From Methanobacteriota archaeon (GTDB lineage: Archaea > Halobacteriota > Bog-38 > Methanoflorentales > Methanoflorentaceae), in the NCBI GenBank assembly GCA_963720465.1, contig OY970393.1:1248001-1312000 (forward strand): a stretch of DNA of 64,000 bases, given 5' to 3'. Shown piece after piece: positions 1 to 64,000 of the stretch (positions are counted from its first letter, which is position 1; each line of letters opens with the position of its first letter). Below the pieces are notes generated by a model. The model was not told where the DNA came from. It was given only the letters and a program-made list of their open reading frames with translations, and did no database searches. The translations under genes were made by a program, and so were the position numbers.

Positions 1-168
1 CTGCGATGATGCTGCGGCTCGTTACACGCTAAGGGCCGATCAACGGTCATGCCTCTGCGCCGGCTATCCGATCTATGCAGCGCTCAGCGGAAGCTACTTT
101 TGCGTTCACGACACACCTGTGATTTAGCCACGACGAAAACACGGCTATTTTTACGTCTTTGACGTGCG

Positions 169-646
169 TCACCGGTTGAGTAGGTAGACCTACGCGTTCA
201 AGGCGGTGGCGATGGTCACCCAAACGATGTGCGGCACGAGCAGGTACAAGGCCCGCCGGTCCACCTTGTAGAACTGATAGATGGTGGTAGCGATCAGTAT
301 CCATAGCGGCACGATGGTGAGTAGGCCGTACAGTATGTTCTGCAGCCCGAAAAAGCCTAACGTCAAGATGACGTTGACGATGAGCTGTGCAGTGAAGAGA
401 GCGATCCCGATGTCTCGTGTGCGATTTCGAGGCGATCGCCGTATGAGGAACAACGCCAGTCCCATCAAAAATATAGAGAATCGTCCAGACAGGCCCAAAA
501 ACCGCATTCGGCGGATTGAACCAGGGCTTGTTGAGCGCAGCGTACCACGTTGAGATGGAGTTGATCGTAAAAACTGACGACCCCAAACCCGCTACCAAAG
601 GCACCGCGACGGAGACGATCAGTTTAATGATGTCGATACGTTTCAT
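169..646 (-). pseudogene. tspO: TspO/MBR tryptophan-rich sensory protein, disrupted
   Basis: WYAALNKPWFNPPNAVFGPVWT motif in ORF 47..661 continues in another frame (LMGLALF...LLVPHIVWVTIATALNA) after one extra T in a T-run near 470. An in-frame TAG at 190-192 precedes the typical VYLLN end. Confidence 0.8.
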
Positions 647-848
647 CGACCGTATTGGCATTGCCTTCTATAGAGCGGTTTGTGACTTGTTGTCTGCACT
701 GTCAGCGCCTCGCGAACTGCCTATGCGACAAGTATATTGAGCCGGACTCCAATTATATGAGAAGAGCGAAAAAGCACGGCATTTACCACAGAGCGGGAGT
801 CATAGTTTCTTTATGCGCCCGGATCAACCTGTATCGAGGGGGTGGCCC

Positions 849-956
849 ATGGAAGAGAAAAAGGAAGAGTACTACAAAGGGAAAGAAGTAAAAGGCAAAC
901 TAGAAAAAAAGAAAGAAGAGTATTACAAGGGCAAGGAAGTCAAAGGCGAAAAATAG
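849..956 (+). CDS. 35-aa Lys/Glu/Tyr-rich micropeptide with two KKEEYYKGKEVKG repeats
   Basis: Translates as MEEKKEEYYKGKEVKGKLEKKKEEYYKGKEVKGEK*. SD-like GAGGGGGTG upstream. The two repeats differ only at synonymous positions. Confidence 0.65.
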   Translation: MEEKKEEYYKGKEVKGKLEKKKEEYYKGKEVKGEK

Positions 957-1148
957 CCTTCCACCTCGGTGAAACGGCCTACGATCGGGGCGGAACGCCC
1001 GCGGTGCAGCGTGCACCAAACTAATCCCCGTTCAAAAAATTTAGAAGGCATGGAGCACCTTCGGACGAGCTGAAACCGGACTTTTTTTAAAGCCGCGCGT
1101 GACAGTATACGAAGCTTTTTATGGAAATGATCCGTGAAGGGATAACGC

Positions 1149-1637
1149 ATGAAGACCTTGATCGCGTACGATACGAAATACGGGACGACCACGACGATCG
1201 CCCGCTGGTTGTGTGAGGCCATCGCAGGTGACTGCGTTATCGCGAAAGTAGCGGACGTTACGAGCTTGGATTACGACCTCATTGTAGTCGGAGCACCGAT
1301 CTACACTGACGAACCACTTTCGAGCGTCACACAGTTCTTGCACGATCACCGCGAAGTGCTGAGTCGGAAAAACGTAGCGCTCTTCTTCGTGTACGACAAG
1401 CTTCTCACGACCAAGAGCGAGACGTACGTTGAAGAGCTCCGCGAGTACGCACCACCCGGTGTCCTCGCGGTGGGAATCTTTGGCGGCTATTTCGACATAA
1501 ATGTCCTCTCGGAGCACGATCGGCACACCATGGAGGACTTTTTTGGACGGCTCGGGAAGCGATACGACGTTGTGGACAGTCGGAACAAGGACGAAGTCGC
1601 GCGGTTTGGCACGCTATTGCGAGACACGATAGGGTAA
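1149..1637 (+). CDS. flavodoxin-domain protein (Flavodoxin_5/HemG-like)
   Basis: MKTLIAYDTKYGTT FMN-binding loop; YDLIVVGAPIY. Confidence 0.85.
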   Translation: MKTLIAYDTKYGTTTTIARWLCEAIAGDCVIAKVADVTSLDYDLIVVGAPIYTDEPLSSVTQFLHDHREVLSRKNVALFFVYDKLLTTKSETYVEELREYAPPGVLAVGIFGGYFDINVLSEHDRHTMEDFFGRLGKRYDVVDSRNKDEVARFGTLLRDTIG

Positions 1638-1829
1638 GCGACGCAAGGGCCCATTCGGCTGGCCAGCTCAGCGTAACCAGCCGAACCGCTTTCGACACCC
1701 AACTAAACACGAGAGGACACAACCAGCGAACAGAACGACCGAGCATCTGCGTCCTGCATCGCGTTGCGCACGACGTCGTTGACGATTTGTCTAGCTCGGC
1801 TCTGATCCCGACGACTTGCAGGCTCGTCG

Positions 1830-2004
1830 TCAAACGAGTACGTGCTGAGCAACGCGACCAGCCCCGTGCTGCGAACGAAACCCACATGACGCTCCTCGCT
1901 ATTTGGCCGGCAACGCCTAAAATAGAGAAGATTCCTGCACCAATCATGGCGCCGATGCCGATAGAGATGGCCGACCACAACCCAATTGGTTTCTTATCGC
2001 TGAC
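1830..2004 (-). pseudogene. N-terminal fragment of APC-family amino acid permease
   Basis: KPIGLWSAISIGIGAMIGAGIFSILGVAG signature; no clear start codon, homology lost after about 55 codons. Confidence 0.75.
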
Positions 2005-2292
2005 CGCTTTTCCCCGATAAAAAACGAGTGACTTTGCTTCTTGTCTTAGGTGATTGCCAACTACTATTTATGAACGACGCCGCTTCGCGCACGGTTCGTC
2101 TGGCAACGACCCGGGAGCAAGACGGGGCGACCTCGAAAAGCCCATCACGCACCAAACAAAGCGCCTCGCCAGTGCCGAGCCACTCAAACAGTAGTCTTTA
2201 TCGCAGACTCCCGCCCGGATATTAGTTGCACCTAAAAAGGCCGAGCAGCACTTAGAAACCTAGCTCAGGGAAAAGAGGGCGTAGCTCCCATT

Positions 2293-2736
2293 TCAAAAAC
2301 GGATTCGCTCAAGGGCTGATTCGCGCCCACTGTCTACAGAGGTCCAGAACGTCGCCTCGCCGTTTTGGATCCGGAATATGGCCTGATCGTCGGCGTGAGG
2401 ACGCAGGAACGGTCGCTCTGCTAAAAGGCGCTCCTTGAGGTTCGGGTCGTCAAGAAAAACCACGTCGCCTGACGCTCGCATCATCGTTCCGATGTCCGTT
2501 GAACCCTCTTGGCCAAGCGGGCCTCGAGGCGGGGCATAAAAGCACACCTCAGCCCTCCGATTTGCCGTAAGCTCTTGAAATATCTTTTTCGTCTTCACCG
2601 TAGAGAAATAGAAGCCTCGTGTATCCGCGAACCACATCCCGAGCATCCGCACGCGTGGCTGCTCACGATCACACGTGGCGACTGAACAGATCATGTGCTG
2701 ATTAGCAAAGCGCACGCAGTATTCAAAATTCGCCAT
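2293..2736 (-). CDS. pyridoxamine 5'-phosphate oxidase-like FMN-binding protein
   Basis: VATCDREQPRVR...FYFSTVKTKKIFQELTANRRAEVCF. Confidence 0.85.
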   Translation of the reverse strand: MANFEYCVRFANQHMICSVATCDREQPRVRMLGMWFADTRGFYFSTVKTKKIFQELTANRRAEVCFYAPPRGPLGQEGSTDIGTMMRASGDVVFLDDPNLKERLLAERPFLRPHADDQAIFRIQNGEATFWTSVDSGRESALERIRF

Positions 2737-2895
2737 AGCATTAACCTTCGCTTTAGTTGTCGTATTAGAGGAAAGGACTTGTTGAAGGCGTGACGTACCC
2801 TCGAAGCGCTCGCACTGTTTCGAAAACAGCTGGCAGGCTCATGTCCCCGCTCACGCGCGCGAGATCCGACCCGGCGTTTGAGCAAAGTAGCGCAC

Positions 2896-3460
2896 TCATT
2901 CGTTCACCTTCCAGTACACTCGGTGATCAGTAATGTCGTACGCAACTTTATAAGTGCTGACCAGTCCACTCAAGTGACCTTTTATAGTCGTGACGGAGAG
3001 CCAATACTGGGCTAGGTTGTCCTGTACGTTAAGCTCTTTGAGCGCAGCGTGGATGAGCTCTTCTGTTGATCGGGCACGCTCCAAAAATCGCAGTATCATA
3101 GCGTCAATCTCAACAAGCCGCTCTAGGTGAAGCTCGATCTGGGCGTCACTCTCGTCTTTTGACATGGCCTGGCTATGGCTCGGAACGAGCCAGTCAAACG
3201 TGGCGTTCTCTATTGCGCTGAGCGAGCGTCGCGTGAGCTCAACGTCTATTGAGTAGGGGAGCTTGTGCCGTTCCCAGACCGCTTTCGGGTACAGTGCATC
3301 TCCCGCAAAGAGTACCCGTCGCACAGATACCCCGTGTGCTCCATCGTGTGACCCGGCAAGAGCAACGGATCAATCTTTCCTTCGAAAGGATAGTCTTCGG
3401 TATAGTGATCGACCGTGCACGCGCGCCTAATCACGATCTCCGTTAGGTCTTTGCTCCGCG
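2896..3460 (-). pseudogene. C-terminal half of MBL-fold metallo-hydrolase
   Basis: LPGHTMEHTGY, then (1-nt slip in a GGG run) VLFAGDALY...LVPSHS. The N-terminal HxHxDH half is absent and the ABC permease stop abuts the fragment. Confidence 0.75.
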
Positions 3461-3462
3461 TA

Positions 3463-4212
3463 TTAGTCGTTGAATCTCCTGTACAGCCCGTTTGCTATAA
3501 GCTGGAAGATCAGGATGAAGACGACGAGCATCGCGATGTCAATAAGGGGGTTGAACGTCGTTTTACCGTTGTAACCGCCCTGGATAAGGTCGTTCGCGTA
3601 CGTGAGCGGTGAAATATATGCGATCATCTGCCCGACGGCGGGCAGTGTCGCGATAGGGATGAAGACGCCGGATATGAATATGAGGGGAAACCTGACGACG
3701 TTCACCATAGAAATGATATCCCCTGGACTCTCGGTCGGATATGCCGCAAAAAGGGTCCCCATCGTCGCAAAGCAGAGTGAACTGAGGAGGATCCCCACCA
3801 GAATGGGGATTATGCTCGCGATGGGCGTTGCCAAGATAAGCAGCGCCGCGACAAACACCACAAGCGCGATAACAACGCTATAGAGAAGACCGCTGAGGCT
3901 CTCGCCCAACACCAACGCGTTTAGGGAGATGGGTGCGGAGAGGAGCCGGTCAAACGTAGCCGTCCTCCGTTCGATCGGGATCGATACCGGCTCTATGGAT
4001 GATGCAGAGAAGAGGGTCGTGATGCCAACGAGCCCCGGGATCAGAGCAGTGGCGGTTCCAAGTTTCCCTGCCGTAAAGGCGAGGAACATAAAAAGAGGAA
4101 AAAGCACTCCGCCGACGATGGTCCCTGGCCTGAGATAATAGATGAAGACATCTTTTTTCGCAATCGCCCACGCGGCAACGAGCTCGCGGGAAAGGCGGTC
4201 TTGAATCCCCAT
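3463..4212 (-). CDS. ABC-2 type transporter permease
   Basis: Hydrophobic helices, IERRTATFDRLLSAP and FISGVFIP...SPLTYA motifs; directly downstream of an ATPase. Confidence 0.9.
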   Translation of the reverse strand: MGIQDRLSRELVAAWAIAKKDVFIYYLRPGTIVGGVLFPLFMFLAFTAGKLGTATALIPGLVGITTLFSASSIEPVSIPIERRTATFDRLLSAPISLNALVLGESLSGLLYSVVIALVVFVAALLILATPIASIIPILVGILLSSLCFATMGTLFAAYPTESPGDIISMVNVVRFPLIFISGVFIPIATLPAVGQMIAYISPLTYANDLIQGGYNGKTTFNPLIDIAMLVVFILIFQLIANGLYRRFND

Positions 4213-4216
4213 AAGG

Positions 4217-5173
4217 CTAATCGATGGCAGTAACCCCACCTCCTGAGCGCTGCAGCCCGGTCAACTTGACAAAGACGTCTTCAAGGCTCGGACCGAGGGT
4301 TGTGATGCTCAGCACCCGTGTGTTGTGTGTATGAGCGTATGCCATCACGCCGTCAATGACCGCAGACGGATCCTCGGTGTAGAGCTTAAACTTGTCGCCT
4401 TCCTTGCGTCCCTCGTTCACCGTGGGGAGCTGACGGAGCTCATCAAGCCGCGTCGGAGAGCTGCTGTCAAAGGAGACCTCGATCGACTGGACGCTCTGAA
4501 TCGTCTTTTTCAGCCGTTCGGGCGCGTCGATGGCGGCGATGACTCCCTTGTCAATGATCGCCACCCGGTCACAGAGGACGTTTGCCTCCTCGATGTTGTG
4601 TGTCGTTAAGAAGACGGTGACCCCTTCCTTGATGAGGTCGCTGATCATGTCGCGGATGATGAGGTTGCTCTCGACATCGAGCCCGGAGGTGGGCTCATCA
4701 AGAAAGAGCAGGCGCGGGCTGTTGACCAGGCCCATGGCGATGGTCAGCCGCCGCTGCATTCCCTTCGAGTACCCGTGCACGTCATCACGCCGCCGTTCAT
4801 AGAGCTCAAAGCGCTTCAGAAGCTCGGTAGCGTTCTTATCCCGCTCGCTTCTGCCAATTCGATAGAGCTGCGCGGCAAGCATCATGTTCTGCCACCCCGT
4901 CAAGTCAGTGTATACGTTGGAGGTCTCGGAGACGATGCCCATGGATTGCCGTGCGGCAACGGTCTCGTGCACGATATCGTGGCCGAAGATCTTTGCCACT
5001 CCCGAGGTCGGCGATGAGATCCCGGTGAGCATGCGGATCGTGGTCGTCTTACCGGCGCCGTTAGGGCCCAAAAACCCGAAGGTCTCCCCGGCCGCCACCG
5101 AAAAACTAATATCGTTGACGGCAGTGGCGGCGCCGAATTTCTTGACCAGATGAGAGACTTCAATCGCCTGCAT
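4217..5173 (-). CDS. ABC transporter ATP-binding protein (DrrA-like exporter)
   Basis: Walker A GPNGAGKTT, signature YSKGM, Walker B LFLDEPT. Confidence 0.95.
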   Translation of the reverse strand: MQAIEVSHLVKKFGAATAVNDISFSVAAGETFGFLGPNGAGKTTTIRMLTGISSPTSGVAKIFGHDIVHETVAARQSMGIVSETSNVYTDLTGWQNMMLAAQLYRIGRSERDKNATELLKRFELYERRRDDVHGYSKGMQRRLTIAMGLVNSPRLLFLDEPTSGLDVESNLIIRDMISDLIKEGVTVFLTTHNIEEANVLCDRVAIIDKGVIAAIDAPERLKKTIQSVQSIEVSFDSSSPTRLDELRQLPTVNEGRKEGDKFKLYTEDPSAVIDGVMAYAHTHNTRVLSITTLGPSLEDVFVKLTGLQRSGGGVTAID

Positions 5174-5520
5174 CAGTTTTCACATTGAGTTCGCGGGACT
5201 ACTATTTTAAGTTCGCCCTTATGAACATAGATCCGTCGACGCATCGACCAGCTGCTCGCGTCTAGCAGCCCTTGCTTCGCCGAGCTGGGCGTCACAATCG
5301 GATACGCAGGGGACCTGCAGGACATCCCCGAACGCAGGATGGGTGTGCGCCCCCACCGCGGCGCTCGATGCCCGCTGAGACGGCGAAATGATGACGTGCG
5401 AAGCGTAAGGGCTCGCATCGCCGGCATCGCTATGACATGTTTTAACAGCAATCGAACAAGAAATTTGGACGAACGGAGCGGGCGAGATGTTTATATCTTG
5501 AAGTGCTCGTTATTTTCACT

Positions 5521-6387
5521 ATGTATCCCAGAAGCTTCGACTATTTTGCACCAAAAAGCCTCGGCGAAGCTTTGGAGCTTCTTGGAGGGAACCCGGAGGT
5601 CAAAGTACTGGCAGGCGGCCAGAGCCTGGTACCCTCACTGAAATTGAGGGTGCTCTCACCAGAAGCTCTGGTGGATATCACCGGCATCAAAGACCTGTGC
5701 TACGTTCGTCACGAGGGGCAGGTCCTTGCAATTGGCGCGTTGACCACCGTCGCGGCCGTAGCAAACGACCGAACGGTCGCATCGTCACTGCCGGTTTTGC
5801 ATGAAGCCGCAGAGCAGATCGCTGACCCGCTGGTGCGGAACCGCGGAACGATCGGCGGCAATCTGTGCAACGCAGACCCGATAAACGACCTGCCAGCGGT
5901 AATGCTGGCCCTCAACGCGTCGATGGTGGCGATGAGCAGACGTGGAACCAGAAGAATTGACGCGGATTCGTTCTTCGTGGGCGCAGGTCACACCGCTCTG
6001 TCCCCTGAAGAGATCCTTACCCAAGTCGAGATCCCGGTGCAGGCCGGATTCGGGAGTGCCTATCGCAAAGTAAGGAAGGGTTCAGGCGGTTTCTCTATTG
6101 CCGGAGTGGCATCGTGTCTTTCGGTTGCTGGTGAGGGCACCATCGCCCGATGCAGGATCGCAATGACCGCGGTGGGTCCGAGTGTCCTGAGGGCGGAGAA
6201 CGCCGAACGCGCCCTTCTGGGGGAAGTCCCATCGGATTCGGTGCTGGATCGCGTAGCGGGGTTGGCCGTGGAAGCGTCGCAACCGTCTAGCGATCTCACC
6301 GCCTCAAAGGAATATCGGCGTAGAGCATTACATAAGCTCGTGAAAGAAGCGGTAGGGGCCTCGTACGACGGGGCAATCGTGCACTGA
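5521..6387 (+). CDS. coxM: xanthine dehydrogenase/CoxM-family FAD-binding medium subunit
   Basis: [28 protein letters not shown] motifs. Confidence 0.9.
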
Positions 6388-6394
6388 GGAACGC

Positions 6395-6871
6395 ATGAGA
6401 ACAAGGTTTACGGTGAATGGCGAAAACGTCGAGATGGACGTGGAGCCACGAAGGCTGCTTGTAAGCGTCCTCAGAGAGGAATTAGGACTTACTGGGACGC
6501 ACATCGGCTGTGATACGACGAACTGCGGTGCGTGCACGGTTTTGGTGGATGGTACCGCGATCAAATCGTGCACGATGCTGGCGGTCCAGGCAGACGGCAC
6601 AGAGATACTGACCATTGAAGGGTTAGCCGAAGAGGGGGCGCTCCATCCCGTGCAAAAAGCTTTTGTAGAGAAGCACGGGCTCCAATGTGGTTTTTGCACG
6701 CCGGGAATGGTCATGACGTCCTACTGGCTTCTCAGCCAGAACAAGGACTGGGACGAAGAGGAGATAAAGAAACAGCTCTCCGGAAACCTGTGTAGATGCA
6801 CGGGCTATCGCAACATTATCGAGTCTCTCAAGCGCGCCAAAGAGCTCATGAGGGAGGAGGCAATCCGATGA
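6395..6871 (+). CDS. coxS: CoxS-family [2Fe-2S] small subunit
   Basis: [28 protein letters not shown]. Confidence 0.95.
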
Positions 6872-8889
6872 GCGCGCCCGAGTTATTAGTCAAAGGGGCA
6901 GGGAAATATGTGGACGACATCACGCTGCCACGCACGCTTCACATGGCGGTTGCAAGGAGCCCCTACGCAAGGGCGAACGTGCTCTCGGTCAAGGGGGGCA
7001 TGAACGCTGGCGACCTGCACACACTTGTCGGGGGGTTCGGAGAGGGCGCTCGCGGGGATACGAACCCGGCCGTCTTGCACCCCGTGTTTGCATCAGACAC
7101 CGTGAACTACGTAGGCCAACCTGTCGCCGCGGTGTTTGCGGGAGATCGTTACGCCGCTGAAGACAAGCTCGACGAAATCGACGTTGAATATGAACCGCGG
7201 GAGCCCATCACCACGATAGGAGGAGCTCTTTCGGCCGCCCCACTCCACGCAGGCACCCGGTCAAACGTCATACAGCAGTCGTGGGTCGGAGCTGATTTTG
7301 ATGACCCGCCGTCCCCTGTGGTGCTGGAAGAAGCGTTTACGATCGACAGGATAACAAACAATCCGCTCGAACCGCGGGGGATCATCGCCGATTATGACGG
7401 GGCTCGACTAACCGTGTACATCTCCACCCAAGCGGTGTTTAGCATAAAGCGTGGGCTGTGCAACACCCTCAAGCTGGAAAGCTCGAACGTGAGGGTGGTT
7501 CAAGCAGACACAGGGGGGGCGTTCGGGGTGAAAAGCGCACTGTATCCTGAGTACGTGATGGCGGCGTACGCGACCATGACATACCGGAGACCCGTGAAGT
7601 GGATTGAGAGCCGTAGCGAGCACCTCGCCGCAAGTCAGCCGGGCAGGGGGGTGCACGGCAAGATGAAACTGTTCGCCAGCACCGACGGCAGAGTGGAGGC
7701 GTTGCGCGCCGAAGTGACCACAGACGCGGGCGCCTTTGGAGGGACGGCAGGCACGTTTTCTCCCTTTTTCATAGCGATGCAGCTGACCGGGCCCTATGGC
7801 ATAGAGAGGGCTCGCGTGCGAGCGACGTCCGTCATGACCAATAAGCCCCCCCAAGGTCCCTATCGAGGCGCAGGGAGACCTGAGGCCGCATTCTTCATGG
7901 AAAGGATGATGGACGCGCTTGCCGATGAGGTCGGAAAGGGGGCAGACGAAGTACGCCTCGTCAATACCACGACACAGCCCTTCACCTCCCCACTCGGCCT
8001 CAAGATTGACGCATCGCGTCCTTTCTTCACGAGAGCGGTGGCTGAGCTCAAGTACAGGGAAAAATCGCAGAGCGACAAGGCCGGGCTGAGCTTCTTCGTG
8101 CTCGTGCCCGCCGTACCACCAGGAGAGTCCGCGAGGATACGCGTGCAAAACGGCACGATAGACGTGTGGTTAGGCAGCAACCAGCACGGTCAGGCACACA
8201 CTGCCTTTGTGAAGCGATTGCTGAGCGAAGAGCTCGGCGTCGCTCCCGACGTGATCGCTCTGAATACCGGAGACAGCGACATGCTCAAAAACGGCGTAGG
8301 GACGTGGGGAAGCCGGAGCGCCATCGTCGGCGGCGCTGCCGTGGTCGCCGCGGCACGAAACGTGAAGACGCAAGTAGAGCGCAGGCGCGGAGCCTACACC
8401 GCGGAAGCGCTACTCGACGGCAGCTATGACGCCGAGGTCTTTGATAAGCATTCAGGACAGGTAAACTCGTTTGGCGCAAACCTCGCAACAATACGTATCG
8501 ACAAGTTCGGTATGGTGACCGTAACGGAGTGCGCCGCGCACTATGACGTCGGCAGGGCGCTCACCCCCGGAGTGGTCGAGGGGCAGATCGTCGGCGGGTC
8601 CGTGCAGGGCATTGGCCAGGTGCTGTACGAGGGGGTGGTGCACGATGCGGAGGGCAGACTGCTCACGAAGGACCTCTTCGACGCGGGCCTGCCGATCGCC
8701 GAGAACATCCCAGAATTTTCTATCACCATCGTCGAACAGCCGTCGTCGTACCTGCACAGAGCTAAGGGCGTTGGCGAGGCGCCGACGATCGGCGTGCCTC
8801 CCGCCGTCGTGCGGGCTATCGAGAACGTGTCGGGCGTTAGGATACGACATACCCCCATCAGCCCTGAGGAACTCATCGCAGACGCATAG
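6868..8889 (+). CDS. molybdopterin-binding large subunit, xanthine dehydrogenase/form II CoxL (CutA)-like
   Basis: ATGA overlap with coxS; [29 protein letters not shown] motifs; lacks the form I AYxCSFR loop. Confidence 0.9.
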
Positions 8890-8953
8890 TGTGCGTTTGT
8901 ACGAAAAGAAGACAGGCGCAGGTGCAAAAGCCGCTTCAGGTGGAGCGAATGCA

Positions 8954-9781
8954 ATGACCTCAGACGTGGACATTCTGACTGAAGCGCGACGGCTATTGAA
9001 GAAGGGGACGCGGCTTGCCTTGTGCACGGTCATCGAGAAAAAGGGTTCGGGGCCGAGGGAGGTGGGGGCGAAAATGATCGTCCGAGAAGGTGGAGCGACC
9101 TACGGGACGATCGGTGGCGGGGCCCTCGAAAAAGCGCTTGTCGATCAGTGTATACGAGCCTTGGAAGAACATACAGGGCGAACGGTTACATTCAACATGA
9201 CCAGCGATCGGAAACTGAGGATGATTGAAACGGGCCTGATGTGCGGCGGTCAGATGACAGTATTTGTTGACACCGTTGAACCGGATCCGCGGCTGATCAT
9301 CGTCGGATCGGGCCACGTCGCATTGCCTTTGGCACGGTTGGCCGAAATCGTGGGGTTCGGAATAATCATCATCGATGATGATGCTGAGCGAGCCACAGAA
9401 GAGCGCTTTCCGACGGCCGAACGCGTCATCACCGGCGATTTCGCCAGCGCGGTGGGTGACCTTGAGGTATACCCCACTGACTTCGTCGTCATTGTTCATG
9501 GAGAACCCGAACACGATTACATCGCGTTAAAGACCATGGTAGCCAAGAAACCTACCTACATCGGCCTCCTCGGCAGCAGGACAAAAGTTGCACACCTGGT
9601 GCGACGGCTTCAAACGGACGGCATCGGCGCGGGGGAGCTCACAATGCTGCACGCGCCGGTGGGTGTGGCCATAGGTGCTCAGACGCCTGAGGAGATCGGG
9701 ATCAGCATACTCGCTGAAGTCATCCGGCACAAGAGAGCGCATCGTCAAGCACGCAAAGCTTCACGGGCCGCGGTTCATTAG
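8954..9781 (+). CDS. xdhC: XdhC/CoxI-family molybdenum cofactor insertion chaperone
   Basis: GSGPREVGAKM, GTIGGG, CGGQM, YIGLLGSR, AQTPEEIGISI. Confidence 0.92.
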   Translation: MTSDVDILTEARRLLKKGTRLALCTVIEKKGSGPREVGAKMIVREGGATYGTIGGGALEKALVDQCIRALEEHTGRTVTFNMTSDRKLRMIETGLMCGGQMTVFVDTVEPDPRLIIVGSGHVALPLARLAEIVGFGIIIIDDDAERATEERFPTAERVITGDFASAVGDLEVYPTDFVVIVHGEPEHDYIALKTMVAKKPTYIGLLGSRTKVAHLVRRLQTDGIGAGELTMLHAPVGVAIGAQTPEEIGISILAEVIRHKRAHRQARKASRAAVH

Positions 9782-10360
9782 GGTTCGAATGCGGGCATAA
9801 TCCTCAGGCGTATCTATGTCCATGATGGTCCATTCCGGTGCCTCGACGGTGAGCAGTCTGGCCGCGTGCCGATGAATGACGTCTCGGATGGTTTCATTTT
9901 CGTCCAAACCTAATATTTCGGCGAAGAGCTCTCTGCGAAAGAGCACTGGATGCCCCTTCTTTCCTTCACATATCGGGCTCACGATAAGTGTTTCGCGATT
10001 GTCCGCCAACTGGTGCACCATGACGTTCAGCAGGTTTTTGTCGAGAATGGGTTGGTCTCCGAGAACGAGGAATGCGGCGTCAACATAACGCAGCAGCTGC
10101 AGCCCCTTTTGAAAAGATGACGCCATCCCTCCCTTATGGTCCCGGTTTATCACTATCTGCACCGTGTTCCTCGGCGTCAAAACGTCGATCATTTTCTCAG
10201 GCTTATGTCCCAATACCACCACGGTTTCGTGTATGTCAGCAGCTGCTATCGCGTTCAAGACGTGATCTATTAAGGTGTTATCGTTCAGGCGCAAGAGGAG
10301 CTTATTTTGCCCCATGCGTTCAGACCTGCCAGCTGCCAAGACGATTGCCGCCGTCATCAT
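9761..10360 (-). CDS. mocA: molybdenum cofactor cytidylyltransferase (MocA-like)
   Basis: LAAGRSERMGQNKLLL, LGDQP, GHPVLF, DIDTPEDY; convergent with xdhC. Confidence 0.85.
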   Translation of the reverse strand: MMTAAIVLAAGRSERMGQNKLLLRLNDNTLIDHVLNAIAAADIHETVVVLGHKPEKMIDVLTPRNTVQIVINRDHKGGMASSFQKGLQLLRYVDAAFLVLGDQPILDKNLLNVMVHQLADNRETLIVSPICEGKKGHPVLFRRELFAEILGLDENETIRDVIHRHAARLLTVEAPEWTIMDIDTPEDYARIRTLMNRGP

Positions 10361-10705
10361 AGTATCATCCGTGAATGGTAGGGATAAGGCCTTTTGCAAC
10401 ACCAGAACAGCGCTTTGCGTTAGACACCACTGGCTATGAAGCACTCTCTAGACGACGAATTTATCGGTTTGGAATAAAACTGTTCTGCTCGTCGACGAAC
10501 GAAAAACTGGCGATTTTGAACTACGAACGAACCACAGATGAGAGACGTCAATGCTGCCACGGGCGCTACCCAAAAAAAGAGGATTTTTTACGCTAGTTAG
10601 TTCGTTCGTATTGCGCCGCTAAATCCTTGGCGTTTCCGGTCGACCAGTCGTGCCTCTGGGGGTAACCCGTCAGGCTATTAAGCGGGTGCGGCATAACGCA
10701 CAGCG

Positions 10706-11192
10706 ATGAAAACACTCGTAGCCTATTACTCGCGAACCGGAAACACGAAAAAGGTCGCCGAGGCGCTTGCTGAAAACCTCAACGCCGATGTTGAATCGAT
10801 CACGTCCGACACGAAAGACAAGGGCATGGGCAGGTTGGCGATGCAGGCATTCCTGCGGGTCCACGCGAAAATCGCACAAACAATGAACGACGCCGCGTCT
10901 TATGATTTGGTGGTCGTCGGCAGTCCTGTGTGGGCGGGCAAAATGTCCAGCCCGATACGAACGTATCTTGCAAAAAACCAAAGACAGGTTCACCAGCGTC
11001 GCCTTCTTTTGCACGCACGGAAACCCAGGCAGCGAGGGCGGCGCAAAGATGCTGGAAAGCATGGAAACGCTTTCCGGAAAAAAGTCGGCGGGTATGCTTG
11101 ACGTTCCAGCTAACGACGTGGAAAGCGGGGCATACGCCGAGAATGCAGAGCGCTTTGCGGCCGCACTCCTGGAATTACCTTCTTCGCTGTAG
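10706..11192 (+). pseudogene. flavodoxin family protein, 1-nt frameshift
   Basis: YYSRTGNTKKVA...VGSPVWAG; the C-terminus (FTSVAFFCTHG) is in another frame after the A-run at about 10972. Possible sequencing error. Confidence 0.8.
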
Positions 11193-11604
11193 TCACGCTA
11201 GGGCCCAAATCCTCCAGTCGCCAGCGCGTCTGCAATGACTTTCGCAATGAGTGCCGCGAAGGGCGCTTTGTATCGAAAGGCGATGAGCGGCGGTTGCCCA
11301 GGGTCCAAGAAACGGTTCATTGGAGATCGCAAACGGCTTTTTGGTACCGAGTGTACCAATGAGCTGCGAGAGAAGAACGTCGCCCGGATCGAAGCGCGTT
11401 GCAGACCCTAAGAGGTCGATCGAACGACTGCCCCTGTCAGCTGGGTGCATCACATCGCTGAGCGCTTTACATCGCCACGCGTGAGATATCCGTTGTTCCC
11501 CCAAAAACGATCGCGTCCAGGAAAAAGGGGAGCATGCTTATCGTGCTACTGACGCTATCTCCTCGTCACGCTCAAAACAACTCAGGTTGTAGAAGGGGAT
11601 TTAG

Positions 11605-12042
11605 ATGACCGTTGAGGAAAACAAACGACTGATGCAAACGTTGGATGATGCGTGGAACGGCCAGGACTGGGACACGTTCAACAAACGGCACGCCGAAAAC
11701 GTCGCCGTGTACTGGCCGGGTCAGCCCGAAGCGACGAGAGGACAAAATGCGCACCAAGAAGAAGCTGAGCAATTCTTCAAGACCTTTCCAGACAATCGTG
11801 TGGGGAACCGCCCATATAAGGTGCTCTTTGGTGAGGGCGAATGGACGTGTTCGGTGGCTAATTTCACCGGCACGATGACGGGCCCCGTGGCAGGCCCTGA
11901 TGGGAAGACCATTCAACCTACAAACAAGAAATTCCAAGTCGAGTTTTGCACGGTCGCCCACTGGAATGAGAAGGGTGAGATCACTGAAGAGAAGCTCTTC
12001 TACGATTTAGTCGGGCTAATGCGACAGCTTGGCCTCACGTGA
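11605..12042 (+). CDS. SnoaL-like ester cyclase / NTF2-like protein
   Basis: EENKRLM...FTGTMTGP...PTNKKFQVEFCTVAHW...EEKLFYD. Confidence 0.85.
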   Translation: MTVEENKRLMQTLDDAWNGQDWDTFNKRHAENVAVYWPGQPEATRGQNAHQEEAEQFFKTFPDNRVGNRPYKVLFGEGEWTCSVANFTGTMTGPVAGPDGKTIQPTNKKFQVEFCTVAHWNEKGEITEEKLFYDLVGLMRQLGLT

Positions 12043-12146
12043 GGTTACGTCATATAAATAACGAAATTTCACCACGCGACGTGCTAAAAAAAAGGCCGCT
12101 CTAGCGGCTCCGCCAGAAGTTCTGTCCGTTTGATAACGGGGAGTCG

Positions 12147-12950
12147 TTGAGGGAGAATCATTCCACAGAGCCACTGCCTACACTATTTGTGTCACACGGT
12201 GCCCCCACACTGCCTCTAGAGGACGTTCCGGCGCGACAGTTCCTAGCTACGCTTGGCAGCTGGTACAGGTACGTGCACGCAGGTACTATGCGTATCTGCC
12301 CACTGGAATACGTCACGGCCTGCGATTAACGCCGTAGAAGCGCCCGAAACGATCCATGATTTTTACGGGTTCCCCGCTGAACTCTACCGGCAGCGTTATG
12401 ATGCGCGCGGTTCACCTGACCTTGCCGGGCGGGTGGCTGATCGTGTTCGCGGCGCTGGCTTAAGCTGCGACCTTGACCGCCATCGTGGCCTTGACCACGG
12501 CGCACGGGCCCGCTAATACTCATGTTTCCCGACGCGGACATCCCAGTCGTGCAGCTCTCCATCCAGCGCCGCTTAGACCCCGCACAGCACGTGGTGCTTG
12601 GTGCAGCCATTGCAACGCTGCGGGATGGCGGCGTTGTTATTCTCGGCAGCGGTGGCGCCGTCCACCCGCTTGGCTACGCGGCGGCGTCGCTAGGCGAAGG
12701 TGCGGCCAGCGATGGATGGGGGCCCACGAATTCAGCGGCTGGCTGACCGACTCGGTGACCCCGGGCGACCGCGTCTGCCTTGTGACGTATCGGGAGCGAT
12801 GCCCGTATGCTGAACGTGCTCACCCGCACCCCGATCACTTCATGCCACTTCTTGTAGCGTTTGGGGGCTGCAGGAGACGAGGCGCGGCACGGTCCTCCAC
12901 CACAGCTGGTATGGACCGACTTGGGCATGGATGCGTATGCGTTTGATGCT
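12147..12950 (+). pseudogene. DODA/LigB-type extradiol dioxygenase, multiple frameshifts
   Basis: [63 protein letters not shown] spread over at least four frame segments. Confidence 0.85.
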
Positions 12951-13139
12951 GATCGACCGCGACGCGCCTGGCGCCGTTCTTCGATCAACGCTCGAACTTT
13001 AGAGCACTCCGTATATTCTGAGCACAATAAGCACCAAAGCCACGGCGCCCCACCACTTTATCAGATCATCGAGCGAAGGCTTCACAGCTTTACGGTACCC
13101 GCCACAGGCAAAAAAGATGTTGCACGCGAAGCGCCGTCA

Positions 13140-15184
13140 TTAATGCGCGAAGGTGAGCACCCGAAACGCAATCCCGCCAGCGATGAGCGCCAAAACGATG
13201 GTGAAGATCGAGATCCCCACCGCCCACCGCGCGTTCAGCTCCCGTGCTATGACACCAAACGTCGCAAGGCACGGAACGTAGAGGGTGACGACAAGGCAGA
13301 ACACGAATATCTGAACAGGTGTCATCACTGTGCTAAAAATGAACGTTCCCGACGCGATGGCAAGCATTTCCACGGCCATCTCCTTTCTCAGCACCCCGTA
13401 GATAAGGCAGATGGCCGTGAAGGCAGGAAGTCCCAGAATACCGACGGTGATCGGCGCCATCGGCGCCTCGATGAATTGGCTCAGGCCGGTTACTTCCAGC
13501 CATCCGAACACGATACTCCCTACGATGAGCAGGGGCACGGCGATGTAAAGAAACTCCTTCATCCGCAGCCACGTCTTCTTAAGGATCGGGACGATCGCCG
13601 GCCGCCTGATCAGCGGAATTTCGAGCACGAGCCCCGCCGTCCTTCCTGGGACAGTTGATCGCAGCAGCCTCCCGGAGGCGATAATGAGCACAAATGAGAT
13701 GAGGTAGATAGCAAGCGCGTACTGGATTCCAGCGTAGGTCGCCGCCACGCCGAGGATGATCGCGGTGCGCGCCGAGCACGGAATCATCGTGATGAGGGCG
13801 GTGGTGATTATCCGCTCCTTTCTCGTGGGAAGCGCCCGTGTCGCCATTATCGCGGGCACGCTGCAGCCGTAACCAAAGAGGAGGGGAATGATCGATCTGC
13901 CGCGCAGGCCGAGGATGTGCGCCTGCCTGTCGAGCAACACCGCTACCCGTGGGAGGTAGCCCACGTCTTCGAGGATCGCCAAGAAAATGAAGAAGACCAT
14001 GATGTAAGGAACGGCGATGGCAAGCGCCGCAGCTATGGCGAGCAGCGCGGAGTGGACGGCGGACGTGATGAACACATTGGCAACGTGTGCATCAACGATC
14101 CCAAAGACGGGCGGGAAAACAATTCCCTCAAAGAACGCGGAGATGAGATCGCTTAAGTAGCCTCCCACGAAAAAGATGAGCGCCAGCATGCCGCCGATGA
14201 GCCCGACGAGCAGGGGTACCCCGTCCGCGGGCGCGTCGCCATGTCGCCGAACTTCTCTGCGAGTGTCGGCTTGTGTACCTTCTTCACCAGCACTGCACTC
14301 GCGATGAGGTCGGCAGTCGAATAGCGCCCCCGTGCGATGGTTATAGCGACATCTTCGCCGTGGGCGCGCTGTACCTGCTCCCTGAACTCTTTGACGCGCG
14401 CGAGCGTGTGCTCATCCACGCGCGATTCGAAGTCCTTATCGCCCTCAAGGAGCCGCGCCGCAAACCCCCGTTTGGGGATGCCCGTTTCGGGAAGTAGTGG
14501 AATGATCGCCGCTAACGCGCGTTCGACGTGGTCGTCATAGCTCACCTGACGGGGCGCCCATTTCAAAGGCCGTTCGGCGTAGTGATAGGCAGTTTCGAGC
14601 GTCGCATGCACCCCTTGGCCCTGGGTAGCGATGGTCGGCAACACTCGCGCCCCAAGCTCGCTTTCAAGGTCGGCGACGTCGATGTCAAGGTCGAGCGTCT
14701 TTAAGAGATCGACCTGGTTAAGGGCCACGACGACGGGCAGGCCGAGCTCAAGCATTTGCAGCGTAAGATAGAGGTTCCGCTCAAGCCGCGTGGCGTCAAC
14801 GATATCGATGACCGCCTCCAGGGGGGTGCTGAGCAGAAATTCCTTTGTTGCGGCCTCATCTTCGGTAACGGCCGTGATGGAATAAACCCCGGGGAGATCG
14901 TAAATAAGGAGTTTATGTCCGTTTACTTGCGACAACCCCTTTTGCACCATCACCGTTGTCTGTGGGATGTTGGAGACAATGACGCTCACTCCGGTCATCT
15001 GACTAAACATCGCGCTTTTCCCAGCAGAGGGATTACCCATCAGCGCGAACCGCTTCGCTGCCGTGTCCTGCGTTTTTGAAAGCGATGGCGTCTCCGGCAC
15101 AGGTGGGCATAATGCACCCATGGTTGGTTCTGCCGCCTTCGGCGCGGCCTTCCACAGTTTCAAAAACGAGGGGATCTTTGGCAT
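13140..15184 (-). pseudogene. feoB: ferrous iron transporter FeoB, split by 1-nt frameshift
   Basis: GNPSAGKS, DLPGVYS, DATRLERNLYL in 14153..15184; GYLPR, GYGCSVPA, PCSAR, YVPCLAT in 13140..14189. One C is missing in a C-run at about 14215, likely a sequencing slip. Confidence 0.9.
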
Positions 15185-15255
15185 GCTAGTGGTCGCTAAC
15201 GGCTCCGCTCTATTGTTAACGAGTCTGCGCGTCGCACATTACACGGCGATACGCG

Positions 15256-15981
15256 TTAGCCTAGGGTAACGTGAGCTGGTGCCCTTTTCGCTTTTTCTCG
15301 TCTTCCTTTTTCTTTCTCGACTTCCGGACTCACGAGAAGAGATTCCGCAACGTCCCTGCCAAGCGCGATTTGTGTGTCCTTCATCTCGATGACAATAGGG
15401 CCGTGGGCGATCTTCCGCAACACTTTCACGCGGAGTCCCGGAATGAGGCCGAGCGAGCACAGCCGGCTGATCGTCTCGGGTTCGGGAGACGTCAAGAAAC
15501 GTATCATGTACGTCCCCTTCCCCATCTCAGACAGCTTTGAGACCTCCGTTTCGTCCCCTTTCTCGCCTGCTGGTATGGCGCTTCCGCCGGGACACGTCGC
15601 AGGGTGGCCCAGCTGCGTGGAGAGGTTATCGATCGCCTTATCTGAGATAACGTGCTCGATCTCGCACGCCTGCTCGTGGGACTCGTGTTTATCGATCCCA
15701 CAGATATCCACCAGGAAGCGCTCAAGCAGCCGATGCTTACGCTTCACTTTCGTGGCGATCTTAAGTCCCGCCTCGGTGAGCGTTGCGCCGCGGTAGGGGG
15801 TGTAGTCTACGAACCCCTTTTCGCTCAATTTCTTGAGCATTTCGGTGACGCTTGCGTCTCGCACGCCGAGGCAGGCCGCCAAATCTCCGGTGGTAGCGGC
15901 TCGCGCGCTCCCTTCCTGTTTGGTGTAAATGGCTTCGAGATACTCCTCTTCCGAGGGGCTCAGCTCGTGTTTCTGTGACAT
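15256..15981 (-). CDS. DtxR/MntR-family metal-dependent repressor with C-terminal FeoA domain
   Basis: SEEEYLEAIY, SVTEMLKKL, RKHRLLERFL, EIEHVIS; FeoA-like RLCSLGLIPG...GPIVI. Confidence 0.93.
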   Translation of the reverse strand: MSQKHELSPSEEEYLEAIYTKQEGSARAATTGDLAACLGVRDASVTEMLKKLSEKGFVDYTPYRGATLTEAGLKIATKVKRKHRLLERFLVDICGIDKHESHEQACEIEHVISDKAIDNLSTQLGHPATCPGGSAIPAGEKGDETEVSKLSEMGKGTYMIRFLTSPEPETISRLCSLGLIPGLRVKVLRKIAHGPIVIEMKDTQIALGRDVAESLLVSPEVEKEKGRREKAKRAPAHVTLG

Positions 15982-15998
15982 GTTTCTCTATGTAATAT

Positions 15999-16012
15999 TT
16001 AGGTTAACCTAA
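15999..16012. promoter_or_regulatory. DtxR/SirR-type operator TTAGGTTAACCTAA
   Basis: Perfect 14-bp palindrome between the minus-strand TATA box (TTTATATA, 16013-16020) and the regulator start codon. Confidence 0.85.
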
Positions 16013-16177
16013 TATATAAAATTTAGGGGGACCGAAACTGCTCTGACGCGGGTTGGCGATTGCACGTTCACGCTCACAAACGAGCTGGGCCCCCAGCGGC
16101 GCACCAATTCGTCAACTATATTACGGGAACGCGCCATTTCCTGCAAGCAGGTCGTTGAACGCTACGCGAGGGACACA

Positions 16178-16765
16178 GTGCTAAGCAGACTCAAAGGCTC
16201 AGTCGATCGACTCCTCGCGGGGCCAGCGAATCTCCTCGTTAATTTGGGCGTCACCCCCAATATGCTCACCCTCGCCGGCCTTGCGACCGGCGTCGTCGCT
16301 GGCATCGTTCTTGCCCTCGGGTTCTTCACCGCGGGCGGCGTTCTGATCCTGATCACCGGCTTCGTCGACACGCTCGACGGCGCCGTGGCACGCAACCGAC
16401 GCGCCACGACAACCTTCGGCGCGACATTCGATTCCATATCTGACCGCTACGTCGATTGTATCGTGTTGCTCGGTCTTGGCATCGCTGGAGTCAACTGGGT
16501 CTACGTCGGCGTCGCCATTATGGGCTCCCTTCTCGTGAGCTACGTGCGTGCGAAGGCTGAAGGAATGGGATTCCATTGCACCGCTGGCGTCGCAGAGCGA
16601 AGTGAGCGTCTCATCATCCTCGCGATAGGGCTACTCGTTGGCTTGGCTGAGCCAGCAGTGCTTCTTGTTGCAATCCTCGCACAATTCACTGCACTGTGGC
16701 GGGTGGGCCTGCTGCTTAGGCGAGCGAGCGAAAGGCGGACTTCACGCGTTCCGCTAACAAAATAA
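16178..16765 (+). CDS. CDP-alcohol phosphatidyltransferase (archaetidylinositol phosphate synthase-like)
   Basis: TPNMLT, DTLDGAVAR...FGATFDSISDRYVD, SYVRAKAE. Confidence 0.9.
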   Translation: MLSRLKGSVDRLLAGPANLLVNLGVTPNMLTLAGLATGVVAGIVLALGFFTAGGVLILITGFVDTLDGAVARNRRATTTFGATFDSISDRYVDCIVLLGLGIAGVNWVYVGVAIMGSLLVSYVRAKAEGMGFHCTAGVAERSERLIILAIGLLVGLAEPAVLLVAILAQFTALWRVGLLLRRASERRTSRVPLTK

Positions 16766-17075
16766 TCCGCCTCAAACAGTCAAGGGTAGCGTAAGCTATT
16801 CGTTAGGCTTAAGCTGTCTTCAGATGCTTGGACATCGTATGGAATCAAAACAAGTAGCCGTGCCTGTGCTTTTGCTTGCGATTCCTTCGTTGTCCGCGGG
16901 TTGCTCACGGTTATTGGCCGGAATCGCAGAACACGCCGTCCAATGCAACTACGAAAGTTGAAAGTAGCCGCAACCTCAGCGTCAGCGTGGAGGCACGAGG
17001 AGAGCGGAGCGCTACCGCATAAGCCGGTTCGTTTCAAACAGCGCGAGTCAAGGCTACAAGCTGGCTCACGTCTCT

Positions 17076-17234
17076 TCAAAGCAAATTCAGCCACGTGAGA
17101 AGCCACAATAGAAAAGTGACTAGTATAACGACCGAAACAAATATGGCCAGCTTGAGTAAAGGCGGATTCTGGGGATTAGTAAGCTTGCTGAGGAATCGCC
17201 CCGCATCCACTGTGGTTGATGTTTTTTTAGGCAT
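17076..17234 (-). CDS. small putative membrane protein
   Basis: 52-aa ORF with a C-terminal hydrophobic helix; no family recognised. Confidence 0.35.
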   Translation of the reverse strand: MPKKTSTTVDAGRFLSKLTNPQNPPLLKLAIFVSVVILVTFLLWLLTWLNLL

Positions 17235-17414
17235 ATCGTCGAAGAACGGGTGCACGAGCCGGATCCGCGCGGGGCGTTTGACATAGACGCCGCGTTGAAG
17301 TCGGACCATAAACTAACCCGCGGCGACATCGAAACGCTGGTATCACGAAGCGTCTGCAGGACAGCGCTCTGAGACGCTGAGTTAGTCAACGCTCAAATTG
17401 AATGACAGTGTGAC

Positions 17415-17996
17415 TTAACCCTTTATCAGTTTGATCCCGATGTTCGTCCCCATCGCTAAGTCATACCCAAGTGAGATGAGTAACATTCCCATCGGCTCAA
17501 GATAACGCGCGCTTCTCAGTGTGCCCACGTCAATCGGGTCGAAGCCTATGTCTGCCGCGAGCTGCATGACGACCCGTTTTGCCGTTTCGTCATCTCCGGC
17601 GACGAACGCGGACAGCTGCTCAGTACCTACCGTTGCGGTGCTCTGATTCTGTGCGAATACGGTGTTGAAGGCCTTGACGACTCTCGCGTCTGGCAGCGCT
17701 TTTTGGATCTCTTCGGCGGACGAAGTGGAGAACCCGATCGCCAGCTCCATTCCCGGTCCTAACGCGTTGGTAACGTCGACCAACACCTTCCCGTCTGCCG
17801 CGGAGCCGATTTCTGCAGTCACCTCAGGGACCGCGAGGAAGGGAACCGCGAGCACGACGGTCTCACCCCATTCGGCCGCCTCACGCACAGGCTCTTTGGG
17901 ATCCCGGTGCCCGAACCGTATTTCGTGCCCGGCACGCCGCCACCCGGTGCTAAGCGCCGTCCCTACGTTTCCTTTTCCTATCATCGCTATTTTCAT
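17415..17996 (-). CDS. NADPH-dependent F420 reductase family (F420_oxidored)
   Basis: MKIAMIGKGNVG, VDVTNAL, VVKAFNTV, GFDPIDVG..ARYLEPM. Confidence 0.88.
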   Translation of the reverse strand: MKIAMIGKGNVGTALSTGWRRAGHEIRFGHRDPKEPVREAAEWGETVVLAVPFLAVPEVTAEIGSAADGKVLVDVTNALGPGMELAIGFSTSSAEEIQKALPDARVVKAFNTVFAQNQSTATVGTEQLSAFVAGDDETAKRVVMQLAADIGFDPIDVGTLRSARYLEPMGMLLISLGYDLAMGTNIGIKLIKG

Positions 17997-18851
17997 TGTA
18001 TGCACTCGATGACGAAACTATTTATACGGTTCCCGCTCAAAATGGAGCGCTTCGCGGGCGATATCCGTTCATGAGCGAGCGTGCTAATTAATAATCCTAG
18101 AAGGAATCATTGCATGTTGGTGGCAAGGCGGCACCATAACACCGTCGATACCACGGTTCTCAACCGTCAAGAATGAAGGGAAGGCCTCCCTTGCTCGACA
18201 ACGAAGCGCCTTCGTAACGGAAAATGTTTCTCTCTGTTTTTAGCCTCGATGCGACGTCTGCTGCGTGCCCACTTTCTTCTTGGTTAGAGGACCCTAGACA
18301 CGAACGGGATCTTCAGCGCGAGCTCCCAAAGCGGGTGGTGCTTCCTTGGCATTCCAGACTTCTGCGTATCAAGAATCCCTCGCTGGAAGATGTCCACAAG
18401 GACGAGTTTGATCGCACGGTAAAGAGCGAGGGTCAGTTGCTCGATGCATTCGCACCTGAATCCTCCTGATAATCCGTCGCAACTGCTGGCGCGCGCTGTT
18501 AGGTAGTCAGGCATCGTGCACGCGGTCCCGCAGGTATTGATAAGATTCCCAACTGGTCAAGCATTTCCGGAAAAAGTTTTTCTGTGACCACTGAAGCGAA
18601 GTCGTTTTTATTGCCCACTGTCTGTAAGAACTTGACTACTTCAATCCAATCTTTGCATCGATGTACTAGCGTTAACCTCGTCAATTAGCTAACCGAGAAG
18701 GAGCATGAAAATAATCCGACGCACGAAAGTGCCAAATCTGTCGCAACTGTCCGCAAAGCTTGTTGAAAAAGTAGAAAGACTTATCTCTGTATCCCGTTTT
18801 TTTTAGCGATCAAACATAGTGAATCCTTCTGAGACAATTAAGAGGTAACTC

Positions 18852-19319
18852 ATGAAAAACGCAAAGAAAGAAACAAGTCGCAATCAGCAAAAGCCCGACC
18901 AGCGCGCGGACAAGGCGGACGGGGAAAGCGCCGTGCTCGCGGCGATCGAAGCGATGCCGGGACCGGATCGCGCCGTGGGCGAGCGGCTCCATGCAATCAT
19001 CAAAGCCAGCGCCCCAGCCCTCTCACCGAAACTCTGGTACGGGATGCCCGCCTATGCCAAGGACGGTAAGGTCATCTGCTTCTTCCGCAGCGGGCAGAAG
19101 TTCAAAGAGAGGTACATGACGCTCGGCTTTAACAACGAGGCGAACCTCGACGAAGGCCACATGTGGCCGATCGCCTTCGCGCTAAAGGAATTGACTGCCG
19201 CCGAAGAGGCAATGATCGGCGCGCTCGTGAAGAAAGCGGTAAGCTCAGGACTAAGTTCGCCACTGGGCAAGTTCTTGAGCATAACGCTCAGCGTTTGGCT
19301 GCTGAGCGCGCGAGACTGA
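18852..19319 (+). CDS. DUF1801 (YdhG-like) protein
   Basis: [25 protein letters not shown]...[11 protein letters not shown]. Confidence 0.8.
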
Positions 19320-19380
19320 AGTGCGTGCATCTTCGATAACGCAACCACTTTAAATATGGCGTAAAAACAACGAACACACT

Positions 19381-19785
19381 ATGTCACTTGAAGACAACAA
19401 AGCGGTCATTCGACGCCTTTAGGACGCCTTCAACACTGTCGATTTGAAGGCGATAGATGAAGTGCTCGCTGCCGATGTCGTTGACGTCCTCCCCCTTCAG
19501 GGGCAAGCCTCCGGCGTTGAAGGATTTAAGGAACGCCTTGTCAGGCTCCGTAAGAGCTTTTCGGACCTCAGCTTCACGATCGAGACTATTATTGCCGAAG
19601 GAGACATGATCGCAGAGCGATCGACGTTGCGTGGCACACACTCTGGCACGTTTATGGGCGTCCCAGCGACAGGCAAACAGGCCAGAGGCACTATGATGGC
19701 CTTCAACAAGTTCGCCAATGGCAAGGTCGTGGAGAGAGGGCGCATCATTAATGTGTTTGGTCTGGTGCGACAAATCCAGAGCTAA
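19381..19785 (+). pseudogene. SnoaL-like ester cyclase with in-frame TAG at codon 14
   Basis: MSLEDNKAVIRRL*DAFNTVDLKAIDEV...IAEGDMI...GTHSGTFMGVPATGK; TAG at 19420-19422. Confidence 0.8.
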
Positions 19786-19907
19786 CAAAAAAAGTTTGTG
19801 CAGCGCGATGGAAGACGGGTCGAATTTTGTTTGGAAAATCCCGACAGCGTGCCCAACTTGACATGCGGTTCAATTAAGGGCAACTCTAGCAGCATTAGAG
19901 GATTTAG

Positions 19908-20798
19908 GTGAGCAACCGAAAATACGAGATGGGTTCAGTCATCTCTAAGGACGGGACTGCGATAGGGTATCGCCAGATGGGCGATGGCCCGGGCGTTATT
20001 CTTTTTCACGGAGGGGCCAATGCCTCACAGAGTTATTCGAAGCTCGGCGCTGGTCTATCGGATGCGTTCACCGTATATATTCCTGATAGGCGCGGCCGCG
20101 GTCTGAGTGGGCCATTTGGTGACAATTATAGCATGCGCAGAGAAGTTGAAGACGTGGATACGCTTCTAACCGAGACTGGGGCGCACAACGTCTTCGGGCT
20201 GAGCTCTGGCGGCCTCATCGCATTGCAAGCCGCGCTCGAGCTGCCGTCTGTCCACAAAGCCGTCGTAAACGAACCACCGCTTGACGTCGACAACTCAATA
20301 ATAACGATGCTGCAGTCCTTTATGCCGCGGTTTGACCGAGAGATGGCCGATGGCAAGGTAGCAGAGGCGACCGTCACCCTCCTGAAAGATTTTGGGGCCC
20401 TGTTTTTGCGCCGGTCACTACAACCTATGATCGAAATCGCCCCGCGCTCTGTGCTGGTGTGGCTTTTCAGGCAAATCCTGCGGCGCGATGCAGAGAGCGT
20501 CAAGGGCGACGATGTGCCGCTCCAAGAGCTCATCCCGACATTCCACTTTGATTATGAGCTCGTTGTCGAAATGCAGGGAACTCTTGAGTCCTTCAAGGCA
20601 GTGCCCGCGGACGTGCTGTTGCTCGGCGCCAGCAAAAGCCCAGCCTTTTTGAAGAACACGCTGGACGCTTTGGAGAATGTCATTTCAAACGTCCGTCGCG
20701 TTGAATTGCAAGGCTTTAGCCATGCAGCAGCACTCGACGACGGCAAGCCAGAACGTGTCGCGCAGGAGCTACTGACGTTTTTCCGAGATCAAGAATGA
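19908..20798 (+). CDS. alpha/beta hydrolase
   Basis: SKDGTAIGY, FHGG, DRRGRGLS, nucleophile elbow GLSSGG. Confidence 0.9.
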   Translation: MSNRKYEMGSVISKDGTAIGYRQMGDGPGVILFHGGANASQSYSKLGAGLSDAFTVYIPDRRGRGLSGPFGDNYSMRREVEDVDTLLTETGAHNVFGLSSGGLIALQAALELPSVHKAVVNEPPLDVDNSIITMLQSFMPRFDREMADGKVAEATVTLLKDFGALFLRRSLQPMIEIAPRSVLVWLFRQILRRDAESVKGDDVPLQELIPTFHFDYELVVEMQGTLESFKAVPADVLLLGASKSPAFLKNTLDALENVISNVRRVELQGFSHAAALDDGKPERVAQELLTFFRDQE

Positions 20799-21664
20799 AG
20801 AACCCAATAAGACACGTCCAGACGTGAAAGAGTTGGAAAAAGAGGCAAACGCGCGTCGAAGACATTGTGCTGAGTTTTGGGCGACAATTTTTATGAGCAA
20901 GCTCACGGCGCACGTGCGACGTCTACATCGCGTTTTCCCTTCCAGACAACGTTGTACCGGCCCAGTTCGTTTACGAATCGACGAATCCCGCAATAATTGT
21001 CACGCTAACCTAATCCTCTTCGGAGAATGCGTTGCCGACAGCGAGTCTTAGCTGGTCTGCCTAAGCTGCTGAGCCGCGAACGCGATAAAAAGGCCTCGAT
21101 GAAGCGTATTGAACCGTCAAAGTTGATTGTCAGGACTCAAAATAAAAAGATCACATGTGGATGAATCCGGGCGCATGACTATACCTAGTCGTTTAGGCGG
21201 TTATCTTGCGTCGCTCGGAGTCTGAGTCGCATTAGCAAGTAGCGAGGTGTTGACGTGGCTATACCGTGGCTTTGGATTGTTGTAGGCATCGCTTACGTGG
21301 TACCTGTGATAGTCGAGTGGTGTTCGGCGTCACACATAGAAACCATCGATGTAAAACTCATAAAAAGCACGCGCCTTATGGGCTCAGGTGCGTCATAGCG
21401 TGGTACGCAACTTTATTATAAGCCGTGGCGAATAAAAACGCCACGCCAATATCCGGTCGCCGCCTTTATATAGGCAGTCGCTCAAGGGTAAATTAACGGT
21501 AAAAGCAGGCCGCAGAAACTTGGACAAAGGACGCGGCCTGCTGCCACTAAGTACGGCATAGAAGAATATCGGACTAGGTTTATATAAAGTTGGATGGTCT
21601 TCTTCGCCTTTCTATGTGGCCTTTCCATGAGCGCTGCTGTTAAACGGCGGCGTAAAGAGGTAAC

Positions 21665-22315
21665 ATGACGAAAGTAAAAGATAAAGAAAGATTCCTTGAG
21701 CTGCGCGCTCAGGGAGACTCGTTGAGGACGATCGAAAAGAAGATCGGCACCTCACGGCATACGTTGGCTAAATGGGAGGGCGAATGTAAAGAACAGATCG
21801 AGAACCTCAGAGCGATCTACGTTGACGGCCTTCGTGAGGAGTATAGACTCACGATGCAGGCGCGGATCAAAGGATTCGGCCTCTTGCTGAAGCGCGCTAC
21901 AGACGAGTTGGCGCGACGTGACCTATCGGACGTCTCAACGCTTAAACTCGCTGATCTGGCGCTTAAGCTGGATGCCCACCTTACCGCTATCATGGCCGCG
22001 CCATCGATCACTGATGATGCGGGGCTGGCAGCACGCAAGGCCGATCGAAACCTTGTCGAATCACTCGTCACGCCCTACGCAACGGCCCAACACGCGTCAC
22101 CGAACGGAGACCGCGGGCACGTCAACGCCGACGCCCTTGTGCGCCTCCAGGTCCGCACCCTGCAGCGGTTTGAGGCCGGCGAAATCGACAGCGCCGCGGC
22201 AAGCCGAGCGATCGCCATCATCAATTCGATCTACAAGGGGATTGAAGTAGCAGACACGCAAGAGCGGTTTGACGCGCTCGAGCGCGTGCTCGCGGGCCAG
22301 CCGGCGACGATGTGA
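21665..22315 (+). CDS. N-terminal HTH protein, mobile-element-like
   Basis: FLELRAQGDSLRTIEKKIGTSRHTLAKWE helix-turn-helix; SD GAGG upstream. Confidence 0.7.
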   Translation: MTKVKDKERFLELRAQGDSLRTIEKKIGTSRHTLAKWEGECKEQIENLRAIYVDGLREEYRLTMQARIKGFGLLLKRATDELARRDLSDVSTLKLADLALKLDAHLTAIMAAPSITDDAGLAARKADRNLVESLVTPYATAQHASPNGDRGHVNADALVRLQVRTLQRFEAGEIDSAAASRAIAIINSIYKGIEVADTQERFDALERVLAGQPATM

Positions 22316-22326
22316 GGGGGTATCAC

Positions 22327-23199
22327 ATGGCCCAAAGCGACAAACGCAAGGTTCGTGCTTTAATCAGCAAGGCGGATAGTCATCAGCAGGGAGTTCTTCT
22401 CGCTAATCATTACGCCGAGCACTGGCTACGAAGGACCCCGCTGCTCATGAGCGGCGAGATAGCTGACATCGCGCGGCAGATGCGGCCAGACGCGACTCGT
22501 TACAAGGGCAAGGATTCCGCCCGAAGCCACAACAGCGAGGAGATCGCCCACATGCTGCAGGCAGAATACAATCTATGCTTCTGCCTTAGTGATGCAAAGG
22601 TCGCCTACCTCGAGGTGATGCAAAGCCTCACCGTTTTGGACAGCCATTTGACGGTTATAGCTATGAATCACTTCGCCAAAAAGGGGCTCCGCCAAGCTGA
22701 CGCGGCGTTGAACAAGGAAGTGGTCGAAGAGCTGCGACACTGGGGAGGCGACGAGCTCGCGGCGCTTGGTGAAAGGTCGTTAGAAAAAAGCGACAGCGCG
22801 ATAGGTGCTGACGAAGACGCGCCTGATCGGCGTGTCGCCCCCAGCTGTGAGGTCATCGAGCTCGCGAAAAAGCAGGTGGCGCACCTAAAGGCGTTGCTTC
22901 AAGTGATGCGGGATGCGATGGAGAGCTACGCGATGCCAATACTCGTCTTTAACGAAAGGATTGATTGGTACGAACAGCACGTGCGCGAGTTTATCCGAGG
23001 GACGAAGAGGATATTTTACGACGCGCTTTTTCCGGAATGGGAAACAGAAAAGGCCAGCATCTTGCAGCGCGGTGACCAATACGCGTTGATGCTGGAATGT
23101 CTACCTGACTACGACGACGTGCCCTTCGATGATGCGGTGTACAATGACGTCTGGTCGTTCGTAAAAAGTCAAACGCTCGGCTTCACTCACCCGTCGTGA
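22327..23199 (+). CDS. hypothetical protein, probably co-transcribed with the HTH gene
   Basis: 290-aa open frame starting 11 nt after the upstream stop, with SD-like GAGGGGG. Confidence 0.65.
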   Translation: MAQSDKRKVRALISKADSHQQGVLLANHYAEHWLRRTPLLMSGEIADIARQMRPDATRYKGKDSARSHNSEEIAHMLQAEYNLCFCLSDAKVAYLEVMQSLTVLDSHLTVIAMNHFAKKGLRQADAALNKEVVEELRHWGGDELAALGERSLEKSDSAIGADEDAPDRRVAPSCEVIELAKKQVAHLKALLQVMRDAMESYAMPILVFNERIDWYEQHVREFIRGTKRIFYDALFPEWETEKASILQRGDQYALMLECLPDYDDVPFDDAVYNDVWSFVKSQTLGFTHPS

Positions 23200-23694
23200 C
23201 GCCGATAGATGGGCAAGATTCTGAAGGCGTGCGCGCGGCGCGAGTGACGCACGGCGCTGCGTCACGTTGAAGCGCCTCAGATCTGCGTGCGTCTCACTCG
23301 TGCTTCACCATCGCGTACCATCAGCGCTGTACCGCGACCAGAGTCTATCTGGGGCGCACGCTCGAGAATTCCATCCTGACTCACCACGATTAGGAGTCTC
23401 GGATAGAGATGGTTAAGCCTCACCCATCAGTAGCGACAGCAACATCTCGGCTACAAAATAGCATGGCAGTCATGTTTTTGCCAAAAAAAAATCGGTACCT
23501 TCCAAGTGAGCCTTCTCAACAGAGACCGTCAGCTAAAGAAAATTGAAAAAAAAGAAATAACGAGCCAAGAACTACGGAACGGGTAAAAGAAGCACGCAGT
23601 GCTATCCCTAAGTCTTTTGCTAACTCGCCTTCACGCGAGGGCGACAGAAAAAATGTCACGCGCATTTAAGAACGATGTAATTTTGGAAGATGTC

Positions 23695-24171
23695 ATGGAT
23701 AAAATTGAACAAAAATTCAAGGATTATCTAACTGACATAGGTGCTTGGCAGTATTACGAGGACGTCGATTATTTTGTTCGCGAAGCCACATTGCCCCCTC
23801 TTAAAGACATTCACGACATCCTCATAACAAATTATCCACAAGATGGCCAGATCGTGCCTGAAGATTTATGGATGTTTTGTGACGGCTATTGCGTGAAAGT
23901 AAAAGACTTCTCAAAGGTAGCCGAAGAACCGGAGATGATTGAGCTAAGGTCACTGAAAGGCGAAGCCAGATCTGTTCATATTACGAAACAGAATTACAGC
24001 TTCCTCCAAACCGAATCTCGACGACACCAAGAACTCCCGAAGCCGAGGCTCGAACTATCAATCAAACTAGAAAATGACCAGACCTTCGATTTCAAAGCGA
24101 TAGAATCTGCAAATTGTAGGCATTTACTTGAAATCTATAAGCAGCATTTTGTGCCGCTGTTCCCAGTTTAG
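23695..24171 (+). CDS. hypothetical protein
   Basis: AT-rich ORF with globular-looking composition; start uncertain (23653 or 23695). Confidence 0.6.
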   Translation: MDKIEQKFKDYLTDIGAWQYYEDVDYFVREATLPPLKDIHDILITNYPQDGQIVPEDLWMFCDGYCVKVKDFSKVAEEPEMIELRSLKGEARSVHITKQNYSFLQTESRRHQELPKPRLELSIKLENDQTFDFKAIESANCRHLLEIYKQHFVPLFPV

Positions 24172-24409
24172 GCCGTCGCTTGCTTCCTGAGCTGTCGTTT
24201 TTATCCTCATAGAGGTCCATTCCAAGGGGTTGTCGTTATCTTTGCCGACCTGCTCAAAAATTGCGAACGCTTGACCGCATGCGGTCGACGATTTGCCGGT
24301 TTGTCTACTGATTTCTTTACACTGCCGTGCCGCGATTTGTGCTTCAACGTGCTTCAACGTAGGCAAGACGTATAAAACATCACAATACACGTGAGATTTG
24401 GGAGTGCGC

Positions 24410-24610
24410 ATGGAAGTCAAAGGCGATACAGACGTTCGCTACCTCGTCGGCAAGAAGGGAAATAAAACGGATGTCGTGCTCACCTTAGAGGAATACGAGG
24501 AGCTCATCGAAGATATCCACGACCTTTCGGTCGCGCTTGAACGCCAAAACGACAAACGAATTAGCTTGCGTGAGCTCGAAGAGCGACTCAAGGAAGATGG
24601 GCTCTTATAG
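24410..24610 (+). CDS. type II antitoxin (RelB/Phd-like)
   Basis: YLVGKKGNKTDVVLTLEEYEELIEDIHDL...ISLRELEERL; overlaps the toxin start. Confidence 0.75.
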   Translation: MEVKGDTDVRYLVGKKGNKTDVVLTLEEYEELIEDIHDLSVALERQNDKRISLRELEERLKEDGLL

Positions 24611-24785
24611 CGTTATTCTCAGTGAGAACGCGTACAGGGACTTAAAGAAGATAGACCGCCTGAAGCTCCCCCAGCAGCAGATTGTTCGCATTTTTAAGGC
24701 CGTCAAGTCGCTAGAGGACGATCCACGCTCGCGCGGCTGCAAGAAGCTCGAAGGAACGTCGATACCGCTCTACCGGATGCGCACT
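24597..24785 (+). pseudogene. RelE/ParE toxin, C-terminally truncated
   Basis: SYSVILSENAYRDLKKI...LEDDPRSRGCKKLEG...LYRMR; the expected (V)GDYRxxY segment is replaced by unrelated sequence. Confidence 0.75.
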
Positions 24786-25055
24786 AAGCGGTCCTTTAGG
24801 AATTTTGCCCGCCCCTTCCGGTCAAACGAGCCCACAAGGAGGTACGCCGAGATGAAGAAGAAGAGCGCCATCGCAAACGACCCAGCTATTGCCACAATCG
24901 TCCCGACGCCGACCACGTTCGCGAAGGGCAGCGGTCCGGGGGGGGCTCGGGACCCAGCCCTCGGCGTTGGGGATGTACGCCAAGCCGGAATGGATCAGGA
25001 TCACAAAAATAATCAGAACGATCTTGATATTGTCAAAGTAATAAAGGCGCTGCAT
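24780..25055 (-). pseudogene. acyltransferase_3 (OpgC/MdoC-like) N-terminal fragment
   Basis: RLYYFDNIKIVLIIFVILIHSGLAY; in a second frame FAMALFFFISAY...SFDRKGRAKFLKDRLVR. Confidence 0.7.
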
Positions 25056-25266
25056 GCGTGCCTCACCAGCACCTAGGTTTAATGAGCAGCCTTACCTTAA
25101 AATTTCCCTGATCATCTAGTGCTCGCTAAAACTGCCCGTGGCGGAGCGAACTAGAAGATACACGTGAGCGCCTCGGTCACGTGAGCGCCAGCTACTAAGG
25201 ATAACAATAAAAGGGCTAGCCGCCGTAAAGGATGAACGCTTCCTGCTAACGAACGACAAATGCATA

Positions 25267-25527
25267 GTGTTGTTTTTTACTCCGATGTCGGCAGCTCACT
25301 GGCAGGATCTACCTGACGATTATTCATTGTTGAAGTATGTACGCTTTAAGAAGATAGCTAAAGTACATACGGGTGCTTCCTATGAGCCAGACTTCGAGGC
25401 AACCGTAAAAAAGTGTGCCCGACGATTCTGGTTTCGTCCCGTACCGCTTAAGGGCAGCACATCGGTCGGGCATAGAAGCTATCAAAGCGCAAAAAACGGC
25501 ATAATCAACAAGGAGAATAAGCCATGA
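25267..25527 (+). pseudogene. C-terminal fragment resembling DUF1638 proteins
   Basis: FFTPM...KKIAKVHTGASYEPDFE...SYQSAK resembles methanogen DUF1638 C-termini; N-terminus absent. Confidence 0.4.
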
Positions 25528-26105
25528 AAAAATCCATAGGAGCCCACTCCGTAGTCTATCCCGCTCCGGTATTTGTGGTGGGAACGTATGATGAAGAGGG
25601 AAAACCAAATGTTATGACCGCAGCGTGGGGAGGAATTTGCTGTTCTGCACCGCCATGCGTCGCTGTTTCTTTGCTAGAAGCAACATATACGTATAGAAAC
25701 ATTTTGGAGCGAAAAGCCTTCACCATAAGCATCCCCTCAGAAAAATACGTCAAAGAAGCTGATTACTTTGGCATAGCGTCGGGAAAACACGTGGACAAGT
25801 TTGCTGTCACAGGACTGACACCAGCTAAAAGCGAAGTGGTGGACGCACCGTACGTCGATGAGTTCCCATTTGTTTTAGAGTGTCAATTGCTTCGAAGCGT
25901 CGAAATTGGGGGGCATACGCAGTTCATTGGTGAAATTAAAGACATAAAAGTGGATGAAGACTTAATCAAAGATGGTAACCCTCTCATAGAAAAAATAATG
26001 CCCCTAATATTTGGCATAGATAACTTCTCTTACTATGGGGTTGGAAAATACGTGGCGAAGGCCTTTTCCATCGGAAAGGAAATTGTGGGAAAAAATAACG
26101 AGTAG
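25524..26105 (+). CDS. flavin reductase family protein (flavoredoxin)
   Basis: [43 protein letters not shown]. Confidence 0.9.
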
Positions 26106-26352
26106 GATTCTCCCACAGATTAAGAGACTAATTTTCTTTTTTATTTGGGGTCTACTGTTTCTGTTTACTGTGACGGAGCTCAGCTTTTGCCTAAGCTTCG
26201 GACCCATACCTCTAGAAAAGGAAGTAGTCGGTGTAGTTAATATCCGACCCGCTAGTCTCAGGGGTTTCCTAGTAGTTACTGCCCTATGAATGATGAATGT
26301 TTTGAAATGGTTAAGGATAGTCACGTATAATCGTGTCGATGGGGACGTAAAA

Positions 26353-26742
26353 ATGAAACAAAAACTATCTCGACGAGAGATAGACGAATTATGTAAGGAC
26401 CTAACCCGGCACTCCAAAAGACTCCTTGAACGTGAGACAATTGACAGACTAGACGTCGATTTTGTCCAAGCCAAGGCAGAACATAACGCGGGCAACATCG
26501 AAGGCGGCTTTACACTGAAAGAGGATGTCCTGAGTAGACTACATGACTACGCCGCAGAAATCGAGGATGTGTTGTGCGGATTGAATATCCTTTCCGAACA
26601 AGGCGATGTGCCGGCGTTTGTGCGGCAGACTACGGCAGAATGTATCACGCTAAAGGCCGAGTGCGCAGAGTTGCTAACGAGGTTTGAAGACGAATGGCAA
26701 ACAAATTCATGGGCGTACTGGCGCAAATTGAATCGTGAATGA
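26353..26742 (+). CDS. hypothetical helical protein
   Basis: 129-aa ORF, ATG downstream of GGGGA. Confidence 0.5.
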   Translation: MKQKLSRREIDELCKDLTRHSKRLLERETIDRLDVDFVQAKAEHNAGNIEGGFTLKEDVLSRLHDYAAEIEDVLCGLNILSEQGDVPAFVRQTTAECITLKAECAELLTRFEDEWQTNSWAYWRKLNRE

Positions 26743-27189
26743 TTTTAACTCGGTTCCATCCTTTAGAGTCATACTCTTTTTAAGATACTCTTCTTGCAGG
26801 AGGTAAACTGCTCACTTAATACCCCCCCCGGTAGTTGCGGCGTAAAAGTACCCAATGTCTAAGTGGGTCTACCTATCATCGCGAGCATCGAACCGCTGCG
26901 CTTAACCGTTACCCACCCATAGTTACTCTCACTTGGGGAATAACACGGCACCCAGTCGTCGACCTTGACGTGGCGAAGTAGTGACAGAAGCCAAAGCATC
27001 TAATGGCTGCCTAGATCAAGCGACCTTCGCATGGGAAAAGACAAAAAACGGAGAACCGATCTTCTGATAATGTTCTCCTGCGGTAGGACTTCCGCTTACT
27101 TGTGAATAACCAGTTATTCCTCCTCGGTCGGTAGGTAATGTTATCGGGAGGCGCAACCAAACCCGCACATCGCACTTAGGAGAACGCAC

Positions 27190-27585
27190 ATGACCAGAAC
27201 AAGTCCAACCTGGGTGACGTATTGCAGAATATACGTCGACGCAAAGGGTGACTCGCACTTTGATACCGTGATGATCGAACAGAAGCTCGGGCGAGCAGCG
27301 CCACCAGCTGCCCCGTTTTACTTTTCCGAGGACAGACCCGCGTCGAAATATTGCTTCTATTCGTTTGAGCCCGGCTGGATCGGCGAACTGCATCCAGCTC
27401 CCACCCGACAGTTCCTTGCCTTGATGTCAGGTGCGGTGGAGATGGAGACCACAGACGGAACGGTCAGGCAGCTTGGGCCCGGGAACCTCATCCTGCTGGA
27501 AGACACGTCGGACAAGGGGCACGTGACGAGGAATATTGGAGACGGGTACGCCACGTTCCTCGTGGTTCCGGTCCCTGAGACCTGA
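27190..27585 (+). CDS. cupin-domain protein
   Basis: RIYVDAKGDSHF, HPAPTRQF, LLEDTSDKGHVTR. Confidence 0.85.
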   Translation: MTRTSPTWVTYCRIYVDAKGDSHFDTVMIEQKLGRAAPPAAPFYFSEDRPASKYCFYSFEPGWIGELHPAPTRQFLALMSGAVEMETTDGTVRQLGPGNLILLEDTSDKGHVTRNIGDGYATFLVVPVPET

Positions 27586-27827
27586 TATTATTCCGGAGAT
27601 ATTGTCTTCTCATCACCCCTTTCTTATGACGTTGCGGCCGGGGATACTGAGACCACTTTGGTAGAGGGAGGAGTTTAGCAATCGCCTCCATCAGGCGGAG
27701 GTCGATAGTCGCCTAACACCTGCCCCCCTTGATGCACGTCCCTCGTAACATAAAGTCACGACCAGTAGGTTTGAGCTATGGACGAGGCGGCAACTGGGTG
27801 AGCGACACGAGATTCATGTGAGTTGTC

Positions 27828-28562
27828 TCATCTCCATTTCGTAAGTATCTCCTCCCTGCGGAAGGTGGCTCTGCTTAAGAAAAACAAAAGCGCATCAATA
27901 ACCAGAATAATCGCAAAAATGATCGTCAGAGTGGCAGGCGTGAGTGATACGAAGCCTATCTCCAATGCAACATATATCACACCTAAGGGAAGCAAGACCA
28001 GCATTCCGAACTGCTGGGCAGCCCGTATGTCACTGACTCGTGCGGATATGATGACGTTGAACTCGCTGCTTAGGATGCTTATGAGCGGCACTGTGACCAG
28101 TAGGATAACTGCCATCGTCCAATTTGGGAAAAAGAGGTATCCGAGCCTGCCGCTCGTCACTCCGTCCATAAGAACCATAAAAATCACAGCACCGGCATAG
28201 GTCGCGACAATGGACGGCAGGAATGCAGAAAGAACTTTTCCCAGCAGGATCTCGGCATCGGTGGTTGGCGTTGCTAGCAGGGGTTCTAGGGTTTTCTCAA
28301 GCTTCTCGCCGACGATGCTGTAGGCACCAATACTTATGGGGAGGAGACCTGCCAAGATGACAAAGAAAAAGGAGAAGGCATTGAGCACGCTTAGAATAAG
28401 TGGCAACGGAGTCGTAGCTCTTCGAATGAGAAGCATCATGACACCGGGCAGTCCGATCGATATCAGTAACGGAACCACAACCAACGAATAGATAATGTAT
28501 CGTTTCGTCCTGAACGTGGCGAAATCCTTCCGTGCGATCACCCACGACTTCCACAGCTTCAT
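27828..28562 (-). CDS. ABC transporter permease
   Basis: YSIVGEKLEKTLEPLLATP..EILLGK; several TM helices. Confidence 0.9.
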   Translation of the reverse strand: MKLWKSWVIARKDFATFRTKRYIIYSLVVVPLLISIGLPGVMMLLIRRATTPLPLILSVLNAFSFFFVILAGLLPISIGAYSIVGEKLEKTLEPLLATPTTDAEILLGKVLSAFLPSIVATYAGAVIFMVLMDGVTSGRLGYLFFPNWTMAVILLVTVPLISILSSEFNVIISARVSDIRAAQQFGMLVLLPLGVIYVALEIGFVSLTPATLTIIFAIILVIDALLFFLSRATFRREEILTKWR

Positions 28563-29488
28563 CGTTCATCCCTCACGAGTTTCAGGTAGACCTCCTCGAG
28601 CGTTGCGTGCTTCTCAGTAATAAACTGGATGTGGCCGCCCGCTGCGACAATGGCTTCCATGATGCCGGGATTCTCCTTTTCAGGATCGCTCACGTCGATC
28701 ATCAATTTGTTACCATCAGTCACGACGTAGTTCAGCCCCTGCCTCTCGACCGCCGCTGTGATCGCGGGAGTAACTTGTGCAAGCTGAACCACCGTCTTTC
28801 TCCCCTCGAGCGATTCCGTGAGCTGTTCCGGATCGCCTACCGCAACGAGTCTGGTGTTTAAAATCCCAATTCTGTCACAGATCCGTTGCGCCTCGTCAAG
28901 GTTATGAGTGTTTAGAAAGATCGTCCGCTTCTCGTGTTTGAGTTCGAGGATGAAGTCTCGCACCGTTTTTTGGAACTCAGGATCGAGGTTCGCCGTCGGC
29001 TCATCGAGAAAGAGGACGCGCGGCTCGTGGATGAGTGCGCGGACGATGGCAAGCTTTTGCTTCATGCCCTTGGAAAAAGTTCTGACCGCACGATCCCGTA
29101 CCTCCCACAGCCCTAACATCCTGAGGAAGTGTTCGATCCTCTCCGTCCGTTGTGCTTCCGTGCACTCATAAAGGCGCCCATAAAAGTCGAGGTTGCGGTA
29201 CGCGCTCAGGTCTTCATAGAGACCAACGTTGTCAGGCATCACGCCAATGATCTTCCTGATCTTCTGGACATCCGCATCGTTTCCAACCTCATAATTGCCT
29301 ATCCTCGCCTCTCCGCTCGTCTTTGAGATGAGACATGCAAGCATCCGAATGGTCGTGGTCTTCCCTGCTCCGTTTGGTCCAAGAAAGCCAAAGACCTCTC
29401 CCTCTCCCACATGAAGGGTTAGATCCTCAACTGCTGTCACATCGCCAAACTTCCTCGTAAGGTTGCTCGTTTCAATCAAACCCAGCAC
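28559..29488 (-). CDS. ABC transporter ATP-binding protein
   Basis: GPNGAGKTT, FSKGM, FLDEPT, THNL. Confidence 0.95.
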   Translation of the reverse strand: MLGLIETSNLTRKFGDVTAVEDLTLHVGEGEVFGFLGPNGAGKTTTIRMLACLISKTSGEARIGNYEVGNDADVQKIRKIIGVMPDNVGLYEDLSAYRNLDFYGRLYECTEAQRTERIEHFLRMLGLWEVRDRAVRTFSKGMKQKLAIVRALIHEPRVLFLDEPTANLDPEFQKTVRDFILELKHEKRTIFLNTHNLDEAQRICDRIGILNTRLVAVGDPEQLTESLEGRKTVVQLAQVTPAITAAVERQGLNYVVTDGNKLMIDVSDPEKENPGIMEAIVAAGGHIQFITEKHATLEEVYLKLVRDER

Positions 29489-29719
29489 GCCCCGAACTCT
29501 GATTCACAGTGATCGCTTCCGAATGGTCTGTCTCTCTATCTCGCATCGGTCGTCGACGAATCTTTCAATCCGTCAGTGTAGCGTGAGGTGATGGTATAAA
29601 CGTTTTCATCTCATTTTGTCGTCGCAAGCGGATAATCACAACGATTAAGGTGCTTGCACTGACCCGATTCCATTATTCTACCCGAACCACATTACTGAGA
29701 CCTTTTCGCTGATGCTGCA

Positions 29720-30040
29720 TTGCCCAAACACGAGTTGCTGGCGATTCAGCGCAGCAAAATCTCTCTGCACCACGCAAAAACTGGTTACGACTACCCAACA
29801 ATACGGCTACCACACACATTTGCGAAAGTTGCTGGACTGTCTACACAAATCTATCAAACGGTGCACGAAGGGATGCTCGCGTTTCTAGTGGTTGCGTCGC
29901 CTAGAGGCATGTCAAAAAATACTGCCGAACATCTAACAACGACCTTGCTTGCTCAGAATCCTCCGTCTTCACACGGCGGAGGTCGCCGATTCGAATCCGG
30001 CCGGGCCCATTGGTTTTTTTTGGATGATTTGGTCGATTAG
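29720..30040 (+). CDS. small YxxPxIRLP-family protein, copy A1 (putative AbrB-like), 3' end runs into a tRNA fragment
   Basis: SKISLHHAKTGYDYPTIRLPHTFAKVAGLSTQIYQTVHEGMLAFLVV; clear paralog of 38253.. and 29969..; probably frameshifted near both ends. Confidence 0.65.
   Translation: MPKHELLAIQRSKISLHHAKTGYDYPTIRLPHTFAKVAGLSTQIYQTVHEGMLAFLVVASPRGMSKNTAEHLTTTLLAQNPPSSHGGGRRFESGRAHWFFLDDLVD
29963..30009 (+). tRNA. 3' half of tRNA-Val(CAC), att-like fragment (not an intact tRNA)
   Basis: CCGTC-TTCACAC-GGCGG anticodon arm, AGGTC variable loop, GCCGA-TTCGAAT-CCGGC T arm (one mismatch), CGGGCCC-A acceptor strand; no D arm or 5' acceptor strand upstream. Confidence 0.85.
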
Positions 30041-30289
30041 ACCGCAATATAGATCCGAATTATTATGGTTCCCGTGACTTGCCGATTTGTCTAATTTGTC
30101 TAAACTGTCTAAATGAGGCGCAATAAAGAAACCGGCAAGGCCGTTAAATTCCATTTGATAGATACTCACAGTTTTCCCGGCAAACTCTTTGGATGCTCTT
30201 GGCAAGCGAATAAGCGGAAACGCGTACGTTGGATTAGAGGATTGAAGCGAGACTTTTGTGGTAAAAACTTTCTTCACGGCGGAATTCAT
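29969..30289 (-). CDS. small YxxPxIRLP-family protein, paralog B, convergent on the tRNA fragment
   Basis: TKVSLQSSNPTYAFPLIRLPRASKEFAGKTVSIYQMEFNGLAGFFI; the tail MGPAGFESATSAV is the antisense tRNA. Confidence 0.65.
   Translation of the reverse strand: MNSAVKKVFTTKVSLQSSNPTYAFPLIRLPRASKEFAGKTVSIYQMEFNGLAGFFIAPHLDSLDKLDKSASHGNHNNSDLYCGLIDQIIQKKPMGPAGFESATSAV
30014..30021 (+). terminator. oligo-T archaeal terminator-like tract after the tRNA fragment
   Basis: Run of 8 T a few nt downstream of the discriminator base. Confidence 0.5.
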
Positions 30290-30384
30290 CGTGTATCTAC
30301 CCGATCTAAAAGATCAAATCTGAATTGTGTGTCAAACAAATAGTTTTATTTGTCGCCGAACCTAAAGTCTTCTCTTTGAAAGCG

Positions 30385-30966
30385 ATGGCAATTGAAACGC
30401 GAATGACGATTTTGGGTAAGTTTTTGCTTTTTATCGGTGCATATATTCCCGTCTTGCTGTTGTTGATTATAAAATCGGCTTCAGCTTTGACGTTTGATTT
30501 TTGCTTTTCGGCTTCAGTTTGTTTATTTCTTGTCATAGCAAGCCTAATTTTCTGGATGTACTTTCTCCGCGACGCCGAACGGCAGACAGGTTCTATCTTT
30601 AACATTAAAGAATGCCAGAATCAAGCAGCTAAGCCTCTAAATTATTTAATCCCCTACATTTTGGCATTAGTTGGTCTCAGTCTCGGCAGCATTCAAGATT
30701 TGATCGTTTTAATAGTCCTACTTGTTTGGTTGTTCATTGTCTATTCGAAATCTGACGTACTCTTTTCTGAAGTATTATTCTTCAATCCAATGTTTTACTT
30801 GAGCGGTTACCAAATGTATCAGGTCAAAGCCTATTCCCCCGGTGTTAACGAAAACCAAGCTTCCGGAGCATTACTGATTTCAAGAAAAAAGCTTGCAGCC
30901 TTACCAACGCCGATAAGCGTTAAAGAACTGGATACCGGCGTCATTATGGATATCAGCAAGACGTGA
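30385..30966 (+). CDS. kwaA: Kiwa anti-phage system membrane protein KwaA-like
   Basis: KFLLFIGAYIPV, NYLIPYIL, FNPMFYLSGYQMY motifs; TM helices; directly upstream of a DUF4868-like gene; AT-rich. Confidence 0.7.
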   Translation: MAIETRMTILGKFLLFIGAYIPVLLLLIIKSASALTFDFCFSASVCLFLVIASLIFWMYFLRDAERQTGSIFNIKECQNQAAKPLNYLIPYILALVGLSLGSIQDLIVLIVLLVWLFIVYSKSDVLFSEVLFFNPMFYLSGYQMYQVKAYSPGVNENQASGALLISRKKLAALPTPISVKELDTGVIMDISKT

Positions 30967-30970
30967 GAGC

Positions 30971-31908
30971 ATGTCAGAAATCAATAAGATTAAGCAGTTC
31001 CTTGAGAGCGCAGATCCGGATAATGCTCAGTTCTTTTTTGTGAAGCGAGGCCAAGCCGGTTCTGACTATAAATACACAATTCTAAAAGCTAATATTGAAC
31101 CCAATCTTGCGCAAGAACTTCTTAACATCGGCACTGGGCAAGCAGAGAAGCTAAGTAACGAGGCCGAACAACGAGAGTATCCGGGCCCTCTGAGTTTTGA
31201 CCGATTATACGTCTTAACCAGGAAAGTTAGAAACGTTCCATATCTGGAATCAGTGCTGAGTAAACTAGCTGCGGTCGGATCAGAACCCTTCGTAGAGACT
31301 GTAAAAAATATCAGGGGATATGCACTAAGATTGCAAAGTGTAGACACGTCCCTTTATTTGTTCAAAAAATATCCTCAGATGAAAGGTGTACGAAGAAAAA
31401 AGTGGGTCGCCTTCAAGAAAGGGAAATTAATACTCGTCGATGAAGCGCCATTAATGATTTTTATGGACTACGACGCAGCAATCTTGTTGCAACAGTCAAC
31501 GTTAGCCGATGAGACTGTTTGCATTTTCAATGTGCGCAAGTTTGAGTCGTTGTTTAGTTTCTACCAATATTACCGAAATAAACTGGAACAAATAGGGGCA
31601 CGACTACCGGTTCAATCATTCTTAGATGATAGCCAGTTATTCCTTAAACATTGCATGAAAGATCCAGCGAAACTAAGGAAAATGTACACGATTCTTGAAG
31701 GTGGCGACTTAGAAAAAATAAGGTAGACAAGCTTGACCGAATAATAACTAGATACGACATAGGATTAGACCACGATGATCAAACGGGCAAGATCAAGGTA
31801 ACTGAAGAAAAAATGTGGAAAATACTCGGCTTGCTGAATGACGATTATGTTCAATCTACTCGCACCGGCACAAGATATGAAGCGCGAAGCAAAGTGAGGT
31901 TGCGATGA
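30971..31908 (+). pseudogene. kwaB: Kiwa KwaB-like (DUF4868) protein, 1-nt frameshift at about 31720
   Basis: IFNVRKFESLFSF; after the slip the frame continues VDKLDRII...ILGLLNDDYVQSTRTGTRYEARSKVRLR*, the characteristic DUF4868 C-terminal motif. Confidence 0.72.
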
Positions 31909-32575
31909 ATCGTTTAACTCTTTGCCACAGTAGATAGCTCGCTATGGATATCTGAGTTGCACGCCTAGCTATTTTTTATATCTTCTTTGGCTCTTTCACA
32001 AATCATAAGCCCCCCTTGACGCCAATGGGGTCGAGAATTCCGTTTATTTTTACCTCCGAAGCCGCAGCGCTCCTGAGAGATCGCCAGCAGCTTCAAGATG
32101 ACCGCTCTTAAAAATAAGATCTTGGGCGATTATCTTGTTGGTCTCTTTCACTATCGCTTCGACTTTCTTGGGCGAGCCTTGGTGAACAGCTTTTGATTTA
32201 TAGCGTTATTGACCCGAAATATTGTTGCCAAAGATGCTGGGCCCGCTCTCAAGCTCAGTTCAGTGCTTCCGTGTGCCCCCAATTGACTTTAAAGAAAGGC
32301 TATGCGCTTTGTGTTTCGACAAGTTCAACGATCTGCTATCGAAGATGCTGGAACCTACCTCCCAGAATTCATGGGCCGATCCGCATTTGCACGATTACAG
32401 AAAGTGAGGGAGTGAAACTGTGCCGCTTGCGATGTCCTTCTTCATACCTCTAAATTTCTGACGTGTCCATCGACGGTTGGGAGCCAAATGTAATCATCGC
32501 AATGCCGGTTGCGATTTTCAAGTGCTTAAGGACACCGAGTGCGGATTTACCCAGAAATCACCTTCGCGATTTTGC

Positions 32576-33412
32576 CTACCTTTTGTGCAAATCCACGTAT
32601 ATCATATCTTCCGCAAGTTTCCAGAGCCGCTCCTGAACTGACTGATCGTATGTTAGTGCTGATGAACGAATTGGTTTCTGATCTTCGAAATATTGGCCTG
32701 ATACCCCATTAACTTCAGGATTTAATGCGAGATACAATGAGGTTCGTGCCCCGTCCTCTACAGATATTCCGGGGTAACCGGGGAATGCCATTTTGAGTAG
32801 TTTTGTATTGGTAACGCCGGGGTGAAGGCAGTTCGCGGTCAGCCCGGTCCCTTTTATCTTGCGCGCCAGGGTGTAGGTAAACGTGATATCAGCGAACTTC
32901 GAGAGGGCATAAGAGTTCCACGCTTCATAGTGCCTCTCCCCTTGGAGGTTGTCCCAGTCAATAGAGCGGACATCCTCATGGGCACTGGAAGCAACTGTGA
33001 CAATGCGGGAGGGTGCGCTTTTCAAAAGCAAGGGCAGAAGCAGACTGGTGAGAAGAAAAGGGGCGAGATAATTTACGGCAAAGGTCATCTCCACCCCGTA
33101 TGGCGTCAGCCGTCGTGTCTTCTCAAAGACGCCGGCATTGTTGATCAGCACGTCAAGCCGGGAATGGCGTGAGATGATATCCGCTGCCATTTTTTTTATC
33201 TGGTCCGGGTCTGATAGATCCGCGATAAGGAGATCCGGTTTCTCCTTGCCTGTCTTCTCTTTCAGTTCGTTCTGTACTTTCTGCCCCTTCTTTGAATTCC
33301 TGCTGTGAATGGTCACTTCAGCACCGCGGGAAAGGAGTTCAGCGGCTGTCGCCTTCCCGATACCGTCCGTAGAGCCAGTGACGAAAACAATTGGGCGTGC
33401 GATAGGGGGCAT
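32576..33412 (-). CDS. short-chain dehydrogenase/reductase (retinol-DH-like)
   Basis: VTGSTDGIG, LINNAG, YALSK, CLHPG. Confidence 0.92.
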   Translation of the reverse strand: MPPIARPIVFVTGSTDGIGKATAAELLSRGAEVTIHSRNSKKGQKVQNELKEKTGKEKPDLLIADLSDPDQIKKMAADIISRHSRLDVLINNAGVFEKTRRLTPYGVEMTFAVNYLAPFLLTSLLLPLLLKSAPSRIVTVASSAHEDVRSIDWDNLQGERHYEAWNSYALSKFADITFTYTLARKIKGTGLTANCLHPGVTNTKLLKMAFPGYPGISVEDGARTSLYLALNPEVNGVSGQYFEDQKPIRSSALTYDQSVQERLWKLAEDMIYVDLHKR

Positions 33413-33632
33413 ATTTCTGGAGGGGGGGATGAAACTTTCGGATATCGACGATTCGGCACATGCAGGTATTCTTTCACACAAATATTACTTCCTTGTACTA
33501 ATGTTGAACGCCTTCCTCAAAGCAGATCGTGATCCCCTATAAAGAACTAGCTGGTTTTTTAACGTAGAACAATTAACTTTCAAAGAGGTTTTCGCTTCTC
33601 TCAGGAAGCACAACATTAGGAGTTGCACTAGG

Positions 33633-34252
33633 ATAAAGTCATCGCTATCAACAGAAGCGCGCGCAAGGACGGCAACACTGCCATCCTAATTCGACACATG
33701 CTCGAGGAACTCGAAAACGAAGGCATTGAGACCGAACTGGTTCAGCTTGCCGGCAAAACGATCCGCGGCTGCACAGCGTGCATGAAATGCTTTGAAAACA
33801 GAGACCGGCGGTGCGTCTTCGACGACGATATAGTCAACGAATACATCGAGAAGATGGCCGCGGCTGACGGGATCATACTGGGTTCTCCAGTCTATTTCTC
33901 CGATGTGACGGCGGAGATGAAGGCGCTCGTCGATCGGGCAGGGTTCGTGTCCTTCGCAAACGACGGGCTCTTCACGCGCATGGGGGGGTCTGCCGTAGTC
34001 GCGCAGTGGCGGACGGGCGCAACTCACTCACTCGATACGCTGTATCACTTCCTGTTCAGCTAGGACATTATCATTCCTGGTCGTCCGACGGTCGGTGTCG
34101 GGAGAGAGGTCGGCGATGTGGACACTGACGACGAAGGTATCGCCGCAGCAAAGAATGAGGGCAGAAACATGGCGTGGGTTCTCGAAGCCGTAACAGCGAT
34201 GAGTCGCACTCTCTCGCTCAAGGGTTCGCTAAGATGCTTTCGTCGAAGATAG
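33633..34252 (+). pseudogene. iron-sulfur flavoprotein / NADPH-dependent FMN reductase
   Basis: KVIAINRSARKDGNT with a damaged start, CTACMKC-x7-C, GSPVYF; in-frame TAG at 34061-34063 followed by DIIIPG...GRNMAWVL. Confidence 0.85.
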
Positions 34253-34398
34253 AAAGCTAGATGCGGTCAGAAAATGCCTCTAAAAACGCTAAATCCTGCG
34301 TCTGATATAGACGGAGGAAAAAAGAAGCGCTGCCTCAATAAGGATGCGACGCTAAAGAGGATCACGTCGTTGCTTTTAGCAGTTTTAGCAGTAAGTGT

Positions 34399-34959
34399 CT
34401 AAAAGATATCTGCCGTGATAGCTTGCGTCGACCCATGCAGTTTTACGTCGTTTTCGCGTAGATCACCCGCCAAGGTGCCATGTATCGACTCTTTCTGCCC
34501 GCCTTTTGCGTGTGCGCCAAGTTCGTTGGCAATTGGCCCAAGCGCCTTTGCCTTTGAGACGACGTTATGCATCGTTTCGGTGAACTTGATTCCCTCTGAT
34601 GCGGAAATCTGATCCCAGTAGAGCCGTTCGGGATTGATGCCGATTGCTTGTAAATAGGCTTTGAGATAGGTCACGCGCATATCGCACGTGTAGTTCCCTT
34701 TCAGGTAATGGCAGTCCCCGAAGTGACAGCCGAGCACCATGACCATATCGGCGCCGGAAAGGAACGCTTTGACAATGAACAGCGGGTTTATTCGTCCCGT
34801 GCACATCACGCGAATAACGCGCGCGTTCGGCGGGTACTGCATGCGCGCGGTGCCCGCCCCATCCGCGCCCGCGTAGGAGCACCAGTTGCAGCAGAAGGTC
34901 AAGATACTAGGTTCCCATTGCCTCTCGTCCATTTCCGTAGCGTCTTCAGCTTGGCTCAT
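34399..34959 (-). CDS. mvhD: hydrogenase iron-sulfur subunit MvhD/FlpD
   Basis: [35 protein letters not shown]. Confidence 0.93.
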
Positions 34960-36125
34960 GCTTTCACCTCGGCAATTTTGGACAGAGGTATCGCGTCAGT
35001 CACCGACTGTCCCGGCACATAGCCGAGCGTCCCTTGAACCGATGACTGCACCATATGGGTGATGGTAGCAAGCGGGATTCCCACCGCGCACACGTCTTGG
35101 CACTGACCACAGTTCACGCACGACGGACTCACGTGCATCAATCGCGTAAGGTGGAACATCGGGTCAGGCGGCACCGTGTCTTTCGGCACCACGAACTCTT
35201 GGTTCGTAAAGCACTCAACACACGAGCATATCGGGCACACATCGATACAGTCGCGACAGCCATTGCACTTATCAAACTGGGCAAAGAGTGTCTCAAACTT
35301 GTGTTCTCCGTCAAATTGGGCAAATTGCGTCGCCATGGCTTTGCGTGCCATCTTCACCATGATGCCGTCCAGCTTCTCGCGTAGGGCTATACCTTGCGGC
35401 GGTGCGTCTTTAAGCGTGATCGCGCCCGCTGCAATCGCTGTATCGAGGAGCTTTTGCCCCTTTTCCGTGCGCACTTCGACAAACGTGGCTTTTCCTGCGT
35501 CGTCACCGATGACGCCCCAGTTGCCGCACGCCAGATCGGCCATGCGCGGGATGTTATATTCGCACCGTTGGCAGTTCGTGCGACGGCCGTAGCCCTCGGC
35601 TTCCAAGTCATCGATGGAGAGCTCTTTGCGTTGGCCGTCCTTGGTTACGATGATAAGCTTTCCCTTATCGATCTCCTCTTTTACCACGTCCTCGGGATCA
35701 ATCTCGAAGAACTGTCGAATCATCTCACGCGCCCGCTCGGGTAACATCGTCCCGCCGCAGTTCACGCCGATCATATAGACGTTGTCGAGATCGATCTGAT
35801 TACGTTTGCTCAACTCGATAATGGCACGCGCGTCGCACGGCTTACACGTCACCGCAATGCGCAAATCACGCGCACCATTGAAATCATTCTTTATCAATTT
35901 CGCGCTCAGCGTTGGGGCGCAGTGCAAAGAGCCAGCAGCTTCCGTTATCTGCTCTTTGGTAGTCGCAAAATAAGGAGCACCATCATAGATGCTTTCTCCT
36001 CTTTTGATGACCAGGGCTCCGTCGACTAACTTCTGCTCCACCGCGGCTATGAGCACAGCGGTAATCACGCCGCCGCATTCTCCCTGTTCTTGTACTAGCT
36101 TATCTGTCGCTCTTCCGTAATACAT
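34956..36125 (-). CDS. fdhB: F420-dependent formate dehydrogenase beta-subunit-like (FrhB/FdhB family)
   Basis: [49 protein letters not shown], two C-terminal ferredoxin motifs. Confidence 0.88.
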
Positions 36126-36279
36126 ATGAGTCGCCTAATTTAATCAGAAATTATATATAATAATATTTATATAATTAGATGCTTTAAAGCTTTTCGATGC
36201 CAACGTATCGCACTATGAGCTTTTTACAAAAATTTAAAACGCGTAATAGTCAGAAGCGTTGGGAAGCGCTATGTTTTTT

Positions 36280-37272
36280 TCAAACCTTTTTCTCAACAGG
36301 CAGCACGGATTTGGACCCTACATTACTATGTGCGCGAGGCCATTGACTCTCGAAGAGCTGTGTGCTCAGGTATCGCTCGCCAGTATCGGGAAGTATTACC
36401 ACTATTAGCTTGCCGTTGTGTTCAGGTCTTGCGGCAACCTTCAAAGCAGCCCATGTCGCAGCGCCACTCGATATTCCCACCACCAATCCTTCCTCTTTGG
36501 CTAGTCTGCGAGATGTAGCGAACGCATCTTCATTAGTTACCGGTATGACCTCATCAATCAGATCTAGCCGCAGAATATCCGGAATAAAGCCTGCACCGAT
36601 TCCTTGTATCTTGTGAGGTCCCGGCTTTCCGCCCTCCAGAACAGGGGACGCGGCAGGCTCGACGGCAATAGCTTTAAAGCCGCTCTTGCGGGACTTTATC
36701 ATATCAGCAATGCCCGTGATCGTTCCGCCCGTGCCCACACCTGCCACTACTATGTCGACCTTGCCGTCCGTATCGCGCCATATTTCCTCGGCAGTAGTCT
36801 TCTTGTGAATCTCTGGATTGGAAGGATTCCTAAACTGTTGGAGCATGTAATAGCCGCTCGGGTTCTTGGCCAGCATATCTTCTGCAGTTGCGATTGCCCC
36901 TTTCATTCCCAAAGGGCCTGGAGTTAGCACCAAGTCCGCTCCGAGCGCTTTGAGAAGCTTGCGCCGTTCGATCGACATCGTCTCAGGCATAACCAGAACA
37001 AGCTTGTAGCACTTAGCAGCGCAGACGAAGGCCAGAGCTATGCCGGTATTTCCACTCGTCGGCTCGAGGATGATGGTGTCATCTTTAATACGCCCCGCTT
37101 TTTCAGCAGCCCCGATCATGGCCACTCCTATTCGGTCTTTAAGGCTTCCTAGGGGGTTGAAGTACTCAACCTTGGCAACGACGGTTGCATCCAGGCCCTT
37201 TGTAACTCTATTCAATCTGACTAGAGGCGTGTTGCCAATGGTCTCAGTGAGATCTTCGCAGATCTTTGCCAT
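36280..37272 (-). CDS. cysK: cysteine synthase A (O-acetylserine sulfhydrylase)
   Basis: IGNTPLV, SLKDRIG (PLP Lys), [25 protein letters not shown]. Confidence 0.95.
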
Positions 37273-37480
37273 AAATTACCCTTTTTTGTGAATATGCAAG
37301 GAAGGATCGAGCAGGCTTTGCTTCTTGCTTGTATTCTCTCACCATTTGTTAAAAAGATAAACGTCCGTATGATCTTTCGGGAACGGAATGTGTCCCGACT
37401 AATCGAGCACTTCTTCAAAAATCTTTCGGCAGCCAGCTCACCCAAAATCGCTTTAAACGCACAATAGATTATGCAACAGC

Positions 37481-38158
37481 GTGAACGAATCCGGGAAAGG
37501 AAGTCCTGCGAAACTCTTCTGGGTCGTCATACTCCTGATTGTTCTTTACGCAGCACTTGACATCCTGGCCCAGAGCCTGCCGCCCTATTACAGCCCTGTA
37601 CGCCAGCCCGAAAGCGACTTTGCGGTCGGCACGTTCGGCTTTATTATGACCCTCAACTTCTTGAACCGAGGCGTACTTTCACTCGTGTTCATTTTCGCGT
37701 TTCTCGAAACGTTAGACCGTGCCGGGGTTTCAAGGTCGCATTTTCTGACCGGCATATATTTGCTCGCCGTGTGGGCAATTGGAGCGATATTGCTCGCACT
37801 ATTTCGGACCGACGTTCCGGCCACGCCTGTTTCGTGGCACGGTGCAATTCATCTTGTCGTTGCAGTGGTCGCATTCATTGGCGGTGCATTCGGAACCGTT
37901 GCCATTTCTCGAAACATAAGGCACTATCACGCGCTCGAAGGCTTGAACCACGTGGCGTTACCCACGGCTGTCTTTGTGATGATTTGTTTTGTAGCTCAGG
38001 TCGTTGTGCTTTTTGCACCTGCATTAAACGCACAAATCGGCGGGCTCATTGAACGGATATTTCTCGGTTCCGTCCTTCTCTGGATCGGGCTTGTTTCAGC
38101 ATATTGGGCGACGCACGTGCCAGTGCTAGATCTAGAGCCAGATCGACGAATAACGTGA
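37481..38158 (+). CDS. DUF998-like membrane protein
   Basis: YSPVRQPESDFAVG, FRTD...HGAIH, GLIERIF; multiple TM helices. Confidence 0.7.
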   Translation: MNESGKGSPAKLFWVVILLIVLYAALDILAQSLPPYYSPVRQPESDFAVGTFGFIMTLNFLNRGVLSLVFIFAFLETLDRAGVSRSHFLTGIYLLAVWAIGAILLALFRTDVPATPVSWHGAIHLVVAVVAFIGGAFGTVAISRNIRHYHALEGLNHVALPTAVFVMICFVAQVVVLFAPALNAQIGGLIERIFLGSVLLWIGLVSAYWATHVPVLDLEPDRRIT

Positions 38159-38252
38159 AGTGCTCACATTTTTCTGGCAGTAACAAGATACTCGCCCAGT
38201 CATTCGCGGACAATCGCAGCGGTTACGGCTGCAGCCTTAAGGTCTTTCATTT

Positions 38253-38530
38253 ATGTCAGCTATCAACGTTGATACCAACTTCTCTGCTGACGTCGCTTTG
38301 CCGAAAAGCGAGTTGCTGGAGATCCATCGAAGCAAAATCGGGCTGTATCGCTCGAAAGCAGGATACAACTATCCTACGATTCGGCTGCCTCACAAACTCC
38401 ACAAGCTCGCAGGGTTGCCAGTTAGAACCTACCAGGCTGTTCACGAAGGGGCGCTAGCCTTTCTGTCGTCATCTCGTCCACACAAGATGTCTCAAAAAGT
38501 TCCGAATCCCCCGTCTTCACACGGCGTTAA
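38253..38530 (+). CDS. small YxxPxIRLP-family protein, copy A2, ending in the tRNA-Val anticodon arm
   Basis: SKIGLYRSKAGYNYPTIRLPHKLHKLAGLPVRTYQAVHEGALAFL; after a 1-nt slip VVISSTQDVSKSSESPVFTRR*. Confidence 0.65.
38504..38526 (+). repeat. direct repeat of 29956..29978 (att-core-like, tRNA-Val anticodon arm)
   Basis: GAATCCCCCGTCTTCACACGGCG vs GAATCCTCCGTCTTCACACGGCG, 22/23 identical. Confidence 0.85.
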
Positions 38531-39040
38531 TTTAGACGATTAAAACTCTCTGGAACTCCCTGCTGACTGAGGGTCATTAGGGATGTTATTTCTAATAGCG
38601 ATCTATCCCGTGCCTTTCAGTATTCTGAAGCATTTCGGACATCCATGATAATTTGATTCTAATTAGTAACTATCTTATCATACGCCTTTTTCTGACGAAA
38701 AATGAATCGGCTTGACAGCGTAATGCGGCCGCTCTTTTGCGGCGTGATCGCTCGAAAAACAAGGGAGTTATCAGAACTACCTTAACGTGTGCGTCGCACC
38801 TTTTCACATTGAGATAAAAACCGTCTAAACGGTCGGCATCTTCCCTTCTTTTTTTCATAATCCTAGCTGATAACACGATGATATTGAATAATCGTAACAC
38901 TTTAGCCGCTTTCGCCCACTGACCGCGACCTGGAAAATCACGGAGAAGATCTCGTTTCGTTTAAGCCCATTTAACCTGCCTTTTACCGGCAGTTTTTCAA
39001 AGATTGCGCACCTTGCGCAATTCCGACAAAAACAGAAGCG

Positions 39041-39853
39041 CTAAGTTATTTCCCCGTTTATTGAAATCGTGTAATCTTTTATTATTATGTTCTTTTGGGC
39101 TTTTTCAAGGGCCTTTTGGACCATCATCTCAATACCTGAGCAGCACGGAACTTCCATATGCACGATGGAAATCGATTTTATTTCGTGTTTCTTGAAGATT
39201 TCAGATAATTTATCCAGGTATTCCTCTATTGTCCTATCTAGTTTGGGGCAGAGAATTATCAAAACCTTACTCTTTAAGAATCGCTGATGGAAATTAGCGT
39301 AGGCAAATGGGGCGCAATCGGCCGCCAACAAAAGATCAGCGCTTTTCAGGTAAGGTGCGTTGGGGTTTAAAAGCTGTAACTCTATGGGCCAGTTTCAGAG
39401 TTCTGAAGTTGATATCACCTTTTCATGAGGCTGGTTGTCAGATTTACGTAAATCCAGCGTCATTGAACCGGGACAACCGCAGGCCATTGGTTCTTCTTCA
39501 TAATCCGGAATTTCAATGTTGTTTTCCTTTAGAAAATCAAGGGCTTCATTTAAAAGATCCTCTTGGCCATGCCCTTTAAGATGTCTCAGGTGGGCTTTTA
39601 TGACATTAGGTCCTGCTTTTGCGATATTGCCCATAACCGTGTGTTCATCATAGGGTTCGGCTTCTCTTGTTTCAATCTCTATAGCGCCCTCCGGGCAATC
39701 TCCAATGCAAGCCCCTAAACCATCACAGAATAAATCACTGACAACTCTGGCCTTCCCATCAATTAATTGTAAGGCACGTTCAGGACATCCAGTAACGCAA
39801 CTGCCACAACCAGTGCATTTCTCTTCATTAATTCGGATGATATCTCTTTTCAT
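39041..39853 (-). pseudogene. 4Fe-4S ferredoxin-domain iron-sulfur protein with in-frame TGA
   Basis: CTGCGSCVTGC, CDGLGACIGDCP, CGCPG, then SEL*NWPIEL...LAADC...CPKLD...MEVPCC in the same frame; TGA at 39395-39397. Confidence 0.85.
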
Positions 39854-39875
39854 GATTATTCGCCCATATCCGGTT

Positions 39876-40095
39876 GATTTCCCTGCCGTCCTTTTTGGGA
39901 AGGCTCAAATCGAGGATAATGAGATCGGGACACGATGCGTCTTTATGTCTTGTCGCTGGTACAGGAAGTCCTTTGCCGCTTCGCGTCGGTCACAACATTG
40001 AATGTGTTGGTGACTTAGTAGTCTTTAAACGCCTCCCGCGTCATGCTCATGTCGACCGGATTATCTTTTGCGAGAAGAATTTCAAGCCGTTGATA
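39876..40095 (-). pseudogene. response regulator (Rcp1-like) remnant
   Basis: LEILLAKDNPVDMSMTREAFKDY*...PDLIILDLSLPKKDGREI, with stops and slips. Confidence 0.7.
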
Positions 40096-40177
40096 TTAAG
40101 TGAATTAGTCTTAGTCAGCATCTCTGCTTAGGCTACGCCATCGGCTTAGCTGCAAGGAAGGTCAGTGAATAACCGCG

Positions 40178-40573
40178 CTATTTCCACTCCCACACTTTTG
40201 TGGTTCCTGTGCCCTCTGCCTGATCATGGTCGCTTTCAAAGACCCCCACGACCGCATTCAAGCGTTTAAACGTTGCTGACCCTGTCTGAAAGAGTGCGAT
40301 TCCACGCTCGCTAAGCACCGGACCCGTGACACCGACAACGTATATAGTTTTGACAGTCACAAAGTCCCCGGCTGGCGTCATGATCAGGCCGCCGCCCTCC
40401 CCGCGGAGAGTTGAGCCTCCACCCGGCGTCGCCGTCCGCGTGGTAGTGAGGGTACATTCAATGCCCAAAAGGGTGCCTTTTCCTTGTACGGACAGCTCAA
40501 TGGTGCCGTTTTCATCGAGGACGTGCGTACCGATCGTTTTTTCCTGCGTTTCGAAAATAAGGTCACCTAACAT
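40178..40573 (-). CDS. conserved hypothetical protein (ends WEWK)
   Basis: SD GAGGT; beta-rich 131 aa with FQTGS...LNAVVGVFE...VWEWK. Confidence 0.7.
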   Translation of the reverse strand: MLGDLIFETQEKTIGTHVLDENGTIELSVQGKGTLLGIECTLTTTRTATPGGGSTLRGEGGGLIMTPAGDFVTVKTIYVVGVTGPVLSERGIALFQTGSATFKRLNAVVGVFESDHDQAEGTGTTKVWEWK

Positions 40574-41054
40574 TTTGATTACCTCGTGAATTTATTCGCG
40601 TTACTGACTCAAGTTTGTGCAACAAAACCCTATACTCTAGGAAGAATCAGACCCTGCCTGTCCAACTATAGAGCGCCACTAAGTGACGAAAGTGGCGATG
40701 GTACGACTCCCCGTTTGTTTTGTCTGAGCCAGGGAAAGGCATTTTTCGATCGCAAATTCATTTCGTTCAAATGTAAGCTAGATCAGAGCCGTAATTTTTT
40801 GAACTGCTCACGCAGTCGACTGCGTAACGCCTTTCGCTTAGGCTCCGCGAGCTCTCTAATCCATTCTGTTCCAGGCTTGGCGCAGAAGAGTTCTGACTAA
40901 CGCAATAACGCTACGTGTCGGCACGCAAAACGCAGCTGTCTGCAAGATGTTCGAGCAAGAGCGCCCCAAGGTTCGAGTCCGTCACGGTTAAGCTGTGAGC
41001 ATGACTTCCCGCCACGAGAAGTGGTACGCACGAATCGAAAGGAGCTCGCGTGGA

Positions 41055-43562
41055 TTATTCGCTGTGCACTCCTGTCGGCTGTTTATATTGCGCAGGCTGC
41101 CTGCTCCTCCTGTCTAACACCTTGTAAAACTGGACCTTTACGAAATCTGTGAATACTAAATCTGCCAAGAGTGAATATCCCCAGACAGCTAACGCACTAG
41201 CCCATCCGATCGGTGCAACAAAGATCCCGTACACCACAATAAGCGTCGCTACAAATTGCGTGCCGAGCACGGCGGCGATCAAGATGTTAGCAGGACGAAA
41301 AGACCAAAAATGATCGCGCGTGCGGGCAACGAAGATCATGAAATGGCCCGCGATGGATAGTTTCAAGTACATTATTGACTGGACGACTGCTGGGCTCAAG
41401 GCGAAGAAGCGTTCGACGATAACCAAGAGGCCAAAGGTGGCCGTGACACCAAGAACCCCTAAGAGCGTTGCCACGCTTAATATGGTTCGCATATCCCACG
41501 CTTCGGCTGTTTGTGAATAGCGTGCGCGATCGTATGCGATGCTCAGTATTGCGCCATCATTGAGCAGGGCCAGTAACACAATCATAATCGCCGTTACGGG
41601 GTAGAAGTTGAACACGATGATTGACAGCGTAATAAAAGTCAGTACGCGGAAGGTCTCTCCGATCCGATAGATGGAATAACTGGTCATCCGCTGGAAAATC
41701 CTGCGACTCTCTTTGATGGAATCAATGATAACTGACAATCCAGGACTAGTAAAAACGATGGCAGCGGCTGACTTCGCCGCGTCGGTCGCCCCCGCAACCG
41801 CAATGCCAGCATCTGCCTTCTTTAAGGCGGGGGCATCGTTGACCCCATCCCCGGTCATGCCAACTATATGCCCTCTCGCTTGAAGCAGTTCAACGATCCG
41901 GTACTTATGTTCAGGAAAAACTTGAGCAAATCCGTCCGCGTTTTCGATCACTTCCTCTGCTTCTGTGTCGGTTTTGTCAGCGAACGATGTGGCGTCAATA
42001 ATGTTTGTTCCTAGATGGACTTCGGACGCGATTTGTTTGGCAATCGCAGTGTGATCTCCAGTTACCATTTTGACGTCGACGCCCATAGACTGAGCCGTTT
42101 GAATGGTTTCTGCCGAATCTTCCCAAGGGGGGTCATACAGTGCAATGAGTCCGACATATTGCCAGTTGCCCTGCTGATCCGTCTTGGCAACTCCAAGGGC
42201 CCGAAAGCCCTTCGTAGCAAAAGAGTCCACCACTGTGTTTACCGAAGCTGCTTCCTCTCCCTTTGAGGAGGTCAACGCGAGGATCGCTTGCGGTGCACCT
42301 TTAGCTACCTTAAAATCGGAGCCATCAGCTGCTTCCACTCGTGCCTCGGTTCTTTTTGTCACAGGATCAAATGAAGTAAAAGCCGCCGTTTTGAACGGCG
42401 CCGCTCGGGCGTCAATTAAATGCATATCTTCAGCTCTTGCAATGATGGCATTGTCGATGGGGTCCTCATCCTCCTTCCGAGAGGCGAGAGTGCCAAAGAG
42501 CACCACCTCCTCGTCGGTAAAGCGCCCAAGCGGACGCACATCAGCGAGTGTAAGGTCATTTTTCGTTATCGTACCGGTCTTATCCGAACATAAAACATCC
42601 ATCCCGGCCATCTCTTCAATGGCAACGAGTTTGCTCACGATTGCATCTTTTTTCGCTAGCGCGATGGCGCCGACGGCCATGGTAACTGAAAGCACTGCCG
42701 GAAGGGCAACCGGTATGGCCGCGACCGTAAGCACCAGCGCAAATTGCAAGATCTCTAAAAGACTTTCTTGCCGAATCAGGGCAATGACCACGATGAGGGC
42801 TGCGAGCGCGATGGCAATCGCTATCAAATAATCGCCAATTCTGATGACGGCTTTCTGAAAATGGCTCTCAGTTTTAGCCTCTTCAACCAATCGGGCAGTC
42901 GTTCCAAAATATGTCGCCATTCCCGTGGCAACAACAAGGGCGTCCATCTCTCCTTGTTGAACAACCGACCCTGAGTACGCCACGTCTGAAGCGTGCTTTT
43001 CCACGGGAAGCGACTCTCCTGTCAATCCAGATTCGTCGAGGAGGAGGTAATCGCCTTTCGTGAGTTTGACATCCGCTGGTACGACGTCTCCTAAACGCAC
43101 GCGGATTATATCGCCCGGTACCAGTTCTCGGGCGGCAACCGTAATCCATGAGCCGTCGCGCAGCACTCGCGCGCTCACCGCAAGCTTCCGCTTCAGCAGC
43201 TCAATAGCGTTTGCAGCCTTGTTCTCTTGCCAAAACCCGACGATCGCGTTGAGGAGGAGGAGCGCCAAAATGATGAAGAAGTCGTCGTAGTGCTGGATGA
43301 TCGCTGAAAGGATTATAGCAACCTCTATCATCCACGGGATAGGGCCCCAAAAATAGGTCAAAAACTTCGCAAGCGGATTAGCCCGCTTTTCGGTGATCTC
43401 GTTCGGACCGTGCGAATCTAATCGCCGGGATGCGTCGGCTGCCGACAGGCCGTTGTCGCGTGACGAGAGCCGCTGCAACAGCTCAGCTATGCTGGCCTCT
43501 TGCGCGAGGTCTGCAGATATTACGCCCTCTGAACTGTCGTCGGACAGAACATCCCTAGTCAT
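41055..43562 (-). CDS. plasma-membrane proton-efflux P-type ATPase (type IIIA)
   Basis: FWGPIPWMIE, TGES, IPVALP, CSDKTGT, KGAP, MVTGD, TGDGVNDAPALK, LNDGAI. Confidence 0.93.
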   Translation of the reverse strand: MTRDVLSDDSSEGVISADLAQEASIAELLQRLSSRDNGLSAADASRRLDSHGPNEITEKRANPLAKFLTYFWGPIPWMIEVAIILSAIIQHYDDFFIILALLLLNAIVGFWQENKAANAIELLKRKLAVSARVLRDGSWITVAARELVPGDIIRVRLGDVVPADVKLTKGDYLLLDESGLTGESLPVEKHASDVAYSGSVVQQGEMDALVVATGMATYFGTTARLVEEAKTESHFQKAVIRIGDYLIAIAIALAALIVVIALIRQESLLEILQFALVLTVAAIPVALPAVLSVTMAVGAIALAKKDAIVSKLVAIEEMAGMDVLCSDKTGTITKNDLTLADVRPLGRFTDEEVVLFGTLASRKEDEDPIDNAIIARAEDMHLIDARAAPFKTAAFTSFDPVTKRTEARVEAADGSDFKVAKGAPQAILALTSSKGEEAASVNTVVDSFATKGFRALGVAKTDQQGNWQYVGLIALYDPPWEDSAETIQTAQSMGVDVKMVTGDHTAIAKQIASEVHLGTNIIDATSFADKTDTEAEEVIENADGFAQVFPEHKYRIVELLQARGHIVGMTGDGVNDAPALKKADAGIAVAGATDAAKSAAAIVFTSPGLSVIIDSIKESRRIFQRMTSYSIYRIGETFRVLTFITLSIIVFNFYPVTAIMIVLLALLNDGAILSIAYDRARYSQTAEAWDMRTILSVATLLGVLGVTATFGLLVIVERFFALSPAVVQSIMYLKLSIAGHFMIFVARTRDHFWSFRPANILIAAVLGTQFVATLIVVYGIFVAPIGWASALAVWGYSLLADLVFTDFVKVQFYKVLDRRSRQPAQYKQPTGVHSE

Positions 43563-43743
43563 TCGGCTGCTTGCTTCGACGCCGTTTTGTATACTATGGG
43601 GGCTCCACCTCCTTGTTAATATTATTCTACGAAATGAGGCTTAAAACGGGGGTTTTTTCATGAATTGCAAGCTGAAGCGTTAAATATTTGTCAGGAAGCC
43701 ATGTATGGGCCGCACAAAGTGTGCGACCCAATAGGCACGGCTT

Positions 43744-44965
43744 ATGTCGCCCGATAAATCGAAAGCGCAGAGTGCTAAGGGCAACGCCCGAATGCGGATT
43801 TGTTTTGTCTCTCCTTATCCGCCCAAATTTGGTGGCGTTGCGACCTATTCGCACGAACTCATCGAAGGCATCAAGAAGCGCGGGCACACGGTTTACGTTG
43901 TTTGCAACCCGGATCTCGATACGGGAGGGCATGGTGGGCAGGAGAATGTTTTTTCCGGCGATGGATACGCAGAAAGCGGGCTGGCCTCAGGACGTTCTTG
44001 ACGTCATCAACAAGCTGAACCCAGATGCTGTACATATCCAACACGAATACGGTCTTTACGATATCGACGGCAGACTTAGCACTGATCTGCTTGACCTTCT
44101 CGTGCGGTTGAACCTCCTCAGAATCCCCACCGTCGTGACATATCATTCAGTGTACAGCACCCTCGGCGACAAGGAGCATGTCTTCATGAACCTGAGTTTG
44201 CAGCTAATTGATGCCGGGATCGTGCACGAAGAGCTCCAAAAGATCTTTCTGCCGGCGAATTTGGGCTGGGTGCCCCAGAACGTCACCGTCATACCGCACG
44301 GAGCGGAAGTGCTAGAAGCAGGCGGCGTGCCTGACGTCGTCGAGTCGAAAAAAGAGTACGGTCTTCAGGGTAAGGACGTCGTCATGTGTTTGGGCTGGTG
44401 GGAAGAATACAAGCGCTTCGAAGATGTTGTCGAGATATGGCCGCAAGTCGTCCGCAACGTGCCTGACGCCGCTCTGGTGATCGCAGGGGATGCGCGGCCA
44501 GGGTCCCGGGGTGGAGTGCGCTACAAACCTACGTTGTTGAAGGCTGTGGATGACAGCCCTGCGAAGGATAGCATCATCGTCATCCAAGGTTCTTTCCATC
44601 CAAAGGAGTATCTAACGATTGAAAATGCTGCAGATATTGTTGTGTTACCTTACGAGCAAAGCAGTCAGTCAGGGGTGTTGGCTCACGCATTTTCGCTGGG
44701 CAAGCCTGCTGTCGTCACAGACGTTGGGGGCTTGCGGGCGGAAGTTGAGGCGAGCGGCGGAGGGGTCGTCGTTCCGCGGGGAGACTTGGAGCAGCTCAAG
44801 GAGTACATCGTGCTGCTGCTCTCCAACAGGCAGATTAGGGAACGGTACGCGCAACGGGCGTTGGCGTACGTAGAAAAACGAATTGGTTGGAAGTATGTGG
44901 CAGGGATGCACCAATCGCTTTATCTCTCGATAATCAAGAACAAGTCACGCGCAATTCGAGTGTAG
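43744..44965 (+). pseudogene. GT4 glycosyltransferase, 1-nt frameshift in a T-run at about 43950
   Basis: MRICFVSPYPPKFGGVATYS (ORF 43744) joins HIQHEYGLY...LPYEQSSQSGVLA...TDVGGL; likely sequencing slip. Confidence 0.85.
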
Positions 44966-45122
44966 TGCAGGCGAAGCAACCCGTCGCCTTGGAACTATGC
45001 GATTCAACTTTTTTCCAGCACGAACGCTCCAAAAAAGGGTTTTTCCGACGTAAGGTCTGCTTTTGTGCGAGGAAGGTTTATCGAAGCTTAGTGTTAGGTT
45101 CGCATAGCAGGAAGGTGAGTAC

Positions 45123-46226
45123 ATGGCAGTTAAAGTCGTGGTAAATGGGTACGGAAACATCGGCAAGCGCGTCGCTGACGCAGTGGCAAAACAGGACGAC
45201 ATGAAACTCGTTGGCGTGTCGAAAACCCGCCCGAATTTTGAGGCATTCGTCGCGGCACAGAAGGGATACCCCTTGTACGTTGCTGAGGAAACGAGCATCG
45301 ATGCTTTTAACGCGGCAGGCTTGGAGGTAGCGGGCACGACAGCGGACATGCTCCGCGAAGCAGACGTAGTTGTCGATGCGACTCCCGAAGGAACGGGTGC
45401 GAAGAATCTCGAAAACCTTTATAAAAAGGCGGGCATTAAGGCCATTTTTGAGGGCGGCGAGAAGCACGCCGCGATAGGTGCTTCGTTCAATGCGTACTGC
45501 AACTACGAGACTGCGATTGGCAAGGACTACGTGCGGGTGGTATCCTGCAATACCACTGGGCTCTGCCGCACGCTCTATGCGGTGGACAAGCTAGCAGGCA
45601 TCAAAAAAGCAAGAGTGGTGCTTGTGCGAAGAGCGGCAGACCCCGTACAGGTCAAGAAGGGGCCGATCAATGCCATCATTCCAAACCCGCCAACGGTCCC
45701 GTCACATCACGGCCCTGACGTTAATACCGTGATGCCGCAGTGGGATATCACGACGATGGCGGTTTTGGTGCCGACCACGCTGATGCACCAACATAACGTC
45801 ATGATCGAAGTCGAGCGTCCGGTAACCAAGGAGGAGCTGCTGACGGAGTTCTACGGCTTGCGCCGCATCATGCTCGTGCGCGCGAGCGATGGCTTAGGAT
45901 CAACGGCTGAAATCATCGAGCTTGCGAGAGATATGGGGCGTCCGCGCTACGACTTATGGGAGATAGCGATCTGGGAGGAGAGCGTCAACGTTGTCGGCAA
46001 CGAAGTCTTCTATATGCAAGGTATTCATCAAGAGGCCGACATCGTCTTAGAGAACGTTGATTGTATTCGGGCAGTAGCAGGACTCGAGAAGGATCCGTGG
46101 AAATCGATCCGCAAGACCGATGAAGCCGTGGGGGTGACGGGCTCACTTCGCCCTCCTCAGTGTCTTGCTGACAAGCCTGAAGTCTTGAGAGAGATACACT
46201 ACAAAGCGTGGGGTGTCGAGAAATAA
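45123..46226 (+). CDS. gap: archaeal type II glyceraldehyde-3-phosphate dehydrogenase
   Basis: [46 protein letters not shown]. Confidence 0.96.
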
Positions 46227-46253
46227 GCCTTGCGCCATCCTGAGGTGTGCGTT

Positions 46254-46859
46254 ATGGAAAAACCTGCGGACAATAGGTACCCGATTCACGACCTCTTCAA
46301 GCGACGCTGGAGTCCTCGTGCTTTCGCAGAGCGACTGGTTGAGCACGAGAAGCTGAGGAGCCTTTTCGAAGCGGCGCGCTGGGCCCCTTCCGCGTTAAAT
46401 GCACAGCCGTGGAGCTTCATAGTGGCGACCAAGGAAGATATGAGCGGATACGACCGCGTGTTCAATTGCATGCCCGCCGCGAACCAACGCTGGGCGCATC
46501 TCGCGCCCGTCCTAGTGCTCACCGTGACGAATTTGTATAATCCAAACACAAGAAAGCCTAATCGATTCGCGCGCTATGATATCGGCTTGGCAGTCGAGAA
46601 CCTGGTGCTGCAGGCTACTGCATTGGGGCTTTTCTGCCATCAGACTGGCGGAGTGAACGTTGAGAAAGCAAGAACCGAGTTCAACATCCCCGATGGATAT
46701 GAACCTGTTGACATTATTGCTATAGGATATTTGGGAGGCGTTGACAGGCTTCCCGACGACCTTCGTGAACCGGAGCTTGGACAGCGAATGCGTAAGCCCA
46801 TAACGGATTTCGTGTTCTCCGACCGTTGGGGCAAGGTATCTCAACTGGTGATTGAATAG
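46254..46859 (+). CDS. nitroreductase family protein
   Basis: RWSPRAF, EAARWAPSALNAQPW, IAIGY. Confidence 0.92.
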   Translation: MEKPADNRYPIHDLFKRRWSPRAFAERLVEHEKLRSLFEAARWAPSALNAQPWSFIVATKEDMSGYDRVFNCMPAANQRWAHLAPVLVLTVTNLYNPNTRKPNRFARYDIGLAVENLVLQATALGLFCHQTGGVNVEKARTEFNIPDGYEPVDIIAIGYLGGVDRLPDDLREPELGQRMRKPITDFVFSDRWGKVSQLVIE

Positions 46860-47003
46860 CGTGAATTAGTTGCTGTTGCTCACAGCTTGCGTTGCGCCCG
46901 TCGCCGAATGATATTCCCCACTGCAGCAAAACTGCTACCAGCGTACTCGAAGCGCGGTGCAATTATTTATAAAAGTGATGTATAGGCCATAGAGAGGTAT
47001 TAA

Positions 47004-47138
47004 ATGGCGCAGTGGGAGTGCACGGTGTGCGGCTGGATCTATGATGAAGATGTTGAAGGGATTCCGTTTGAAGAGCAGCCTGATGATTACACGTGCCCAG
47101 CGTGCGGGGTGCCTAAATCCTTCTTTGAGAAGCTTTGA
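47004..47138 (+). CDS. rubredoxin (44 aa, missed by the ORF track)
   Basis: MAQWECTVCGWIYDED...PDDYTCPACGVPKSFFEKL; SD GAGGT. Confidence 0.93.
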   Translation: MAQWECTVCGWIYDEDVEGIPFEEQPDDYTCPACGVPKSFFEKL

Positions 47139-47270
47139 CTTTCGATACGCCTTTCGATGTGAAGTCTGAAAAAATCGCGGATGCCAGTCGGTCCCATTTT
47201 TTGCCGATGTTTTACCACTGCTGCTTCCAGCTGTTGCTGACAGCGATCAACTCGACCTGGAGACGAGCCG

Positions 47271-48647
47271 ATGTTGTCTGAACATTACGATTTCATAATT
47301 CTAGGCGGTGGAACAGCGGGATTTGCGGCGGCGCACACTGCAGATCGGCAGCGCGCACGCACGTTGATGGTAAATGACGATGCCGTGGGCTTTGCCGGCA
47401 CATGCGTCAACGTTGCGTGCATTCCAACTAAGCATTTGCTCTACGCCGCTGAACTCGTTTACAGAATTCGCGAGCACCGCTATCCGGGATTAAACTCATC
47501 CGTTTCGATTGACTTTCGAAAACTGATCGAAGCTAAAAACCGGCTCGTGGAGACGCTTCGAGATAAAGACCGGGCACTGCTAAGAACTATGTCTCACGTC
47601 TCATATGCGGTCGGCACGGGGAAATTCGTCTCGAAAACCGAGCTGCAAGTGAACGGCGAGACGTATACGTCAGACCGATTCCTCATTGCCACAGGGTCAT
47701 CACCTTCTATTCCCAATGTCACAGGATTGAGCGACCTTGATTACCTCACGAACGTCGAGGCGTTGAACTTGCGCAAGTTGCCTACGTCACTGATTATCAT
47801 CGGCGGCGGGTCGGCGGGAGCAGAGTTTGCACAGATGTTTTGCCGTTTTGGAACTCGTGTCTGCGTGCTGCAACGTGCTGATAGGATTGTTCCCAGAGAG
47901 GAGCCAGAGCTCTCTGCACTCTTGGCAAGGTGCTTGTCGAACGATGGAGTCGAAATCTACCAGAGCGTGCAGGTCACAGGGGCAGAGGCTAAAGGACGCG
48001 AGAAGAAGATTACGGCTATTGTTGAGGGAGCTAAACGTGTCTTTAGCGCGGAACAAGTGCTTGTTACGACAGGGCGACATCCAAACACCGGAGGGTTAGG
48101 GTTGGAAAACCTCGGCGTTACGCTCGGGAGCGGCGGGGAAATCGTCACGGACGGCCGAATGCGCGCAACCGATAACGTATGGGCAGCCGGAGACGTCACA
48201 GGCGAGCCGATGCTGGAATCCATTGCCGCTAAACAGGGTTGGGTCGCTGCGACAAACGCGCTCGCGTTGGTCCGGACCAGCGCGAAGATGGACTACGGAG
48301 TTGTCCCGCACGCTATCTTCACAGATCCGCAACTAGCTAGCGTAGGCATCACTGAACAAGAGGCACTCGAATCAGGTATTCGTGCCAAGAGCGCTGTCGT
48401 GCCGCTCGGTCGCATAGCCAAAGCGCAGGTGATCAACGATTCGCGAGGAGCGATTAAAATCGTCGCCGAGGAGGGCTCACAAAGAATCCTTGGAGTGCAC
48501 CTGCTCGCACCTCAGGCGGCAGATCTGCTCCATGAGGGAGTCATGATCGTCAAGAATGGCATGACCGCTGAGGATGTGATTGACACCCTCCACGTTTTTC
48601 CCACGCTGTCCGACGCGTTCAAAATGGCCGCCCGCGACCTCGAGTAG
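47271..48647 (+). CDS. pyridine nucleotide-disulfide oxidoreductase, MerA/lipoamide dehydrogenase-like
   Basis: GGGTAG, CVNVACIPTK, ATGS, WAAGDVTG, HVFPTLS; no C-terminal Cys-Cys. Confidence 0.88.
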   Translation: MLSEHYDFIILGGGTAGFAAAHTADRQRARTLMVNDDAVGFAGTCVNVACIPTKHLLYAAELVYRIREHRYPGLNSSVSIDFRKLIEAKNRLVETLRDKDRALLRTMSHVSYAVGTGKFVSKTELQVNGETYTSDRFLIATGSSPSIPNVTGLSDLDYLTNVEALNLRKLPTSLIIIGGGSAGAEFAQMFCRFGTRVCVLQRADRIVPREEPELSALLARCLSNDGVEIYQSVQVTGAEAKGREKKITAIVEGAKRVFSAEQVLVTTGRHPNTGGLGLENLGVTLGSGGEIVTDGRMRATDNVWAAGDVTGEPMLESIAAKQGWVAATNALALVRTSAKMDYGVVPHAIFTDPQLASVGITEQEALESGIRAKSAVVPLGRIAKAQVINDSRGAIKIVAEEGSQRILGVHLLAPQAADLLHEGVMIVKNGMTAEDVIDTLHVFPTLSDAFKMAARDLE

Positions 48648-48841
48648 GGCTGAACAAAACGTAATATCTGTCTGATTCAGCCGCATCGCATTCGGTTTCT
48701 TTCTGCATTGAAAGGATGATTTAGTGATCGAAAAGCCTCTGAGAGGCTGGTGCTCTTCGCCCTCAACTAAACCAATGAGGCATGATGCTAAATGTTCAGC
48801 TGCGTAGTCCAACTGCTTCTCGGTGGGGATGCAATGAACAG

Positions 48842-49288
48842 TCACTCGGCGTGAAGCTGCCGCTCTCGCGCAGTGTCGAAAGCCGTGCTCATCTCGTCAA
48901 TCTCGGCCAGTGAGAAATAGGTGGGCATATGGGGTATCAAAAGGGTCTCCTCCTTATTCCAATGGACTACGATGATCTCTCTGAATGGTCGGAGCCGGTG
49001 GCGCCACAATTTGAAGCCCCATCCTGACAGCTCCAAATCATCGAGAAGGATGATCATCGCCCTGTGTTCTTCAGTTAGGTCGAGCGCCATGTCCTTCAGC
49101 TCTTTTCTAGTCAGCATCGCCGGGAAGAGTACTTCTTCTTCAGCGACGTGGTGGGCGTAGAGTATCCGTCTAAAATGCGGAAGCAACTGCTTCCTCAGCT
49201 CCACCTCTTTTTCGCTGGTGTTTTCCATTCTCAGAAGGACACGCCTGAATTCGTCATGATCCGCTTTTATAGCCTCACCGATTTTCAT
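48842..49288 (-). CDS. hemerythrin-domain protein
   Basis: DHDE, AHHVAEEEVLFP, EEHRA, HWNKEE. Confidence 0.85.
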   Translation of the reverse strand: MKIGEAIKADHDEFRRVLLRMENTSEKEVELRKQLLPHFRRILYAHHVAEEEVLFPAMLTRKELKDMALDLTEEHRAMIILLDDLELSGWGFKLWRHRLRPFREIIVVHWNKEETLLIPHMPTYFSLAEIDEMSTAFDTARERQLHAE

Positions 49289-49378
49289 TTCAAATCACCT
49301 CAAAACACGCTACCTCAAAATGTGCAACGCACAAGGCTTTTCCAGCTTACCGAAAAGAGTGAAAGCGTCGCTCATTTA

Positions 49379-49750
49379 TTAAAATTTTAGCCCTGATTCG
49401 GTCGGAATGAGTTCTTGTAACACCTCTTTGAGCACTGTAACGTTGTTATATTTCTCCTCGCGCGATGCGTAAACAAGGGTGATGTCCCTTCCGGCGGCGT
49501 CAGCTAAAAGCTTCTCGAGCAATTGTGTTTTAGCTTTGAGTTCAGCCCTGTAGCGCCTTTCAAATACAGGCCATTTTTCGGGATCGTGTCCAAACCATTT
49601 GCGCAGCTCGGTGGTTGGAGCGATATCTCTTAACCATTCGTCGACATGGACCTCTTCCTTGCTGATCCCTCGTGGCCATAGTCGATCAGCGAGAATTCTA
49701 AATCCATCGCTCGGTTCTGCCTGCTCGTATACTCTTTTGAGCTTAATCAT
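49379..49750 (-). CDS. DUF488 (YeaO-like) protein
   Basis: IKLKRVYE...DRLWPRG...APTTELRKWFGHDPEKW. Confidence 0.92.
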   Translation of the reverse strand: MIKLKRVYEQAEPSDGFRILADRLWPRGISKEEVHVDEWLRDIAPTTELRKWFGHDPEKWPVFERRYRAELKAKTQLLEKLLADAAGRDITLVYASREEKYNNVTVLKEVLQELIPTESGLKF

Positions 49751-49970
49751 CGTCCTGATTGTACAATGTGCCTGATGCTGGCCGTTTTTGCGTCACGTAC
49801 AACATGCCCAAATTGAGTCGCGCGTCATCGTGTCCTCGTGTCGCAGGATCTGGTTACGCGGGTTTTTTATGACGCACCGCAGCGATAAATGTATTGTTTA
49901 CAATTGCGGTTCTACAAACACTCTCAACAACATACGTGCGCGTGCTGTTGCTAGATGAAGCCTGCTCTGA

Positions 49971-50438
49971 CTAGTGTAAAAATAGCAATACCAGTGTTAA
50001 AACGGCTAAGATGATAAGTGCCAGTATGCCCCACTTTTGCCACGGATAGAGTTTATCTGAGCTTGTCGCCAACGCGGCGGTGCTCGCGGCTACGCCGTCA
50101 ATACCTTTTTGCTGTTGCTCTTGAACCTCTGAGAGATGATGCAACTCATCGAAAATCCCCTTTTGAACGGCGTCGCGCTCTTCTTGCTCCCTGCGCCTTG
50201 CCTCTTGTTCCCTGAGCTGTGCCTCCCTTGACTCCTCAAACATTTTATCCAGCGCTCTCGCCTCTGACATCAACACTTCGTTCGGGTCAGGGAATCTGGG
50301 CAAGGAAATCCCTTGCGCGATTGCTTCTACAATATCATGCTGTTCTTTTTTCTTTTTGCGTTCTGACGTGTTTAGACCCAATAATGTGTCGTCTTGAGAG
50401 GTATAATTATCTTTGTTGTTCACTAATACCAACCCCAA
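49971..50438 (-). CDS. hypothetical coiled-coil protein with C-terminal membrane anchor
   Basis: E/Q/R-rich helix and a hydrophobic C-terminus; start uncertain. Confidence 0.5.
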   Translation of the reverse strand: MGLVLVNNKDNYTSQDDTLLGLNTSERKKKKEQHDIVEAIAQGISLPRFPDPNEVLMSEARALDKMFEESREAQLREQEARRREQEERDAVQKGIFDELHHLSEVQEQQQKGIDGVAASTAALATSSDKLYPWQKWGILALIILAVLTLVLLFLH

Positions 50439-50480
50439 TTTAACAACCCACTTTTAACAACTCTGTTTTAACAACCCTAG
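50439..50480. repeat. 3 x 14-bp tandem direct repeat (TTTAACAAC core)
   Basis: TTTAACAACCCACT / TTTAACAACTCTGT / TTTAACAACCCTAG at 50439, 50453, 50467. Confidence 0.8.
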
Positions 50481-50782
50481 ATTTGACAGAACCGTTTATC
50501 TGCATATTGATGAATCAGGAGACCTTGTCGTCCGCTTTAGCTGTGGGCGCAACCAAAGCTTCACATTTTAGATGGCGTCGTCTACATCAGGCGGAGGTAA
50601 AAAAGCGTTCTAGCCTCAAGAGTTCTGCGACTATAAATGCGATAGAAGTAAAAAGTGAAGGAAGCGCGAAACGTGGGCAACGCTTACACATTAAACACTT
50701 TCTTCGTGAAGCCCGCCCTTTAGGTATTCTTTCCTCGTGAATGCTTTTTAATCCTCATTGTTTTAGTTAAATAGGCGACCCT

Positions 50783-51318
50783 ATGGCCGACGAAGAAAAA
50801 CGCAATGAGAAACGACTAGTGCGGAGATACTGGAGACATATGTTACGAGAAAGGCCGAGATATGTCAGCTGGTGGTGGGCTCCGCCAGAGTCGATTGAAG
50901 AGATGCGCTGCATGATCGACGTGTTCCGCGATAACATGGATGACACCCTTGAACGTATTTTCCCCTCGGCTCCGTCGTTCCCTGAGCTTAAACAACCGCG
51001 GTCGACATCCTCGACCTAGGCGACGCTTTTCAAGTCGTTGCTGATATGCCTGGCGTGCATAAAGAAGATATTACAATCGATCTCACAGCGGAGCGAGTCG
51101 AGATTAACGCTGAGTCTAGCAAGGAAACCGAACCAAAAGAGGAAGAGTATACTTACCGCGAGCGCGGCTATGCGTCATACCGACGTGCGCTTGACCTGCC
51201 TACCGACGTGCAACCGGACAAGGCAGAAGCGTCCTTTAAGAACGGCGTGCTTGAGCTTAATTTGCCAAAGAAGGAGCCTACTGAAATAGAAAAGAAAACG
51301 CGAGTGACGATCAAGTAG
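50783..51318 (+). pseudogene. small heat-shock protein Hsp20, 1-nt frameshift at about 51000
   Basis: N-terminus in ORF 50783; QP(A)VDILDLGDAFQVVADMPGV...RER..ASFKNGVLELNLPK in the shifted frame. Confidence 0.85.
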
Positions 51319-51392
51319 CTTAATTTCCATATTTGCAAGCGGATAGACTGGCTGAGATGAGACCGCATGAAAAAGATGTCATAAAGTCGAAT

Positions 51393-51884
51393 CTATCCTT
51401 TACCAGTATGCTTTTCTTTCTCAGAGTGATTAATAACCTCTATTAGTTTATTAATAAAACCGATTTGTCCTTTTATGATTTTTCTCTTAGCTAGCTCAAT
51501 GTCGAACCAACCAGCTTTGTCGGCCTCTGGAATCTCCTGTATTTTCCCGGAGTTTTTTGGCCACTCATAAGTAATCGTATTACTCACAAAATTCGTTATA
51601 TCGAGATCTTTTTCGAGAGCCCATACGTGTACTATCTTTACGCTGGATTGATGTAACTCTCCCAAATCAATAAACTCGCCATCAACTTCAACTCCTGTTT
51701 CTTCTTTAAATTCTCTTTTTGCCGTGTCCAGGGGATTTTCATTCTCTTCGGGCAGCCCTTTAGGTATCGACCACACGCCATCGTCCTTATTTGCCCAAAA
51801 TGGCCCACCCGGGTGAACAAGCATCACCTTAAGTTTCTCATTCCTGAACCTGAATAAAAGAATGCCGGCGCTAAACGTAGTCAT
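51393..51884 (-). CDS. NUDIX hydrolase
   Basis: SAGILLF, VHPGGPFW, WSIPKG...AKREFKEETG. Confidence 0.9.
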   Translation of the reverse strand: MTTFSAGILLFRFRNEKLKVMLVHPGGPFWANKDDGVWSIPKGLPEENENPLDTAKREFKEETGVEVDGEFIDLGELHQSSVKIVHVWALEKDLDITNFVSNTITYEWPKNSGKIQEIPEADKAGWFDIELAKRKIIKGQIGFINKLIEVINHSEKEKHTGKG

Positions 51885-52129
51885 TTTCTATTTCCCCCAA
51901 GCTCTCTTGCGCTTTGCTAGAGTTAATACCTTAGCACATTTTAATCAAATAGCTTAAGAATCAAAGCTTGCCGGTGCCCAACACTGCATGTAAATATCAT
52001 ATACCGGCTCAGGCCTCGGACTCTTGTAAAATCGCCAATCCACCCCGTTCACACCGTGGGACACCGTTGGTTAATATGTAATTCTTGTTTGATTGATCCG
52101 ACTGTAGTATATGCTGCTCGCAAAATTTC

Positions 52130-52470
52130 CTTAGATCTCCATTTACGATGCGAGCGCCGCATGTCGGCACTGAAGATTCTATACGCGTCTCCCATCCTTG
52201 GTGAAGTTCTCGTTCAAGCTCACTGCATGCTGATCTGGGTGGGATAAAATATCTGGATAAGCGGCGTCAATTGTCGGCCGGAGCTCTCGATGTCTGGGAT
52301 TATGACCATAACGTCCTCTCCCCAAGCTCTTCCCGCGTGTAGCCAAAGAACCTCGCGCCATAATCGTAGATGAATGTGATTATGCCTGCTGGATCGACGG
52401 TGCAGATGATGCTACTTGCAGTCTCCACAAGAGTGCGATATTTCTGCTCGTCTTCTTCAGCTTGGCGGCT
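52130..52470 (-). pseudogene. PAS-domain sensor remnant
   Basis: EQKYRTLVETASSIICTVDPAGIITFIYDYGARFFGYTREEL...LNENFTKDGRRV*, with slips. Confidence 0.7.
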
Positions 52471-52594
52471 GCCCAGAATGCGAGAGTCAACCGCAGGGCC
52501 TTTGCGGACACATATTTCTAGCCAAAGTAAAGCAACAAACTAGACTCCAGAAACCGCACAAAGCGCGGCATACTTTCTTGCTACCACGTACATC

Positions 52595-52768
52595 ATGAGC
52601 GAAAATGAAATGACGAAAAGACAGGAACGCACAAGCCTTAACGTCAGCGTGGAGATACGCGATATGCTAGTCGAGTTGCTCTACGAGCTGCAAGCAGCGA
52701 AAAAAAGGCAATGCACGCAGGATGACGTTATTCGGTTTTTAGTGGAATTTTATCTCGAGCGAGCGTAG
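52595..52768 (+). CDS. 57-aa ribbon-helix-helix-like protein (missed by the ORF track)
   Basis: RTSLNVSVEIRDMLVELL...TQDDVIRFLVEFY strand-helix-helix pattern. Confidence 0.6.
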   Translation: MSENEMTKRQERTSLNVSVEIRDMLVELLYELQAAKKRQCTQDDVIRFLVEFYLERA

Positions 52769-53203
52769 TTGAAAGCAATTAACACCATCGCAGTGGAAGC
52801 TATGCTTACGCCACAACCATCAGAGAAAACTGTCGCGAGCTGGGTGCAGGGGTTCTATTCCCAAGAAGCGCGTAATTCATGATCGCTTTTTTCTGACACC
52901 TCACTGTAGTTTGACTTTCGCACGTACTTGACCCGCGATCAACCGTTTAAAACGCAGTTGTCTTGTAGCTTCTACTGTTTCTGTCGTATAACATAGGTAA
53001 GTGGGGGCTGTGGCTTTTGACCTCTCGTACTTGGTAAGATTTAACCCAAAGCCTAGCTCCTGCGGTAACTCTTATGTCGCACTGTCAAAACTCAAGCTTG
53101 CAACACCACGACGGCTTCTCCTTACGGGCAGTGGTGTCGCAAACTGCCGCGGTCCGTTCATGGCCGCGGCTCAAGCTTGACCCTTGAACTAAAACTAAGC
53201 GAA

Positions 53204-53551
53204 ATGATAACTCAAGAAGAGTTAGAGGTTAAGCCTGCCGATGAAGCGTTTTTAGCGTCCGATCCGCTCTATCGCGAGTACAAGGAAGCGCAGATGCGTG
53301 TTCCGAAGTACAAGCAGCTTGGCGTGAAGCTGTACGTCTTGCTGCGCGACGAACAGCTGGAGTTCCTCGCCAAGCTGACACGAGACATCATGAAGAACAG
53401 GACGTCTGAATATAAGACCGAGCGAATTACAAAGAATACAATCTTGAGAGCGCTTATCGACAACTTGAAAGAGCTTGAGTTGGACGTCCGAAACATCCCG
53501 GATGAAGCTGAGCTTGCCAAGCGGATCTCTGAGGCGATAAGAGCCAAATAG
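53204..53551 (+). CDS. hypothetical protein resembling ParA-partner DNA-binding proteins
   Basis: VPKYKQL...LRDEQLEFLAKLTR...ERITKNTILRALID. Confidence 0.6.
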   Translation: MITQEELEVKPADEAFLASDPLYREYKEAQMRVPKYKQLGVKLYVLLRDEQLEFLAKLTRDIMKNRTSEYKTERITKNTILRALIDNLKELELDVRNIPDEAELAKRISEAIRAK

Positions 53552-53943
53552 GTCTGGCCTACAGACACAAGAAAGGTACAATCGTGTGGCTAAAAACGAA
53601 AATTGGGAAACACGTTAACGTAAAGAGTACGCAAGAGAGTGCCGAGTGGGACGGGGCCCTCGTCGAGGTTGGCTCCGCTGGTTTGACCATAATGATATTA
53701 AGACCGGCTTGACGTTCATCCCCCTGCATAGCATTTTTGCCGTGCACGTTTTGGAGACGTGAAACGTTTCGCAGGCTGAAGCTTGTAATTTTTAGGCGTT
53801 TTGGCGCTAGTCACGAGACAGCATACAATAAGGACTCCGCTTCGCCAACCGGTTGAGCTGATGATGCATGCCAGTAGTATGGCGCAACAGGTCATCGTGG
53901 CCTTGAGTAGGCGAGCTATGAACGCGGGAAAGGACGGGTGGCG

Positions 53944-55239
53944 CTAAGTGAACGTAAACGAACCTATTGCCTTGTGCACTTGTGACAGGTACGTGTCAAA
54001 GTCTTTCGGCATCGCCTCGTAAGTAACCACGTATCCTTTTCCGTTCTTGATAACAAGAATCTGCATCGCCTTGATTTGGGTATCGACGAGCTGAACGGGA
54101 ATGGTCGCTTGCCAGATCACGTTGCAGGCGCGCTGATCGGCGAATGTAATGCTCTCACTTGAGATAAGTGCGAAATCTCTGAGATTCGTCAGATTCTCGA
54201 GGTTAGCGTTGATGAAATCGTCAAACGTCGCGTCTGATGCTAGGTCGGCCGCCTCGACACTGACGGCGCCCACGTTGGCGTGAGCCGCATATATGTAGAG
54301 TTTCACGGACACGGATGGATCGGTCGTATCGATCATCCATTCTCCGGGATAGCTAATGCTGAATCCCGCATCGCTTGAGAACGTCATCTGGTGTTCGCCC
54401 GCCTGCCTCGCCGGTAGAGCCTCGCCTCCCAGCAGAGTGAGCATCCGCAACAGTGCGTAGTTGGTCAGGGGTCCGGTATAGTGCAGTATATAGCGCACTC
54501 TGGAAAAAAACAAATTTTGGAGCAATTCATCGGTCTGTAGGTCTGCCACGGTGAAGGGGCCGTATGTCCTAAGGACGTTATTAATCGCCCCGAGCAATCT
54601 CAGAATGCAGTAGTATGTGCACACTGCGAGCGTATCCGAAGAAAGGTAATCACGATCGAGTTGCCTGCAGATGGCCTCAATATCGTTCAGGTCACGGGCC
54701 GACAAAAAGCAGTCTCTCAGGAAGTATTCCTCGCCGTGAATTCTTAGCCCTATTTCTTGCCATTCGAGGAGGTCTCCAAGGCTATTTCCTCTGGCTTTGA
54801 GTTCTTCTGCCACGTCTGCCATCTCAGGTCGTTCAATCACGTCTCGTATCATCTTTCCCAGCGTTGAATGGTCAAAGATGACGGCAAAGAAGAAGCTGGC
54901 GCCCCCGTAATCACGGAACCCTAATTCTGATTCTTCATCGGAAATGATTCCCGTGTATATGTCCTGCATTCTTGCTGAGGGTATCGTCACGCCCCCGGAA
55001 TATGGCGCGCTCCCCGGTTTTGAGGGCAAGAAACGACGCAGGAGCGTTTGTATCTGTGGCCGATCTAATGCGATCGCCCTAAGGATGTGCGAACGCACGT
55101 AGATATGTGCAAAATCAAAGAGCTCTTCTATCCTGTTCTCTTTTTTCCATTTATCAACGAAATACGAGCTTTCAGGTCCGAGCAGTGGGATCTGAGGCAC
55201 AATCGTTATGTCCCGCGGCCCTTGCATTTTCTGGGTCAT
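53944..55239 (-). CDS. hypothetical protein with C-terminal PsbP/DcrB-like domain
   Basis: GFSISYPGEW...KNGKGYVVTY...FDTYLSQVHKAIGSFTF. Confidence 0.7.
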   Translation of the reverse strand: MTQKMQGPRDITIVPQIPLLGPESSYFVDKWKKENRIEELFDFAHIYVRSHILRAIALDRPQIQTLLRRFLPSKPGSAPYSGGVTIPSARMQDIYTGIISDEESELGFRDYGGASFFFAVIFDHSTLGKMIRDVIERPEMADVAEELKARGNSLGDLLEWQEIGLRIHGEEYFLRDCFLSARDLNDIEAICRQLDRDYLSSDTLAVCTYYCILRLLGAINNVLRTYGPFTVADLQTDELLQNLFFSRVRYILHYTGPLTNYALLRMLTLLGGEALPARQAGEHQMTFSSDAGFSISYPGEWMIDTTDPSVSVKLYIYAAHANVGAVSVEAADLASDATFDDFINANLENLTNLRDFALISSESITFADQRACNVIWQATIPVQLVDTQIKAMQILVIKNGKGYVVTYEAMPKDFDTYLSQVHKAIGSFTFT

Positions 55240-55406
55240 CGTCGGCCTTTACCATCCTTTTTGTCCAAGCATCCAGCATTGCCCGATGGTTCGCTCGTGC
55301 AATCTTAATGGACTGGTCGGGGCTCATCGATTCGTGCCCGAGGACTGCCAATGTCTCCGGCTATCAACAGCGGCAGATTACGTTCGCTTTAGCGAGGCAA
55401 GCCATC

Positions 55407-56078
55407 TCAATATCCGAGCGACTCGTCGATGAGTATGAGGGTCACTCGGCCCTCGGTCGCCTCATTTGCAAGAATCACCCATTTTCCGAGCTGACTTGGC
55501 GTTCCGTACGCTTTTTTCGCACGGACATTTTCTAGGGGATACGCGTACTCGCGGACTCGGCGCAGTGCGTGGCCAAGTGCTGGGACAATTTTGTTCGTGC
55601 CGCTGACGAGTATCAGGTGACCTGCTGCAAATGCCCACGCCCCTACGCGACTTCCTGACTCGTCGCACGCGACAATTTCGCCTGACTGCACGATGGCGTT
55701 CACGCCGGAGACGAAGTAATCAGCAGTAACCGATTTTCTTCGTATCTCATGCCTCTTTTGTTCGTCGTTCTCTGCGATGATCGCGCGATGGAGATCGTTC
55801 CATCGTGATCTGTCGCTGTTAACGTATTCATCGTAGCCGATCTCGAGCAGCGTAGTGGAGGCGCCACTCATGACCTCGGCTCCAGGTGGAATCAGGTCTT
55901 TGAGCGTTTCGAGCGCAATCTCGCCACTGTGTGCTCGAATTACTGCCATGCCACGCCGTTGGATATTTTCGACGACCTGCGCCACTATACTGGCCGACGG
56001 CTGCTGATTCCACTTGTCAGAGTCAACTTGAGCCTCGGCGAAAAGGTTTGGCGCGCTGTATTGAGTAAGCCTTCTCAT
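55407..56078 (-). CDS. LUD-domain (lactate utilization) protein
   Basis: GASTTL, DYFVSGVNAI, SGSRVGA, GTNKIVP, LIDESLGY. Confidence 0.85.
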   Translation of the reverse strand: MRRLTQYSAPNLFAEAQVDSDKWNQQPSASIVAQVVENIQRRGMAVIRAHSGEIALETLKDLIPPGAEVMSGASTTLLEIGYDEYVNSDRSRWNDLHRAIIAENDEQKRHEIRRKSVTADYFVSGVNAIVQSGEIVACDESGSRVGAWAFAAGHLILVSGTNKIVPALGHALRRVREYAYPLENVRAKKAYGTPSQLGKWVILANEATEGRVTLILIDESLGY

Positions 56079-56222
56079 TCTTTCACCCCATAAACGCTGC
56101 GGATCTTTTTCTTTAGGTCTTCTTTAAAAAAGGACTTTCTCGGGCAAAGATTACCTACTTTTTGTCGTAAGCAGTCCTTGCTCGAGCGAGGCAGACAGCA
56201 GATAGGGCGCTGTAAGCAGAGC

Positions 56223-56438
56223 TTACATCTTTTCTATCCACGTTTTCATCATCTTAAGGGTCTCGAGTTTGTGCTCCAAGAGCTTGATCTTAAGCTCTTT
56301 CTTCAGGATGCGCTCATCAAGCGTTCGTGTGGCGAGCATCTTCTTCGCATTGTCGTCGAGCTTCTCCCACATCATCATCCCTCTTCCTTTTCCCATGCCG
56401 TGTCCCATTCCTGGCCCACTTTCAGGATCTTCCCACAT
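56223..56438 (-). CDS. small hypothetical protein (Gly/Met-rich N-terminus, coiled coil)
   Basis: 71 aa, SD AAGGAG upstream. Confidence 0.65.
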   Translation of the reverse strand: MWEDPESGPGMGHGMGKGRGMMMWEKLDDNAKKMLATRTLDERILKKELKIKLLEHKLETLKMMKTWIEKM

Positions 56439-56689
56439 TGTATTTCAACTCCTTATCGACGCGCTTGAGAGCGCGCCAAAAAAGCATTCTGATTGATGTA
56501 AATACGCATTTCCCATTTTTTTGTCGGGAGACCCCGCCATTTTTGCATTTTTTCACGGCTTAAATGGAGGCTGCAGGTTTAAGGATCGTTATAAGGTGGC
56601 GTAAGCGCCAATCTTCCAATTCGCCGTTTACACGTAGGCCGATTTCTCGAGGCGCAGGCGCAAATGCTTTTCTCTAGCTGCAGCGAATT

Positions 56690-56881
56690 TCAGCGTGTTC
56701 GACGTAATAGGCGCCGCAGCCAGAGCAGAAATTTTCTCTCTCGTTTAGCGGGGGCGACCTCGAGTCTTTTGCCGCAGTTCTGACAGAACTTCGTCTCTTC
56801 AGCATACGCGACGCCACATGCTGGACAGATGTTCTTATCTAGATCCAACGCAATTTCGGCGTCGCGCAAGCTATCGTCCAA
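56690..56881 (-). CDS. zinc-ribbon protein
   Basis: CPACG...FCQNCGKRL; SD GAGGTG upstream. Confidence 0.7.
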   Translation of the reverse strand: MDDSLRDAEIALDLDKNICPACGVAYAEETKFCQNCGKRLEVAPAKRERKFLLWLRRLLRRTR

Positions 56882-58539
56882 CGCACCTCACCTCCACAAA
56901 CATTAGCACCATCGCTGACTTGTCCATTGCACGAAAGCAGGCTTGGGTAGTCATCCGACATCAGCGCGAATTTTGTCCGTAAACTGGTATAAGTGCCGAC
57001 AAAAAGTCTTTGTCGCTTTATCGCGTGACCTTCTTATCAGCATCTCTGTATCGAGGGTATCGTTAGATGGTTCCGCAGCCACGGCTTCAAACAAATGTGT
57101 GCTGACCACAAAGTATCAGCGACGAGATCGGACCGTTCGCATAATCTCTCGTCAACTTTGCACCAGTGTTTTCGAAGCCATTGCAGGTTTTACAACGCTT
57201 TGGGCGTTATTTTTTAAAAGAGCGCCCCGCTCTGAGCTCCCTACTTTTATATTGAAAGAAAATACTGATAAACGCGCATAAGGCAGCTGTAGGAGAGATG
57301 TAGGTTCTGTTGACGTGACACCTCACGCGCTTGACCTCATACTCATAGCAGCGCCTTATGCCTCGACCGAGCGGATCTTCGCGTGTTTCATTCGCCCGGC
57401 ACGCATTTTTGCGCCAGTCGTCACCAAATGCCAGAAACATTTATGCTCTTTAACGGGTCTTTGTTGCAACTCCACGTATTTCATCTCTGAGGCAGTGGTG
57501 GAGCAGACTGCTTGGGTCGTTGAGAGTCAGCCCAGGCTTCACGTTTTTTAGCCGCATGAGATCGTCAACATAGGATTCCTGACAAAGCAGTGTGCGGTGT
57601 GTGTGTTTGATTCCTTTAACGAGAGGGGCCAGGTGATGATCCCACAGTCTTCTTCAAGCCTCCCGGCGACGTCTAACGTCTCTAAGAATCCGCGACTAAT
57701 CGGTGAGATCTCGACGAAGTAGAGGTTTTGGTATCGTTGGTGCTAATTCGCAGCGTCCGAAACCCCTGCCTGTCAGCTGTGCGTATGGTCCCGCTCGTGG
57801 CAGTGTCGATGAATATCTGGTTCGACGCCCTAGGGGGCGAAAAGCTGCTGTCGTTGCATGTATAACAAGACGCATCTAAGGCTATTAACCGCCCCGCGTA
57901 TACTTCTAAAAAAGTAACACGATCTTATTTGAACCAAACATCGACCAATGCCCGGAGCGGTTTCACAGCCTTAGAAATACTAACCCGAGGCAAGCCGTAG
58001 TATAACTAAAGCCCTATTTGAAACTTTATTACAAATTTAGTACGTTACGGCGGTTTTTTCGCAGAGGTAAGCTCCGTAGCGATGGCAAAGCAGTAGAGGA
58101 AGGATGCTTATTGGGTTCAGATCGTTTGGGATATAACCGTTAACGTATCAAGGGAGAGCAAAGGGGCTGTCGTACTAGCCTAAACCACTTGATGAGGGGA
58201 TTTTCGTGACGGTTCCGATTACTTCAGAAAACGTGGTGAGATGTCTCTGCTGCACAACGTGCCCAACGTTCCAGCTTACCCTTGCAGTGGGTGGCTTCAT
58301 TGTGCAACTGGCAAGAGCAAGAAGCCTCCTGAAATGCTGGGATGCGGCTGCCGTAAGTGCCCAGTCTAAGTACAGTACGCGTTGACTGGAGGCTACTACT
58401 GCATTCACGGCACCGCCGAGTCGTGACCCAAAGTCGGCCCCTGTTAATCAATTGGTCACGACTCACAGATGGGAAAAAAAGGGCCCATTAAAGTCCTGCG
58501 CGGTCCGTCTCTAGTCAAGACCGGACTGGATAAACGCTC

Positions 58540-61500
58540 TCATCCACACTTGTTAGGCAAAGTAACGGTGAATGTCGTCCCTTTTCCCTCGCTACTTTCA
58601 AACGTGACCGTCCCGCTGTGGGCGTCAACAACGCGTTTCACCACTGCTAACCCCAAGCCAGTACCCTTCGCCTTGCCAGTGGACAAGGGCATGAACAGTT
58701 TACCCTTCATCTCTTCAGGAATTCCCACGCCAGTATCGTGAACACTAATCGCAACAGAGTCGTCGAAGCGAGAGGCGCTGATGGTCAGCGTTCCGCCCTC
58801 GGGCATCGCCTGTATCGCGTTCAGAACAAGGTTGGCGAAGACGCGGTGCATCAGGTGTGGGTCAGCCATCACCGCAAGATCGCTCACGTCGGAAATGATC
58901 GTCACGTGGTCGGTGTGCGGGAGTGACGCGAGGACGTCGTTGATAACAGTGCTGACTCCCACGACTTCGCGTTGAAGAGCAATAGGCCGGGCGAAATCCT
59001 GCAAATCCGCGACGATCTTGTCCATATAGAAGACTTGCTCGCTGATACGATTGAAGAGTCCCTCCTCCTGCTTCCAGTCGGCAGCACTTCGCTTTTCCGG
59101 GGGGACTCGCTCGAACCGCAGCTTCTGCAGGTCGACGATGTACTGGAGTCCTTGCAGCGGGTTGCGGAGGTCGTGCCCGATTATCGCGGCGGTCTCTCCA
59201 ATGCCTGCTAAACGTTCGGCATCCTTAAGTTGAGCGGTGCGCTCCGCCACGATAGCTTCGAGATGACCTGAGTGGCGTTGCAGCTCTTCTTCTGCGCGTT
59301 TCCGGTCGGTGATATCCCGTGCCGCAGCAAACACCCCCTGAATCTCGCCGGCTTCGTTTTGGTACACAGTTGCGTTGTACAGCACGTCGGTCACCCGGCC
59401 AGACGAGTGACGAATGGCTAGCGGGTAATCTCTTACGAGGCCATAGGTAAAGACCTGTTTGTAACCCGCTCTCGCCTTTTCAGGTTCAGTGAAATAGTTA
59501 CTGAAGTCACTGCCGATCAGCTCGTCGCGTGAGCAGCCAGTCACGTCCTCGGTCGCTTTGTTGACGTCGGTGATCATTCCTTCTGCGCTGATGGTGACAA
59601 GGGGGTCAAGGCTCGCCTCGATGAGGTTCCGTGCATAGCGTGAGGAGTCGCGCAATTGTGCCTCTTTCTCCCGCTGCTCTGTGACATCGTTATTGATCTC
59701 AAGCGTAGCGACGGGCGCACCGTCAGGAGCATGCTGAAGCGTCATATGGCTCTCAACGATCACGGTTTTGCCCGCCCTCGTGACGTGGGTAAGCTCTCCT
59801 TCCCATCGTCCTCGTTTGGTGAGTGCGGATCTAATCCGTTTGATAGGCTCAGGGAAAGTCGTGCCGAGCAAAGAATGAATCGCTTTGCCGATCGCCTCAT
59901 CGCGTTTCCACCCGTAGAGTTGTTCGGCACCGTGGTTCCAGTACGTGATCTGGCCGTCAACGTCCCACATCACGATCGCATCCCGGGCGCCGTCCAGCAT
60001 GGTGGCACGCTGCTCGGCGCGCGATTTTGCTGTAACCTTTGCTACTGCTGTCCCCAACTCTCGCCCGATTGCAGCAAACAGCTCGCGTTCTTCAGGCGAA
60101 AACCACCTACGTTCGGTGGCATACAAGGCAAGCCTACCGATCATCGCGCCTTCTGAAACGAGTGGGATGCCGACCACCGCGCCTCTTTGACCGAAACGGT
60201 AGCATGCCAAATCAGATGGCGCCTCATCGAGCACTACTAGCTCGTGCGTCCGGTACACAGCGCTTGTATGAAGATCGGCGGCAACGTGCGGGCTATCAAC
60301 AGCATCGACAACCTCTGGAGGAGTATTGTATGCGTAACGCACGTCGAGATGTCCTGTGTCAGTCTGAATAGCAACCCAGCCGCTCTCGAACCCTAACAGC
60401 TGAATAGCGGTAATGACGGAGCTCTCATAGAGTGTAGGGAGATCTTGAGCGTCGTTGATGACGTGGATGATCTCGTTAAGGACGGCGGAGTAGGTTGCTC
60501 GAGCTTTCGCCGTTTCTTCCGCCTGCATCCTAGCAATCACCGTGCCTGCTTGTTGCCCGAGCGCGACTAAGAGTTCCTTTTCGGCGGCTGAGAAGTGATG
60601 CGGCGATGTGCCCAACACAACGTAATGACCGATGACAGCCTCTTTAGAGGTTAGCGGGATATGGGCCGCGGCGGCGCTAGCATGGTAGGGGGGCGAAGAG
60701 CCGGTTGGACTGGCATCGACAAACTCAGCTTCGCCTTGATAAATACGAGCGACGTGCGCGCTGCCGCAGGGGATCGTCTGCAGGATCTCGGGTGATGCTG
60801 GAGATGCATAGTGAAGTTCAGCTGCGTCTCCCTCCGTGTCGAGCAGATAGACGGCACCTCCATCAAACCCAAGCAGCGCCACGGCGTTATCGAGCATCGA
60901 ACCAAGGGCAGACCGGAGGTCGTGAGACTCGTTCCCTGCTTTGATGACGCGGTTAATAATCTCCTGCTGGCGAGCGTAACCTTCAGCCTCTTCTTCTGCT
61001 TTGAGACGTCTGCGCACTTCCGTGCTGAGCCTCTTATTGATACTCCGCAGCTCCTGGTTCGTTGACGTTAGTTCAGTCGTTCGCTCTTGCACCCTCCGTT
61101 CGAGCGTTTCGTTGGCGACGCTGAGCTCTTCGATGGCCCCGTAGAGCTCCTCGTTGAGCGACTGCACCTCGGCACGCGACTGCCATAGCGCGTCCTCTGC
61201 TTCCCTTCGACCGGTGACGTCCGAGCCGAAGACGTTCACGCCCTCCTCAGGTACCGGCACAACGCGCAGTTGGAACACACCGGATGCGGCTACGACATCA
61301 TCGGTGAGCGTTTGTCCGCGCGTGTAAGCCCCATTCACGCGGGTCATCCAGTGAATAGGAACGACATCACTGCGGAGATCGAGCGCTTCAAGGAGTCGTT
61401 TGGCTGCTTCGTTTGCATAGAGGAGCTGTCCAGTAGAGGCGATACGGAGCACCGGATCAGGATTGTCTTGAGGGAATCGAGCGATGCTCTCTCGCTCTTC

Positions 61501-62301
61501 CTCCACGTGCTTTCGGTCAGTAATATCGACGATCTGCGCAAGATACCCCTCAACCCGACCTTCCGCAGTGAATAGCGGGGCCGTGTGGACGTCGGCGTAG
61601 CGTACATTGGAGTGAGTTGTCGGGAAATACTTGCTCTCTTGGATGGCAGAAAAGTCGTACGACAGTTTGTATCGTACGGGGCGGCCTGCCTGCAGTTCCG
61701 CTTTGTCGCGGTCTGAAACGCGCGGACTAGTGAAAATCGTTAAGTGCTCGAGGTCAGCTACACTGTTGATGCCGAGGAATGCGTGAGCTGCTTTATTTGC
61801 CTCAATGGGACGCCCATCGGCATCGTAGCGCACCTGCGCGACTGGTGAGTCATTGAAAAGGGTTCTAAATTGCCCTTCGCTAGCTTTACGCGCTGCTTCT
61901 GCTCGCTTCTGCTTTATAGTATGTCGTATCATGCGGGGTAGTCCCGCATATGACTCACTGTTCTCCAGTCCGTCCTTTGTGAGAGAATGCTGCGCCCCCT
62001 CGCGGACCGCAGTTCGCCCGAGCTCTTCGCCGTCCGATATCGTCAACACGATGATGGGTAGGTGTGGCGCGTGCTCACGGATAACGCGGAAGGTGTCAAG
62101 CCCGTGACTCTCGGGCAGGCCGAGGTCGAGCAGAATGACGTCAAAGTCGCCTTGAGCTAGAGTTTCAAGCCCTTGAGCGAGCGTCGCCGCGGTAACGTGA
62201 AAGCGCTCGCGTGTCGCATCACGGGACAGTTCTTGAATCAGCCGCGTGTCGGTGGGGCTATCCTCTATAAGAAGGACGTTAGTCCATTTTTCGTTCGCCA
62301 T
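58540..62301 (-). CDS. hybrid sensor histidine kinase (REC-PAS-PAS-GAF-GAF-PAS-PAS-HisKA-HATPase)
   Basis: LLIEDS..DVILLDLGLP; PAS motifs (WNHGAEQLYGW, DVNKATE); HDLRNPL; NLVLNAIQAM, DTGVGI, GTGLGL. Confidence 0.95.
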   Translation of the reverse strand: MANEKWTNVLLIEDSPTDTRLIQELSRDATRERFHVTAATLAQGLETLAQGDFDVILLDLGLPESHGLDTFRVIREHAPHLPIIVLTISDGEELGRTAVREGAQHSLTKDGLENSESYAGLPRMIRHTIKQKRAEAARKASEGQFRTLFNDSPVAQVRYDADGRPIEANKAAHAFLGINSVADLEHLTIFTSPRVSDRDKAELQAGRPVRYKLSYDFSAIQESKYFPTTHSNVRYADVHTAPLFTAEGRVEGYLAQIVDITDRKHVEEERESIARFPQDNPDPVLRIASTGQLLYANEAAKRLLEALDLRSDVVPIHWMTRVNGAYTRGQTLTDDVVAASGVFQLRVVPVPEEGVNVFGSDVTGRREAEDALWQSRAEVQSLNEELYGAIEELSVANETLERRVQERTTELTSTNQELRSINKRLSTEVRRRLKAEEEAEGYARQQEIINRVIKAGNESHDLRSALGSMLDNAVALLGFDGGAVYLLDTEGDAAELHYASPASPEILQTIPCGSAHVARIYQGEAEFVDASPTGSSPPYHASAAAAHIPLTSKEAVIGHYVVLGTSPHHFSAAEKELLVALGQQAGTVIARMQAEETAKARATYSAVLNEIIHVINDAQDLPTLYESSVITAIQLLGFESGWVAIQTDTGHLDVRYAYNTPPEVVDAVDSPHVAADLHTSAVYRTHELVVLDEAPSDLACYRFGQRGAVVGIPLVSEGAMIGRLALYATERRWFSPEERELFAAIGRELGTAVAKVTAKSRAEQRATMLDGARDAIVMWDVDGQITYWNHGAEQLYGWKRDEAIGKAIHSLLGTTFPEPIKRIRSALTKRGRWEGELTHVTRAGKTVIVESHMTLQHAPDGAPVATLEINNDVTEQREKEAQLRDSSRYARNLIEASLDPLVTISAEGMITDVNKATEDVTGCSRDELIGSDFSNYFTEPEKARAGYKQVFTYGLVRDYPLAIRHSSGRVTDVLYNATVYQNEAGEIQGVFAAARDITDRKRAEEELQRHSGHLEAIVAERTAQLKDAERLAGIGETAAIIGHDLRNPLQGLQYIVDLQKLRFERVPPEKRSAADWKQEEGLFNRISEQVFYMDKIVADLQDFARPIALQREVVGVSTVINDVLASLPHTDHVTIISDVSDLAVMADPHLMHRVFANLVLNAIQAMPEGGTLTISASRFDDSVAISVHDTGVGIPEEMKGKLFMPLSTGKAKGTGLGLAVVKRVVDAHSGTVTFESSEGKGTTFTVTLPNKCG

Positions 62302-62856
62302 CGTGGCACCAACGGAAGCGTACTAAGTGGTTCTTCCTGTCCTGCCCGCGCTTCGTACGCAAAGAATAGAGCGCACCAAACGCACGCTCGCCGCCTGATT
62401 TTTCTTCTGTTAATTCGAGGGGCTATATATAAGCGTGCCCCGCTGAAACGTGATTATAGGCAGCGCCTATGTTCTAGTCGGGCACAAGTGCGGGAACAAC
62501 AGCCTTTACAGTCGCACCTAACAGAACGTTATGGCCGGCTGCTTCCTTGCGCCGGTCGGTTCAGGGCTTTTATGCAATCGCCAGTAATGCCAGCGTACCT
62601 GCGGCAGGCGCCTCAAAACTGCCTTTCAGCAACTGCGCGCCGCAGCGCGCCCAGTCAAATAAACACCGAGTTTCAACGATTTTGCGCGGCGTGTCTGCCG
62701 AGTCGTGCGGCATGAACACCAAGATTGCTGGGTCAAAGCAGCGAGGCGATTGCGTGGGGAATGCCCAGCTAGTACGCTAAAGCGGCTAAACGTGTTCGCT
62801 GACGAATTCTGCCGCGCCAGGGTGCAGTGCCCTGCACCACCACACGGAAAATTTGC

Positions 62857-63102
62857 TTACGACTGAGACAAGAGTTTCAGCTTTTCAACGCACGCTGCAA
62901 GGGCAACCTCTGCAGCGGCGCACCGCACTTCCCATAGGTGAACATCGGCTTCTGCCCGCCGAACCGCGGCCCAGTCGTAACAGCCCTGGATGTGCGTTAT
63001 CTCGCACAGCGCATTCTCCAACGCCACCTCCTCACGTAATCCGGCGGCGTCTCTTTCGTAGCGCGACTTTGCCAACACCTGCCGCTCTGCCTCACACGAC
63101 AT
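62857..63102 (-). CDS. small hypothetical helical protein
   Basis: 81-aa ORF downstream of an AT-rich palindromic promoter-like site. Confidence 0.4.
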   Translation of the reverse strand: MSCEAERQVLAKSRYERDAAGLREEVALENALCEITHIQGCYDWAAVRRAEADVHLWEVRCAAAEVALAACVEKLKLLSQS

Positions 63103-63184
63103 AATGGGAAGGTCTACGGTAAGAGCGGCAATGCACGCGCCCGTACACACCCACCAGCAGGGCCCCTCTACCCAATAACTAAAA

Positions 63185-63204
63185 TATTATGAACGTTCGT
63201 AATA
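63185..63204. promoter_or_regulatory. 20-bp imperfect palindrome, putative operator
   Basis: TATTATGAACGTTCGTAATA, one mismatched pair. Confidence 0.5.
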
Positions 63205-64000
63205 AAGGTTGTGTTACACGGTTCTGTCACGGCGTGCTGCCGTTTACGTCGACTCCTTTCACCCAACAGCCATTTCTATAGGGGATACGCCGACTCTGAG
63301 TTGACTCGCTTCAAGTCCACGTACGATTCCTTAGCCGCATGCGGTTAACAAATTGCCGGTTTGTCGACTAATTTCTTCACGCCGGAGCTCTCCGACAAAT
63401 CCCGTTCAAAATGACAACCGTTATTGTCGATAAGATGCCTTTTCGGCAATGCTCAAAACGGATCGCAAACGAAGCCTCAATATATTTAAATTAATATAAA
63501 AATAAAAATATAATTCTAAAAATCGCTTCTTTTTAAAAAATGCGACTCCCAGAACGGCTTAAGCTGAGCCGAAAATAACTGAGCTTCTGCCCGTGAAGAT
63601 TATCAAGTGGCGCACTTTTGGTGTAGTTTTGGCGCACTTTGCCTAGCGCGCTCCCGCATTTTTGATCGCAACGAGAGCAAGACCGTCGCTTACGAGGCTT
63701 TATACGCAAAAAAGGCGTCAGCTACCCGCGCTCACCTGTCCGTTTACGTCAAACACGCTATCGAGCGAGATGCTCGCTGGCGTGATCGTTACGGTGTTCG
63801 TCACTCGTGTGGTGCTGGCCGTAAGCGATGCGCGAACGGTGGAGGGCTGCGTGCTGCGGGCGAGCGTAGTGAGCGGTGATGCTAACCGGAGGAGGAGCGC
63901 GATGACGACAGCCGCGTACGCCCTGTTGCGCAGCGAATGGAGCACGATTCACACCTTTTCTTGGGTCAAAGCTCCGCTTGAGCCTGCCGTGGTTGCAATA

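What the first reader, a model, noticed from the sequence alone, without database searches (positions are those of the whole stretch)
29680..30289. Two paralogous YxxPxIRLP genes converge on a tRNA-Val(CAC) 3' half: candidate signature of an undescribed archaeal integrative element family
Seen: gene A1 (+) and gene B (-) share the pattern K.SL......Y..P.IRLP......AG....IYQ....G...F. Both reading frames run into the same 47-nt tRNA-Val fragment (anticodon arm through discriminator, then oligo-T), and no tRNA 5' half is present. Established: tyrosine-integrase elements carry the tRNA 3' portion in attP, often cross over in the anticodon loop, and tandem integrations regenerate attP-like junctions. 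Inference: A-att-B is an attP-like junction in which each element end carries its own paralog of a small, possibly AbrB-like DNA-binding protein (directionality factor or regulator). I do not recognise this architecture from described elements.
Basis: partly seen in the sequence, partly recalled or inferred. Interest (0 to 1): 0.82.

Follow-up and report, generated by a model that had tools for sequence, protein, structure and literature searches.

The report
Two split-integrase stubs sharing one att
The two small genes that meet at a tRNA-Val fragment are the severed front ends of two self-splitting integrases, left by mobile elements that inserted into the same tRNA target in a methanogen; the mechanism is known, but this integrase family appears undescribed.

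Summary
A (+, 29720-30040) and B (-, 30289-29969) are paralogs: 16/46 identical, E 1e-9. Both frames run into a 43-nt copy of the tRNA-Val(CAC) 3' part (29967-30009), and the window holds no tRNA.

They are not free-standing regulator genes. They are Int(N) stubs of a tyrosine integrase that carries its att site inside its own reading frame and is cut in two on integration, as 'suicidal' SSV-type integrases are. At four element borders in this genome, the N-piece at one end and a ~340-aa C-piece at the other translate the shared tRNA repeat in the same frame. The C-piece folds as a tyrosine recombinase. Uninterrupted N-att-C proteins exist. A belongs to a type that reads sense to the tRNA, B to an antisense type, so their stubs converge on one hybrid att.

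New here: neither half matches a Pfam or NCBIfam model. The family has proliferated (33 N loci and 47 C loci in 2.3 Mb). It forms tandem-type junctions that a 2020 survey of suicidal integrases reported as never observed.

The parts
29720..30040 (+). A: Int(N) stub of a sense-type self-splitting integrase. It has a TTG start; the N-domain (YxxPxIRLP) is at 29744-29890, and the tail is the in-frame translation of the att fragment (..PPSSHGGGRRFESGRAH..).
   Evidence: ORF; N-domain HMM 1-49; the same att translation continues into a C-part in one ORF in P0124 and in the sense-type tRNA-Val(TAC) element.
29960..30009 (+). Hybrid att. 29967-30009 is the tRNA-Val(CAC) 3' part (linear positions 32-74, 41/43 identical). 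29960-29967 is an element-borne strand that pairs with the 3' anticodon-stem strand and extends the stem to 8 bp.
   Evidence: one match in the window and 0 in 100 shuffles.
30014..30021 (+). Run of eight T after the discriminator. It also lies in B's coding frame (KK).
29969..30289 (-). B: Int(N) stub of an antisense-type self-splitting integrase. The N-domain is at 30122-30268. The tail translates the antisense tRNA 3' end (..PMGPAGFESATSAV) and stops at the TGA of the antisense anticodon loop.
   Evidence: Its closest in-genome paralog (51% identity) sits beside intact tRNA-Asp and has a same-frame Int(C) partner 18 kb away.
30085..30111 (.). ATTTGTCTA x2 plus a third degenerate copy, inside B's linker between the N-domain and att. 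This is a candidate arm-type site (inference).
   Evidence: comparable short tandem repeats occur in 6 of the 7 regions given to that call.
30325..31726 (+). KwaA-KwaB (Kiwa defence pair) in the low-GC stretch directly inside B. Probably cargo of the element that B belonged to.
   Evidence: Pfam KwaB 6.2e-14; PADLOC KwaA 9.7e-21 and KwaB 1.7e-12; GC 0.41-0.45 at 30-33 kb.
38241..38540 (+). Third Int(N) stub, A-like. The N-domain is at 38322-38465, and the att is truncated right after the anticodon loop (38505-38527).
51963..52194 (-). Int(C) C-terminal remnant (profile positions 237-312 of 322).

Best explanation
A and B are the N-terminal pieces, Int(N), of two related tyrosine integrases that carry their recombination site (a copy of part of a tRNA gene) inside their own reading frame. 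When such an element integrates into the tRNA gene, the crossover cuts the int gene. Int(N) stays at one element border reading into the tRNA sequence. Int(C), which holds the core-binding and catalytic domains, starts in the other copy of the repeat at the far border. One lineage (A-type) reads in the same direction as the tRNA, so its Int(N) ends at the displaced 3' fragment (attR). The other lineage (B-type) reads antisense, so its Int(N) abuts the tRNA side (attL). Both lineages use tRNA-Val. Where an A-type element lies to the left of an att copy and a B-type element to the right, the two stubs converge on one shared att. That is what stands at 29720-30289. Shown here: the split-gene architecture, the recombinase fold of the C-piece, and the existence of uninterrupted N-att-C genes. 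Inferred: that the N-domain binds DNA, possibly at arm sites. How this particular junction arose is also inferred. It could be tandem integration into tRNA-Val(CAC) followed by loss or rearrangement of the left element. It could equally be an att-by-att inversion that joined an attR to an attL. The data do not separate these routes. The body of the left element is gone: ABC-transporter genes begin about 130 nt before A's conserved unit.
For: (1) tRNA-His element: an N-piece with the YxxPxIRLP domain reads antisense into intact tRNA-His. A 343-aa ORF starts in the 44-nt, 100% identical repeat 22 kb away. Both translate the repeat as the same 18 residues in the same frame.
(2) The same holds at three more borders: the antisense type at tRNA-Asp, the sense type at tRNA-Val(TAC), and a sense type that uses the 5' half of tRNA-Asp.
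(3) The C-piece model has mean pLDDT 89.8. All 34 Foldseek PDB matches at E<=1e-3 are tyrosine recombinases, with archaeal Xer 4a8e at E 1e-5. VIA-align gives 4a8e Z 16.7 (rmsd 8.8, 249 aligned) and the SSV1 integrase catalytic domain 3vcf Z 12.8 (rmsd 3.1, 159 aligned). PHROG integrase families match at 1.1e-5 and 3.9e-5. R194, K226 and R287 are invariant, and H310 and Y320 at least 90% conserved, in 31 sequences. JGI names many homologs 'integrase'.
(4) Uninterrupted forms exist. L022 is one 465-aa open frame with N-domain HMM 1-49 and C profile 7-313. P0342 (475 aa) and P0356 (414 aa) carry both parts. P0124 has the N-domain, the same att peptide as A, and the start of the C-part in one ORF.
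(5) The genome map has 33 N loci, 47 C loci and 18 tRNA fragments arranged as tRNA<-N...<-C frag, tRNA->C...N->frag, or N->att->C.
(6) Convergent N->att<-N junctions recur: at genome 1680.4-1681.1 kb, homologous over the whole unit; around intact tRNA-Asp; and in two other genomes, L035 and L036.
Against: No Int(C) partner or second att copy can be assigned to A or to B in the window. There is only a C-terminal Int(C) remnant at 51963-52194 and a third N stub at 38241-38540, so for this locus the model rests on paralogs. Uninterrupted N+C proteins are rare: 0 of the 120 best C-piece homologs, 2 of 149 representatives, and 1 of the 10 long frames fetched for one search showed N and C parts, and there in adjacent, separate frames. 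The 'longer' search with A found only 5 fused proteins and none was a full integrase. Many N-pieces keep open, conserved frames (170 small homologs), which would also fit a stand-alone function. Neither half matches Pfam Phage_integrase or Phage_integr_3. Genes between B and the next stubs are mostly metabolic, so the element body is not delimited.
Confidence: 0.85

Rival explanations
1. One reading: A and B are autonomous small DNA-binding proteins (AbrB-like regulators or directionality factors), one at each end of an element, and A-att-B is an attP-like junction.
For: Most database homologs are small stand-alone ORFs: 170 of 175 candidates of 58-186 aa at E<=1e-3. Many copies keep open frames. 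The N-domain model is a small beta-rich unit with one short helix, and the ..IRLP..(helix)..AG.. pattern recalls AbrB-type motifs (the resemblance itself is recalled, not tested).
Against: The domain is fused in frame to a tyrosine recombinase in L022, P0342 and P0356. At four borders the N and C pieces read the att repeat in one frame. There is no Pfam, PHROG or NCBIfam hit, no PDB profile hit, and no fold match from a model of pLDDT 66.7. Elements with both ends identified carry one N stub, not two.
Confidence: 0.07
2. The A and B identities are as in the best explanation, but the junction did not arise by tandem integration. It arose by a site-specific or homologous inversion or translocation between an attR of a sense-type element and an attL of an antisense-type element located elsewhere.
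For: The intact tRNA-Val(CAC) is 1.09 Mb away on the opposite strand. Seven tRNA-Val(CAC) fragments lie scattered in both orientations. No element body or Int(C) lies to the left of A, where ABC transporter, cupin and flavin reductase genes stand. Integrase-driven and element-driven chromosome inversions are reported for Thermococcus (PMC8371274 and PMC7253208, passages read).
Against: The same junction type occurs at intact tRNA-Asp with elements on both sides, which needs no inversion. The two routes give identical local sequence, so nothing here excludes tandem integration followed by deletion.
Confidence: 0.35
3. The fragment is half of a split or intron-bearing tRNA gene, or an assembly artefact.
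For: Archaea do have split tRNA genes (recalled). With its intron option ARAGORN joins distant halves elsewhere in this genome.
Against: A complete tRNA-Val(CAC) exists. The fragment has a T-stem mismatch. No tRNA model matches. Contigs from four runs bridge the junction. The same architecture recurs in this genome and in two others.
Confidence: 0.01

Closest known systems
Suicidal (type I, SSV-type) archaeal integrases: SSV1, pTN3 and pT26-2 families
   Same: The att site lies inside the int reading frame. The target is a tRNA gene. Integration leaves int(N) and int(C) at opposite borders beside direct repeats of tRNA sequence. The catalytic domain has the tyrosine-recombinase fold (SSV1 3vcf, Z 12.8, rmsd 3.1, 159 aligned).
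   Different: No match to Pfam PF16795, which the 2021 review gives as the mark of the known suicidal families (PMC8371274, passage read). The N-terminal YxxPxIRLP domain matches no library. The host is a methanogen recovered from sediment or peat-type metagenomes rather than a hyperthermophile. There are dozens of copies per genome. Tandem-type junctions (N->att->C and N->att<-N) are present, whereas the 2020 survey states that tandem insertions were never observed (PMC7253208, passages read).
pTN3-type integrases (5'-half tRNA targeting)
   Same: One sub-type here uses the 5' part of tRNA-Asp: a fragment of positions 1-40 is followed by Int(C), and Int(N) reads into the intact gene.
   Different: The review calls pTN3-like integrases unique among archaeal ones in this respect (PMC8371274, passage read). 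Here the same protein family has both 5'-targeting and 3'-targeting members, and the repeat extends upstream of the tRNA.
Lambda-type integrases with an N-terminal arm-binding domain
   Same: There is a small N-terminal domain ahead of the core-binding and catalytic domains. Short direct repeats lie near att. The C-part aligns to lambda Int over both domains (1z19_A Z 12.6, rmsd 5.2, 240 aligned).
   Different: Arm binding is only inferred. The N-domain model is low-confidence and matched nothing. In lambda the att site is not inside the int gene (recalled).
AbrB/SpoVT-type DNA-binding domains
   Same: Small size and an IRLP-helix-G motif pattern (a recalled resemblance).
   Different: No Pfam hit at E<=1, no PDB profile hit, and no structural match.

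Membership tests
Suicidal (SSV-type, type I) archaeal integrases | The att site lies inside the integrase reading frame and is translated | tested here: met
   The same-frame peptide is encoded by the repeat at both borders in four element pairs. L022, P0342 and P0124 carry a tRNA-derived stretch between the N and C parts.
Suicidal (SSV-type, type I) archaeal integrases | Integration leaves int(N) and int(C) at opposite element borders next to direct repeats of the tRNA target | tested here: met
   Shown for the His, Asp (two types) and Val(TAC) elements. For A and B themselves only the int(N) side is present in the window.
Suicidal (SSV-type, type I) archaeal integrases | Tyrosine-recombinase catalytic domain with conserved R, K, R, H and Y residues | tested here: met
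   Fold shown. R194, K226 and R287 are invariant; H310 and Y320 are at least 90% conserved. Assigning them to catalytic roles is inference.
Suicidal (SSV-type, type I) archaeal integrases | Sequence membership in Pfam Phage_integr_3 (PF16795), reported for the SSV, pTN3 and pT26-2 families | tested here: not met
   0 matches in the whole genome. No hit for the C-piece, L022, P0342 or P0179 even at E<=10.
Suicidal (SSV-type, type I) archaeal integrases | Catalyses integration and excision at the tRNA att site | not testable with these tools
   Needs a recombination assay.
AbrB/SpoVT-like DNA-binding proteins | Match to the family's sequence models | tested here: not met
   No Pfam family at E<=1 for A or B. 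Nothing in PHROGs or NCBIfam.
AbrB/SpoVT-like DNA-binding proteins | Swapped-hairpin beta-barrel fold | tested here: inconclusive
   The monomer model has pLDDT 66.7. The best Foldseek match was E 0.27, and the best VIA Z was 4.0 (rmsd 4.1, 71 aligned), to kinase N-lobes.
Split or intron-bearing archaeal tRNA gene | A matching 5' half and the absence of another complete gene for the same tRNA | tested here: not met
   A complete tRNA-Val(CAC) lies at genome c[191891-191964]. No tRNA or half-tRNA model matches in the window.
Kiwa defence system (neighbouring cargo) | Adjacent KwaA and KwaB genes | tested here: met
   PADLOC KwaA 9.7e-21 and KwaB 1.7e-12; Pfam KwaB.

The most novel reading that the evidence does not exclude
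This is an independently evolved, so far unnamed lineage of self-splitting integrases in mesophilic methanogens. After integration its severed N-terminal module persists as an expressed small DNA-binding protein. That protein would bind the short repeats next to att and control further integration or excision at the site, so the 'suicide' would leave a working regulator behind.
Probability: 0.15. Interest if true: 0.7.

Novelty: new variant of a known kind. Interest (0 to 1): 0.5.

Why it matters
Self-splitting ('suicidal') integrases have been described mainly from hyperthermophilic archaea. They have been treated as one Pfam-defined group, and tandem insertions were reported as never observed (PMC8371274 and PMC7253208, passages read). 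The family seen here differs on each of those counts:

- **No curated model:** it matches none of the curated models searched.
- **Host range:** it sits in a methanogen family where 22 of 23 other genomes searched carry the N-domain, with up to 39 matches per genome.
- **Orientation and target:** it includes sense and antisense members, and members that target the 5' half or the 3' half of a tRNA gene.
- **Tandem-type junctions:** it leaves many of them, plus long rows of int(C) stubs.

That makes this genome family a natural record of repeated integration, decay and att-mediated rearrangement. It also offers a test of whether self-splitting arose more than once.

For annotation it explains dozens of 'hypothetical' 100-aa ORFs. 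It also explains ARAGORN's tRNAs with giant introns in these genomes.

Tried and rejected
**N-domain fold**
- The AlphaFold model of A has pLDDT 66.7.
- Foldseek PDB gave nothing at E<=1e-3.
- VIA-align wide gave a best Z of 4.0 to kinase N-lobes, which I take as noise.
- The PDB profile search gave two chance-level rows.
- The ESM Atlas gave only scores under 0.9, one of them a tyrosine-recombinase cluster, which is a lead only.

**Sequence searches that found little or nothing**
- The C-piece alone against PDB by sequence gave only chance hits. As a profile its best hit was XerH at E 0.037.
- Two viral-contig scans, one with A and one with the C-piece, found no relatives.
- tblastn of the full-length L022 protein found nothing in the phage or plasmid collections.

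**Synteny**
- I hoped the best relative locus (L009) would be syntenic and date the junction. Only the int(N) unit aligns, from about 100 nt upstream of the gene to the anticodon loop.

**Long open frames in relatives**
- In none of the 10 are N and C detected in one frame.
- L038 has N, att and C contiguous, but N is out of frame.
- L044 has N and C in adjacent frames.

**Other attempts**
- A relaxed T-arm pattern search for a second att in the window gave chance-level counts: 10 matches against 7.7 expected.
- Expression: no RNA holder was listed for the stretch.
- Literature: I searched 'suicidal integrases' + archaea + tRNA, 'SSV-type integrase' + methanogen, and 'suicidal integrase' from 2021 on. 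None of the listed papers describes this family. I saw only search listings, plus passages of PMC8371274 and PMC7253208. Their supplementary tables, which list the integrases surveyed, were not seen and may bear on the novelty claim.

**Correction to my notebook**
- It says 18 N loci lie next to a tRNA feature. A recount gives 17 rows, which is 16 loci.

Full report
**What is at the locus**

ORF A (+, 29720-30040) and ORF B (-, 29969-30289) each encode 106 aa. They share the K.SL..Y..P.IRLP..AG..IYQ..G..F core, with 16/46 identical and E 1e-9. Between them, 29967-30009 matches linear positions 32-74 of the genome's tRNA-Val(CAC) gene at 41/43 bases. A run of eight T follows.

Both frames stay open into the fragment. 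ARAGORN and Rfam find no tRNA in the window. The window is genome positions 1248001-1312000 of a single 2.31-Mb contig with 51.7% GC. The intact tRNA-Val(CAC) lies at c[191891-191964]. Contigs of four DNA runs bridge the junction. These runs come from one study and may be the source, so they are not independent.

**A large family tied to tRNA sequence**

A six-frame HMM search found the N-domain at 33 loci in this genome (35 rows of at least 21 model positions). Of these, 16 loci (17 rows) have a tRNA gene or tRNA fragment downstream. Nine read sense to it and seven antisense. Fifteen lie at 12-233 nt and one at 655 nt.

BLAST of the genome's own tRNAs found 18 stray fragments of tRNA-Val (CAC, GAC, TAC), tRNA-Asp and tRNA-His. 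A second A->att<-B junction lies at genome 1680.4-1681.1 kb and is homologous over the whole unit. Neither A nor B matches Pfam, PHROGs or NCBIfam.

**The key result**

At tRNA-His, an N-piece with the domain reads antisense into the intact gene. Twenty-two kb away, a 44-nt, 100% identical copy of the tRNA 3' part is overlapped by the start of a 343-aa ORF that reads into the element. Both ORFs translate the repeat as the same 18 residues in the same frame. They are therefore the two halves of one gene cut at the repeat.

The same holds at three more borders:
- **Antisense type at tRNA-Asp.** The attR there has lost 18 nt between two CCGACTCGGG repeats.
- **Sense type at tRNA-Val(TAC).** The C-part frame runs out of the intact tRNA, and the N-piece 26 kb away reads the fragment in the same frame.
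- **Sense type using the 5' part of tRNA-Asp**.

**The C-piece is a tyrosine recombinase**

- The AlphaFold model has mean pLDDT 89.8.
- All 34 Foldseek PDB matches at E<=1e-3 are tyrosine recombinases.
- VIA-align gives archaeal Xer 4a8e Z 16.7 (rmsd 8.8, 249 aligned). It gives Tn1549 Int and lambda Int Z 12.6-12.9, and the SSV1 integrase catalytic domain Z 12.8 (rmsd 3.1, 159 aligned).
- R194, K226 and R287 are invariant in 31 sequences, and H310 and Y320 are at least 90% conserved.
- PHROG integrase families match weakly, at 1.1e-5. A PDB profile search puts XerH first at E 0.037.
- Pfam gives nothing even at E<=10. PF16795 has no match anywhere in the genome. The ten PF00589 matches lie elsewhere.

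**Uninterrupted forms exist but are rare**

- L022, in a sister-genus chromosome, is one 465-aa open frame with the N-domain and the full C profile. A 16-nt tRNA-Val anticodon stem-loop match lies between them.
- P0342 and P0356 carry both parts: 2 of the 149 representatives tested.
- P0124 joins an A-like N-domain, the same att peptide as A, and the start of the C-part.
- None of the 120 best C-piece homologs has the N-domain.
- None of ten further long frames has N and C in one frame.

This rarity is what a gene split in the integrated state would give. It is also the main caveat.

**Reading the junction**

The genome map shows three patterns:
- tRNA<-N ... <-C frag, for antisense-type elements
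- tRNA->C ... N->frag, for sense-type elements
- N->att->C, where same-type elements abut or an intact copy persists (747.5, 721.5 and 1533 kb)

A is a sense-type stub and B an antisense-type stub. A sense-type element to the left and an antisense-type element to the right of one att copy give N->att<-N.

B stops at a TGA that comes from the antisense anticodon loop of tRNA-Val(CAC). The antisense tRNA-Val(GAC) loop has no stop in that frame. The two tRNAs share their last 35 nt. B-type elements may therefore be native to tRNA-Val(GAC); this is inference.

Convergent junctions also occur around intact tRNA-Asp and in two other genomes, L035 and L036.

**What cannot be settled**

No element body remains to the left of A. 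An ABC transporter, a cupin and a flavin reductase stand there. To the right lie a low-GC stretch with a Kiwa pair, then metabolic genes, a third N stub at 38241-38540 and an Int(C) remnant at 51963-52194. Tandem integration followed by decay and an att-by-att inversion give the same local sequence.

**Distribution**

The host carries McrA. The N-domain, queried with A's first 62 aa, was found in 22 of 23 other genomes of the same family, with up to 39 matches each. It was found in 0 of 17 genomes from 12 other families of the phylum. Among the 29 best relatives' loci, 20 have a tRNA-Val-like fragment just downstream in sense, and 17 of these are at least 22 nt long.

The C-part profile is wider. 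It was found in 22/23 genomes of that family, 11/27, 2/8 and 1/4 of three other families, and 0 in the remaining families of a 200-genome sample. There are no relatives in the phage or plasmid collections.

**Comparison with what is known**

The behaviour matches that of suicidal (type I, SSV-type) integrases. [quoted passage not shown] This family differs in four ways:
- It lacks the PF16795 signature that the review gives for the known families.
- It has its own N-terminal domain.
- Its host is not a hyperthermophile.
- It shows tandem-type junctions, which the 2020 survey says were never observed among 73 integrases (PMC7253208, passages read).

I file it as a new variant of a known kind.

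Noticed in passing
window 30325-31726: A KwaA-KwaB (Kiwa) defence pair sits directly inside B, in the lowest-GC stretch of the window (0.41-0.45). It is probably cargo of the antisense-type element.
   Followed up: partly
window 38241-38540: A third Int(N) stub, A-like. Its att remnant ends right after the anticodon loop, which fits a crossover or deletion at that point.
   Followed up: partly
window 51963-52194 (-); genome 2303158-2312034 and 367280-385115: Rows of short Int(C) C-terminal stubs (last 30-75 residues) on one strand, about 0.7-4.5 kb apart. Examples are six in a row after the tRNA-His element and several between the tRNA-Asp att copies. They look like scars of repeated integration and deletion at one site.
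   Followed up: no
window 30085-30111; L001 773-806; L006 6144-6180; L035 1215-1277; L036 1901-1936; L003 1780-1797: Antisense-type Int(N) genes carry 2-3 short tandem repeats in the linker between the N-domain and att. They are ATTTGTCTA or AATTTAGCT at 9-nt spacing, or a shared AAGTTATACAAC core at 21-nt spacing in four loci of three genomes. They are candidate arm-type binding sites and were not tested.
   Followed up: partly
genome 747219-747795, 2112483-2113724 and three others: With its intron option ARAGORN calls five 'tRNAs' with introns of 488-1148 nt. At least two of them span an Int(N) stub, and one also an att fragment, so they are likely false joins of tRNA-like pieces.
   Followed up: partly
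genome 329869-347542 (L003 in part): Intact tRNA-Asp is flanked on both sides. On the left is a sense-type element that duplicates the tRNA 5' part (positions 1-40) plus about 60 nt upstream. On the right is an antisense-type element that uses the 3' part.
   Followed up: yes
genome 710811, 731138, 747751, 815070, 1277967, 1680731, 1991321: Seven tRNA-Val(CAC) 3' fragments lie in both orientations across 1.3 Mb, while the only intact gene is at 191.9 kb. This suggests att-mediated or element-mediated chromosome rearrangements.
   Followed up: no
L038 (G002:C91) and L044 (G010:C5): N, att and C parts are contiguous in the DNA. However, N is out of frame (L038) or separated by a stop or frame change (L044). 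These are candidate hybrid or decayed reconstituted int genes.
   Followed up: partly
window 29914-30014: Contig depth rises 2- to 9-fold over the att fragment in all four laid runs, and loose ends there read like the 5' part of a tRNA-Val. Other tRNA-Val copies in the samples map to this stretch.
   Followed up: no
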